Of a stretch of DNA of 64,000 nucleotides, positions 1 through 64,000 are shown piece after piece (position 1 is the stretch's first letter; each line of letters starts with the position of its first letter). The stretch is from the NCBI GenBank assembly GCA_965644295.1, contig CBFFRP010000232.1:45035-109034 (forward strand), written 5' to 3'. This DNA comes from Paraphysomonas bandaiensis. Taxonomy: Eukaryota; Protista; Chrysophyceae. The notes beneath the pieces are model-generated. The model worked only from the letters and a program-made list of their open reading frames with translations. It was not told where the DNA came from and ran no database searches. The position numbers and the translations under genes are program-made.

Positions 1-655
1 TTATATAATGTTGTGCTCACTTAAAGGATGACCATGAACTAGTCTCATAAAATGAACAAATGAAGTACCAAGTAATATAGTATGGAGTTAGCAACTATGA
101 CATTTATAGAGCGTATAGTGTCTACTGAGTACGCAGTAGTCATTGTTGCGCATACTACTCGTCAACTGTATGCTACTCGTAACGGTTATAATTTTAAATA
201 CTTTATAAATACGGCTTTCAAATAGCAGAACTCAACAGTCTATCACAATTACTAATTATTCATTAATTGATTATTGAGTTTATTGTTCAGTTATTTAAGA
301 TCTCAGTTACCAACCTAATGTCAGTTTCGGATAGGTAAGTAAGGCGACCGAACGGTTCGAGCTAAAGCATCCCACACACCCCTGGTACCTTTTTTGTGTG
401 AGTAAATCACACAACTTATATACACCTCAATACGGAACATTAAAAAATTACGATCGTCATTAATTTACAGCAATAAAATATAAATATCACGGGTAATACC
501 TACAACTAGCAAAAATAGATCAAGCCACATTTCTCACATCCAAAGTTGAGCTCCTAATTGCTGCATAATAGTCTTGAACTCGAGTAGCTATACACTGATC
601 TAACAACTCTATATTGGATCTCTATCTGCTGATAAAATATATTCCCATGGAAGTA

Positions 656-2410
656 TCACAAAGATATTGTAAAAGTAGTATCATCATCATCGTCATCATG
701 TGCACTAACATCTTCCAGTGCGCTAGTGTATGACTGAACAAGCTCATATTGAGCAGAGGATATCACTCTACCGAAGGGAACAAGGGACGATACGAGTCGG
801 TGAAGTTGCTGCATAAATGACGGTGGTGATGGGTCCGGAAAAGGCACCTCACTACATATACTGCTGCTAGTGCTAGAATCCATATCGCATTTTTCATCAC
901 AAGCTGTAAAAATAATCATTTCGTCAACGTCGCCGGTGGTCTTGGGTGCATTTTCTGTACTGCCTGCAGATTTACCCTTGATACCCAAAAGGAGTTTCCT
1001 TGCTGCTATGGATTCTTCTTTCCAATCTATCCGACACACCAGCAGTAAATAGAGCAAAAAATGTGTCCATGTACCTACTGTTAGTCCCCAGCACAAACCA
1101 GGGACGCCTAACCTTGCTTTAAATGCAAGCAAAGCAGCTAATGGTAGACCAACTATATAATAGCTGAAGATCACCACAGGGCTTGCCACTCTTTGTTTTC
1201 CAGCTCCTTTGATTACCCCAGTAAATGCACATTGCATACCATCTGCAACCACATATATCGCCAGCGGAACCATAAGTTCCGATACCATCTGTATTACATC
1301 AAGATCTGACGTAAACAGCCGCCCAACCCACGCCCTTCCTGCGAGCAACACGACAGATAGAATTACCCCGATACCGCCCGCTAGGAGGGGGGCCGTCGTG
1401 GCTGATAGAACCGCAGCAGAGGGCCCTGAAGCCCCCAAGGCATGGCCAACACGTGCACAAACAGCTGTGTGTATACCCATCGGTAACGCAAAGCATATCC
1501 CAAGAAGAGTTTGATAAACACTCATAGCGCCGACCTCAACATCTGGATTCGAAAGCAAACCAGAAAGAAATATCGCTACTTCACTAGCCCACCACTCCGA
1601 CATCATCATGACGTTAGGAAGACCAAGTCTTATGTGCTCCGTCCATCCCGTGAAGGCCTTAAATGAAAGCTGAAATCTTGTGCGAGCAAAGGAACCTGAA
1701 CACCGGAGATATATAAGCAAGAGCACCATCTCGAAAACACGTGTAGTGGACACTGCAAGCGCGGCCCCAAGGAAATGTAACCCAACGGTGTGGATATACA
1801 AAAAACACCATATGGGATGGCAACACGCCGACACAACAGCAATACATACGACAGCAGATGCCTTCTGTTGCGCATAAAGCCAGTTCTGCAAACACACTAT
1901 ACAGCTAAAAGAAAAAAGAGCTGGAAGGAGAAACGTCAAGTACCGACAAGCATCTTCTGCTATACTTGAGTCCTGACCTAAGCTTATCATAATTGGAGTT
2001 GCAAACACCCATAAAATGCTGATTGGAATGCAGAGACAAAAAAGTATTACTAATGCCCGTTGAAGCGATAAATTAAGTGCCTCAAAGTCATTTGCACCAT
2101 GAGCTTGACTGCATATAGTTGAGAGTGCTCCACCTATAAATACACATATATACATATCAAACACTATTAATAGTATCATATATATTCATAACTCACCCAT
2201 TCCTATAATTATTGAGTTACCAAATACATTTGATGTCACTGAAGCCAATCCAGCTGCACTGAGATAATGTTTACCTAAATGACCGACAAATACATATGAT
2301 ATCATCTCTACAGCTTTCTTCATTAACATTGCAACAGCAACACGTAAACCTAATTGCATTAATTCCATAGTTTCATTTAAAAAATTAGGAAATTTCACTG
2401 TATTTGTCAT
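656..2410 (-). CDS. MATE family (multidrug and toxic compound extrusion) transporter, 2 exons
   Basis: Exon 2410-2197 (FVGHLGKHYLSAAGLA) joins exon 2133-656 across a GTGAGT..TATAG intron (2196-2134) in frame. MATE motifs: LSTICSQAHGA, EWWASE, RVGHALGA, GVIKGAGKQ, YYIVGLP, GLCWGL. Confidence 0.93.
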
Positions 2411-3147
2411 ATTTATAACTATGTATCTGTTAATATATAGATATATATACAGATTGAGGTTAAAATATTCAAATATATGTGGATTTATTCACTTTCTTTC
2501 CTTAGAAAACAGTAGTTTTCATATGGAAGTTGTGGGAAATGAATATGAAGTGGAAGATAGCATGAAGATGGTTTATTATTGTATGATCCTATACAATTAC
2601 ACACTTCCTGGTGTCTATAGCTCTATGCACAGATACATACATACAGTACACAGCACTTTGTATATGGACCGTACTGGTGTACATGTATAGCAGTATATGT
2701 ATACAGAGTATGTGCTTGCTGTTGTATAGGATATGGTCCAGTACATACACAGAGTACAGGAGTTGTATGAGTGAAAATTTTATACCCCTATATTCCTATC
2801 ATACAAAGCGTCATTTCTGAAAATACCTAATTTATGTACCCAACCCTTCACGAAAACACCTACTTTTAGCTGCTGTGCCATTGAATATAAAAGTCAAGTG
2901 TCCAGTGATGCATTTTCAGTGTTGAGATTTTGTCCGCTGATTTTGCCATATTTTTGGACTATCCAGCTACACAAACACTAAAAATGACAGTTTTTTCGAA
3001 ATATTGATATGTTTTACGGCTGTTTTACACTGCTATCCTTCGTAACTGTATCCATCACTCATATATACATATATATAAGGTGTCGATAGCTTCAATTTGC
3101 CCTACATTTACTTAATTCCAATTAGTGAATTGATATCGTTTTGTCGA

Positions 3148-3915
3148 ATGAAAAGAGTGATATCAATATCCTCAGAACCAAAGGATGCTGCGCAAATTGC
3201 GAGCATGGAAAACATAAACAATTCAATGGAAAAATGGAGAGAATATGAACTTCTACAAGGAAAGATTGACCTCTTAAAGGCTATCACGGAGGAAATAACT
3301 GATGATAATAGTGAAACAGATTGGGTTGCGTGTAAGATTGCGAAAATATTGCTTTATGGTGTTCAACCTATGAAAGAAGAGCTAAATGCAATTTGGCAAA
3401 ATATGGGGGTTGTGTCGGGCTTTGTGGGCGCGATTGCCTTATCAGTGATGTTAAATCCTTTGGAAAAAAGTGATGGTTTTGAAGGCCAAAATGGGAGTGG
3501 TTTTTCGGAAGGCATTGCTCGAGCTTATTATATTTTCTGGACAGTGGCGGCTATCACCGAGATAATGACACTACTCATATTGCTGATTATACTGACTCAC
3601 TTTACATACACGGTCAGAGATGTCGATATATTTAGATTTGTAGTGAACTGGAAAGGGGTGACGGATTTGACAGAGGTTCTTACTACCTTGGGTTGCTATT
3701 CAATGATGATCGGGTCTGCCACTGGTATGTTCATAATCTGCGATAGCGTTGTGGCGGTGACGACGTTTGCTGTTACATTCGTAGCAGCTGTTATAATCAT
3801 GTGGAACTGGTGTACTATGCTCAGCAGGAATGCATGTATGCGAAGGGAATCATCATACAAAATTATCAATTCTTTTAAGGAGCTTCACCTCAAGACGGAG
3901 CTGTTCAAACAATAG
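3148..3915 (+). CDS. Uncharacterised multi-pass membrane protein (about 4 TM helices)
   Basis: Intronless ORF; first plausible ATG at 3148; four hydrophobic segments after a soluble N-terminus. Family not recognised with certainty. Confidence 0.65.
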   Translation: MKRVISISSEPKDAAQIASMENINNSMEKWREYELLQGKIDLLKAITEEITDDNSETDWVACKIAKILLYGVQPMKEELNAIWQNMGVVSGFVGAIALSVMLNPLEKSDGFEGQNGSGFSEGIARAYYIFWTVAAITEIMTLLILLIILTHFTYTVRDVDIFRFVVNWKGVTDLTEVLTTLGCYSMMIGSATGMFIICDSVVAVTTFAVTFVAAVIIMWNWCTMLSRNACMRRESSYKIINSFKELHLKTELFKQ

Positions 3916-4910
3916 GGCTATTTAACGACATTATTTTGTGCATATAACAATGCCTTGGGATTATACTTTTGTTTGCTGATCGGGTTAATAAACCTTATTA
4001 GATAGCACTGCACCGAATTTGTCTTATTCCAGTGTACTTACATACCATGCCAGCAGAATACAAAACCGTGCAGACAACTGTTGCAATGGCTTCTTATATC
4101 TTATCTTATGTTAGTGAAATTAAAATTATAATTAGCAAAGTCACAATACCAACGCCGTGTACGGATATTATGATGATGGTGCAAAGCATCGTCTAAAATA
4201 GTATATATGCTTGAGTAAAGTATATGTGCTCCACTAGTGTAGTGCTGGTGTTGACTACACGATTATGATTCATAATGATAAAGTTCTTTGATGCTAACAT
4301 GTCATGAGTTTGTACGTTTGTACCTATGATCTGTAGCTATACAGCTTAATTTTGCTACCTATATAATTAAGTCAGCCTATTAATGGGCAGCATTTACCAA
4401 AATAAAAACTGCATTTATCATTTGTATAACCGATTACTGTAATTTGCAATTGTTGCCAATAATTGAAAACTAATTAATTGATTGTTATTTGTGAAGGCAA
4501 ACACGGGTCGGGCAACAATTAATTAACGCAGGTTGTAGTCAACTATAATTGCAATTTTTGTTTGCTGTTTCAATTTCAATTATTGCAATTTCAATAATTG
4601 ATAATTCATTGCAAAATTAATTGATACACAGCCCTGGGAAGTAGGGTGGCTCTCACACATTCTGCGCGCGATTTGATTAGCCAATGTGTTAAAGAGATGG
4701 CGGGATTGAATACTGTGTGGAGTACAGTTTTTCAGACATGCAAGTCTACGTAAAAGCGATATTCGACTTTGAATATTTGATATTGGGGGGAAACCATATT
4801 TATATTTCTATAGATAGAAAGGTGATTTTACGAAACATTATCCTTGCGGTGTATCTAGATACAATTGTTATAGATATATTATGTAGATATCTGCGAGAAC
4901 TATAGGCGTC

Positions 4911-5900
4911 GTGTCGCCGCAAGCACCAAGGTGCAAACATTCTCGCAACCCAGTAAACAATAGCCCAAAACCGAATGTTAACGAAAACTTTGTATCTGCT
5001 GACTCCAGATTTTTAAGTTCTGAAGGTAGGTTCATCCCGGATATTGACTTCAGTATGCTGCTCAAAACCCCAGATACCTTTGAGGAGGTTCCATTCCCGA
5101 TTCCTTTTTGTGTTCGTCAAGGCCCAAATACAAAAGTGACTCTTGTATGTATCACTTGCACCACGAAATTATTTTGCTATGAGTGGACAGAACAATCTCT
5201 GCCGTCTACAAATGCGGCTCACAGGTATTTATCCTCCAGAACGCCACGAAAAGGTGCGGGACCGACATTGTTCCATATATGTAAGATTAGCACGCTCTTA
5301 TAACCTTTAACTGAACTTAGCGTTGCTGTAAACATTAAACTTTTTATTAATCTTTGAATATGGAACACGACAATGAGGGTGACACAGACGATGAAATTCA
5401 TGTGTCCCATATTATATACAGTGAAATGTCACAGGCGAAAAAGCCAAGGCAATTTAGCTTGCCGAGGAAACAACAAGAAAGCAATGCAGCAAAAACAGTT
5501 ATAAATAAAAGTGTGGATGATAAAGAAGACATATATACCTCAACTTGCTTCTGACCATAATTACAAGAAGCGTAGAGTTTATATCGTCTGAATATTGCTT
5601 ACGACTAAATTAGAGCGATGGAATACCAGCAGCGCACTCAATGTGCTATAAGACCAAAACCTTACCCTTTCCAGAAAAGCTGCATCATCAGCATACGCAC
5701 ACAGTGACATCATGCAACGTAGACTTGCTTGTTATGGTATGATCTCTCCTAATACAATTCAGCGAGTGTTGTGTCTTACATAAAATACTTAATTGACTAC
5801 CTTTTAATAATTTGAGTAAAACGTTTTCAATACGAACAAAAAGCATTGCGAAATTCAAAAAATTAGTTAAGCAAAAAATCTCATTGCCAATTAAAACTAG
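4911..5900 (+). pseudogene. Possible degenerate transposase-like fragment (BED-finger-like CxxC..H)
   Basis: Broken ORFs; VCITCTTKLF...NAAHRYL resembles a BED zinc finger. No catalytic core recognised. Confidence 0.25.
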
Positions 5901-6014
5901 ATCATATTGAGAAAGCACTTCCCGTTAAATAGTAAATTATTCTTCCAACTTCAAATAAGTCTTTACAGAAATTATTTCGATGGCAGATAATAGGTTGGAG
6001 AAATACACCACGCA

Positions 6015-7120
6015 TTACTTCACTTTGTTGGCTTGATAAGATGCACCTTGATCGAGATTTTCTCGATTAGGGTGGTCTTTGGAATAACTTCTCCAATATG
6101 GGAACGCCCCCTCCTCACATAGTCTCCAAGCCTCATCGAATGCTTGGAGGGTAGCTTCAGGTAGGTCGTCCGCACTCTCTGCAGCTTTACATGCCCTAAG
6201 ATTGCCCTGTAGTTGAGTGATAGAAGATGCCCCAAGGAGAATTCCATCATTACTTTCAAGGGAAGAGTGCCTCAGTAACCACTGGTACGTCGCAGTAATG
6301 AGATCCATCCCCTCTGGCAATGATGCACGGATTAATTCCACAGCCTCAAAATTTCGGTCGGTATAAAACCGAGGCAGATAGTTAGGGTTGTTCTTGAATC
6401 GCCCTGCCTGTACATCACTTCCTGCGCGATGTTTACCTGTAAGTAGTCCTGCTGCGAGTGAGTTATATGCGATGAAGTCAATATTGTGTCGTTTGAGCAG
6501 AGGGAGAAGTCCTGCCTCACATCGTCGGTTCAGAGGGTTATATAGACCCTGGTAAACACTTGGAGCAGTCCATCCATTTTCGGCACAAAGTTGCACAGCC
6601 CGTTCTACTTCGGATTCATGATAATTGCTCATTCCTAAACGACCAACAAGTCCCCTCTGTACAAGCTCATGAGCAGCAGCAAGGGTCTCCGCCAGATCAT
6701 TCTCAGTATCAGGTTGATGAAGATAAAACTCATCCACACGATCCAATCCCATCGCTGTAAGTGAATCTTTTAATTGAGCTTCTAATCCAGTGGCACTTAA
6801 ACCCATTGGCTGAGATGGATGAGCTTTAGTTGTAACTTTCATCGTATCATCTTGTAGTGCTCCACAGGCCTTAAGACACTCTCCCACCCTATCACACAAT
6901 GACCAATACACACTCATATGTATCATACATACATGGGTTCAGTTGATCCACCAGCATATATACGAGCTGAATCAATATGTGAAACACCCGCAGCTTTAGC
7001 TAATTTGATCATCTCAGTGCCTACACCAGCTGTAATAGGGGACGAGGACTGGTTCCAGGCGAATGTCATGGTACCCAAGTATAAACGAGGGAGGGTTGTA
7101 GCACGTGAAACTCCTGACAT
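6015..7120 (-). CDS. Aldo-keto reductase, aflatoxin B1 aldehyde reductase (AKR7)-like, 2 exons
   Basis: LYLGTMTF, IDSARIY, TTKAHP, FYLHQPD, LGMSNY, YQGLYNPL, AYNSLAAGLLTG, LGASS. Intron 6932-6889 (GTATGT..GATAG) restores the frame (PMVGEC). Confidence 0.92.
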
Positions 7121-7179
7121 GATTATATATGTATGATGTATGTATATATGGAAGATATGGAATTAGAGTGTGAGCTATG

Positions 7180-7260
7180 TGTGTATGTATGTATGTATGT
7201 ATGTATGTATGTATGTATGTGGATATATGTATATGTAGGTACGCATATGTATGTATGTGG
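7180..7260. repeat. (TATG)n microsatellite in the AKR/ASPM divergent promoter
   Basis: Directly visible tatg repeats, degenerating to the right. Confidence 0.85.
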
Positions 7261-7714
7261 ATATACATCCATATAAGAATATAGTAGACTACGAACATTC
7301 ATATATAATACAGCAGTACATCCACACGGCATAGATCCTAACGAGAGTTGTCATATGTAAGATAATGATAGAGATGTTCTGTACATATTCTGCATATAAG
7401 CCACGTAGAAGTTGATGGGGTGGATAGTTGATGTGTAGGTCTAGAAAACTATGTATTTGTAGTATACAGTAGTGTATATATCAAGAACCATACTGCTGCT
7501 CGTGCTTTCTGATATAATGTAGCCGTTGTTTTTTGTAAGTCTAACTGTCATCTTGAGATCCACATGCATATCAACTCATACAGTTATTAAAGTGGACATT
7601 AAGAGGTATATGCTCAGTATATAGTCCATATTTATAGTTTATATTTCAAGAATCTGAAAAAGAAAACGAATATATATATCCCTTGTGTGTGGAGTAGCAT
7701 TATATTAGGCTGAT

Positions 7715-10700
7715 ATGGAGATCATTGCAGAGAAAGAAAATCAGCTCCGACAGACCTCATCTGTATCGGACACATCTTTTTCTCAGACTGAAATGTCAGG
7801 AAAAGGTGATATTACACCAACAATGCTCTGTGGAAAATTCCAAGAAGCTACTTGGATTGGATTTGGCTGTGTGAAAGTGGGAATACAATCTTGCCGCATG
7901 TTTAGTTTATATAATCCAGAGAACTGCAGTATCACTATCGCTGTTGGTAAATGTCCAATGAAAAGTGGTTTCAATATAACACTTGGTCCGCATAACGAAT
8001 CATCTATCGTTATTGAGCCAAAGTCGACTGTTGATGGACATGTTTATTGGACACCTAACTCGAATATGTCTGTGAGAGAAGTAGCCATACTATTGATGAA
8101 TTCTAAGACGAAACTGCAATTAACACTTCATGGTATAGCTGGAATAGGCGAGGTGTGTATGACTGTACTTTTCTTTGATGCATGTAATATTTTTGCAGCA
8201 TAAAGTTCCTTCCAAACTAGAACAGAAATCGAAGAAAGTGCCAATCGCGAGGAAAGGAAGTTTCCGTGCAAACGCATCAGGTCCCAAAACATCGATTACA
8301 AATAAGCACGACAGCACTAATTTGATGAAGAAAAATTCTTCAAATCAGTTGAGTTTTGTAGAATCTAAGGCTAATGTCTATGGTGACAAGTGGGCGGATA
8401 AGCAAGTAACATGTATCACTCGCTGGATGAATGAGAAGATCAGTCCCCAAATGCACGTGGTATTTTCTAATATAGGCCCTAATTACAGCTCTATCGATTA
8501 TCAGCACCAACTTCAAAAACACCGAGAGGAAATGTGCTGGATTGCGAGTGAGGACAGTTTCGTGGATGTCGTGGAACGTGTGGAGAGTGAGATTCGATCT
8601 GATAGACTCGCAATGCGGGAAGACCAAAATATACGTGCCAATGTTGGACTCAAGGAAGAGTTTATGCAGATTTTACTCAGTTATGACCTATTATGGCTGA
8701 GACTTGGATTAGAAGTAGTATTAGATATTACGATATCTCCTCCTGCAACTTTTAATCATGAAGATGCGCAAAAGATGTCCCCTGAGAAAGCCTCTGAGCT
8801 TTGGCACAGCAGTCTAAAGAGAGCAATCAATAATCATATATTTTATTCCGAGGAACTTCACAGCATTCACGTAAAGCCAGGGGTAATAATGACTCCTTCT
8901 CTTGAACATAAATATCATCGAGACATGTGTAAGCACATTCTTCGTTCGTTTCTGGTGTTGGTACTGTTGCTGGATAAATGCCGCATCCGGGGTCTATGTG
9001 GACGCCGACATAGGCTATTCAGTAAGCACTCCGTCGTTAAATCATCGAAAGATGTTTTGATCCTTTTCTGTCGCAAATTTCTCAAAGCAGAAGCTAACAT
9101 CATCAAGCATCTTGCATCTAGAGGATACAATGTGGAATATGTGCAGCGCGGGTATGATGAATTCGACTTTATAGTTAAGAATATTTCGTCGGATCTCAAG
9201 GATGGTGTGAGACTCTGTCACTTAGTAAATGTACTTTCTGCTGCTGCACAAGAAGACACTACATACGATGGCTGCTACCAATATGATCTGATTAAATCAA
9301 GTCTTTTAAGAATTCCCGCTGTCAGTCGACTGCAGAAGCTACATAACGTTGGACTTGTGACAAAGACATTGAAAGAACTTGGAGTCAGTGTTCCTGTTGA
9401 GGATAAGCATATAGTGGACGGCCAGCAAAGTTCTACACTGTTGCTATTGTGGATTATTTTATTTGAGTTTGATCTAAAGTTCATGGTCAGTTCTGATAAA
9501 ATAGAGTCAGAGATTAGTAGAATTAATGCTCGTTATATTCACTCAGGTATTATTTAGTCCCTACCTGATATATTTCTTACACTTTTACAGATGAATCTTT
9601 ATTGGATACGACAAATGTGGAGTCAGAACAACTATTTAATTCTCTGAGAAGTTCACTGTTGCGCTGGTGTCAGTGCATATCTTCTATCTACAATGCCCAT
9701 GTGTATAACTTGTCATCAGACTTGAGCAATGGCAGAGTTATTGGGCTTCTGATTCACTACTACCTACCGTCACTGCTGCCTAGACACATTGTATATAAAA
9801 TATTGAGTGGGGTTGGAGAAGACATAGATGACAATGTTTCGGTATTGACTGAAGCTCCACGACACCGTTCTTCTGATGACAGAAAGGTATTCGCCGCCAT
9901 CAGTCGTGCTTGCGAACAGTTAGGAGGTATTCCAACTGTCATACCTACTGCCGACTCTATGAAAACACTTGATGAAAGAACGATTGTTATGTTCTTGGGT
10001 TTTATGTTCGCCAGACTAGTCGACTCTTCGATGAAATATCGCGCGGCTAAGGTTATTCAAACATTTTTGCGACGATATCTTATTCGGTCAAGGGAAACTC
10101 AATGCCGAAGGCGAACCTCCAAATCAATGACTGTTGTCAACCCAAAGTTTTGTTACTCATCACGTGATGCAGCTCATGTAATTACAGCATTCATGAAACA
10201 TATATATTCCCGAAGAGTGGAAAGTAGAACTCAATTGTTGGAAAAAGGTAACGTTGCTGACATAGTAGAAGAAGCTTCTGTTGGTGATGAATTAATTGAG
10301 ATTGAATCTGTAACAGTGGAATCTACACCCACTGATGACACTGTAAGTGATGTTACTGCTGCAGTCGATGAAACTTCTGTGGATATTGTATTGGCATGCG
10401 ATGATGATTTAATGGATGTTGAAACTGCAACAGTGGAATCTATACCGACTGATTGCGCCGTTTGTGAAGTATCATTGTGTGCCGTTGATGCTATAGCCAG
10501 TGAATTTGATAATGAGTTACTGGATGCTGAATCTCTAACAGTGGACTCTACACCGAGTGATAACGCGTTTGGTGAGACATCTTTATGTGATGTTGGTGCT
10601 GTAGTTGATGAACCATCTTTTGGTGGCGAACCAATGGACATTGAAACTGTGACAGTGGACTCACCACTGATTGATAAAGCTTTTAGTGAGACATCGTTAT

Positions 10701-12798
10701 GTGATGTTAATGAGGCTGCTGTCGAAACCGTATCGACACATGCTTCTGAAACGGCCCATGAGAGTGACATTAATATTAATCAAGTAGAGAAGGACATGAT
10801 CAGTGATTGTGACATCGTTTCTCGTCAGCTTGATGATACTGTCACACGAGATAGTGTTATGCATGAGGTGCTAACGGGAAATAAATCTGGCTCTGAAATA
10901 CCTATTGAGTTGCCAAGCTTGGTTAAATTTGCTGCACATGCTGCATTGATGGCAGAAATATCTCAGCAATCGAAATTATTGGAGAAAGTTAAGGCTGAAG
11001 CTGATGGGAGAGTTGCAGCTGAAAAGATGGTATTACAACTTCAAGCGGATCATTTGAAGGCTTTGGAGGAGGCTAATTCGCAGCGAATGGAGCTGGAGGC
11101 TAAGCTACACCATGAAGTTATGGAGAGAGAAAGAATTCAAGCTGAATATCGTGCAGCTGCATTAAGAGCTGAAGAAGAAAGATTAAAAAGAGAAAAAGAA
11201 ATTTATCGTAAGAATGTTTCTGCGTTAGCTATACAGAGCTTGTTTCGAGTTCTACAGGCCAAATCAAAACGGAAGTATCGTTTACAATGTGTATGCAGAA
11301 TTCAACGAGTTGTAAGAGGTTCGCTTGTTCGTCGGCATATGAACATTCTGTCAAGCGCGGCAATCTGTATTCAGAAATATTTCCGCCAGAAAAAGGAACA
11401 AACTACACGCATGCATAAGATTAATTCCGCTGGTATGGTCCTTCAGAGGTGGTTCTCAACGTGCTTGAAGCATAAAAAGGCTATTTTGGAAACGAAGGCA
11501 GCGGTTTCTATACAATCATTTTTGCGAACTCGAGCATTGAGTCAAAAATATAGCACAATTAAATGGTGTGTATTGAAACTTCAAAGTTTATATCGGAAGC
11601 ATCTTGCAGTCCGCTTCTTGAATCGAGCACGAAAGGCTATAGCTGTTATAAGTCGCATGTACTTACGAGCACTTACTAGGAAACATACTTCCGTACAACA
11701 CGCGGCTATGATTATTCAGAACTGTTGGACTTGCTACCGTCGCAAATTATCTACATATGAGGCACATAACAACAAACAAAAGATCAAAGAGTTCACGATT
11801 CGTCTTTCACAAAGAAGAATATATGTATTTTGTGCTACTCACGCCCGCCGATTGAAGGAAATAAGAGCTGTGAACTCAATATCGAGGTGGTTTTTGTGCT
11901 ATTTACCTCTATTGCGTGCGAGAAAAATGGGCCGTGGATTCTTACGTCTACAGGTAAGATTCGTGCACAGTATCGATATATATGTAACCCCATTGCATAG
12001 GCGTTTAGAAGATCTGTAATCATTCGTCGCCATTTATGTAAAACAGTGAAAGTTGCTCTGAAACGATTGAATGCGGCCCATAAAAGATCCAATCAAAACC
12101 CAGAGTTGAGATTAGGGAATCAAACTATTGCTGCTCTTTCTACGTTGCAGAAAGGAAAAATGATTTCACACGTTTTGAAAGCATGCCAAACTCTTGAAAC
12201 ATCCACTCATTATTCGCAAGTGTGTTGCAAGAATTTTGTACTCTCGTCTGCATCTAAAGTTTTATTTACTTTGATCCGTTCTTGTAATCGCAGCACCCCT
12301 CACCAAGAGTTACTGAGGTACATGATACCAAATAATACTTTACCTGTTTAAGATGGATTTATCAGGTGTGCTCTGTCCGTTCTTCTTAATGTTACAAAAG
12401 ATGCATCACTCGCTTCCAAGCTATCTCATAATGGCGACACAACAGAGCTTCTTGTTGATTTGATGCAAATGTTCCGCGATAAAAAAACAATATTTAATCT
12501 TTCGTGTGTATTACTTACAAGAATAGTGGTTGCCCAAGGACACATCAAGGTGAGAGCTTGCATTTTTACAAACTTCTTTGTGCTTACTGTTGAAAAGGAT
12601 GAATGTTGCAGTCAAGACATTCGAAAAAGGCTGGACGGAATACAACATATTCTTGAAAGAAAACATCGCCTTGATATGCGAGTCAAGAGCATTAACTCCA
12701 GTAAACTCGCTAGAGTCAGCCCTAAGTCTGGTTGCGGATCCATAGAGAAGAGTCCGTATGAACTAATATCTGCTTTGATTACTAGTTTAGAAGAGTAA
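7715..12798 (+). CDS. ASPM: Abnormal spindle-like microcephaly-associated protein homolog, 6 exons
   Basis: N-terminal ASH/Ig-like domain; WLRLGLEVV; CH domains (YDEFDFIVKNISSDLKDGVRL, LRIPAVSRLQKLHNV, LLRWCQ..DLSNGR); many IQ motifs; C-terminal LIRSCNRSTPH ARM-like region. Frame-consistent introns at 8153-8198, 9547-9590, 11954-12000, 12318-12365, 12550-12597. Confidence 0.93.
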
Positions 12799-14431
12799 CT
12801 GCACCCATGCCAAAATGGCGAGATAATAGTTCCCAACTGTATGCATTGAATATCATAATATATACGAATTAATAATGATAAGGAGCTTCACTGCTGTGTA
12901 TTTACAGAAATAAGTTCATCTATCTAGCAATTTCAAGCAATCTATACTTCATAGCTTACATTAACCAAAAGCAGACTACTATCTGTATCCCCAATACTAA
13001 TAATCAATAACACTAATTGCTATAGTGAATCTCATGATCTTCAAGTTGAGGAAGCATAATACATATTGAATGTTTTGCACTTTGGGGTGTATAAACTCAG
13101 AATAACTAACGATAGGTTCTAGAAACTAGAAATCACCCGTTACACTTATGAGTTGACTTCACCTAATGCACACACTTTCAACTCACTTCAGCTGGACAAC
13201 ATATATTGCATTTTACTGCAGAGCTCAACAGATAATTTATTGTAACTAGTATCTATAAAGAAACACTCTTGCAATGAACTGCTATTATTCTACATTATTA
13301 TGATATATATATAAATGACTAACCATCATAATATTTTGCTATTTTCTTTCACAAAATTTAAAATATACTAGCACAAAATATGTACGGTTAAGTATTATTG
13401 AGCAATAATGATGATTACTTTTAGTTTATGTGGAAGAGTAAGTTGAGCAATTGAACTGTATCGTTCATAGTCTTCGAATTAAAACCGTTTGTCATGAATA
13501 TACTACCACTTTATGAAATATAATTAACGAAATGTTGTGAAATGTATAAGATAAAATGATATATTGACTTTTGAAATTTGTGACACTCTGGTAATACTAT
13601 TTTTTAAAGAATGTTTTAGTGACACTACACGGGTATTTCCTTCATTATTCGTCTTCAGTGTGTGTAAGATGAAAATATAAACACATCAAGTTGAATAATT
13701 CTACATTTATTTCATTAAATATAAATCAAGTTTGTAAACTTGAGAATTCAGGTAACAAAATATATCATGATTTAGAACTTTATTATCCCCACTTTTCGTC
13801 TCAAAAAACACTTGTTTTTGACCTGAATTGGATTTAACAGAACGTTCATATTAGTACCGGGCAAATATAGGCATTCAACTTCAAAAGTATTCTTCTATCT
13901 TAATAATGTTATTGACAGTCCTTACACTTCATCAGGCAGCTCAATGCCCTTGATGTGGGCCCATTCCCGGATGCTGCATTGGTGGTGGCAAACAGTTTGC
14001 GCGAGCATCTTCCAATTGAAACATCACTGCAATACTGTTCCCCTTTCCATACGTCAACTAGAATGTTCATACAGTCAAGGGTATTAGGTTTCAAACCGTA
14101 CATAATTCCTTTGTAGCTGTTGGTATGGCCAATTTAATACGTTCACATCGCTCAGCGTCATCAAAAACAGAAAGCAGCGTGTGCAAGAGATTGTATTTAT
14201 AACCTACTTTGATGGAAGCAATAATACCCATGCCCATTGGTTGATGACACGCAGTCAGCCAATGGACATGGGTATCATATTGCTTCCATCAAATATGTAG
14301 TGTATAATAATGGCATCTTTTCATATGAACCTAAAACATGTTCATATGAACTGTATCGTATTATACTTATACTTCACTGTGACTTTAAAAGACCGGATGA
14401 AGTATATCATATTGATATATAATATAGATAT

Positions 14432-15689
14432 TATGATGGTAAAGAATTCATATGCATTCAGATTCAAGATTAATATAATACAATTTATGATCTTCGTATG
14501 GCTAATATAGTGATATGTGAAAAAGATCATTCAGATTAAAAATCAATTGTCAGCTCGCAATTGTCAGCGCGAGACGGCATACGTATGGGACAAATCCTTT
14601 GCAATGGGTAGAAACCGAGCCAAAGGAAAATCCGGACATGATCGCACAACGGCTTCCACATGCGCAGACTGTGCACACCCCACAGACAACATGGCGCACA
14701 TGCTTCTCACCTGTGCACTCACCCTGACATCATTCACATACGTGAAGATGTCCACCAAGCGCACCACAATAAGCTTGACAAACTTCGCACACGCACGCTC
14801 CCCCATCCCTGGTTTTACACCGCCATAACCAAACTAGCCAAAGCCGCATGGAACCCAACCACCCCCCAGGTTGAGCGCTACTGTACCGGCCACATTACTG
14901 CCACACAAATGGCCGATGCATTCGGACGCCACATATCCAGCTCACTGCTCGAACATCAATTCCACGCCCTAGAAAAATCCATCGCCTCTATCCTACTCCC
15001 CCTATATGATGGAGGGCTCCGCATGCTTCGCAATAGGGGACACAGACACCACAACGTAGACACGGCACCGGCGACACCGGTCCCGACACACGCAAAGCAA
15101 CGCCGGCCCCAGGATACCCACCCGACACCAAAAGTACTCCAGCTACTCCAGGCGACACCCACCCCACGAACTACACTCTCTGCAAGAGCCCAGAGCCGAC
15201 AGAGGCAAGGGCAACCACTCCGGAAACAACTTCTCCTTACTTGTAGCCGAAACCCCACCTCAACAACCAGCACCATCTCCACCACCGACTTGCACTCTCA
15301 TATACATCTCGCCTCACCCACCCCCCACATAATCCATGGCACAGGCCCGCCAGACACATTGCCCAAAGGTAGACCCCCCGACTAACCTCACTACAAGGGA
15401 CGGTTGCACCATGGTGCTCGCAGCGATGCACAAGCAGTTCCGAGACGGTTGCCCGCCACTAGTAGTATATAGCAAATCTAGTTATTAGCTCTAGTCTATA
15501 GACATAAACTAGTTTCTGTACGCAACCGTACTCATGTAATAATCAGACTTTCATATATAGATATGATGGTAAAGAATTCATATGCATTCAGATTCAAGAT
15601 TAATATAATACAATTTATGATCTTCGTATGGCTAATATTGTGATATGTGAAAAAGATCATTCAGATTAAAAATCAATTGTCGGCTCGCA
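14432..15689 (+). repeat. 128-bp direct repeat (14432-14559 and 15562-15689) flanking a 1-kb insertion
   Basis: tatgatggtaaagaattc...caattgtc(a/g)gctcgca occurs twice with 2 visible mismatches. Confidence 0.95.
14560..15561 (+). mobile_element. 5'-truncated non-LTR retrotransposon (LINE-like) 3' fragment
   Basis: Abrupt C-rich block. CADCAHPTDNMAHMLLTC is a CCHC knuckle of the kind found after LINE RT domains. Frameshifted ORF ends PKGRPPD*, followed by an AT-rich 3' UTR; flanked by the direct repeat. Confidence 0.7.
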
Positions 15690-16570
15690 TTGGTGTGGCT
15701 AAAGGTTTAAGTGAGAGTGACTTACATGATTTAACAAATAGAATCATGAATAACATGATAGTCATGACAATTGAGCAGCAGGAGAATATCTGGAAGGTCC
15801 CGCTGAAATCCCTGCTTAGGCGCCCTCTCCCACATGATGACGCAAATTCTTTCAAGCCTTCTATTTATTTAGAAATGATGCCCTCCGTTGGTAATGACAT
15901 CTTACACAAGAAAATTTGGACGTATCTTGAGTGTACATTCAATTCTGTTTCACAGAGTGAAAAATTCTTGGCCTTACTCGTTGGTGTATCTGGCATGGGG
16001 AAAACTAAACCGCGTATGACATTGGGAAGGAAGGCACTTTCGGAATAGTAACCCGAATTGTAAAACGCGACGCATTGACTCCTCCATGGAAAACTGTCGC
16101 CAAAATATTGGACAATACCTTACACTTGGGAATAATCACCGCAGTTTCCGAGAAATGTTCGCTGGTGGCTTGTTTGATATTGTTAATGATTGCCCATCTC
16201 CAATTTGTTGTGGATGTATCCTCTTCGGCAATAGCGAATACCAAATTCAAAGAGCTTTCGGGGCGAATGGACGAGTTGCAATGCGACGAAACGAAAGCAA
16301 AAGATTTGATTATGAAAGAAGTGTTTTGCGATGTCAGCGCAATGGGCTGGCATATATGCACAGGTAAATACTCGTTTCCAAACTCTTTTTCATCAGACAA
16401 TACATCATCCGGGTTTTATGACGGCAGAAGGAGTTCTTGATATACAGTTGTCTTTTATGCGACAGGTATTCTCCTCGCAGAGGTCAACAGATCGAAAACA
16501 ATTTGGGTAAATGAATCCAAAATTGTGTGGTTCTACGATGAAGTGCAAGCATCTTTAGATATGATTTAAG
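15647..16570 (+). pseudogene. Degenerate P-loop NTPase (Crinkler/RHS-type-like)
   Basis: Walker A ALLVGVSGMGKT near 15970-16010 and Walker B VWFYDEVQA near 16525, separated by frameshifts and stops. Confidence 0.55.
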
Positions 16571-16999
16571 AAGACACGACTTTCTTCAGTAGCGTGTTTC
16601 AACATATTTCGGGCAGGCATATATAGGTAGTCAGGAACAGTGCCGCCTAGTACTTATAAGAATTGTGTTCCTATATCGTACAAGCAGTATAAATCAGAAG
16701 CGTGTTGTATATAAATGTTGTTATGATAATGCTAATTATGGCCATAAAAAGCTCCCTGCGACTACAATTATTTATGAATCACATTTATGTACGAATTTCA
16801 ACAACTCTCCGCAGTTACTATTCCCTCTGCATCCTTCTACGGTAGGAGTACATTTGTTGTAGCTACTATAGAAATTTGAGGATTTATTATTTTGAGTTAA
16901 TCTAGTACAATTGATATTATCTAAGCATACAGTGTATACGTACATTTTTTGAAACAGTACTTTGATTATAATTTTTATGACAAGTATTCAGTTAAACAA

Positions 17000-18319
17000 T
17001 TACAGCTTTATTTCTTGCATTGTATCCAGCACGGAGCGAGCAGGATGTTCGATAGACAAAACGGCTATCTGATTCTCATTCACCATAAATAAAATACCGA
17101 CAGTCAGTACATATGGCATGTTCAGCGTGGTAAACACGGGAAAGTGTGCAACATGAGTGCATTCTCCAGGCAACAGAATATGAGAGTAAAAGCCACTCCA
17201 GTTGGTTACCATGCTAAGAACAGCACGATTTCTAGCGAAAAAACCTCGCAATAGCGGAATATCGGCGTGGAAACGTTTGTACTTTTGCAGCGATTTACGA
17301 ATTAATGACGGGCTGGCATAATCTTCTCGTTGGTAACCTATCACACCTTCGTAGTTTCCTGGACACACGATTAGTAAAACGGATAACACACAGAGGAGTT
17401 TTATTGCGTATTCAGCCATGAGCTATTTTAATTTTAATATGAACTTCAATTTGATCACACCTGCAAGGCTATCCGTTACGCCATCAACACGGTTCCGATA
17501 ATTGATTGCCATTAATCCAACATCACAATTACTCGCTCTCATGTAAGACGACGTCAGAATATCATTTGTCGAAATAAAATCAGAGGAGTTGTTTTCATTT
17601 TCTGCTGCCCTACTAGCGGCGTACTCCTCTTTGATACCTTTGATTTTCTGCGAATCGACTATCCCAACTTGAACTTTACCTCTTTTACCAAATATTACTT
17701 TCCCAACAAGATTACATATGGTACCCATTGATTTGAAAAACGCATCCTCTTCACGGTATATTTCCAAAATCGAAGCTCCACCTTCAGTGAACCTCTTTGC
17801 TTCTAACGCATGAATCTCAACTTGTGAAGACAGCATGCTGTAGATTTTATAAAATGTAAACCCATCACCAATAACATGCGACATTGATACTAATAAGAAA
17901 AACTGATTAGGGCTGACAGCACCAACAACAACACGAAATAGAGGCTCATTCTTATTGACACATTGTTTTCCTTTCTTTACAATATAAGGCTCAAGGGAAG
18001 TAGAATATTCATATATACTTGTTTTCAAATCACTGTATATTTCCGTATGAAGTGTTTCAATATAATCAAAATATGTTGCAATTGTAGTATTTTTATTATA
18101 ATGAAGTGTTAATTTTCCTTTTTTTTTAATTATTCGGCCTGAAAGCCATGGATTGAACTTCATGATATCCATACATCTATTACGTATATATTCTACTGGT
18201 GGTTGACCGCTATATACAGTGATAGTTGATACAGCTTCACAGTCCATCATATCTATAGTTGTCTCTTGTTGAAATAAATCAATAATCACATTATTATTAT
18301 CATTAATAGATGCTGTCAT
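17000..18319 (-). CDS. CoA-dependent acyltransferase (HXXXD, transferase/condensation superfamily), 2 exons
   Basis: NPWLSGR, SMSHVIGDGFTFY, ISTNDILTS, AINYRNR, VTNWSGF. Intron 17460-17359 gives LAGNYE. Confidence 0.85.
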
Positions 18320-18893
18320 GATTATATATGGATTGTATTCATATGATTGGAATTCAGTTAATGTAATGAGAGTGAGATTTCTATATGCATGTCTATGTAC
18401 ACCATGATACAGATACAGTTAGAGGGAGGGATTCCTTAGAGGACATTTCCTGTACATGGACTATGGTAATGAAAAGTACGAAAATATTCTGATTTTAATA
18501 CAAAAATAGCCTATATTGTCAGAATTTCCAAAATTACATACCAAAATATGCTGAAAATTTGCATATCCGGAGATGGTACCAAACCTCTGTGTATCGTACT
18601 TTAGGTGGGTGCTCCTGGCACTGCTCGTAGGTGTGTGAAAAAAAATACAACACAGAGAATGGTTTTACGTCACAAGCAGCAGATCATAACCTTCTCATGA
18701 AACTCACCAATCATTTCAATCCATTCATCTATACATTCCATCAATTGGCTATTTCCGCGCCACCATTGAATACCACTTCTTCTCTGTCCATTGCATTAAG
18801 TCCAGCACTTATATATACATATATGTGACTCTCTCTCTATATAAGTGTATATATATATTCATATATTAAAGTTCCATTAAAGAGTAGTTCATA

Positions 18894-20621
18894 ATGGTTG
18901 CCAAGAAAAGAAAGTCTAAACGACAGACACTTCAACAGAAATATAAAATACAAAAACGTGTTAAAGATCATAAAAAGAAAGTAAAGAAAGGCATAATTGT
19001 AGGGACAAGAAAAACTAAGAAGAATGACAATCATATCCCTAATGATTGGCCATATAAGGCAGAATTACTTCAAGAAATACAAGCTGCTAAAGAAAAAATG
19101 GAATTAGTAAAACAAAGACAGAAAGAGAAACGATCAGAACTTATGGTGAGTTGATATCTTATATATGTATATCTGTCAGTTTGCTCAACTTATTTATAGA
19201 TGAAGAAGAGAATGGAGAACTCTTCTGTGCCAATGAAGAACGTCTTAAGTGAGCCTGTGACGGAGTTTGTAGAAGAGAGTTCAGATGATGAAATGGACAT
19301 AAAAGGTCAGAGCTTGGGACAGAACTCTAGGCGAGCTTTTCTGCGTGAACTCCGTAAAATAGTCGATAGTGCGGATGTCATTCTGCATGTTCTAGATGCC
19401 AGGGATCCTGTTGGTACTCGTAGTACCGCTATTGAGGAAATGGTACTGTCGAATGCTGGAAAGAAACTGGTGTATGTGGTCAATAAGGCAGACCTGATTC
19501 CTAGAAATGTTTTGGTAGGGTGGCTGGCATATCTGCGGCAGTTTCACCCCGCTATTCCGTTTAAATGCAACACACAAAATCAAAAAGGTAACCTTGGTCG
19601 AGGTGCAGGAAAGGTTGGCCGAGTTGACGAGAGTGCACTTTTGTCCCCTCAAGCTATCGGTGCGGAAGAACTGATTGGTCTCATGAAGAACTACTGCCGT
19701 GTTGGAGGAGGACAGACCAAGTCATCCATTTCTGTGGGAATAGTAGGGTTCCCTAACGTTGGAAAGAGTTCTCTAATTAATTCCCTTACACGTACCCGGT
19801 CTGTTAACGTCAGCTCAACTCCTGGGTTCACAAAGAAGGTTCAAGAAGTCATATTGGACAAGAATATTCGATTGCTTGATTCTCCTGGTGTCGTATTTGC
19901 CGACGGTGACGCAGGCACAACAGTCCTTAGAAACTGTGTTAACGTTGAGGAGATGGATGATGTTATAACTCCTGTACAGGCTATACTCGAACGCTGCCCT
20001 GCTCCTTACCTTATGCAGGTGTATTCGATCCCGAGATTCAATGCTACAGACTGCATGGGTTTTCTAGCACTAGTTGCTCGCGCTACCGGTAAATTAAAGA
20101 AAGGAGGTGTTCCGCATATCGAGGCGGCAGCTAAGGGTGTTTTGCATGATTGGAATAACGGAAAAATTAAATACTACTGCAAACCGCCTGATATGTCCTC
20201 TAAGTCGAGCGCCACTCAGGTGCATGCTGAAGAAGCTAGAGGCGACACTCGCATTTTGTCGGCATTTTCGGACCAGCTTGATCTTGATAACATGCAAGAG
20301 ACTGATGTGCGAGTCTTGGAGGCACTCGATGCTGTTGATGATGTGGCGTTTGTTCCTGTCGAAGCGGCAGAATTTGTTACTGGTGAACCTAATGATGGGG
20401 ATGAGGAAATGGCAAGTGATGCAGAGGGTAGTGATTGTGAAGGCTCGGTGGCCACAACATCCACCAAAAAGACATCCTCAAAAAAACCTGCAGCTTCATT
20501 GTCATTGCGAAGTCAACAGAAGAAAGATAAGAAAAAGAGTGCTAAAAATGCTCGAAGATCCCAACAAGTAAATGCAGAGAACTTAGAAGATTATGACTTT
20601 GAGACTGATTTTCAGTACTAA
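18894..20621 (+). CDS. GNL3: Nucleolar circularly permuted GTPase GNL3/Nug1 (nucleostemin-like), 2 exons
   Basis: Basic N-terminus KSKRQTLQQKYKIQKRVKDH..IPNDWPYK; VLDARDP, NKADL, GFPNVGKSS, DSPG, DWNNGKI; C-terminal YDFETDF. Intron 19146-19199. Confidence 0.93.
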
Positions 20622-21289
20622 TAAGATTGCCATTTAAGCGTGAAATGTTTTAGCGGTGTCTAGTAGTTGAACATTTAATTTCGTAGGTAAGAATTTGTAA
20701 GTTGAATAAAGTGAAATCTTTTTTCTGGTATGGTGGTGTGCTGATATGAAAACTTGAAGTGTAACAGTCTTGAGTAGTGAGTAGTATAATTTCCAGGCAG
20801 TATATGGTTCAAAATGCAGATTTAGAGATATTAGTCAAAACTACCAGCACGATATAAAGCTTTTGTATAGCACTACCATTGTTTGCGAGAAGTTGTTTTG
20901 CAGAGCTAAGATTGTTATGACTGATATTCGCAAGCGAATGACACTAGATACTGTTGGAAATTGCTCATTCATAACTAGACTAGATAGATTTATTGTTGAA
21001 GTTTCTTTGGGATGAGATTATAGTTCAGAAGGTTATTCTAAAATCTAGCAATAATTAATTGGCAATAATGGCCTATTAATTGCATTGCGTATAATTGGAT
21101 GCTTGATTAATAATTGCAATTATTGTTGTTGCACATCTGTTACCAATTAAGGGCCAATTGATTGTTACGCAAGGCTGATAATTCCAGTGAAAGTATTTTA
21201 ATGTACAGTGTGTTTTCAGTTTCAATTTAGTTTTCAGTTGTGACTGTATTCTTGTTCTGGAAACACTGAACGAGTTTGATACATATTAC

Positions 21290-21760
21290 CAGCCTGCATG
21301 AAACCTTCCAGTCCTAGACAACGACGCCGCCTCCGGCAACTCCACCTCTGCCTGAGACCCAAACTGTGCACTGAGACAACGCCACATTCCACCACACCAC
21401 CCACCTCTCAGCACACATATCTAGTACTCGGTACACTAAGGACCTTAATACAGAACCCTGTACCTCCACACAGCCCGGTGGAATCTCATCCCAAGGGGAA
21501 ACCCCCTGGTCACATCCGCCAGTGAGTCCTAGGACACACGAACATGGTGAAACTCACAATCAACATTAAGAACGGAAGTGGTCGCACCTTGGTGCTTGCG
21601 GTGACGCACAAGCAGCTTCTATAACGCTAAATAGTAGGATAATAGAATTTGAGCTGTTTAGTTATGGGTAGAGGTCTAAATAGTATGTCTAGCATTCAAC
21701 TAACCACTATATTGGTACAGGTTTTTAACGCCTATTGCTAAATAATAAGGCTTTCAATAT
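21290..21760 (+). mobile_element. Second, shorter 3' fragment of a related LINE-like element
   Basis: C-rich ORF end PKGKPPG, then a 36-nt motif matching 15402-15437 at 30/36 positions, and a similar terminus (taataa..gctttcaata versus taataatcagactttcata). Confidence 0.6.
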
Positions 21761-22982
21761 TGATACAGCTAGGCATTTCAAAGTTGTATAACACAATAAA
21801 GCAAGGTTTAATATTTAAAGCATGGAATATAAACTTTATGAATGAATTAGTTAATTAGGCACTGTTGGAATACGCATGCTTAAGATAGAACAGTATTATA
21901 TTTGTTAATTACAACACAGGAAAAGTAGTCAAAATACTGTATACTCTACAGGTACATAACTGTGAAACTGAAGTATTAGTGGTTGCGTGGTTGCTATCAG
22001 TGTGCTTCATGCGAAATATGTGTGCATCAATAATCTATCTAGTCTGATGACCAAAGTGATAAAATGAGCAAAAGTCAATATGGTTCGGTGAGAACAATGT
22101 TGAGCAATGGATTGAGGACGGATCATTTTGAGAGTGCGTTGGAAGAGCCACTCATACAAACGTGCACAAAATTGGAATGCAAATGTCATCGCTTATTCAA
22201 ATCTGTAGGGAGGCTGTCAAATCTATCTCCAAAGGTGCTTTAGAAGTTTTACCTGCTGCACAAAGAGTTCAAAGGAGCGGAAGGAAGAAACAAGCTCAGT
22301 GCCCACAATATGGTTAACACACACAGAAACTGTTTTGAAGGAGGTCAGCGGAACAAGATCGGTGATCTTCTAACTCAGAATGGATCTTTAGAAATGAAGC
22401 CGTAAGAGACGTCTTAAGGTTTGAATTTCTGCTGAAAGGATTTCAGGCTCTGAATCACATAGTCACTGAGGGATCAAATATCAAATACCATTCGGCTTAA
22501 GCAAGGATTAGTATCCTTGATGCATTAAATTGTGCTTAGTATAAGTTACCTGCTGACAATTTCGTAAAGTGTTGGGTTACAAATAACTAATCCTTACCTA
22601 CGTCATTCGTATAGTATATTAGTTACTGCGCAAGCATGAACCATGACTCTGAAAAGTTGAACTATTTCTTGAAGGAGGAGGGAGAAACTGACACAGCCTC
22701 TCTTAAATAGTACAAGTAAATTTCGAACTTGGAATGACTACTCAAGAATACTAAAGAGATACAGTCTACTGGGAAAAGATACTAACGGCATGACAGAAGG
22801 TAGCCTTGTTATATCTTGTACCCTATTCTTCTAGGTTAATAGGGGCACACTTTTCTAGAATTGAAGTATAAAGTATAGTATATAATATATCCAACGCATA
22901 TTACTTCTGATGGCATATTACTTATCGAAACTTTTATAATATAAAACGTTTTATATATTATTTTCATAACTGGTAACGTATA

Positions 22983-23820
22983 CTACACCATAGATTTCTT
23001 CTTTTCAATTAATGTTAATTTGTTATCCAGTCTCGAAAACTCAAGGGATAGAGTTTCCACCTGTTACACAACAGACACGTGTCACGATATGCACTAGTCA
23101 GAGATGTATGCGGCCTTACCAGGGTGTGATAGATGTCCACAAACTCATCTAAGTCTTTGGTTTGTGCTTGCAACCTTAATAGTAGAACTAATAAGTATAA
23201 CATAAAGCAGCTGACGAATATGGCTACCTATCTGTCAAAGCAGAAATCTTGTTGTCTATAGCTTGCAACCTTGTCGCACATGATGGAATATCTGGACACA
23301 ACATTATTACTTATTTACCATCGTAAACTAACATACCTTGTAAAAATGGCTGGTTAACAGCAGGATCGAGGCGCTCTATCTCTTGCAAGTACTGTACACT
23401 TCTCAATATGCTGTCTCTGAAGTTGATTTCAGTCAGTTTAATAGTACACAATATACTTCAACTAACCTCTCATTTAATAGACTTAATACTTTATCTTCTG
23501 TTTGACTCAATGAAAACTTTTGACGAAATAATGCAGGCCCAATCTTGCTTACTACATACAGAGTAAGACCATCAATGATCACACTATAGTTATCACCTAA
23601 TTCCGAACACACTTTCATATTGGGTATTATTTGATAAGTATTATCAATTTTATTTTGAAGATCTTCAAGTCTGTTATATAGAGATACATTACTAACATGT
23701 GATCAGATTAGTGTCTGTGTGAGACCTCTGTTTCATATCAAGCGACTCCTGTAGTTTCCTTCTATTGCCAAGTAATAGTTGATGTAGACGATCTACACGT
23801 ATTTCTAATGTATCAGACAT
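22983..23820 (-). CDS. DCTN3: Dynactin subunit 3 (p22/p24)-like protein, copy 1, 7 exons, 176 aa
   Basis: Six GT-AG introns (23725-23671, 23596-23552, 23466-23417, 23336-23292, 23227-23175, 23119-23061) splice to an open frame: MSDTLEIRVDRLHQLLLG...LQEIERLDPAVNQPFLQDIPSCATRLQAI...LDEFVDIYHTLVETLSLEFSRLDNKLTLIEKKKSMV*. Size and pattern match DCTN3 as I recall it. Confidence 0.78.
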
Positions 23821-24109
23821 TGTTGATATTGAATATTATTCACAGAGGTGTGTATGTGTGTGTGTTGTGATAGGAGTTAGATAGCTATGCACTTAACTAT
23901 CAGACCACTTGCAATATACAAGTATATATACCACTATACACTATACACTATACCATACTGCTGTGTACTACTACACTCCACACTTATATATAGAGAATGT
24001 ACTGCTGTAGATGTACGTGTATACTGTTATGTACTGCTGCTGTACATATAATAGTATACATTCCAACCATACTACTCGTATCTCGTATCAATATGTCCAC
24101 AGCAGTGCG

Positions 24110-24230
24110 CTATTCCAGACGCCTCGTAATTAGATTAATCTGACCATCATCGCGCTCGATAGTTAAACCTAAATAATGCTTAATGTCACCCAAGTGGAGT
24201 ACATGCTGCACACCTTAGACGAGGAATCTT
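24110..24230 (-). mobile_element. Ty1/copia reverse transcriptase micro-fragment (also in the duplicate at about 33918-34040)
   Basis: Minus strand translates to LGDIKHYLGLTIERDDGQINL, resembling the copia DLG..KYFLGIEI.R motif. Confidence 0.55.
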
Positions 24231-25121
24231 TCTTCTATATGCAGATATAGATACAGAGAATTCAGATGCAAGCTATATGAATGCATTGACCACTATATAC
24301 TATATAGGCAAAAACAGATAAGACGGAACAGCCGCTAGAAGCTAAAACTTACTGGTAATGATGCAGACCGATCGTACGATGCTGTCTATATAATATATAT
24401 AAGCTAGGATTACTTGGGTAATTCTTGACTTAGATTGCTGTAAAAAATAACTCTTGTTTTGTCTCTCGATGTCAGATTGCTACCAATTGATCTTATTAAG
24501 GTTTAGGCACATCCTGATATTTAACGTTGCAACACATGCAAACATTACAAAATAATTTGACGGCATCTCTGGAATTGCCGTTCGTCATACGCGTCAACAC
24601 ATCTCTTAACTGTAGCACGGCTTTGCTTCGATTTCCAGTCAATTCGAAGGCGGGAATGTTTGGCCACAGTCGAAGCATTTCCTGGCTCGGCTCGCGAAAA
24701 ATACATCTGACAGGCACTAAGCACCCCGTCACGACCTGTTTGTGCACGTCTCTATGAAACTACAACAATTGTATTAATTAGCAATCAATTTACACTGCTC
24801 TGACTGACATTGGTAAGTGCAATACCTGACGCAAACGTAGTGGAGTATGAAGCCATCCAATGAGAGGTATGGAATATTAGATCGCCTTATATCAACACTT
24901 AAAGAGTCCTTAGACGTTGTCATCGCGCCTTATGGTTGCCATTTCATGACGTTAGCTTATTCAATGGGTGTACTTACCTGATTACACTCGTTAGATATTG
25001 TCAGTACGGCACATAGTAGTACTAGGAGTCCTCAACAAGAATATATATGCAGCCATATGTTCGAGCTATATGGTCTTTAGAAGAGTGTCCATGATTAACA
25101 CTGAAGCAATTCTGGCCTGAC

Positions 25122-28100
25122 ATATCCAGCCGGCGTCAAAAGTCGTATCGGCAGACTGCATCATATATTTCGGATATAAATTGAAGCAAATATTATCTAT
25201 ATTACTGATATACAACTACAGCTTCAATACAGATAATTGTTGTCTCAAAATTAGAGGCATCTTGGAACAAAAATAAATAAAGGATGCCGATACGGTCCGA
25301 ACAATTCAAAAGTCCGAACAACCGTTTTTTGATGAAAAGTCCAAAAATGTCGTTCTAAACTCTCATTTTTATCTCGCTTCAGTGACATTGAAATACTATT
25401 AACACAACACTTGAACTGACCCGACACTGGGGACTTATCATTCTATGGCAATCATGGACCACTGGACACGAATATGCAATCAGATTTTCATTTCATTCAC
25501 TGCTTCTTTCAATATCGCAAGGTTTCCTATATCGTTCCAATTCATCGAGTACCCCTCACATCCGGCACCATTGCTCGAAATCCCTACATTGAATTTTCAT
25601 CATGAAGATCTTAAAGGTTTGTATACAGATGGACTCTCACATATATGAGTGCTGTGCAATTCCTACGACTTGTTTTTGAATAATGTCTGATTTGTGTTCT
25701 TTCAGTGACTTCTTTGCATGACTTCAAAAGCATACGAGAAGAGAACCGACAAGACGCCATAGACAAGCTCCAGGCAGCTAAATTTGCAAAAGCACAGTCG
25801 AAAGACAGTTATGGATCTGATGTTGACCTCAATAATGGTTTTAATTGGTGCAAGGTTGCGCAGTTGTGCAGTGTGAACCTGCACTGCTGAGAGCAAAATA
25901 TATCTCGAAGAATGCTCCTCAGGAAGCTACTTTTGTCTATCTATGCGTTTATACAGATTTCTGTCGAGGAGTGTTCTTCAGGTAACTCTTTTCTGTCAGA
26001 GCATATGTATTTATGATGAAATGTCTGTCTTTTAGAGCCAAGGACAAGTGAGAAAGAGGGTTAGTCCCCAGTCGTAGCTATACTGGCCATACCGCGTGGA
26101 CGGACGAAAGCGGTGCGGCCATCATGTCTGACGTGAGCTATGATGCCACTGCAACTGGGAACTCGTTCACTTCTGCGTCCGGCGGGATTTTTTTAAGACA
26201 CTGACCAGTGTAGGGGCTGTCAACAATCAGGAGAGGGCAACTTCCTTAAGGATCCCAAGGAGCCCTATACAAGTATTTGAATATGGTGTCCCATCGTATC
26301 GAGCCAAAGCCTTCCACAATCAATGCGCGAAGGCAGGAGGGCATCCGTGAGGCCTTCAATTTCGTATCCAGCGTAGCCATAGTAGGCGCCGTCTTAGGGG
26401 TATCATCCGAAAATCCTCAAGACAACCGATTTTTGCCCTGGAACAAGTCCAATTCGGACACTCACAACATTATGCTAGGGTTTCAGAAGCAGTGCAAAGG
26501 TATGTATCGTTGGCGATTTGTGGTTACTTTATTTTACAGAATTTTATCACAGAATATGAAGAAATTAATGAAAAGAAGCGTCCTCTCTGTCGCGATTGTC
26601 AAGAAGGAGAAGAAGACACGATCCGTAAAGTATACAGCCACCATGAGTGCAGAGTCTGCCCTACTTAGTCATATTGTAGTAATCCAGGGACGCTAATACA
26701 AGGATTTGAAGTGCTTCAACTTTGACATGAATGGATGGGTGCAGAATATTATTTTCCGTCCTGCACACAGGAAGAAACAGCATACTGAGAGCAAAACTAC
26801 AGATGACGATACAATCTGGGAGGACATGCATATGGAGGAGAGTGATGAAGAGCTATGCAGGGTTTGAAGGAAGTCGTAGGTAGTGATGAGGAGTAAGAAA
26901 TGGTTCAAGATTTTAAAGGAATATAAAAGTGGCGATGGGGAAGAATCAAACCCAAGCGGATGACCCTGACGACGGTAGCGTGTGTGTGCGTTGTGAATCT
27001 TGGTGCTGTTATACGTCATCAGAATGCTCAGAGATAATGCGCCGATACCGTGAAGAGTACCGCAGATAAAAATCATAGGTAGCGGGATTATGTTGTTTTA
27101 TTACCGCTAATTTATGATTGTTTTTCTTTTGGTAGTATAAACGTATAATCACTAATAACTATACGCCACTAACTAATTATTTTGCGATGTATAATACAAA
27201 TCGCAAAGCTGGTACTACTATCAAACAATTTTATCTAACCACCGTTTGCTATCATGATACAACAGCCTACAGCCTGGCTAGCTACAGCTACAAACTCAAG
27301 AGAGTGGAGCTTACAGAAACAAAAGTTGAGGAATAAAGCAGCTCAATTATTAGGTTTCCTTCCAGAAGTAATGAGAATGCATGTATTCAGAAGTCAACTA
27401 CAATTATGTAGGTAGTACTAGCTAGTGATTGTGTGTGTGGGGTGTGGGGTTAAGAGTCAGAACTAATGTTGCTCTGACTCTTCCACTATTATTGCTAATA
27501 ATAAGACATTCACTACTGATGCTTGTGTGCTGAATCCAGAATGATGCCATGGCAAAGGTTCAGAGGTACAGTGACATTATACGATCAAAAACAATCCCAC
27601 AATCCATAGTAATAATTTCAAATCAGTATCGTTACTTTATTAATTGCTAGTATGCACAACTGAAATACATGCGAGCTTAATATTATTATTGTACCGTAGT
27701 AGCTTCTATTAGTTAGTGTATTACTTGCATATGGTAGTAGCCACTGTATGGACAGCAAGAACACATTATACTACTTCATGATGCCTATAATCTAGAATTG
27801 CATAGTTATTTACAATTATAATTTAGTAGCAATACTGCGGTCTACAGAGAATCACACCACAAGGCATATGGCATATCACAAGTATACTTGGGCATATTCT
27901 TAGGGTTACCATCAGCGAGAGGGCCCATGTGCTTAAAAAATTGCACACTTGAATGTTGACACTACTTATACTCATTGGTGTCTCTATGCAATCTCCGTCA
28001 GGCACAGAAGTAGACAACAAAACAGAAAGAGTTTCCTCATTCGCCTAACCAGCAAGAATGAACACACCCGCTCCGTTCTTCCAATTCTTGTGACCCGAAT

Positions 28101-28836
28101 TGCTACAATTACCATTCGTCAAATTCTTATAAAATAGATTGTTCCTCATAAATCTGTATAAACGCATAGATAGACAAAAGTAGCTTCCTGAGGAGCATTC
28201 TTCGAGATATATTTTGCTCTCAGCAGTGCAGGTTCACACTGCACAACTGCGCAACCTTGCACCAATTAAAACCATTATTGAGGTCAACATCAGATCCATA
28301 ACTGTCTTTCGACTGTGCTTTTGCAAATTTAGCTGCCTGGAGCTTGTCTATGGCGTCTTGTCGGTTCTCTTCTCGTATGCTTTTGAAGTCATGCAAAGAA
28401 GTCACTGAAAGAACACAAATCAGGCATTATTCAAAAACAAGTCGTAGGAATTGCACAGCACTCATATATGTGAGAGTCCATCTGTATACAAACCTTTTAA
28501 GATCTTCATGATGAAAATTCAATGTAGGGATTTCGAGCAATGGTGCCGGATGTGAGGGGTACTCGATGAATTGGAACGATATAGGAAACCTTGCGATATT
28601 GAAAGAAGCAGTGAATGAAATGAAAATCTGATTGCATATTCGTGTCCAGTGGTCCATGATTGCCATAGAATGATAAGTCCCCAGTGTCGGGTCAGTTCAA
28701 GTGTTGTGTTAATAGTATTTCAATGTCACTGAAGCGAGATAAAAATGAGAGTTTAGAACGACATTTTTGGACTTTTCATCAAAAAACGGTTGTTCGGACT
28801 TTTGAATTGTTCGGACTTTTGACGCCGGCTGGATAT
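25122..28836. mobile_element. Long-TIR (foldback/Mutator-like architecture) DNA element, degenerate interior
   Basis: Arms 25122-25960 (interrupted by a MITE) and 28150-28836 are near-perfect inverted copies of about 687 bp. Termini are atatCCAGCCGGCGTCAAAAG and CTTTTGACGCCGGCTGGatat; the 2.2-kb interior has broken ORFs. Confidence 0.85.
25144..25294. mobile_element. 151-bp MITE nested in the left TIR
   Basis: Perfect 10-bp TIR CGTATCGGCA/TGCCGATACG with a 2-bp GT duplication. The right arm shows the empty site aaaaGTccgaac. Confidence 0.85.
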
Positions 28837-29076
28837 CGCTGAGGAGGAACACAATCTCCACTTCAACTCCCCCCCCCACTCCCATACAAAAAAGACCCGT
28901 TTTTCTGGACTTTCTGCTGGGATTGTTGTTGTTTGGGTTGAAAGTCTGCTGTATTTGAAACCGGTTGGCTGGTTTGAAAAGTTTTGAATTTCGGATGTGT
29001 TAAGCAATAGCATCAACTTGATATAGATTCACTTAAATATTATTCTTGGTATATATAACAGATACACAGATACAAT

Positions 29077-31062
29077 ATGCACAAGTTTTGGAGACAAATA
29101 TCTACTCCAAGACCATTCATTTATGTGCGGTTCCCTAAATATATAGAGGAGTATGTAAGAAAAAAGGAAGCAGGCCGTTTTTCAAAGCTATTTGCTCATC
29201 CAGTTGTCAGTACTCTCTTTGGCGGTGTGATGACTATCAGTGGAGGCTTTCTATCCATGTGGTGGGTTAAAGAACAAGAAAAGGAGCAGAACGAAAAAAT
29301 AGATAATGAATTGTACCTGACACAATGCGAATCACTGAAAAAACACATATTGTCTGCTGAGAAAAGTCTAATTCATTCAAGAGAGTCGTTTGTACGTGGT
29401 ATGGGCAAAGATGTAATACATGTTGCATTAGAAAAATCTCATAGAGAAGCCCAAAAGGCTTTGGAAATATATGATGGGCTTTCAACTGCTCGACAGGAAC
29501 AATTCTCGAAAGACCCAGGGTACAACAACGCGTCCCTGGTTCACTTGATAGCGCATATTGAATATCACATTGGTTCGTTGTTATTAAAAGAATTTGATTG
29601 TACAAATGCCAAATTAGAACTTGCACGCTCTTTGGCTAACCGTATTGCAATCGGTGACGACGGGCAACACGTCAATAATGAAATATATCGCAGTAAAATT
29701 AAAATTGCCGATGCGTTAAGCCAGTCCCGGGAATTAAGCATTGCACTAAGGTTATATGATGATATAGCTGCACCAATGATGCATTCCCATTTATTGTCTA
29801 CATTTTGGAAAGCAAGAGCATTGAATAATATGGCAATTGTTCACTTCGCCATTGGGCGTGATCAGCAGGCACTTGACGGCATGACGAAGACGGCGGAAGT
29901 AGTTTCAGATTTTTTGAACGAAGTAAATGCGATAGCACCAAACTCCGGAGATGTCATTGCTGACATACAGCGACTAAAAAAAATGTTAGTGGAGAATAAA
30001 AAATCTCCTGGCACGCTCCCTTGTAAACAGTTTTGTGATTTAGTTTCCCTGGGTTCCGTGAGTACAGTTGATATTTTGCATTTGCCACATATTACAGAAC
30101 TTATTGAAGATAATGAAAAGACGATAAAAAACTTGAAATCTGTGTTCAATGACCATCATGTCGCCGTATTTGCCTATGAATGCTTGGAACGAATTCGTTT
30201 AATTACACGAAAGCAATGCACAGCTGCCGCGAACTGTGTGAACATTCAATCATGTCCTTATTCTGATATCGTTCCGTCGGCTGTTTCTTTGGTTGAGCTG
30301 ATGAAAAAACTATTCGAGTTGCCATGCAATGATAAATTATACAAGGAGCTTGACGGTGAATGGGTCCGACAAGAAGGCAGTCTGAGGATGCTTTCAGCTA
30401 TTTCTTCGGGAATGATAACATTACTGGATATCGAATTACGAAAGTCTGGAAGTTCAATGAAGACAGAAAAATGGACTATGTTTTTAGATTCACTGACTGA
30501 ATCGCTTGTGAAAAAATCTAATTCATATGTAAACCAAGTTCCTGATATTCACAGGGCTTATGCCAATTTTGTAAGAGCTCGGTTTTTAATATTAGTGGGG
30601 AGAAATGATGAAGCCAAAAAGGAACTTGCACATATTCGAGACTGGACACTTCACGAACAAGAAATTGCCAGGAAGAAGTTAAAGCGTTTGCAAGCAGATG
30701 GAGTCATGTGGCCTCAATCAGGCGTTCCTCCGCGTCATGCACGACTTCAGGTAACCAGCCTTTTAATGTTTATGAGTTTACAACCCGAAGGATATTCCCA
30801 AGATGATAAAGCAGCTCTCGATTTTGCTTTGGAATCGTTTCATATGGAAAGCGATGAACACCCTCTGTTAAAAGCTGCTAAGACCGTGAAAAACGATTCA
30901 AGTTTTCACTGTTCCTGGTTCTTGAAAATTCCTTCTCAGTCTGCATGCGCAGTCCCAGGAACATCGGTGCGTGAGGATGATAGTTTAATTGACTACAATC
31001 AATTGCTAATTGATGCTGAGGTATCTGCAAAAAAGTGGGAAAATCTGTCAACAAAGCATTAG
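29077..31062 (+). CDS. Uncharacterised 661-aa protein with N-terminal TM segment and TPR-like helical repeats
   Basis: Long intronless ORF; TM STLFGGVMTISGGFLSMWWV; TPR-like ARALNNMAIVHFAIGRDQQAL. Confidence 0.7.
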   Translation: MHKFWRQISTPRPFIYVRFPKYIEEYVRKKEAGRFSKLFAHPVVSTLFGGVMTISGGFLSMWWVKEQEKEQNEKIDNELYLTQCESLKKHILSAEKSLIHSRESFVRGMGKDVIHVALEKSHREAQKALEIYDGLSTARQEQFSKDPGYNNASLVHLIAHIEYHIGSLLLKEFDCTNAKLELARSLANRIAIGDDGQHVNNEIYRSKIKIADALSQSRELSIALRLYDDIAAPMMHSHLLSTFWKARALNNMAIVHFAIGRDQQALDGMTKTAEVVSDFLNEVNAIAPNSGDVIADIQRLKKMLVENKKSPGTLPCKQFCDLVSLGSVSTVDILHLPHITELIEDNEKTIKNLKSVFNDHHVAVFAYECLERIRLITRKQCTAAANCVNIQSCPYSDIVPSAVSLVELMKKLFELPCNDKLYKELDGEWVRQEGSLRMLSAISSGMITLLDIELRKSGSSMKTEKWTMFLDSLTESLVKKSNSYVNQVPDIHRAYANFVRARFLILVGRNDEAKKELAHIRDWTLHEQEIARKKLKRLQADGVMWPQSGVPPRHARLQVTSLLMFMSLQPEGYSQDDKAALDFALESFHMESDEHPLLKAAKTVKNDSSFHCSWFLKIPSQSACAVPGTSVREDDSLIDYNQLLIDAEVSAKKWENLSTKH

Positions 31063-31736
31063 AATACGAGCCTTACCATTTACCTTCACACCACTTTCAC
31101 AAATATTTGGGATAAGACCAAAGTAGTAATAATTAAACAATTCTGAAGCAACGCTCTTCTCTTTATCAGTGACATAAATCAATGAAATTTATGGCGAGAA
31201 ACTGTTGGGGGAAATCATAATCCCTTTTATCATACTTTAAAGTAACTCGTTTAAATCGCATCACTTTCCTTCCTGTCATATTTCATTTCGTCAATGAGAA
31301 CTTGCAGTCTCTGTTTTTATTCTTCTCTATTTCTCACATCTTCAGGACTTTTAATTAAAACTTCTACATATTTATATGTATGCATAACAACATAACCAAT
31401 ACCTCATGCTGCAAAAATTATGGCACAAGAGCCAAAAACAAATCGTTTATTTGTCGGCCAATTTTCGATTACAGAACGTCTTTTTGATCGATTTCATATT
31501 TTTTTCAAAATCCTTTACCTCCTTTGCATCTTTGGATGGTTTCATTTTTAAATATATATATTGTCACACACACAAAGTATGTATAATTATTTAACTACTG
31601 TTAAAAATCCAGTCTCACTTGTCTTTTGTTGTGTGTACTTTATCAATGTTTTGGTTAACTAATTTGTAATACTAGTTGCAATGTGGTGTTGATGTGTGAG
31701 CATCAATTAACCCTAACGGCACCCTCAGTCTAACGG

Positions 31737-34217
31737 AAACATGCACAAAAGAAGTTCTAGAATACAAATACCATCGCTTATTCAAAGCTGTAGGGAGGCG
31801 GTCAAATCTATCTCCAAAGGCGCTTCATAAGTTTCACATGCTGCACAAAGTGTTCAAAGGAGCGGAAGGAGGAAACAAGTTCAGTGCCCACAATATGGTT
31901 GACACACTCAGAAACTGTTTTGAAGGAAGTCAGCGGAACAAGATCGGTGATCTTCTAACTCAGAAAGGTTTGAATTACTGCTGAAAGAACTTCAGGCCCT
32001 GGATCACACAGTCACTGAGGGATCAAATATCACTCGGCTTAAGCAAGAATTAGTATCCTTGTTGCATTAAATTGTGGTTACTATATGTTACCTGGTGACA
32101 TGTCGTGCTCAATACCCTTCTTAGAGCAATATTAATACCTTTTCAAAGGGAGTTGATGTTCTCTCCTTCTTGCGAGGATTCTCACTAAACTACACCTCCT
32201 CCGTGCTCTCGCTTCCTCTCAACTATTCTCTTGCCTGCCATTGTGTCGTCGAATGTTCGATCTTCCTGCACAACACTTGGTACGTATTATCATGAGGGGG
32301 TAACAAGTACAATATTCTTCACTTGCTAATCCTTCCCGAAGTCATTCGTATAGTATACTAGGTACTGTGCAAGCATGAATCATGACACTGAAAAGTTCAA
32401 GTCTTTCTCGAATGATACAGGATACATGGAGGAGGGGGAAACTGACACAGCCTTTCTTAAATAGAATAAGTAAACTTCGAACTTGGAATGACTACTCAAT
32501 ACTGAAGAGATATTGTCTACTGGAAAAAGATACTAACTGTATGACAGAAGGTAACCTTGTTATATCTTGTACCTTATTCTTCTAGGTTACTAGGGACACA
32601 CTTTTCTAGAACTGAACCTTCATAAACACTAAAAGTATAGTATATAATATATCCAACGCCTCATCCTGTGTCCTTCTGCTGGCATATTACTTATCGAAAC
32701 TTTTATAATATAAAACGTTTTATATATTATTTTCATAACTGGTAACGCATACTACACCATAGATTTCTTCTTTTCAATTAATGTTAATTTGTTATCCAGT
32801 CTCGAAAACTCAAGGGATAGAGTTTCCACCTGTTACACAACAGACACGTGTCACGATGTGCACTAGTCAGAGATGTATGCGGCCTTACCAGGGTGTGATA
32901 GATGTCCACAAACTCATCTAAGTCTTTGGTTTGTGCTTGCAACCTTAATAGTAGTACTAATAAGTATAACATAGAGCAGCTGACGAATATGGCTACCTAT
33001 CTGTCAAAGCAGAAATCTTGTTGTCTATAGCTTGCAACCTTGTCGCACATGATGGAATATCTGGACACAACATTATTACTTATTTACCATCGTAAACTAA
33101 CATACCTTGTAAAAATGGCTGGCTAACAGCAGGATCGAGGCGCTCTATCTCTTGCAAGTACTGTACACTTCTCAATATGCTGTCTCTGAAGTTGATTTCA
33201 GTCAGTTTAATAGTACACAATATACTTCAACTAACCTCTCATTTAATAGACTTAATACTTTATCTTCTGTTTGACTCAATGAAAACTTTTGACGAAATAA
33301 TGCAGGCCCAATCTTGCTTACTACATACAGAGTAAGACCATCAATGATCACACTATAGTTATTACCTAATTCCGAACACACTTTCATATTGGGTATTATT
33401 TGATAAGTATTATCAATTTTATTTTGAAGATCTTCAAGTCTGTTATATAGAGATACATTACTAACATGTGATCAGATTAGTGTCTGTGTGAGACCTCTGT
33501 TTCATATCAAGCGACTCCTGTAGTTTCCTTCTATTGCCAAGTAATAGTTGATGTAGACGATCTACACGTATTTCTAATGTATCAGACATTGTTGATATTG
33601 AATATTATTAACAGAGGTGTGTATGTGTGTGTGTTGTGATAGGAGTTAGATAGCTATGCACTTAACTATCAGACCACTTGCAATATACGCACAAGTACAT
33701 ATACCACTATACACTATACACTATACCATACTGTGTACTGCTACACTGCACACTTACAGGGATATAGAGAGAGTGTACTGCTGTAGATGTACGTGTATAC
33801 TATTGTGTACTGCTGTACATAATAGCATACATTCCAACCATATCAACAATATGTCCACAGCAGCAGCACGCATGTGATACCTACAAGCAACTCGCTCTAG
33901 ATATTATATGATTCACTGCTATTCCAGGCGCCTCGCAATTAGCTTAATCTGACCATCATCACGCTCGATAGTGAGACCTAAAGAATGCTTAAGGTCACCC
34001 AAGTGGAGTACATGCTGCACACCTTAGACGAGGAATCTTCCTCAATATGCAGATATAGATACAGAGAATTCAGATGCAAGCTATATGACTGCATTGACCA
34101 CTACATACTGTATAGGCAAAAATAGATGAGACGAAACAGCCCCTAGAAGCTAAAACTTCCTGGTAATGATGAAGACCGATCATCCGATTGTGTCTATATA
34201 ATATATATAAGATAGGC
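31737..34217 (+). repeat. Segmental duplication, copy 2
   Basis: Colinear with 22158-24408; carries an extra block of about 220 bp at about 32100-32325. Confidence 0.95.
32752..33589 (-). CDS. DCTN3: Dynactin subunit 3 (p22/p24)-like protein, copy 2
   Basis: Same 838-bp span and splice sites as copy 1 (offset 9769). One visible amino acid change (AVNQP to AVSQP). Confidence 0.78.
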
Positions 34218-34946
34218 GTGTATAATATAGACGCATTGTACTGCCTGATTACTGCTCGATTATTGTACAATCTACCATAGCTCCAATGCGATCACTGATT
34301 GGGATTATCTCATAGCTTGTGTGAGTCTTGTGGGACTAGCAATCTTCAGTTCTTTGGTCTTTTCATGAGCCGTGATGGATATGTTAGTCTGGCTTGTGCG
34401 TATAATGTATAATGTCACAACTGAAAATGCTTTTGTTAATTAACGCCTCAATACATAACTAATGAAAAGAATTTATGCAATAGTGATTGATATTGTTGAT
34501 TACATTGAACTTAGGCTAGTTCACTCATCTCTGCTATTTCATTTGCTACCCTTCCTATAACTCTAAAGGTAACATTCATAGTCTTGCAGAGATTGTTGTA
34601 AGATCAGCGGTGGTAAAATTAATATATGAATTGAGTTTCAAAAGTTATAGAACGGGCTAGATTGAGTTTCGCACTTCTTGTCCAATACATATGTAGCTTT
34701 ACTTTTCGTATATCAACTGTAAGTTGACACAATTCTTTGTCTGTTGACCTACTGTGAAAAATAGTTTTCTACTTTCACTTCCACTGCATTGTAGCTGTAA
34801 CGAATGTGTATCTTGGATATTTTGAAAGAGAAAAGATGCACACACAATACTTTGAGGTGGAATTATTATATCCCAAATACAATCTCTGTGTTATTACTTT
34901 TGAAACTGAGAAACCGACGACTAGTCAGGTACACTTCAAAGCATAA

Positions 34947-35913
<967 letters not shown>

Positions 35914-36436
35914 GGTAAAGAAAGAAATAGTTGATGAGTGGGTTTGATAGACAGGATATTGTGTGTATTACTACAATGAATTGAAACAATAATAAATCTA
36001 CATGTCGACAGGGCCGAACACTGTATAGAACACTACCATACCACATGCTCGTACATACATACTATGCGAATCCCACTGTATCTGTACGTATACATGCATA
36101 TATATGTATGTATCCAGAACGGTATCTTCACATGTACGTATTCTTGCACTCCATCTCGTTGCATTTGCATTCCTGTTTTTGGTATACGATATGAGGCTGG
36201 AAATTCTCCATATACATACATATGTATGTATGTGCAGCAGTACGTACCACTATATGCTGTGTCTGCATGTCTGCATGTATGTATAGAAATACAGCAGTAT
36301 CTATCGATGCATCAAATCAAGGTCTTGAGGTTGCAAGATTGGTATGCAGACATCCCTGCATATAATCACTATCACGTGAATAACAAGACATATTTGTGAT
36401 TTAATTTCAGTGTTTCATTTTCAAAAAGTAATTAAC

Positions 36437-37516
<1,080 letters not shown>

Positions 37517-37602
37517 ATATGTGATATTTTTCATTGATGGAATCGCTCTTCAATAAGTAGTATTTCTACTTTATTTATTGTACTGTATATTTATCTTTTA
37601 GA

Positions 37603-37884
37603 ACAGGTCTAGGGAACAATATATTGCAATACAATAGTTAGATAGCGCAGGGATAGGGAAAATATATTGCAATACTATTGTTAGATAGCGTTCCATCAAT
37701 AGTATTGATGTATTGATTATTGATGGAGTTCTTAAACCGGCCCTACAATACACAATACTATTGCAATATTTTGTGAGCTGCTTTAACAGAAACAATATTG
37801 ATGCAATATTAGACCAACCCACCAATCAATATATTGTGCCCTTTACAATATATTGTTCCCTATCCCTGTTGTGCCCTATCCCTG
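37603..37884. mobile_element. MITE-like element with CAGGG-type (hAT-like) ends, duplicated termini
   Basis: cagggatagggaaaatatattgcaa (37648) and a related end at 37603 are inverse to caatatattgttccctatccctg (about 37846-37868); extra ccctatccctg at 37874-37884; internal aatattgcaata subrepeats. Confidence 0.65.
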
Positions 37885-39125
37885 ATTATCATTAATCACC
37901 ATTTACATACATGTGTACATTTACAAACACTAGTCATTAAGATCCCACTGCGCCGGAAAACTAAGTCTCCCTTCTGCTTAGCTAGTCACATTTTTTTTTC
38001 ATACTCATTCTCTTAGTGTAAAACATAATATTGGTATTCTTCGTCGCATGATTTTTAGTTAGTGGTTGTACTGATATAAAACTTCACAGTCAGCTGTTTG
38101 TTTTATCTTTCAAGTATATTTACCGACACATTCAGCACGGCACTAATTAACGGATAGTTAAAAATAGTTCAATTTATTTAAATACATGATAAAAATTCAA
38201 AGAAAACTGTTGTACAACTCTATAGTTGGGCAAAAAAAATCCAAATCATCATTTCATATAACATGTTCTACGCGATAGTGGAATTATTAAAATTGACGAC
38301 ATCGCGGCGAAGTGTTAAAAAAGTATGCGTCACATTTAGAAATGCTTTTACAGAGGGTGTGTCTAAAGGAATTAACGAACGTAGACATTATATGATCAAT
38401 AAAACTATAGGAAATGTTCTTCAACAACTTCATCACTCAATTGTAAGGATGATTAAGCCGTTTATGTTATTCAAGATATGTACAAGTATTGGCGATCCAA
38501 ACATGACACGGAAGCAAACACCCGAAACCCTGTTTCAAATACACATTCATGAGCGGAAGAAGTCACTACACTGCAAAGATACCGCAATACGCGGAACAAT
38601 ACAGCCGACATGCATAGAAATGCACATTACGATTCAAACAACATGAAGACGGCTCATTACATTGGGGCAAGCAGCTTCTACGTATATATCAACCTGCTCT
38701 AGTTCTATTTATATACCTAACAGTTAAGGCGTCTCGTGGTGTTTAATTTCTACTAGCAAGTATTTTCACGTATAGAAAGCGCGTATTTTTAGAAATAAAA
38801 TGTAAAAAAAACTGATAATTTCACCTTTTTAATAAGAATGGGGCATTTTTAGAAAGATCCACCCAACATTATACACCAAATACCTCTGCCTCCTATACAT
38901 ACCACTTTTATACTTGTATACTTGTATACTCCGTAGACCGGTCATCGTTTCAACGTATCTGTGACGGTTCTACACTCAGCTGCTGTACATGTATGTGTAT
39001 ATGTACACTGCCAGTAGCTGACAGTTACCTCCACATATACATATACATATATATATACACGACTATCTGTTCATAATCATAGTTTAAATAATCACCTTTA
39101 ATAAGGACACCTTATCATAGTAAAT

Positions 39126-40148
39126 ATGTCTGATCAAAACAATCGGAGGGCTGTAAAGCTCACGAAGACATTAATTATGTCATCGACAACAATGTCGAAG
39201 ACTAGAACAGAGACACTGGAGCATTTTCTCGCCCATATCACTCACTTGCATTTACAGGCAAAGAGGATACGCGTTATTGAGAACTTAGAGTGTTGTGCCA
39301 ACTTGAAGGTTCTCTATCTTTACGACAATAGAATAGAAAAAATAGAAAATTTGAATTTCGCGAAAGGCCTCTCTTACTTATACCTCGAAAACAACTGTAT
39401 CAGTAAAATGCCTAATTTCACGAATACCAAATTAAAGAAACTATTCCTCGATGAAAATGAAATTCGCGTTGTTGAAGGACTTAACAACTGCCGTGAATTG
39501 TCAACTCTATCTGTTGCTCGCCAGAGACTTCCGAAACTGACACCACTGTCGTTTCAACGTTCATCGTTGGATGCTATCAGTGAAACACTTGAAGTTCTGG
39601 ATATATCAGGAAATAATATATCTGAACTTGGCCCATTTCATGTCCTCTTCAGACTGAAAAAGCTATTTTGCTCCGATAACAATATATCTGATGTTGGAGA
39701 AATTGAAGGTATAGTTAGTTTGAGGGAGTTGTCAGAAATTAATTTCAAGCGTAACCCGTGTTGTACCTTGCGAAGGTACAAAGATTATGTCATTGGGGCG
39801 GCCTCTGATGCGCTGCGTATGTTTGATGATGTGCCTATTACACAAAAAAATATTGATGCCATTCGTGGCATCCAAAAACTGCGGAGGAAGATTGGGTTAG
39901 TTGATGGCTCACAGTCAATGTCCGTGGACAAGTATGAGGATGTACAGCAGTTCGAACCATCACAATCTCACGATGAGAGTAGCTACGCGCATAGTAGCAA
40001 ATTTGATCAACCAGAGGAGGATGGACAAGATGCCGATGATGGAGATGAAGGAGATGGAGAACAAAAAGAGTATGTCGACGATCAGAGTCTAACCTCAAGT
40101 AATGGTGGTCAAGTGGTGGAATCAGAATTTACAATGTCGCAATATTAA
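39126..40148 (+). CDS. PPP1R42: Leucine-rich repeat protein, protein phosphatase 1 regulatory subunit 42 (LRRC67)-like
   Basis: SDS22-type LRRs (ITHLHLQ, LKVLYLYDNRI, LKKLFLDENEI..VEGL) with the QRLP..LSF..SL insert, then an acidic tail. Confidence 0.75.
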   Translation: MSDQNNRRAVKLTKTLIMSSTTMSKTRTETLEHFLAHITHLHLQAKRIRVIENLECCANLKVLYLYDNRIEKIENLNFAKGLSYLYLENNCISKMPNFTNTKLKKLFLDENEIRVVEGLNNCRELSTLSVARQRLPKLTPLSFQRSSLDAISETLEVLDISGNNISELGPFHVLFRLKKLFCSDNNISDVGEIEGIVSLRELSEINFKRNPCCTLRRYKDYVIGAASDALRMFDDVPITQKNIDAIRGIQKLRRKIGLVDGSQSMSVDKYEDVQQFEPSQSHDESSYAHSSKFDQPEEDGQDADDGDEGDGEQKEYVDDQSLTSSNGGQVVESEFTMSQY

Positions 40149-40579
40149 TCGACGCTGTGACTGAGAGTCGTGTTGTTAATTATACGGGTAATTATGTGAG
40201 AAGTAGTGGTGTATAATGACCTGCTTGCGCTGCAATGGTATGATGTCGTTTGACAGGTTGCCCAGTACAATTTATACCATTCTGATCAAGAGTATAAAAT
40301 GTATAGTAGTTAATCTAGAATTAATTTTGAGGTAGTAGGCATAATATTAATGTTAAAAACATTCTAAAGTTCTCTCGTAGCTTCACTATTAACTTTAGAC
40401 CTAATGGAAACATACAGCTGTATGTAAAATATAAATCCTACTAGTTCTTTGAAGTATACATTTTTCTGTTAACTCCAAATATCTACAGTATAGATACCAT
40501 CAGTGTCGTCGACAGAAATCTATCGTATGCTACGCAAGTATTCATTCTCCCTTGCATCAACATTTAGTCCATTACAGTA

Positions 40580-40849
40580 TTGACTATTGACCATTTTCAG
40601 ACAATGAAGATCGTTGTAAGAGAATTTAAAGTTAATCAAACTAGATAGATTATGTATACTATTGACCATTTTCAGACAATGAAGATCGTTTTAAGAGAAT
40701 TTAAAGTTAATCAAACTAGATAGATTATGTATACTATTGATCATTTTCAGACAATGAAGATCGTTTTAAAGAAGAAGTTAAAGTTAATCAAACTAGATAG
40801 ATTATGTTTTTTTAACGATCATCATTGTCTGAAAATGGTCAATAGTCAA
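40580..40849. mobile_element. MITE with about 35-bp TIRs, TA flanks and a triplicated 75-bp left portion
   Basis: 75-bp unit starts at 40583, 40658 and 40733. An inverted copy of ttgactattgaccattttcagacaatga ends at 40849; a diverged partial copy lies at about 46241-46310. Confidence 0.8.
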
Positions 40850-40988
40850 TATACAGAGAGATGCATTAGAAATCCTAAACCAAAAGATATCCATAGTCAG
40901 AGCCAGATGAACTGATTATTATGAAGCATACCACACTGTATGGTATCTATATATAAATCATTCATATTGCTACAGGCTAGACATGATG

Positions 40989-41813
40989 TCACTGAAGTTT
41001 TCTCGCGTTGAACCTTTCAAAAGACTTCTTGACTATTATACCAAACCAATAGAGCTGCATCGCAAGAATAGGGACAAAAACGCCAGTTATAATCATTCCA
41101 AATATCTGGGTGTCCCGATTAGAACTTCCAAGAACCATCATTTGAACTACTTCATACATCAAGTAGACCAAGTTCAGTACTCGAATAAGAAAAAACACAA
41201 TTACAAAAGCTATTTCAAAGATTGGGACAAATATAGACTTCTCGTTACCAGTGTTTCGTAATATATAAGATATAGTAAAACAAATAGATGTCGATTCCAT
41301 GATCAGCACTCTTGAGCAAAATGGAGCTACATCGACAGGTAGAAGAGGGACAATTACAAAAAGGCATAGGCCTAGCATATGGTGTATAATGTACTCATAA
41401 CGGCCCTGTAAAGCCTCTGGAATTGCATAAAAGAAAATGTCAGCGGCCAGATAACCAAAACTAAATGGTGCAGCTTCACAATGAAGCAGCATCGCGCTTC
41501 CTTCGTTCAAGACCGATTCGTTGTAAGTGGAAAAGAAAGGTCCTATAGCACTTGTCGCATTAGCTGTCAAGAATATCATACGATAGACTGCCTGTGGTAC
41601 AACGACCACATGATGAACAAATGAACATATGTAAGAAATGAAATCTGCTTTCTTCTTATCAGGAAATTTATTGTAATACTTTGGAAGAAGTTTCGTCATA
41701 GCAAAAGGCATTAAGTAAAACATGGATGAAAATAAGATCACCCAAAACAAACTATCTGATAGGAAATAAGGAAATAGCTCATTATAAACGGGAGAATCAT
41801 GTGAGATTGCCAT
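40989..41813 (-). CDS. TLC (TRAM-LAG1-CLN8) domain membrane protein, TMEM56/TLCD-like
   Basis: SFVHH, FSFGYLAAD, YIIHH, LIMESTS, FFLIRV, MQLYWF. Start assumed at MAISH (41813); the ORF extends upstream to 41924. Confidence 0.88.
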   Translation of the reverse strand: MAISHDSPVYNELFPYFLSDSLFWVILFSSMFYLMPFAMTKLLPKYYNKFPDKKKADFISYICSFVHHVVVVPQAVYRMIFLTANATSAIGPFFSTYNESVLNEGSAMLLHCEAAPFSFGYLAADIFFYAIPEALQGRYEYIIHHMLGLCLFVIVPLLPVDVAPFCSRVLIMESTSICFTISYILRNTGNEKSIFVPIFEIAFVIVFFLIRVLNLVYLMYEVVQMMVLGSSNRDTQIFGMIITGVFVPILAMQLYWFGIIVKKSFERFNARKLQ

Positions 41814-41974
41814 GATTCCCTGTTGTAAATGTACTAACTCCTTATTAACTCGACGGTTAAGTTTAATATGCAAGTGACAGCAATGCTGTGCTAGCTTGCA
41901 AATCCCGTGACTGTTACTTTGCACAGCTTACACCGTCACCATGAACCATACACACATACCCACTGCTGTACTGA

Positions 41975-42042
41975 TATACAGTTGTACCTATACAGCTGTA
42001 CCTATACAGCGGTACCTATACAGCGGTACCTATACAGCAGTA
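41975..42042. repeat. 14-bp minisatellite (tatacagc[gt]gtacc) x about 5 in a divergent promoter
   Basis: Directly visible tandem units. Confidence 0.85.
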
Positions 42043-42378
42043 GAGGGTGGGCTGTACATGAGGGTGGGTGTCTTATATCGGGAAAAGGGCATTTTTCTCA
42101 TTACAACACACACAGTTTTACAGCACTATATTCTGTAAATGTCAGGGGGTAAAAAGAGGGGGTAAATTTTTTATAAATACGTAAAAAAAAGTATATGTAG
42201 GAATGGTATAGCGTGTGTATGTATAGCATCTACTAGCAGTATCTTTCACAGCCACACGGAGTGTCATAGAGAACAGTCTCTATATGTATGTATATATATG
42301 TATGTATGTATCATTAGTAAGAACACTCTACTAGCATATCATAATATTTGATAGTGATATAAACTACTAAGAAGTGAT

Positions 42379-45232
42379 ATGAATAGACTCAGTTATGCAT
42401 CACCACTACTCATTCTCACTCTATTATCAATCATATCAACAACATATAGCAGTAGCATGCAGTGCTCTGACTATAACTGTTGTGATATTAATAAAGACAA
42501 TGGATGCATGTTATCTACCTTACTAGACAATGCAACAACCCTCATATTCCCTGGAGGGGATACACGATGTATTCTGGTAGGATAATACCGCATAAGTAAC
42601 TGTACTCAGTAATATGGTGTTTATTGCAGTCATCTTCCACTCCATATGCATTTGAAGTACATAAAGGAAGTAAAGAAAAGATTCTTTTCTATTTTCAAGG
42701 TGGGGGAAGTTGTTGGGACGAGGAATCTACTCAAAACAGTGGGTCTGATGTGAAGAACACTAGATGCAGGACAGATGCTGTTCCATGGCCTGTTTATGGC
42801 GTTTTTGATCGCAGCGATCCTCGAAACGCATTTGCAGAATACACTATCGTAAATGTACTTTACTGTTCTGGGGACAACCATGCAGGTAATGTTCAGCGTG
42901 AATACTTAGACAATGATGGTGGAGAGGTGATTCAAAGAGGGATTGCTAATGTGGAGGCCGTGCTGACATGGGTGCAGAATCAACAGAGCTCTGGGGAACT
43001 TTCCAAGAAACTATCAGATTTAGTTGTGATGGGATGTTCTGCTGGATCAATTGCCTCCCAAGTATGGGGCAATGAAGTTGTGAAGCGACTGAACTACCCT
43101 CAGCGAGCTGCTATAGTTCTTGATAGCTACTTGGGACTATTTCCTGCTGATATTCAGGGCCCACTAATTCGAGAGTTTGGTATGTGTGACCTCAGTTTCC
43201 TCAGCGATGAGTTTCGGAGTATTTGTGAAGCCGGAAACGCGACCCTTATGAATCATACATTTAATGCAATGGCTGCCTCTCCTCATGTTCCCTACCTATT
43301 CATCCACTCTGCTTACGATCGAGTTCAGATTAAGTACTACAATTATGTGGCGGAGTCTTACGGTTATGATAATGGGTTTGGTTCTGATGGTTTTGAAGCT
43401 GCCTCTCAAGCAGTCTTTGCAGAGTATAACACTCTGTCTAACTTTCTTGTGTACTATATCAATAGCAACCAACATTGCTACACGCCTACACCGTACCTGT
43501 TCTTTGCAAATACTGACGGTATTAGCGGGTACGAAACAGATGATGCGAATGACGATGGCACTGATGATTCTGTCGGTGGTAACGTGGACGATGATAGTGT
43601 TATGGCAGTTGATATCACAGAGGAAACTCTCAACAAATGGGTGTCGCGTCTCCCTCTCTGGGCTGGTCAGGATATTTACTCTCAATGTGCCGAAGATATG
43701 TGCTCTGAAGATGTAATTCCGAAGAGGTATATTCAGTATGAAGTGTCTAGTGACAGTGGAAATCAAGGAGAAGGTTACGTCAAACAATCAGAGTATAGTC
43801 CATCCCGTTTAGTGCGGAATATGCACCAAGTTCCCCATCTCAATTCAGACTTCGAAACTGTGGACAGCACGTTCAATATCACTCATAACATCGGGTATTC
43901 AGAATACACTGCTTCTCTTGTGACTGTGCCTGTTCTAGTGTACGTGATAGGGATATTCGCTGTTTTGGTGTTTTTGTTTGCATTATTGATTCGGTCTATG
44001 AGCAGAGGAGTGAAGTACAGCAAGACGTCGAGCTCTGAGAGAGGTGACCTAGAATCCAGGCCGTTGGATATGAAAACCGTGAAATACACTGACATGGCTC
44101 CTCCAATAGAACTTGTGCAGGCATTCTTGGGGTGCCTTTTCGTTGCGTGCTTTCTCAATTTTTTTTTGTTCATGGGCAACGTGGAGGTCTCTCGTGGTAC
44201 GGATAAGGGTGATGCAGCTCTGTACCATTTACAGTATTCCTTTGAAGACCTCATGCACTATAGCGATAGTCTGCAAGTTCAAGGAGCGAACTTGACGGAT
44301 CAACTGACCATCGCATCAGAAGATGGATGCGAGGAAGCAGATGATGTGCTGGTTTACATGGACTCGTACGATGAATATATTCAGGAATTTGACAATGCCG
44401 TATCGCCTGTAGAGCCGAAGGTAGCTCGAGGAAGAAGAAATGTGAATAACTACGCAGTTGAAAAAAAGAACGGCTTCGTGTTCACAGTTTTCACCGTTTC
44501 CACACTTTGCATTATGTCCTTGTGGTTGTCGTCGCATCTGAGAAGTGTATGTGGCCTAAAATTTTCAATTGGTTTGGCGACATTTGTGGTACTCCTGAGT
44601 TTAATATTTTGCACTCTTTATATGATATTTCTGGTAGGCCCACTATCCTACACTGATTATAATGTCTTACTTGTAATTAGATTGCTCTGGCGGATTTTTG
44701 TATGGATCCAACAACCTATGTGCTATCTATGATAAAGCAGGGGAGCACGCAAGAAACAGTGAAGTACTATGCCACCTGCTCTGGAGTCAGTCCTGCATCC
44801 GAGTACCTATATGGAGCGGAATATACCACAAATGTCATGGAATATTTTGTGGGGACATTAGCTTCAGATTACTGTGTTGATAATACTGGAGTGTTAGGTG
44901 CTCTTTCCAGTGTTCGTTACATATCATCCGATATCAACGCTGTCCAGAATATCGCTGACTGCGCGCCATACAAGGAATACTGGGAACGTTTCTTTCACGA
45001 GGGAGCTTGCTCGAATATTTTTGAGGGAATGTATATAATTTGGATATCGCAAACGTTGGCAGCTCTCTTTTTATTTGCTGCTGCCGTCCTAGCAAGTGTT
45101 ATATATCCGTATTACGCTAGTTATCATAAGCAAGTAGAAACACAACTACTAATGGATTCATCACACGACTCCTTATCGTCCACAGAATCTTCTACTAATG
45201 TAGTCATCGAGATGAACAGGAGATCGCTATAG
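42379..45232 (+). CDS. Signal peptide + pectinacetylesterase/Notum-like hydrolase fused to a Tweety-family membrane domain, 3 exons
   Basis: Hydrolase motifs FYFQGGGSCWD, YCSGDNHAG, GCSAGS, QHCY. Tweety-like YSPSRLVRNMHQVPHLNSDFETVDSTF..EYTASL, GNVEVSRG, LADFCMDP, YYATC, DC..GAC..FEG. Introns 42577-42629 and 44634-44680. Confidence 0.85.
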
Positions 45233-46845
45233 AATTCGTGCAGTAACTTATTCTTTGGTTTGCATCTAAAAGGTGATTTAGAATCTATTCTTACTTGGTA
45301 TTTTGTCGTTCCGCTCTTATGATGTAAATTATTGGTCAGAGCTAATAAATTGAATATAAGATAATGATTTATGTTACAACTTACTTGTGATTTACTTGTT
45401 CTCAAATTGACGCATAGCGCATAGGTATACATCTAAATGTTACTGACGTTGATATTAGTATGTAATTTTTGTACTCTGACCGTTAAACTCTACAATCAGT
45501 ATGACACCATAAACCATATATAGATATCTAGCCTACTCTGTGCTTCACTTCCTACTACACATCATATTTTGAGCTTGAAAATACAATCTCTGTTTGCTAC
45601 ACAACTTTGCTTGGTGCTATGTGATCTACAATGTGCACCGTATGCGCGTTGTGTACTATATACGAAAGTGTTAATATACACACAACACCATAAAAGAAAT
45701 TGCTTGCTCACTGCGTTTTCTTCGAGTGATATAGCGAAATTGGTTGCACCTTGGCGCTTGCTCTGTGTTGAGTTCTGGTATATGAGGGCGATTGAAAGCT
45801 GTAGTTATAAGGTATTTAAATTACAGTAGTAGACAGTTGTACTCTTATTAATTGCACTGTGAGCATGATTGACGATAAGTATAATATAGTATATTAAAAC
45901 GGAAATAGTGATGATGCAAGTTATAGTGACGAAGTAAGTTCGTACGAGAAATGAGTGGTAGCAGAGAGACAACATGAAATTGGTGAATGATAAGAGATTA
46001 TTTGTGATTATAACTTTTATAATTCTCAGCATTATAATTTATTAATACTTCTTATAATATAATGTCGAACTTTGATACGGTGTGTAGTGACAGACAAGCC
46101 ACTTTCGTAGCACCAAATAGTAGGATATCAGAGTTAAGCACTAGTTATTAGTTTAGATGTAATGCTTAATTAGTTCTGACTCTTTAACATTAAACACCTA
46201 TTGCAAAAGATAAGACATTCACTAATATTCTACTCTATCTTATTGACTATTGGTCATTTTTACAATTCAGATCGTTAAGAGAAGTTTATTGTAATCAAAC
46301 TAGATAGACTTCTATATTAAATTGCATACACAATTGTGTGTGTTGTCATGTAAAAACATGTCAACAACATGATAAATCATTTCGTTCATATCAGATGTCA
46401 GCCACTGCTCAACCTCCGTATCTTGAATCGTCATGATACAATACTTCATTTTCACAGTTATAGCTATATAGCATATTTGACAACGTATTACTGTTTTTCA
46501 CATTGTATTTAACGTGTTCTACAGCACTATCTTAGAGAACCATACGTATTCCAACATATCTATCTACCTATTACGTATTACACATGATTTTGTGTATAGT
46601 ATATACTGATTTCGCCGTCGTTAAGTGTGTTGTCTTCAATAAACTGTTAATAGCTCAACTCCTCTTACAATAGCCAACGTAAAGACGACAACAAGCTAAA
46701 CCAAAACAATTTCAAAATAAATTATAATATTTATTCTCTATAGATACACGATAAGACATTAACATTAAGTAACACGGTCAATTACATATCAAGACATAGA
46801 AACCATCGTGAGTGGTTACGCTACATATATTGCTAACGGCCGCTT

Positions 46846-48267
46846 TTAGACAGCGCATCGAGATATTCTAATCTCTACAGTCTCTCCCACTGGTACATCT
46901 TGAATGAGTTCAATTGCAACTTCGAACTTGGGACACGCGATAGAATTTACAGCGCACAAAACATCACATATCGCGAGAGGGGGACTGCAAGTGAGAGCGG
47001 GATTATCTTCACCCGCCATATCTTTAAATCCGACAATCACTGCCCGGCCATCAGGACTGCGTCCTAGTCTCATACCAAGTCCACGAAGACTCTTCGTTAG
47101 ACTGGCAGTGATGGATACATTCGACTTAGAGTGCTGAAGCAGGACCTGCTTCTTTACCATGTACCGCATAACTGCTTGTTTCCACGGCTCCAGTGCAATG
47201 TCCAATGCGCAGAGGCCATTGCGGTTCTTTGTTAGCGGGTCAGCCCCGGCATCTATGAGTACCAAAGACAACTCAACTGATCCATATAGTGCAGCAGAGT
47301 ATATGATCGGGTTCCCAGCGCTATCAGCGTATGAGGCTAATCGAGGGTTTTTCCCTAATAACTCCCGAACTCCACGCATATCGTTATTTTTAACGGCCTC
47401 TTTTAGTCCATCCGATGTGATGGCATATACGCGGCTTCTCCTGTCGGCACTGAATGAATAATGCGTTTCTTGAGGAGTGCAGAGGTCTCCTCTTAGAGCC
47501 AGTTCACGTTTGGCAGTAAATGTAGTTTGATCAATAGTTGGGCGATAATCTAAGGATAGTGACGGATCCATAGTTTCAGCAGTGGTTAAACTGTCCGAGC
47601 TTACTACATGGACAACGCCCGGGCCAATTGATGGATCAGAAAGTAAATTATCGCTGGTATCATCACACTCCTTGTGTTCAGAGTCAGAGTCACCAGGAAC
47701 AGTACGCCATATCCCCATTACATCCTCTCCTTCATCAGGATCAGGAGGATGATGTGATTCTGATAATCGAGATTCTGCCTCCAAAAATAAGACACGTGAC
47801 ACTTGAGTTATGTCATCTAAATTAGTAATCACTCCAAAATCAGAATCTTGACTGGGTCGAATATTCATACTGTTTCTTGTCTCATCTAAAAATGTGGTAT
47901 ATTCTTCATAATTTAAAAATGTTTTAAGAATATCAATTTCATTCATTGTTAAATCAGTTAACTCCAATAGGCATGTAATGTATCGTTGTAATTTAGGGAT
48001 TCGTTTAATAGCCTCCCCTAATGGGGATATATATGATAAGATGTGTTTGTGTGGTTGTAATTTAGGGATTTCATAGGGGAGTTTTCTTGGACAGTGTTTT
48101 TGTGTCATATACTTATAAAGATTATAAAAATCAGAGAATCTTCTGATGATTTCCCAGCAATGAAATGGGGAATGAACAGTGACTCGTATGACATATACAA
48201 TGTAACGATCACCATTAGGGGAGTTATAAAGATGAGCACCACGTATATTGGCTTGTATGCCTTCCAT
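46846..48267 (-). CDS. PX domain + ankyrin repeat + PDZ-like protein
   Basis: YIVYVIRV..WEIIRRFSDFYNL (PX); GNPIIYSAALYGSVEL..LIDAGADP..GLCALDIA (ankyrin); LTKSLRGLGMRL..CDVLCAVN (PDZ). Start assumed at MEGIQ. Confidence 0.85.
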   Translation of the reverse strand: MEGIQANIRGAHLYNSPNGDRYIVYVIRVTVHSPFHCWEIIRRFSDFYNLYKYMTQKHCPRKLPYEIPKLQPHKHILSYISPLGEAIKRIPKLQRYITCLLELTDLTMNEIDILKTFLNYEEYTTFLDETRNSMNIRPSQDSDFGVITNLDDITQVSRVLFLEAESRLSESHHPPDPDEGEDVMGIWRTVPGDSDSEHKECDDTSDNLLSDPSIGPGVVHVVSSDSLTTAETMDPSLSLDYRPTIDQTTFTAKRELALRGDLCTPQETHYSFSADRRSRVYAITSDGLKEAVKNNDMRGVRELLGKNPRLASYADSAGNPIIYSAALYGSVELSLVLIDAGADPLTKNRNGLCALDIALEPWKQAVMRYMVKKQVLLQHSKSNVSITASLTKSLRGLGMRLGRSPDGRAVIVGFKDMAGEDNPALTCSPPLAICDVLCAVNSIACPKFEVAIELIQDVPVGETVEIRISRCAV

Positions 48268-48945
48268 GGTTAAAGGATGAAGTACATGTGAGGGGTGGGT
48301 AGAGTATAGGGAGGATTCTATATATAGTAATGCACTGGGTATACATACACTGCTGTGGACCATATAGCATACTCTGTGCTGTATACAGTGTACACTCTGA
48401 TGTGCGTGGTGTAGACCAGCCGTATCTACACTGTATAGTACCAGACACTACATTCTAGATCTAGGAATTCCTGTGGGAGTGTAGTGTACTGTATTTCGTA
48501 CTGGAGTATTTTACACTGCTGCTGTATATGTACTACGTACTACTGTACACAGAGCACTATTCATTGTACTGCTGTACCTACCACGACTTTGCTACAAACC
48601 AATTGCAACAGTACATATCCGGATATATATACATACCATACACTGTACTTGTCAGAAATTTCCGGCTATTTTTTTGAACTACAGGATCGTTATGTACACC
48701 ATACAGCAGATATAGCTGTTTTACTTTCAAATATACGGTATTCCAACAGCAGTCTATACAGGAGTATATAGACGGCAGTAGCTAGAGATACTGTACACAG
48801 TAGTACAGTATCACTCTGAGTTCATCACAACACTCAAAGCAGAGTCTTGTATGCTGTTGAACTCACTCCTCAGATCATATTCTCACTTACCATATATATA
48901 ACCACCTCTCATCACCCTCCTTATACACATACACACATAGACACT

Positions 48946-51747
48946 ATGAGTTTTCTCGGTATGCGTAATAACAGGGACTCATGGGTCCATGTAAGTATAT
49001 ATATACATCACTACACATAGAATATAACTTAATTACAGAGAGCATCTGCTTCAAATGGTTTCTCTAATGGACATCGATTACAGAGTGCTCAGAGTGGTAA
49101 TGAGACACAGCGTATCACACAACAAGATACGCAACTCGATGAAGTTAATCGAGCCATGTCCAACATGACATACTCAAGACCCTCATCATCTAATTTATCA
49201 TCTCGTCCTAATTCAGCTTCAAATAAACAGTCAACGTCACAGTTTAATAGATATAAAGCTGCTGATTCTATGAGACGAGATACGACAGAGGTACCATCTC
49301 CTCAGAAACAAAGAGACACTAAAGAAACTCATCAAAAAGCTCGAGTCCCGAAGTTTGTTGAAACAGAGAAACAAGTATTGAGGTTTTATTGCCATTTCTT
49401 TGAAAAGGATGTTCCCGAACTTGGTCAGAGACGTCAAAAAGTTGCATCGTCTTCAACTCCTCGTTTCTTTACACTGCGTATATACGTGGAAGACAACACT
49501 TTTGAAATTAGTGAAGAGCGGTGTCAAAATTCCGGTACTTTTATATATGATACGTAAGCGTAATTTAATGGTGTACTAGGAATTCAAGGTGGTGCGTTTT
49601 ACCGGCGTGGTCCTCTCAAGAAGGGAAGTCAGTCGTTCGAGCCGTCTGATTTCAGTGTCGGCTCGTCTTTTTCTGCGCTCGGACAGGAATTTTTTATCAC
49701 AGATTGCGATGAATTCACCCGAGAGTACTACAGGTATGTAGTGGAGGTGGCATTCTAAACTGTATTGTACTCATATGACCATAAATAGGCGCCATCTGGG
49801 AATCGTGCAGGCCGCAGCAGAGCCCCGTCCGGAGCCCGTAGATGTATCAGCCAGTGCCCCACGTAGTGATGTCCCACGCCCAGCGACTGGAAAAGCGAAT
49901 ACATCTCGCAGTGCCGAATACGCTGCCAAGAAGGAGCTACAGGACAAGACAATGCGATTCCTCCGTGGTGATACCAGGGTGCTTCGATTCAAGTGTATAG
50001 AACTCACTTCTGGGCGGTCTCAGGGCACCATATCTGGGCTCTCTTCTGGTGTTACTGAGTATTGTTTACTGTTTTATCTCGCTGACTCATGTGGCGAATT
50101 ACGGATGGCTAGGACCAGTCGAATTTCATCAGATGATCCCAGTGTAATCCTGAAAAAGTGTCGAATTCCGAAGAACTGGAGAGACAGATCCTCAGGGCAT
50201 GCGAGAGATGGAGACTACTATGGACCAGAAGATCTGTTGTGTGGAAGCACAATAGATTGTTTTGGTCGGAAGATTTTAATTACCGGGTGCGACGAGGCTA
50301 CTCGAAAGTTTTACGCTGAGAATGGTGTGAATCAGGTAGAGGTGGAGGTTGAGCGCCCAATGGAGAAGGGGCAGACGAAACAGGCGAAAATATCGGCTAA
50401 CGAAGGCACAGGACTTAACATAGGGAATGAGGGCATTCGCTCAAAGGCCCATAGTCAGAGTCGCGCAATGTCGGCCCCTGAACACACGGAGGTACTGCGG
50501 TGTAAGTGTCAATTTGCTGGTTCAAGGGTTGCCGCACGAGATGCGGAGAGACGATTTGTTGTGTCGTTTTACCTCGAGGACAATACAATGGCTGTGTTCG
50601 AGGAGCAGGGACGAAATATGGGAGCCCCAGGTGGAAGTTTTCTCAAGCGAGATATATATTCAAATGAGATGCCTTATGACACCCGAAGTCCCCGCCGATT
50701 TTTGTCATCAGATTTGTTTCTGGGTAATACTTTCCGCATCAATGGCTATGAAATGCGAGTTACCGAAATGGATGATATGAGTGTGAACTTTTGTAAAGAG
50801 TATCCTGAAGACTACCCTTTTTTTGACATATATGCGATCATACAAAAACTAATGAGAAAGGTAGTATAATCTTAGTGCTGGTTAATTAACGGGTTCTAAT
50901 GTAAATTATGTGTATTCTGCAGATGCTGTCTTTAGGGATTGATGTGAGAGACGCTATAATGAATGAATACGATGTAGAAGGGAAGTCGTGGTTGACAGAG
51001 GATCAGTTTATGATATGCATAGATGATCTCGGAATTAGTAGAGAGCTCAATGAACAGGAACTTGTGACTTTACTGCAGTCGTTTTCTCTAGAGGTTGCTG
51101 CGAAAGGTTCACGTGAGAGGAGATCGCAACTGGAAGTTAAGTACCTCTACCACGAGATGTGCGACCTATTCTCGCATTCATATTGTGTGATGGCTGCGGG
51201 ATCGGCGTCCAAGAAACCATCGGAAAATCCGCTGGATAGACTGCTTGATGATATCCGCGCGAGAAAAACGCCATGGAGGAGGTACGTGTTGCCAGAGTCT
51301 GTATGTATTGTAGCTAATGTTTTTTGTGCTGTGCAGTGTGTTAAGGGAAAATGATAAATCGATCACAACATTCATAAGCCTTTCTGACCTCGTTACATGC
51401 TTCTCTGACAACGGTTATCGGCTCACGATGCCAAATCGCGGTCTCATTGTTGAGAACTACGCCCTGACGGATGCAGAGGCAGCTCCTATTTTGAGAGTAG
51501 GGTGTCAAACTTATTGTGTAGTTTTGTGCTCATTTCATGTGCAGATGTTGGAACAAGTTACAGGAAAAAGTATCGTTCAACAGCCACAACGTGGAAGGTA
51601 AGCTGGACAGTTGTTAGAATGTTTATAATGAAGTGTATCAGAGGGGTACGTGGACGGCGACAAGATGACGAGTATGATGGCGAGAGAATTATAATAGATT
51701 TTCATACCTTCTGCAACGACATATACATTTGTGACTGGGTAAAATGA
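48946..51747 (+). CDS. DM10-domain EFHC/Rib72-like axonemal protein with C-terminal EF-hand-like region, multi-exon
   Basis: Three DM10-like units: KQVLRFYCHF..IYVEDNTFEISE..NSG, VLRFKC..FYLADS..TGCDEATRKFY, RRFVVSFYLEDNTMAVFE..GGSFLKR. Several short introns. Confidence 0.82.
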
Positions 51748-52517
51748 ATGTCGGTGTTGCTTTACTAGGGAATTCTTTAGCGTGAACAGTTTGAATATTT
51801 CTAAGCTCTGTATATTTATACCTGTAAGGGAAGATACTTGCTGTATTTTCCTTCTGCTTTGTACTGATAATAATTTAAGTGCTGGTTGGAGTTATTTTTA
51901 TTACTGCATAGTTAGCTTATACTTATACCTTATACTATTTCTTGATTTTCGGATAGCTAAAGAGTACATACCCTTTCTTGACGTACCCTGTGAATGAGTT
52001 AAGAAAGAAAACAGCAGTATATTCCTTGCAGGTTTTAGAATCATACACACTCACCAAAAGGTAGATAAAACTAATATTTCTAATCACGGGTCATAACTCC
52101 ACCAAAGTTTGAAACGAGGGTGAATAGGGACGACACTACTTATTACTTTTCCCAAGGTAAATCGTATTCAATCCTTATAATGTGACGAAATCTAAGAAAT
52201 TATTATTGAAGTTGCAGTGCTGTCGTAGTGTGCTGCTTATTGTCTAATAGGTTTTGAGAAGAGCGTTCTATGGAACCGACAAGACGTCAAAAATATGGGA
52301 ATAATTAACATAGTTACTTCCTTATTTTGATTGCGACAAAATTTTATATAACTAGTGTTGAAGACGATCTACAATAATGTGCAGGTACCATCTCTCATTA
52401 CTAACTCATGCACGATGATAGTACAGCATAACTAAATGTTGAAACAAGAATGAAGACATTCCTATCAACATATAATATTACAAAGTGTGATACAGAGGGT
52501 GCTTAAGCACTTATGCT

Positions 52518-53332
52518 CTAGCAGCATCCTCCTCCAGAGTTACCCTGACTGTTGCTACCATCCAACACGAGGTTATCCTCCGCTTCCGTACCCTTACTCT
52601 TAGTTTTCTGAATATTAACGATGCGTCTTGTGAGTTCGTTGAACAGACGATCGACGCCTTCGCCGGACTGTGCCGAGGTGCGAATGAAGACAGCGTCGAC
52701 GCTGGCAGCGTATTCGTCGCACTGTTTAAGGTCAAATGCTGCCTCTTTGTCGCACTTATTGCCGGCGATACACACCACCACCTCTGGGTCAGCATGAGCT
52801 TTCAGGTCTTTGAGCCAAGATTTAGACTTGTGAAATGAATCCTCATTCGTCAGGTCAAATACCAAGATCGCTGCCTTAGCTCCTCGGTAATACATGGGCG
52901 CCATACTCCTACACATTAAATAAGACCACTATCACATCACATACAGTACACCCAACCAACCTGAATCTTTCTTGTCCCGCAGTATCCCAAATCTATTTCA
53001 CACAAAATAAACATAAGTAAATATAAACACATATATATACACATAATCATATATATGTATACATATAAACATCATCTCACTTGTAGCGATATGTCAAATC
53101 CGTCCATTGACACTCTATGCTGAAGAAAACTCGCCCCAATTGTAGGTGTAGAATTATCTGAGAATTCTCCTTGACAGTACCTGTATGATATTATGATAAC
53201 AGTTATCTAATAGTTATATATATATACATACCTCATACTCAGAGATGTCTTGCCTACATCTGACTCTCCGATAATACACACCTTTATCTCAACGGGACCG
53301 GAAGAATTAGCGTTTGATTTTGATGTCTTCAT
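52518..53332 (-). CDS. Rab GTPase, Rab5/Rab22 group, 4 exons
   Basis: KVCIIGESDVGKTS, PTIGASF, IWDTAGQERF, SMAPMYYRGA, GNKCD, TSA, and a C-terminal GGCC prenylation motif. Confidence 0.92.
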
Positions 53333-53434
53333 TTAGTGTAGAGGATGCTTGTGGAGTAGAGTTCCCAAGAGAGAGTGATACATATATAGAGAAAGAGAAA
53401 TATAGAATGAAGATCATCAGGAGTAGTTATCGCC

Positions 53435-53764
53435 ACATACATACATACATACATACATACATACATACATACATACATACATACATACATACATACATAC
53501 ATACATACATACATACATACATACATACATACATACATACATACATACATACATACATACATACATACATACATACATACATACATACATACATACATAC
53601 ATACATACATACATACATACATACATACATACATACATACATACATACATACATACATACATACATACATACATACATACATACATACATACATACATAC
53701 ATACATACATACATACATACATACATACATACATACATACATACATACATACATACATACATAC
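53435..53764. repeat. Perfect (ATAC)n microsatellite, about 330 bp
   Basis: About 82 uninterrupted units between the Rab and CWC22 starts. Confidence 0.98.
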
Positions 53765-53881
53765 TACAGCAGGGTATATAAGTATTAAGCTCCAGTGCTT
53801 TGTAGTGTGCTGTCTCCACTCCTTTGCCTCATATATATATGAATCCCTCCTAGTTTACTATATAATTATAAATATATTACA

Positions 53882-56512
53882 ATGCCACGCTCTCGTTCAC
53901 ACAGCACGGCATCAACAAGAAGTGGTGGGAGTTCATCTACTGCCTCATATTCCGGGGATTCATCTGATGAGAGAGAGCCCGAGAGGGATATTAATACACG
54001 TACTCATGAAGATGATAGACATAATACGCATGATACTGATAATAATGGCAATAGAGATCAAATTAAAAATGATCCACCAGCTCGACCAAAGGCATCATTA
54101 TCAGAGAATCCATTGGGACGTACGGGGGGGGTCTATATACCGCCCTTTAAACTGGCTATGATGCGTAAGGCTATGGGGGAACAAGATCGTACAAGTAAAG
54201 AATATCAAAAAGAAACATGGGAGGCACTCAGAAAGAGCATAAATGGATTAATAAATAAAGTGAACGTTGCAAATATAAAGCATATTGTTCCGGAGTTATT
54301 TGAAGAAAACCTGGTGCGCGGACGAGGGTTATTTGCACGTGCAATAATGAAGGCCCAGCTAGCTTCTCCCGGGTTTACCCACATTTACTCTGCTCTTGTT
54401 GCAGTAATCAACACTAAATTACCTGAAAATGGCGAGCTTATTTTGAAACGAGTAATTCATAGCTTCAAGAGGGCATACAAGCGGCGAGATAAGATCGTCG
54501 CCACAGCGCTTGCAAAGTTTATCGCTCATCTTGTTAACCATCAAGTAGCTCATGAGCTCCTGGCCCTTCAGCTGTTGACAGTTCTTTTGGAGGATCCTAC
54601 CGACGATAGTGTAGAAATTGCAGTAAATTTTGTCAAGGAAGTAGGCCAACTCTTGGAGGAACTGAGTCCCCAAGGTCTGCATGCGATATTTGAGAGATTC
54701 AGAGGAATTCTCCATGAAGGGGATATTGACAAACGGGTTCAGTATACGATTGAAGGTTTATTCGCCATTCGCAAGAGTGGATTTCAGGACTATCCGGCGA
54801 TACCTAAAGAGCTCGATCTTGTTGAGCGGGAAGACCAGATCACTTTCGATCTAAGCCTCGATGATGAAATTGACAAGGAGGAAATGCTTGATGTCTTCCG
54901 CTTCGACCCGTCCTTTGAAGAGAACGAGAAGTTGTGGGAAGCGATCAAGAAAGACATCCTTGGAGGCAGTGATGATGAAAGTGAAGACGAAAGTGGCGAC
55001 GAGAGTGAAGAGGAGGACGAGGAAGCGGCACCCACTGACCCCGGTGTACAGACAATCACTGATCTGACTGAGCAAGACCTCATTAACCTCCGTCGTACAC
55101 TATATCTCACCATAATGAGTTCCGTGTCATTTGAGGAGTGTGCGCACAAGATAATGAAACTCAATATCCCGGAGGGGCATGAAATGGAGTTATGCAATAT
55201 GCTGGTAGAGTGTTGCTCAAATGAACGGTCATACCTCAAGTACTACGGCCTCTTAGGACAACGTTTCTGTATGATTCATCGCAAGTTTCAAGACGCATTT
55301 GATCAGTGTTTTTTGACGCAATACAATACAATACATCGTCTTGAAACTAACAAACTGCGTAATGTGGCGAAATTTTTTGCTCATATTCTTGCAACTGATG
55401 CCCTTCCCTGGACGTGTCTGGAATATATCCGTCTGAATGAGGAAGAAACAACATCGTCGTCGAGAATATTCATCAAAATACTGACGCAGGAATTATCGGA
55501 GACGCTTGGAGTAGCTACTCTGCGAGAGAGGTTCAGCGACCCGTATATGCAGGATGTATTTGGTGGTCTCTTCCCCCGCGACAACCCGCGTAACACCCGA
55601 TTTGCCATCAACTTTTTTACCTCGATTGGTTTGGGAGGACTCACAGATGGTCTGAGACAGCATCTCAAGGATGCGCCCAAGATACTGGCACAACAGATGC
55701 AGGCACTTGCTAAGCAACGGGCCAATGAATCCTCCTCTTCGAGTAGCTCTAGTGATAGCAGCAGCGGATCTTCATCTGATAGTGACTCGGATTCGTCCTC
55801 TTCATCCTCGTCGTCTTCATCCTCGTCTTCGTCCTCATCCTCGTCATCCTCGTCATCCTCTTCATCTTCATCGTCATCTTCCTCGTCGTATGGAAGCAGT
55901 AGAAGCAGTAGCAGTAGCAGCTCGGAGTCACGATCGTCATCATCCTCTTCTGCTTCATCCGGTCGCTACTCTAGAAGGCGCAGAGTTGAGAGGGGCCGGA
56001 CGCGCTCTGGTTCACCGGACCGACGAGATGAACGATACAGTGGAGGGAGAGATAGGCGCAGAAGATCATCAGAGAGAGGTGAAAGAAGGAGCATGGGGAG
56101 GGCCAGAGAAAGCTACAAGAGCCGTCGAAGCGAAAGCAGAGAGAGAGAAACTCGGAGATTCAGAGATAGATCCCACAGGCGAAGGTCCAGAGACAAATCT
56201 CAAACTCGTAGGTCTCGAGAAGTGGAGGGTAGAAGCAGATCTAGGTCCCACAGAAGGAACAGAGAAGAGAGAGATCACTCGAAGTCGAGGGATAGAAGTG
56301 GACGGAGAGGAAGCCGTAGGGAATCAGATAAATCAGAGGAGGCCTTCAGGCGGAGAAGGGCAAACAGCCGTAGTGGGAGCAGGGATGACGAGGGTAGACA
56401 ACGATACTACGATGACAGATTTGAAAGGAATGGTCGCGATAAACGTGGGAGATCACCGGGGGAAGACGACAGAGGACGTAATGAGCGATCGACAAGGCAC
56501 AGGACGCATTAG
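53882..56512 (+). CDS. CWC22: Pre-mRNA splicing factor CWC22
   Basis: GRTGGVYIPPFKL, WEALRKSINGLINKVN (MIF4G), LRRTLYLTIMSSVSFEECAHK (MA3), NPRNTRFAINFFTSIGLGGLT, then poly-Ser and an RS-rich tail. Confidence 0.97.
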   Translation: MPRSRSHSTASTRSGGSSSTASYSGDSSDEREPERDINTRTHEDDRHNTHDTDNNGNRDQIKNDPPARPKASLSENPLGRTGGVYIPPFKLAMMRKAMGEQDRTSKEYQKETWEALRKSINGLINKVNVANIKHIVPELFEENLVRGRGLFARAIMKAQLASPGFTHIYSALVAVINTKLPENGELILKRVIHSFKRAYKRRDKIVATALAKFIAHLVNHQVAHELLALQLLTVLLEDPTDDSVEIAVNFVKEVGQLLEELSPQGLHAIFERFRGILHEGDIDKRVQYTIEGLFAIRKSGFQDYPAIPKELDLVEREDQITFDLSLDDEIDKEEMLDVFRFDPSFEENEKLWEAIKKDILGGSDDESEDESGDESEEEDEEAAPTDPGVQTITDLTEQDLINLRRTLYLTIMSSVSFEECAHKIMKLNIPEGHEMELCNMLVECCSNERSYLKYYGLLGQRFCMIHRKFQDAFDQCFLTQYNTIHRLETNKLRNVAKFFAHILATDALPWTCLEYIRLNEEETTSSSRIFIKILTQELSETLGVATLRERFSDPYMQDVFGGLFPRDNPRNTRFAINFFTSIGLGGLTDGLRQHLKDAPKILAQQMQALAKQRANESSSSSSSSDSSSGSSSDSDSDSSSSSSSSSSSSSSSSSSSSSSSSSSSSSSSSYGSSRSSSSSSSESRSSSSSSASSGRYSRRRRVERGRTRSGSPDRRDERYSGGRDRRRRSSERGERRSMGRARESYKSRRSESRERETRRFRDRSHRRRSRDKSQTRRSREVEGRSRSRSHRRNREERDHSKSRDRSGRRGSRRESDKSEEAFRRRRANSRSGSRDDEGRQRYYDDRFERNGRDKRGRSPGEDDRGRNERSTRHRTH

Positions 56513-57861
56513 ATGTGATAGTAGGTGTGGTAATATGCCGATCTGAATGTTCACTACTCAACTATGGCGGCCAAATCCAGTAGTAGTATTGTAGCTTGCA
56601 GTTCTTCATTGTGATTCTACTTAATCAATCGAAACATAAGTGATAGAATATTTTGTAGTTCTGCAACTCAATGTTAACAATATTCTTATAATTATCTGGA
56701 GTTACGCAGCGATAACGGAATAGTTATCACAGCGCATTTCGTAAACACACTTTATAATTTTGTTGAGTAGACGTAGAATTATTCTCTAGGGAAACGATGC
56801 AAGCATCGCTTTCATGATCAAAGCAAGCATTAAAATTTAAAATGCGTGTTATCTCTTCTCCCGCGTTCACTAAACATCACATGTGTACATATTAAAAAGT
56901 AGCCGTCAATGCACAATAACTCTAGTATATTATTCACTAATTGTTGATCACCAAACAGCTACATTCCACACCTTTGAAGCTATAATAGCAATTATTCAAT
57001 GTATAAGTTCATTTTTCCATGTTTCAATTACATAATATATCATATATCCGCCTTTCGAGGCAATACACACGAGAAGTAGCACTGGCACCGCTATTTGTCG
57101 TTAAAAGATAGCAAGGGGCTAGTAAATGATCACGTTGACTCATAGTTGAGTCTAGTATCATTATCTACAAGATCCTGATGATTCTCTATGCACATGGACG
57201 TGAACTTCATTTTACTTATATTAGGATGTTAGGATGCATTGTGGTATAGTGAAACTAAAACACGTAAAAAACGAAGGGAGGGAGAGGCAAGCTCTTTTAA
57301 CCCCAACCCCAATTTCAATTGGGGCTATCTCTTCGAGAGTTTCCAATTACAACCCGTAAACGGGTTGTAATTATCTCTCCTTGCTAATTTAACTTTATAA
57401 CTTATTATTAATAACTTAATTACTTTATATATTATTTATAATGTTATAATAAAAAGTAATATAGATAACAAAGTAGATTTAATAAGTAGATTTAATAGTA
57501 GAAGTCGGGGGAGGGAAAAATTAAAATGAAAAATAATTTAAATTTGTAAAGGTTGTAAAACTCCGGGAATCTACCATAGAAGCTACTAAATAATATAATG
57601 TATAATGGCGATGCTTTAAGCTCTGGAATGTGTTGTAGTGATATAATGGCGAATATGCTTTAAGCTCTGGAATGTGTTGAATTGATAATTATTATTATTT
57701 ATTGACACGTCATGTTAAGAATAGTCTCAATGACAGTCATGACCAAGGTGTAATCCACATATATATATAAATGATTCATACAAGCTGGTGAAATGTTCTC
57801 AAAAATGGCAAGTGAAACACAAGTGTTGCAATTCATTACTTGCATCGTGGTCAATAATAAC

Positions 57862-59097
57862 TTACCGACAGATTTTTTTCTCAAGAGAGTTGATCGCCGA
57901 TTTTAACTTTTCGTCGAGAGAAGGTTTGTTTAAGAAAAACAACCTATTATTCCCTCCTGCATCATGCTCATCATTCATACATACAAACCAAGCAATTTCT
58001 CGAACTTTTACATCTTCATCTTTAATATTCTTGAATATAGGGGACGGATTTAAAACGTAGATGTTAAAGCTGAACTTTTTAAAAATCGCTGCTCTTTCGC
58101 AAGTCATTAATGATTGCAATGGAAGCAACATTGCAAATGGTTTTTTAGATAGACATGCTTTTTCCAGGAAATCCGTTTTTCTGGAATATGGAGGGTTTGT
58201 CACGTGGAAGTCGTATTCATCGAATTCTGAATGCAAATAATCTTCGTTCTCGTAACCTTCTGCATATAAATCTTTTTCTACAATGTGAAGGTTATTATCT
58301 AAATAATTATCTTCACACAATACAGTTTTAAATACAGAGCCCAGCAGCACATGGATCATATAATGTATTGAAATCATCAATATTGATCACTGTCAGTAAA
58401 ATGCGATAAACCCATTTTGGTGCTTTAAAATAATCCACTCTTGTAGTGCTGCGGGGCTTTCCGGACATAACACTTCTTGTGCTGGTGCTGATACTTGATG
58501 CCACCTTCGATATCGCACTTCTGGCAGTGTCCGCTGATGTTGGACAACTGTTAATTGACATGGCACTGATGCTTTTTGACATAAATGGAGTTGATGACGC
58601 GCCACTGGAGTCAGTGATTGATGACTCACCACTAGAGTCAGAAATTGATGTTATGCCACAAGATTTTGTAGTTGATGAGACACCATCATGTCCAGCAATA
58701 GTTATAGTGTCGTCGTCGTCCTCGTTCTCAACATCGTCATCATCATAAACCATGTACTTATCAGATGATTGAGAAAGTTCCACATAGTAATTTGGAAGAC
58801 CATTTAACCATTCTTGTTCTTCACGCAATATTTCTTCATTGTATAAATCCACTTCATCAGTGCTGAAGTTTCGCTCTGCCATATCGGCCTTAATACAGAT
58901 ATTTGTATACATTTCACGATCGGCCTGAATATGTTCATTTAGACCATACTTCTGCATGTCACCGATGACATAAATGCTGTCATCATCTTCACATAGAAAT
59001 GCACGAAAGGGGTGCAATCTTTGAAGAGGAATTAAGTCGATGTGATGAACAAACCTGGAGAAGCGCTTTAAACCTGGTGAAATTTTGAAAATGTCGA
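57862..59097 (-). pseudogene. Phage/virus-type N6-adenine (or N4-cytosine) DNA methyltransferase, frameshifted
   Basis: DYFKAPKWV, YDPCAAG (SAM-binding motif I), then a one-base frameshift near 58340 into GSVFK..EKDL..EDYL..FHVTNPPYSRKTDFLEKA..KPFAMLLP..R..IF..IAWF. Acidic/Ser-rich N-terminal extension; no introns. Confidence 0.8.
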
Positions 59098-59548
59098 TTT
59101 ATGTTGAGTTTTTGATGATTTTTGCAATAAATACTGCAGCAGGTGTGAAGAGAACATGTTTTTAAAGACATTTATAAGTTTTATATTACAGTAGTTACAG
59201 GCCAAAAATGTGAGAAAGTAACGGTTACACTATACATGATATATGCGTACTATAGTGCTATGCATCTATGTACAGCAAAGTTCTGTTGGCTAATTAAAAA
59301 TAATTACAAGCGATACTCAATATAACTCCTCGCACATTCGCTAGTAATAATAGATGCAGAATCAACTGCATCTAGATCTACCCACCACTCCTTTTAGTAC
59401 TCCGAGGTAGAAACCCACTGTCACTATTACTGGAAGGGATATTATGAGGCTTACCCTAGTGGGCTACGTTCAATATTAGGTACATTACACAAAAACAATC
59501 ATAATCTTGCGATCTGAAATGTCTGATGGCACTGCAGTGGATGATATT

Positions 59549-60219
59549 TGATTCTTTGTGTTTTTTGGTTTTGGAACGTGATGTAGATGAAGACTGAGCA
59601 GCTACATTGGTGATGTCACTAATTGTCGAATCGTCGGGATCACCGTTTTGTGAAATCCAATCATGAATCTGAATTTGACGGTCAAGATTACTCATCGTAC
59701 CAATACGATCCTCAAAGTCTTTTATTTTTTTTGATGGATACATGGCTTCGCGGATTCTCATGGTGTAAATTTTAACTTTTCTAACCACTGCATCATGTCT
59801 GGCACGAAGAGTTGCTTCTTCTGGACTCTCAATCATGTTTCTTTTTTATCTCGGGAGTTGTGCTGCAAGAGCAACCTTTTCTTCATTACTTAGACCAAAT
59901 GAACCTCATATTCATGCGGCAAAAAAGAAACATGATTGAGAGTCCAGAAGAAGCAACTCTTCGTGCCAGACATGATGCAGTGGTTAGAAAAGTTAAAATT
60001 TACACCATGAGAATCCGCGAAGCCATGTATCCATCAAAAAAAATAAAAGACTTTGAGGATCGTATTGGTACGATGAGTAATCTTGACCGTCAAATTCAGA
60101 TTCATGATTGGATTTCACAAAACGGTGATCCCGACGATTCGACAATTAGTGACATCACCAATGAAGCTGCTCAGTCTTCATCTTCATCACGTTCCAAAAC
60201 TAAAAAACACAAAGAATCA
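59549..60219. repeat. Large palindrome: 299-bp arms (59549-59847, 59921-60219), 73-bp spacer
   Basis: The same peptide MIESPEEATLRARHD...KKHKES is encoded on both strands; about 3 mismatches visible. Confidence 0.95.
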
Positions 60220-60271
60220 TCGATGGATACAGAAGGAATTGCTTACCTAATGAACAAATATTCCAAATTCT

Positions 60272-60389
60272 TGCACATGGACGTGAACTTCATATTACTA
60301 ATATTAAGATGCATTGTGAAATCCAATCATGAATCACTACATCACAATGCATCTTAATATTAGTAATATGAAGTTCACGTCCATGTGCA
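60272..60389. repeat. Hairpin with about 48-bp perfect arms
   Basis: tgcacatggacgtgaacttcatattactaatattaagatgcattgtga followed, after about 22 nt, by its reverse complement. Confidence 0.92.
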
Positions 60390-60589
60390 TTGTTAACTAT
60401 GCATTGCGTGAAATTAGCACGACAGAATGCATGAGCAATGTGCACACATAATATTCTATTAACGAGTAAGTGGGTAAAGAATGACATAGCATAAGTTCCA
60501 AATATTCTGATTTGTTAATTACCATCTATCGCAAAAAAAGCCAATTCAATACAGTTCCCCTTCCTAGCGTGCATTATTCCATTCTCAAA

Positions 60590-62275
60590 TTAATTGGTAC
60601 TTTCTTTCTTATCTCCCTGAGTATTCCGATCTGCACCTTCTCCTGTTGGTGAGGAAGGAGGAAAGGTGGCTACAAATTCGCTGTCTTCGTTAGCAGGTGC
60701 CTCTGGAGATGATGCTACGACTGAAGGAGGCGCTGCTTCTTGTGCTGTGGTGTTGCTCAAAGCCTGTTGGTCTGCAGCAGGTGAATTAGCTGCAGCTGTG
60801 CTTGGAGAAGACGAAGAGTGTAGAGGTGCCACTACCTCTCCTTCTGCGGAAAGGGTTGGGCTTTCCCCACTCTCGATATCTGGAGCGGGGGGAAGATCAC
60901 TCATACCTCCTGGAGGAGCGCCGTCACCCGGATTCATCGGAGTCACTGAGCTCGTGCTCTCATCTACCTCGCTCCAGTATTGTTCGAGCTGCTCACGCCT
61001 AGACCGGCGGGAAGGTGGACGAGCACGGCCATATCTTGGGTTGTTATATCCTCTTGTGATACAATAGGCAGTGGACAGGGCGAGCCATATAATCACGAGC
61101 ACCATGGCGACAAGAGTCATTATATTAGCGGCACGTGAGCCGACATCAAATCCAAATATTTCTTTATCGCTGAGAATAATTTCGATTTGCGTTGGAGATG
61201 GTGAGGGGCGGCGTGTGGGGCGAATAGTTGGTGCTAAGAAAAAAAGTGTTATTCATGTTAGAGAAGCAGAGCATGATAACGATATAGGCAATACAAACAA
61301 CCTATTCATATATGCGTTCACAGACCACTTACATTTAGATTTCCACATCCTGGTTGGTCTAACAGTGGGGTAATATGTAGGGGCAGCCGTCGGAAGCTCC
61401 GTCGGGTAATTTGTAGGGCGAAGTGTGGGTCGGCGAGTAGGATACTGTGTGGGCGCGGGAGTTGGCCGGAAAGTCGGAGGGGCGGTTGGTAAATCAGTTG
61501 GTACACCCTCCTGGTGAGTTGGTGGGGCACTCTCAAAGAAAGTAGGAGAGAGTGAGGGGAAACCCGTGTCAGAGGATGCTGATGGAGCATCAGTCTCTTC
61601 AAAATTGTAATAATCGTCCTCCTCCACCACTGCAGTAGGAGAAGAAGATGATGATACAGTAGATGTAGCAGTAGGCGCACTTGTACTCCCTGACTCATCC
61701 TCAGTGGCGGACACTGTAGAAGATAATGTGCTTGAAATACTAGGTGCAAGTGTTGGGCTCGATGTTGAGATATCTACATCATCAGCATCAGTAGCAGCAG
61801 CAGTTGGGGCTGATGAAACCACTTCAGCATCGGTAGCAGCTGCAGTTGGGGCTGATGAAACCACTTCAGCATCCGTAGCAGCAGCAGTTGGAGCTGATGA
61901 AACCACTTCAGCATCCGTAGCAGAAGCAGTTGGGGCTGATGAAACCACTTCAGCATCCGTAGCAGCAGCAGTTGGAGCTGATGAAACCACTTCAGCATCC
62001 GTAGCAGCAGCAGTTGGAGCTGATGAAACCACTTCAGCATCCGTAGCAGAAGCAGTTGGAACTGGTGAAACCACTTCAGCATCAGTAGCAGCAGCGCTTG
62101 GAGATAAAGATACTGCTACCATATCATCATCAACAGGTTGAATAGTAACACCGTCGTCATCTTCATAGATGTAATATGGTTCATCTAGACTATATGCAAC
62201 TGACGAGTCCACATATCGATTGCACTTGGCAACAGATGCAAATGCAATAAAGAGAATAACTAAAGAAAAATGCAT
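60590..62275 (-). CDS. Mucin-like Ser/Thr/Pro-rich type I membrane protein, 2 exons
   Basis: Signal peptide; 14-aa repeats SAPTAAATDAEVVS; PT-rich stalk; intron 61332-61234 joins in frame to the TM segment (IMTLVAMVLVIIWLALSTAYCI) and a cytoplasmic tail. Confidence 0.85.
61782..62097. repeat. 42-bp coding tandem repeat, about 7.5 units
   Basis: tgatgaaaccacttcagcatccgtagcagcagcagttggagc repeated. Confidence 0.93.
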
Positions 62276-62766
62276 AACAATATTAATGTTGTGAGGCTAT
62301 ATCATGGTATAAATTCTGCACTCAACTAGTCACTGGATGCAATCGAGATGATCCCACAGGCTTATCTCGATGCAGCAGGCTCCTCTATATACAGCATACA
62401 GCAGTATCTGCTTCACTGCTATGCATAGTAGAGTAAAAAAAATGGAACATCATGAAAATTTCATTTTTTTTTTTGGTATCTGTATATGTGGACAGGTATA
62501 CTATACGGACTGTTCCCCGTATACGGTATACACGGACTGGTATTGTATATGATAAATCAGCAGTGTGTACTTCGACATGGGTGGTGTGGAAGTACACCAC
62601 CCACTGTGTATATGTATATACATACATGGAGTTGGATGCATATATATATACATGTATGTATGGTATGTCCTAGAGGCTCTTATAGACTATTGCGTAACAA
62701 TCAAGTCACCCAGTACACTCACAACTCCTACATATAGAACCCCCTTACATCCACTATATAACAATC

Positions 62767-63124
62767 ATGTTTATCACTCGATCACTACATAAACACTGTA
62801 CAAAATCAATGTACATGAACTCTTTACGTGTCTTCAGTACTGACATTAAAATGAAAGAACTTTTGGAAAAAACACTTGATGCAAAAAATGTTAAAGTTGA
62901 AGATATATCGGGTGGATGTGGATCCATGTTTAATATATACGTGGAGAGCCCTATGTTTGCGGTATGTATGTATGTATATGATGATTCGTATTGTTAACTG
63001 TAGTATATATATATATATACAGGGTAAGACTATGGTAGCTCAGCATAAGATGGTCACCAATATTTTGAAAGCTGAAATTGCAGAAATGCATGGATTAACA
63101 TTAAAAACTAAAGTTTGTGAATAG
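62767..63124 (+). CDS. BOLA3: Mitochondrial BolA-family protein, BOLA3-like, 2 exons
   Basis: Presequence-like N-terminus, VEDISGGCGSMF, intron 62962-63022, QHKMV..MHGLTL. Confidence 0.88.
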
Positions 63125-64000
63125 ATTAGCTGAATTAGAGTGTTTCATAATAAATCCCAATGGCTATTGATTTGACATTAATTCCGAAATCACTACCGCT
63201 CTTAACAAAACTACGCATATGGTGATTGTATGTACCATACCGTGCCAGTCGTGATATGTTCAGAATCGTCAATACGATGTCAAACAATTCTCCGAGAATT
63301 TACTTGAGATAAATTATGTGGGGCAACGGCAGCAGGTTCACCCCTTCATCGTTAGTTACAAGTTACAACATGTTAGTATGTGTGTATTTAAATATAGATG
63401 TAGAAACTAATAGTGAACGGCCAGAAGCAAGCAAATACTTATTAAAGCTTTCTATAAATAGTGTATATCAGGGATATGTTGTTGATGATAATGGATACAT
63501 ATTAACCTGGAGACACTGCATTCAAATTTTTAACCCAAGACGTAAACTATTTTCGTGCTGACAAATAAAAAACTACTAGCTTAAGGTACCTTCTATTTTA
63601 AGCTGCTAAACCAGATAAAGTAGTCAAATCAGATGCCTTGTTTTAATCTGCTACTAGTAGCATATATAAACAATAAACAAGATTTATAGCTAGTCTTAGT
63701 GTTCAATGAAAGATATACTTCGTACTACTTAGAAGGTAAAGGTTGACTATAATAAACTTTACATGAGAAATAAAGCCTAATAGTATAAAACACGACACGG
63801 CTGAATAAAGCATTAGAAACAATCATATATTAGCATATCTTGTACAGTCGCGTATCTTATATAGTCAATACACCCCCTCAATGTAATAATCATATGAGGT
63901 ACATGAATATACGAGTATAGGTGCATATATGTAAAGAAATTTTTACTGAGGGTAAAACCCACAAGTGCAACCATGGATTGTGCGCGAAACTGATCTCAAC

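Follow-up and report, generated by a model that had tools for sequence, protein, structure and literature searches.

An esterase–Tweety fusion gene transcribed as one mRNA in Paraphysomonas and conserved in environmental relatives

The gene described here encodes, and is transcribed as, one esterase–Tweety membrane protein of 917 residues. As far as the literature and databases searched show, the fusion is conserved and hitherto undescribed. It lies on the + strand of the window, the 64,000-nucleotide stretch of DNA that was analysed and to which all positions below refer. An initial annotation, made from the sequence alone, had described a hydrolase running on into a Tweety-family protein and had called the fusion unfamiliar among characterised proteins. 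That remark still stands: no named protein with the esterase–Tweety architecture was found in the searched NCBI, UniRef, MMETSP and EukProt data, and no paper pairing Tweety with pectin acetylesterase was found in the literature. The two papers found to name both Tweety and Notum deal, by their titles and abstracts, with unrelated topics.

Gene structure and transcript

The protein is encoded by three exons. Exon 1 (42379..42576, aa 1-66) carries the signal peptide (about aa 1-26), the first esterase strands and the conserved residues Cys35, Cys43 and Cys64. Exon 2 (42630..44633, aa 67-734) encodes the bulk of the esterase, followed by the linker and by the Tweety part from its N-terminus into TM4, most of which it includes, and exon 3 (44681..45232, aa 735-917 and the stop) supplies the rest of TM4, the second extracellular part with its invariant cysteines, TM5 and the cytosolic tail. 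The two introns, of 53 nt (42577..42629) and 47 nt (44634..44680, within TM4), both have GT..AG borders, and their removal gives a coding sequence of 2,754 nt with its sole stop at the end. As the initial annotation had claimed, the junction of the two domains lies inside one exon, in an open frame of 702 codons (42624-44732) that runs across it uninterrupted.

The junction also lies within one mRNA. A single 2,917-nt contig assembled from run X1 covers 42326..45342 and includes 5′ UTR, coding sequence and 3′ UTR; there is no ATG in its 5′ part between 42326 and 42379. Its blocks (42326-42575, 42629-44632 and 44680-45342) span both domains and lack exactly the two introns of the predicted model, and the transcript check that had been proposed across the junction finds this one spliced contig and not two mRNAs. 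The intron-2 joint is also present in contigs from runs X4 and X5 (marine metatranscriptome), each of which contributes one contig that crosses from one domain into the other (43674-44394 and 43693-43966), while run X12, which is DNA-like, is unspliced at this locus and retains intron 1. The position of intron 2 is common to the relatives for which downstream DNA was read (L001, L004, L007 and L003).

The two domains and their orientation

By its motifs and predicted fold, the N-terminal half is a Ser-Asp-His esterase of the PAE/Notum family and appears catalytically intact. This alpha/beta-hydrolase ectodomain (aa 27-431, 42457..43724, split by intron 1) scores 52.9 bits against PF03283 (Pfam gathering cut-off 26.6 bits; E 4e-14; profile positions 32-258), and every tested fusion relative holding the esterase domain is also above the cut-off. 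An AF2 model of the domain (pLDDT 91.9, pTM 0.92) was compared with the PDB by Foldseek, and the best 50 matches were all Notum (E about 1e-10, probability 1.00, TM 0.47-0.59). The esterase family profile matched Notum among PDB sequences at E 2e-5; the profile was needed for this, as phmmer with the esterase part alone found nothing in the same sequences. The catalytic motifs of PAE/Notum enzymes have been defined as Ser in GxSxG, D..Q and HC (PMC5465549). Here the nucleophile is Ser203 in GCSAG (aa 201-205; codon 43038..43040), invariant in 118/118 sequences and also in alignment A4, and Asp296 of the S..D..Q motif (43317..43319) and His348 of the HC motif (43473..43475) are each invariant in 119/119. 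The GGG oxyanion loop (aa 90-92) and Gln299 belong to the same set, these residues being invariant in 115-119 sequences, all fusions included. The GGG loop, GCSAG nucleophile and C-terminal His of the initial annotation are thus intact, and invariant or nearly so in 115-119 homologues, and the acidic insert that it had described is present. The segment from the catalytic His to the conserved Trp403 (43476..43637) holds this fusion-clade-specific insert and is 54 residues long, where PAE-only relatives have a median of 30; in this protein the segment is acidic, with Asp/Glu at 14 of the 54 positions, and disorder is predicted for it (pLDDT 58-72 in the AF2 model).

Among solved families, Notum (PDB 4uyw and many others) alone is matched both by fold and by family profile. 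The fusion esterase shares its oxyanion loop, GxSxG nucleophile elbow, D..Q and HC motifs and extracellular location, but identity is just 14-16% and the fold match moderate (TM about 0.5), and a Notum-like acyl pocket in the fusion is putative. Notum is a soluble enzyme held at the surface by glypican, whereas the fusion esterase is joined to a membrane protein. Plant pectin acetylesterases (CE13, e.g. AtPAE8) belong to the same Pfam family, PF03283, above its cut-off, and share GCSxG, ..yDxxQ and HC, many conserved cysteines and entry into the secretory pathway. They are, however, soluble wall proteins that act on pectin, in contrast to a membrane protein whose clade is a long-branched protist PAE offshoot with its own insert after the catalytic His. 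We know of no pectin synthesis in scale-bearing colourless chrysophytes.

The C-terminal half is, as profiles and the model of a relative indicate, a complete Tweety domain with the TTYH fold and five membrane helices. Its first part (aa 457-734, 43800..44633) contains the N-terminal helix motif, TM1 to the start of TM4, the cytosolic loop and the first extracellular helices. The predicted membrane helices are hydrophobic segments at 43911-43991 (TM1), 44106-44174 (TM2), 44472-44537 (TM3), 44568-44633 (the start of TM4) and 45029-45112 (TM5). Against PF04906, exon 2 scores 20.0 bits (E 3e-4) and exon 3 14.1 bits (E 0.019), with a cut-off of 31.8 bits; these are scores for a domain presented as two exon pieces, split by intron 2, that match co-linear parts of the profile. 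Fusion relatives score 19-29.5 bits, and the downstream exons of L002 and L005 have strong precomputed PF04906 matches. Profiles built from the family reach the solved structures directly. That of the N-terminal half of the Tweety part (A1, 292 positions) ranks TTYH2 best in the PDB at E 8e-6, and a second (A3, built by MAFFT from exon-2 pieces trimmed of their final seven residues) matches TTYH1 at E 4e-7 over the exon-3 part, with TTYH1-3 ranked first. A protein-atlas search with exon 2 gave no usable match. The Tweety-like N-terminus, five TM segments and Cys motifs (DFCMDP, YYATC and DC..GAC) listed by the initial annotation are all there. The N-terminal motif, VDSTF included, aligns with the N-terminus of TTYH2, and the cysteines of DFC, YYxxC, DC and GxC are invariant in both fusions and standalone Tweety proteins wherever the region is covered (alignment A7), and align with cysteines of TTYH1. 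In TTYH proteins, disulfides between extracellular cysteines fix the E3-E4 hairpin (PMC8361169).

The structural match was made on a fusion relative, P0012 (residues 329-899), which is 24-44% identical to the window protein and carries a 21-residue read-through intron. Its model has a core pLDDT above 90 and a helix pattern that fits five membrane helices. Foldseek with this model returned TTYH1-3 as the best 11 matches (E 3e-9 to 3e-5; next match E 0.24), and VIA-align superposed it on TTYH1/2/3 at Z 26-28, with an rmsd of 3.6-4.4 A over 344-383 residues, the next and unrelated match being at Z 12.3. At these Z scores the model covers about 95% of the solved chain. We note that P0012 had to be rejected as a proof of the fusion from a single ORF, since at the place of intron 2 its open frame continues across a GT..AG intron of 63 nt that keeps the frame; residues 679-699 are thus intron-encoded and no part of the protein, and the loop that they form in the model is of low confidence.

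Human TTYH1-3 (PDB 7p5j, 7p54/7rtt and 7p5c; PF04906) likewise have five membrane helices with the N-terminus outside and the C-terminus inside, TM2 (TM2/E1), TM3 and TM5 that run on as long extracellular helices, and an extracellular helical domain in which conserved cysteines flank a helical hairpin; the N-terminal helix motif with VDSTF is shared with TTYH2. The differences are an identity of just 14-18%, a longer TM1-TM2 loop and a short cytosolic tail (about 40 residues) in the fusion, and the N-terminus, where the fusion has a 405-residue enzyme domain and animal TTYHs have a few residues ahead of the N-terminal helix.

A linker of about 25 residues (aa 432-456, 43725..43799) joins the last conserved Cys/PK motif of the esterase to the N-terminal motif of the Tweety part; it is a short polar stretch whose sequence is not conserved. 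The N-terminus of TTYH is outside (PMC8361169), and the initial annotation had argued from the signal peptide that the esterase lies on the side of the Tweety ectodomain. The distributions of sequons, cysteines and charge agree with this. All five N-glycosylation sequons and 20 of the 26 cysteines fall in parts predicted to be outside, and Lys/Arg exceed Asp/Glu in the predicted cytosolic loops. We infer that the esterase is on the extracellular or luminal side, with the N-terminus of the Tweety part outside and the C-terminus in the cytosol.

Relatives and origin of the fusion

A search for the same architecture elsewhere, which the initial annotation had proposed, found the fusion in about 16 uncultured environmental relatives that are 37-53% identical and keep the catalytic residues and cysteines. 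Relatives P0001-P0010 cover 94-99% of exon 2, except P0006 (68%). The 13 fusion esterase domains form one clade in the esterase tree (support 100), as do the 16 fusion Tweety domains in the Tweety tree (support 98), and both trees give the same three fusion subclades, between which identity is about 37%. One clade and matching subclades in both trees show one old fusion event; the fusion thus arose once and has been kept in at least three diverged subclades.

The fusion esterases branch off from protist PAE-only enzymes, on a long stem (0.77). The Tweety profile of the fusion family matched 491 protein clusters, most of them standalone Tweety-like proteins of protists, which it reached at E 1e-53 to 1e-23. 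Eight of the nine complete standalone proteins tested were above the PF04906 cut-off, with E 1e-8 to 1e-25. They have the same domain and invariant cysteines as the fusions, but their match begins 2-40 residues from the N-terminus, so that there is no ectodomain, and they fall outside the fusion clade in the tree. No other enzyme domain fused to Tweety was found among the longer profile matches or those with N-terminal extensions, and enzyme fusion does not seem, from these sequences, to be a general habit of Tweety proteins.

Alongside the fusion there are about ten further PAE loci in the genome, and Tweety occurs in it as four standalone genes. The Tweety copy on contig C380 of this assembly is 99% identical to the standalone protein P0169, and one paralogue in the assembly shares 99% identity with a protein from a Paraphysomonas transcriptome. 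A PAE–ABCG transporter fusion was looked for in this genome and not seen: no PF03283 match adjoins a PF01061 match, and the two that come closest, on opposite strands of contig C424, are about 9 kb apart, although a degenerate PAE domain may be missed by the profile. The host, Paraphysomonas, is a colourless phagotrophic chrysophyte, a marine bacterivorous flagellate.

Proposed function and alternatives

The function of Tweety proteins has been debated for two decades; they were first described as chloride channels and are now regarded as lipid-transfer catalysts (PMC8361169, PMC12328215). TTYH proteins have a hydrophobic cavity with lipid density (PMC8361169), and TTYH2 is endosomal and speeds lipid transfer (PMC12328215). 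Notum is a palmitoleoyl-protein carboxylesterase (PMC5465549). With an esterase placed extracellularly or in the lumen, some 25 residues ahead of the Tweety N-terminus, a coupling of deacylation to lipid hand-over suggests itself. We propose, tentatively and at somewhat short of an even chance, that the intact esterase and the Tweety half work as a coupled deacylation and lipid hand-over device at the membrane. In this bacterivorous flagellate the two halves would cooperate at the plasma membrane or at the membranes of endosomes or food vacuoles, on the leaflet that faces outwards or into the lumen. Like that of human TTYH2, which speeds lipid transfer between lipoprotein particles and membranes, the Tweety groove would be hydrophobic and accessible from the leaflet. 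The tethered esterase could there cleave an acyl or acetyl ester on a lipid, or on a substrate modified with lipid, that the groove presents. Alternatively, the esterase may free a hydrophobic product that the groove then passes into the membrane. What in animals would be a pairing of TTYH with a soluble partner would here be hard-wired as TTYH plus enzyme. A three-chain complex prediction (esterase plus Tweety as two exon pieces, with no supplied alignments) scored 0.00 and speaks neither for nor against binding.

Another explanation, which we regard as quite possible, is that the protein is a membrane-anchored deacetylase of carbohydrates or small esters, acting on glycans of the prey wall or of the cell's own coat, and that the Tweety half is an anchor, a dimerising scaffold or has an unrelated function. 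The family itself points this way, since the characterised plant members of PF03283/CE13 are glycan acetylesterases that deacetylate polysaccharide and not lipid, which counts against a lipid substrate. The esterase is most closely related to PAE-only proteins of the secreted type, about 100 of them, from protists that include phagotrophs, and the further PAE loci in the genome would fit a digestive enzyme family. Co-localisation alone can also preserve a fusion, which tells against coupling. However, a 460-residue five-helix domain with all the hallmark features of Tweety (the N-terminal motif, the long helices and four to five invariant cysteines) far exceeds what an anchor needs, the long stem of the esterase clade and its own insert suggest a change of role after fusion, and in none of the 16 known members have the co-diverging halves come apart. 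Should the esterase turn out to deacetylate glycans in the ordinary way, the finding would reduce to that of an unusual membrane anchor.

It is improbable, to our mind, that the product is a precursor cut in the linker, for example after Lys-Arg (aa 431-432), to give a soluble esterase and an ordinary Tweety protein, with the fusion serving co-expression. Such a cut would suit the short, polar and unconserved linker, the dibasic pair at the end of the esterase domain and the presence of standalone versions of both halves in the host genome. Against this, the Pro-Lys before the site belongs to a C-terminal motif conserved in PAE-only proteins and is not fusion-specific, and the long co-divergence of the halves is explained equally by physical partnership. 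That the fusion is spurious or represents two genes (by read-through of the frame, chimeric assembly or pseudogene formation, the esterase and Tweety mRNAs being distinct) is hardly credible given the unbroken frame over the junction, the one spliced contig that spans it all with two more runs bridging the junction, and the recurrence of the arrangement in independent environmental relatives, the sole caveat being that the transcript contigs are compatible with an additional internal transcription start.

The coupled deacylation and lipid hand-over reading leads to a wider idea, which we consider unlikely but worth stating. The fusion may be a ‘Rosetta stone’, in that Tweety proteins would generally partner luminal or extracellular ester hydrolases, their cavity presenting ester lipids, or the acyl chains of lipid-modified molecules, lifted out of or into the outer leaflet; in this flagellate the partnership would have become covalent for dealing with prey lipids in food vacuoles. 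If the idea were true, it would name a class of partners that animal TTYH1 and TTYH3 are missing. In itself, a natural fusion to a Notum-family esterase, kept with its catalytic residues through deep divergence, is independent evolutionary evidence that Tweety works near ester-lipid or acyl chemistry on the outer or luminal face of the membrane, and the single polypeptide offers a test system for the Tweety–esterase idea, through mutation of Ser203 or of the cavity. For the biology of protists, it points to what may be a device for digestion or lipid uptake, bound to the membrane, in a bacterivore abundant in the sea.

Gene model and transcripts

The fusion gene (42379-45232, +) has three coding exons, at 42379-42576, 42630-44633 and 44681-45232, which join to 2,754 nt encoding 917 residues with one terminal stop; positions 42624-44732 (+) form a single open frame of 702 codons. 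Intron 1 (42577-42629, +) and intron 2 (44634-44680, +) both have GT..AG borders. A 2,917-nt contig from sequencing run X1 lies on 42326-42575, 42629-44632 and 44680-45342, with both introns gone exactly as predicted, and the first ATG of this transcript is at 42379; the initial annotation was therefore right in its coordinates and exon borders. Intron 2 is also absent from contigs of runs X4 and X5 (marine metatranscriptome), in which the same joint is present, and marine metatranscriptomes are among the runs that hold the gene. In the DNA-like run X12 the gene is unspliced. The proposal that both domains are carried by one mRNA is borne out by the X1 contig, which spans the whole gene, and by one contig each in X4 and X5 that bridges the domain junction (43674-44394 and 43693-43966). 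The fusion gene model is thus confirmed by RNA, and that the fusion is an artefact is scarcely credible.

Identity and orientation of the two domains

The N-terminal half scored 52.9 bits against Pfam PAE (PF03283; cut-off 26.6). In an alignment with 118 relatives, GGG (residues 90-92), Ser203 (GCSAG), Asp296 and Gln299 (S..D..Q), His348 (HC) and many Cys residues were invariant or nearly so, as expected from the initial description of a hydrolase with an intact GGG loop, GCSAG nucleophile and C-terminal His. The three motifs formed by the nucleophile Ser, S..D..Q and HC are the defining set of plant PAEs and Notum (PMC5465549). Exon 1 was taken as part of the esterase domain because it encodes conserved Cys residues. 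An AF2 model of the esterase segment within exon 2 (pLDDT 91.9, pTM 0.92) had Notum as its sole match among solved structures, the top 50 being at E about 1e-10 with TM 0.47-0.59 and 14-16% identity, and a profile of the clade found Notum at E 2e-5, with the oxyanion loop and nucleophile elbow aligned. Between the catalytic His and a conserved Trp is an insert (43476-43637) that is specific to the fusion clade, where it has 48-76 residues compared with a median of 30 in PAE-only proteins, and that is predicted to be disordered in the model. The acidic insert first described is present in the window protein and is longer than in PAE-only proteins, but its strong acidity is limited to two of the three fusion subclades, the third being Ala/Thr-rich or neutral. 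Longer proteins of other protists (P0114-P0117) can contain a PAE domain too, among them one of 856 residues in Pirum gemmata and probably a second of 648, one of 1,112 residues and one that has Kelch repeats; recruitment of the esterase into multi-domain proteins is therefore not limited to this fusion.

For the C-terminal half, assigned to Tweety, the window exon pieces matched PF04906 weakly but co-linearly (profile positions 2-62 at 20.0 bits, 266-399 at 14.1 bits), and the relatives gave 19-29.5 bits, while eight of nine complete standalone Tweety proteins tested cleared the Pfam cut-off (E 1e-8 to 1e-25). Because the PF04906 matches were weak, homology was tested by family profiles against the PDB, by a profile search of protein clusters and by structure. 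Against the PDB, the family profiles ranked human TTYH proteins first: the match to TTYH2 (E 8e-6) extends from the N-terminus as far as TM4 and takes in VDSTF, a motif common to both, and that to TTYH1 (E 4e-7) covers TM4 to TM5, with the Cys residues of DFC, YYxxC, the DC-type motif and GxC aligned. The same profile matched 491 clusters at E up to 1e-3 among 1.84 billion representative proteins, most of them standalone proteins in which the match begins at residue 2-30. Structure was tested on residues 329-899 of P0012, a relative of the window protein and the sole complete fusion member usable. Its AF2 model (mean pLDDT 78.5, core above 90) had exclusively TTYH1-3 as its top 11 Foldseek matches (E 3e-9 to 3e-5; next E 0.24), and it superposed on TTYH1-3 with Z 26-28 and rmsd 3.6-4.4 Å over 344-383 of about 395 residues; the first unrelated match, a helical bundle, reached Z 12. 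The helix pattern of the model agrees with that of TTYH, TM2, TM3 and TM5 extending as helices of about 67-69 residues (PMC8361169). BLAST identity between P0012 and the window protein is 44% from the esterase part up to and including TM1, falling to 24% in the remaining Tweety half; the two can be aligned over the whole Tweety domain, with all conserved Cys kept. The Tweety identity proposed for this half is upheld by these profiles and by the P0012 superposition. The P0012 frame reads through an in-frame 63-nt GT..AG intron placed as intron 2 of the window gene, which gives a low-confidence loop in the model; the 899-residue 'single ORF' in the database (L003:2624-5323) thus includes intron-encoded residues 679-699. 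Prokaryote-style gene calls on protist contigs can conceal in-frame introns in this way.

A typical signal peptide opens the protein. Of its five N-x-S/T sequons, all of them predicted to lie outside, three are in the esterase, one immediately precedes TM1 and one is in the first extracellular segment; 20 of the 26 Cys residues are likewise predicted to be outside (14 in the esterase and six in the two extracellular segments), and Lys/Arg exceed Asp/Glu in the TM1-TM2 (8 versus 5) and TM3-TM4 (2 versus 0) loops. Because TTYH proteins have their N-terminus on the extracellular or luminal side (PMC8361169), the esterase would lie on the same membrane side as the Tweety ectodomain, about 25 residues from the N-terminal helix. 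This predicted orientation fits the earlier view that the signal peptide places the esterase on that side.

Relatives and origin of the fusion

Both domains are spanned, at 37-53% identity, by 13 protein clusters drawn from metagenomes and public runs, to which P0119, P0120 and P0209 add more members or parts of them; none of these has an informative name or a culture-derived source. DNA downstream of six of these encodes a last exon matching that of the window gene, its Cys residues included, and the intron in TM4 keeps its position wherever readable (contigs L001, L003, L004 and L007). Two trees were built by quick search without a mixture model. The esterase tree groups the 13 fusion members together (SH-aLRT 100), and their clade, which has a long stem, is nested within PAE-only proteins; its sister sequences include two Paramoeba transcriptome proteins. 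The Tweety tree unites all 16 members in a single clade (support 98) separate from standalone proteins, and the same three subclades appear in both trees. This is most simply explained by a single ancient fusion, after which the two domains descended together. A divergent JmjC/Cupin_8 gene lies just upstream in two relatives of one subclade (L003:591-2210 and L005:142-1632, -), a local synteny absent from the window. At 90% identity the fusion fragment P0119 is clustered with 57-residue 'hypothetical proteins' from Agrobacterium and from a compost metagenome; this grouping is probably an artefact caused by a short stretch of low complexity.

Since each domain comes from a known family, the protein is not of a new kind; the novelty is their combination. 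The initial annotation knew of no such fusion among characterised proteins, and in agreement a literature search found no paper pairing Tweety with pectin acetylesterase; the two papers with both Tweety and Notum were, from their titles and abstracts, on unrelated topics. The architecture was not seen among candidates of 367-1169 residues in NCBI, UniRef, MMETSP and EukProt proteins, InterPro lying outside this search, and no other enzyme-Tweety fusion was found among the longer Tweety-profile matches checked and those with N-terminal extensions.

Genomic setting and possible function

The host assembly searched (62.6 Mb, 669 contigs) has only one fusion, the window gene; it also has about ten PAE loci and four standalone Tweety-like loci (C239:21345-22866, C378:110417-111871, C380:33437-34475 and C410:250524-251739). 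Over 475 residues the C380 paralogue shares 99% identity with an MMETSP1103 transcriptome protein (taxid 36769, Paraphysomonas), which makes Paraphysomonas, a colourless marine chrysophyte that feeds on bacteria, or a very close relative the most likely source of the window. The PAE loci, on contig C11 (C11:12290-14484, -; apparently two tandem copies on this contig) and eight others, are an expanded esterase family in a phagotroph. Neighbouring genes encode LRR, PX-domain and MIF4G/MA3 proteins, a DM10 protein (PF06565; 49775-50869, +; E 1e-31), a domain typical of flagellar proteins that fits a flagellate host, and a TLC-domain protein (TRAM/LAG1/CLN8, PF03798; 40989-41924, -; E 2e-15). The last, divergent and about 450 bp upstream of the fusion gene, belongs to another lipid-related membrane family; neighbouring genes say little about function in a eukaryote, and adjacency is weak evidence.

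An intact esterase and a complete Tweety domain are joined in one polypeptide, on one predicted membrane side, and have been kept together through deep divergence. Notum takes the palmitoleoyl group off Wnt. In human TTYHs, lipid density is seen in a hydrophobic cavity with its opening at the outer leaflet (PMC8361169), and endosomal TTYH2 binds APOE particles through its luminal domain and speeds lipid transfer (PMC12328215). The protein may instead be a glycan or small-ester deacetylase that uses Tweety merely as an anchor or scaffold, a serious though lesser possibility that is in keeping with CE13 as the closest characterised sequence family and with the many PAE paralogues in the genome, but less so with a Tweety half that retains all its own hallmarks and an esterase clade that evolved fast after fusion. 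Cleavage into two proteins is unlikely and, like an artefact, less likely than an anchored deacetylase. While the fusion architecture is supported, its function is something we infer: we tentatively favour an esterase that, at the plasma membrane or in food vacuoles, would act on ester-linked acyl groups, deacylating substrates that may be presented at, or brought to, the Tweety cavity.
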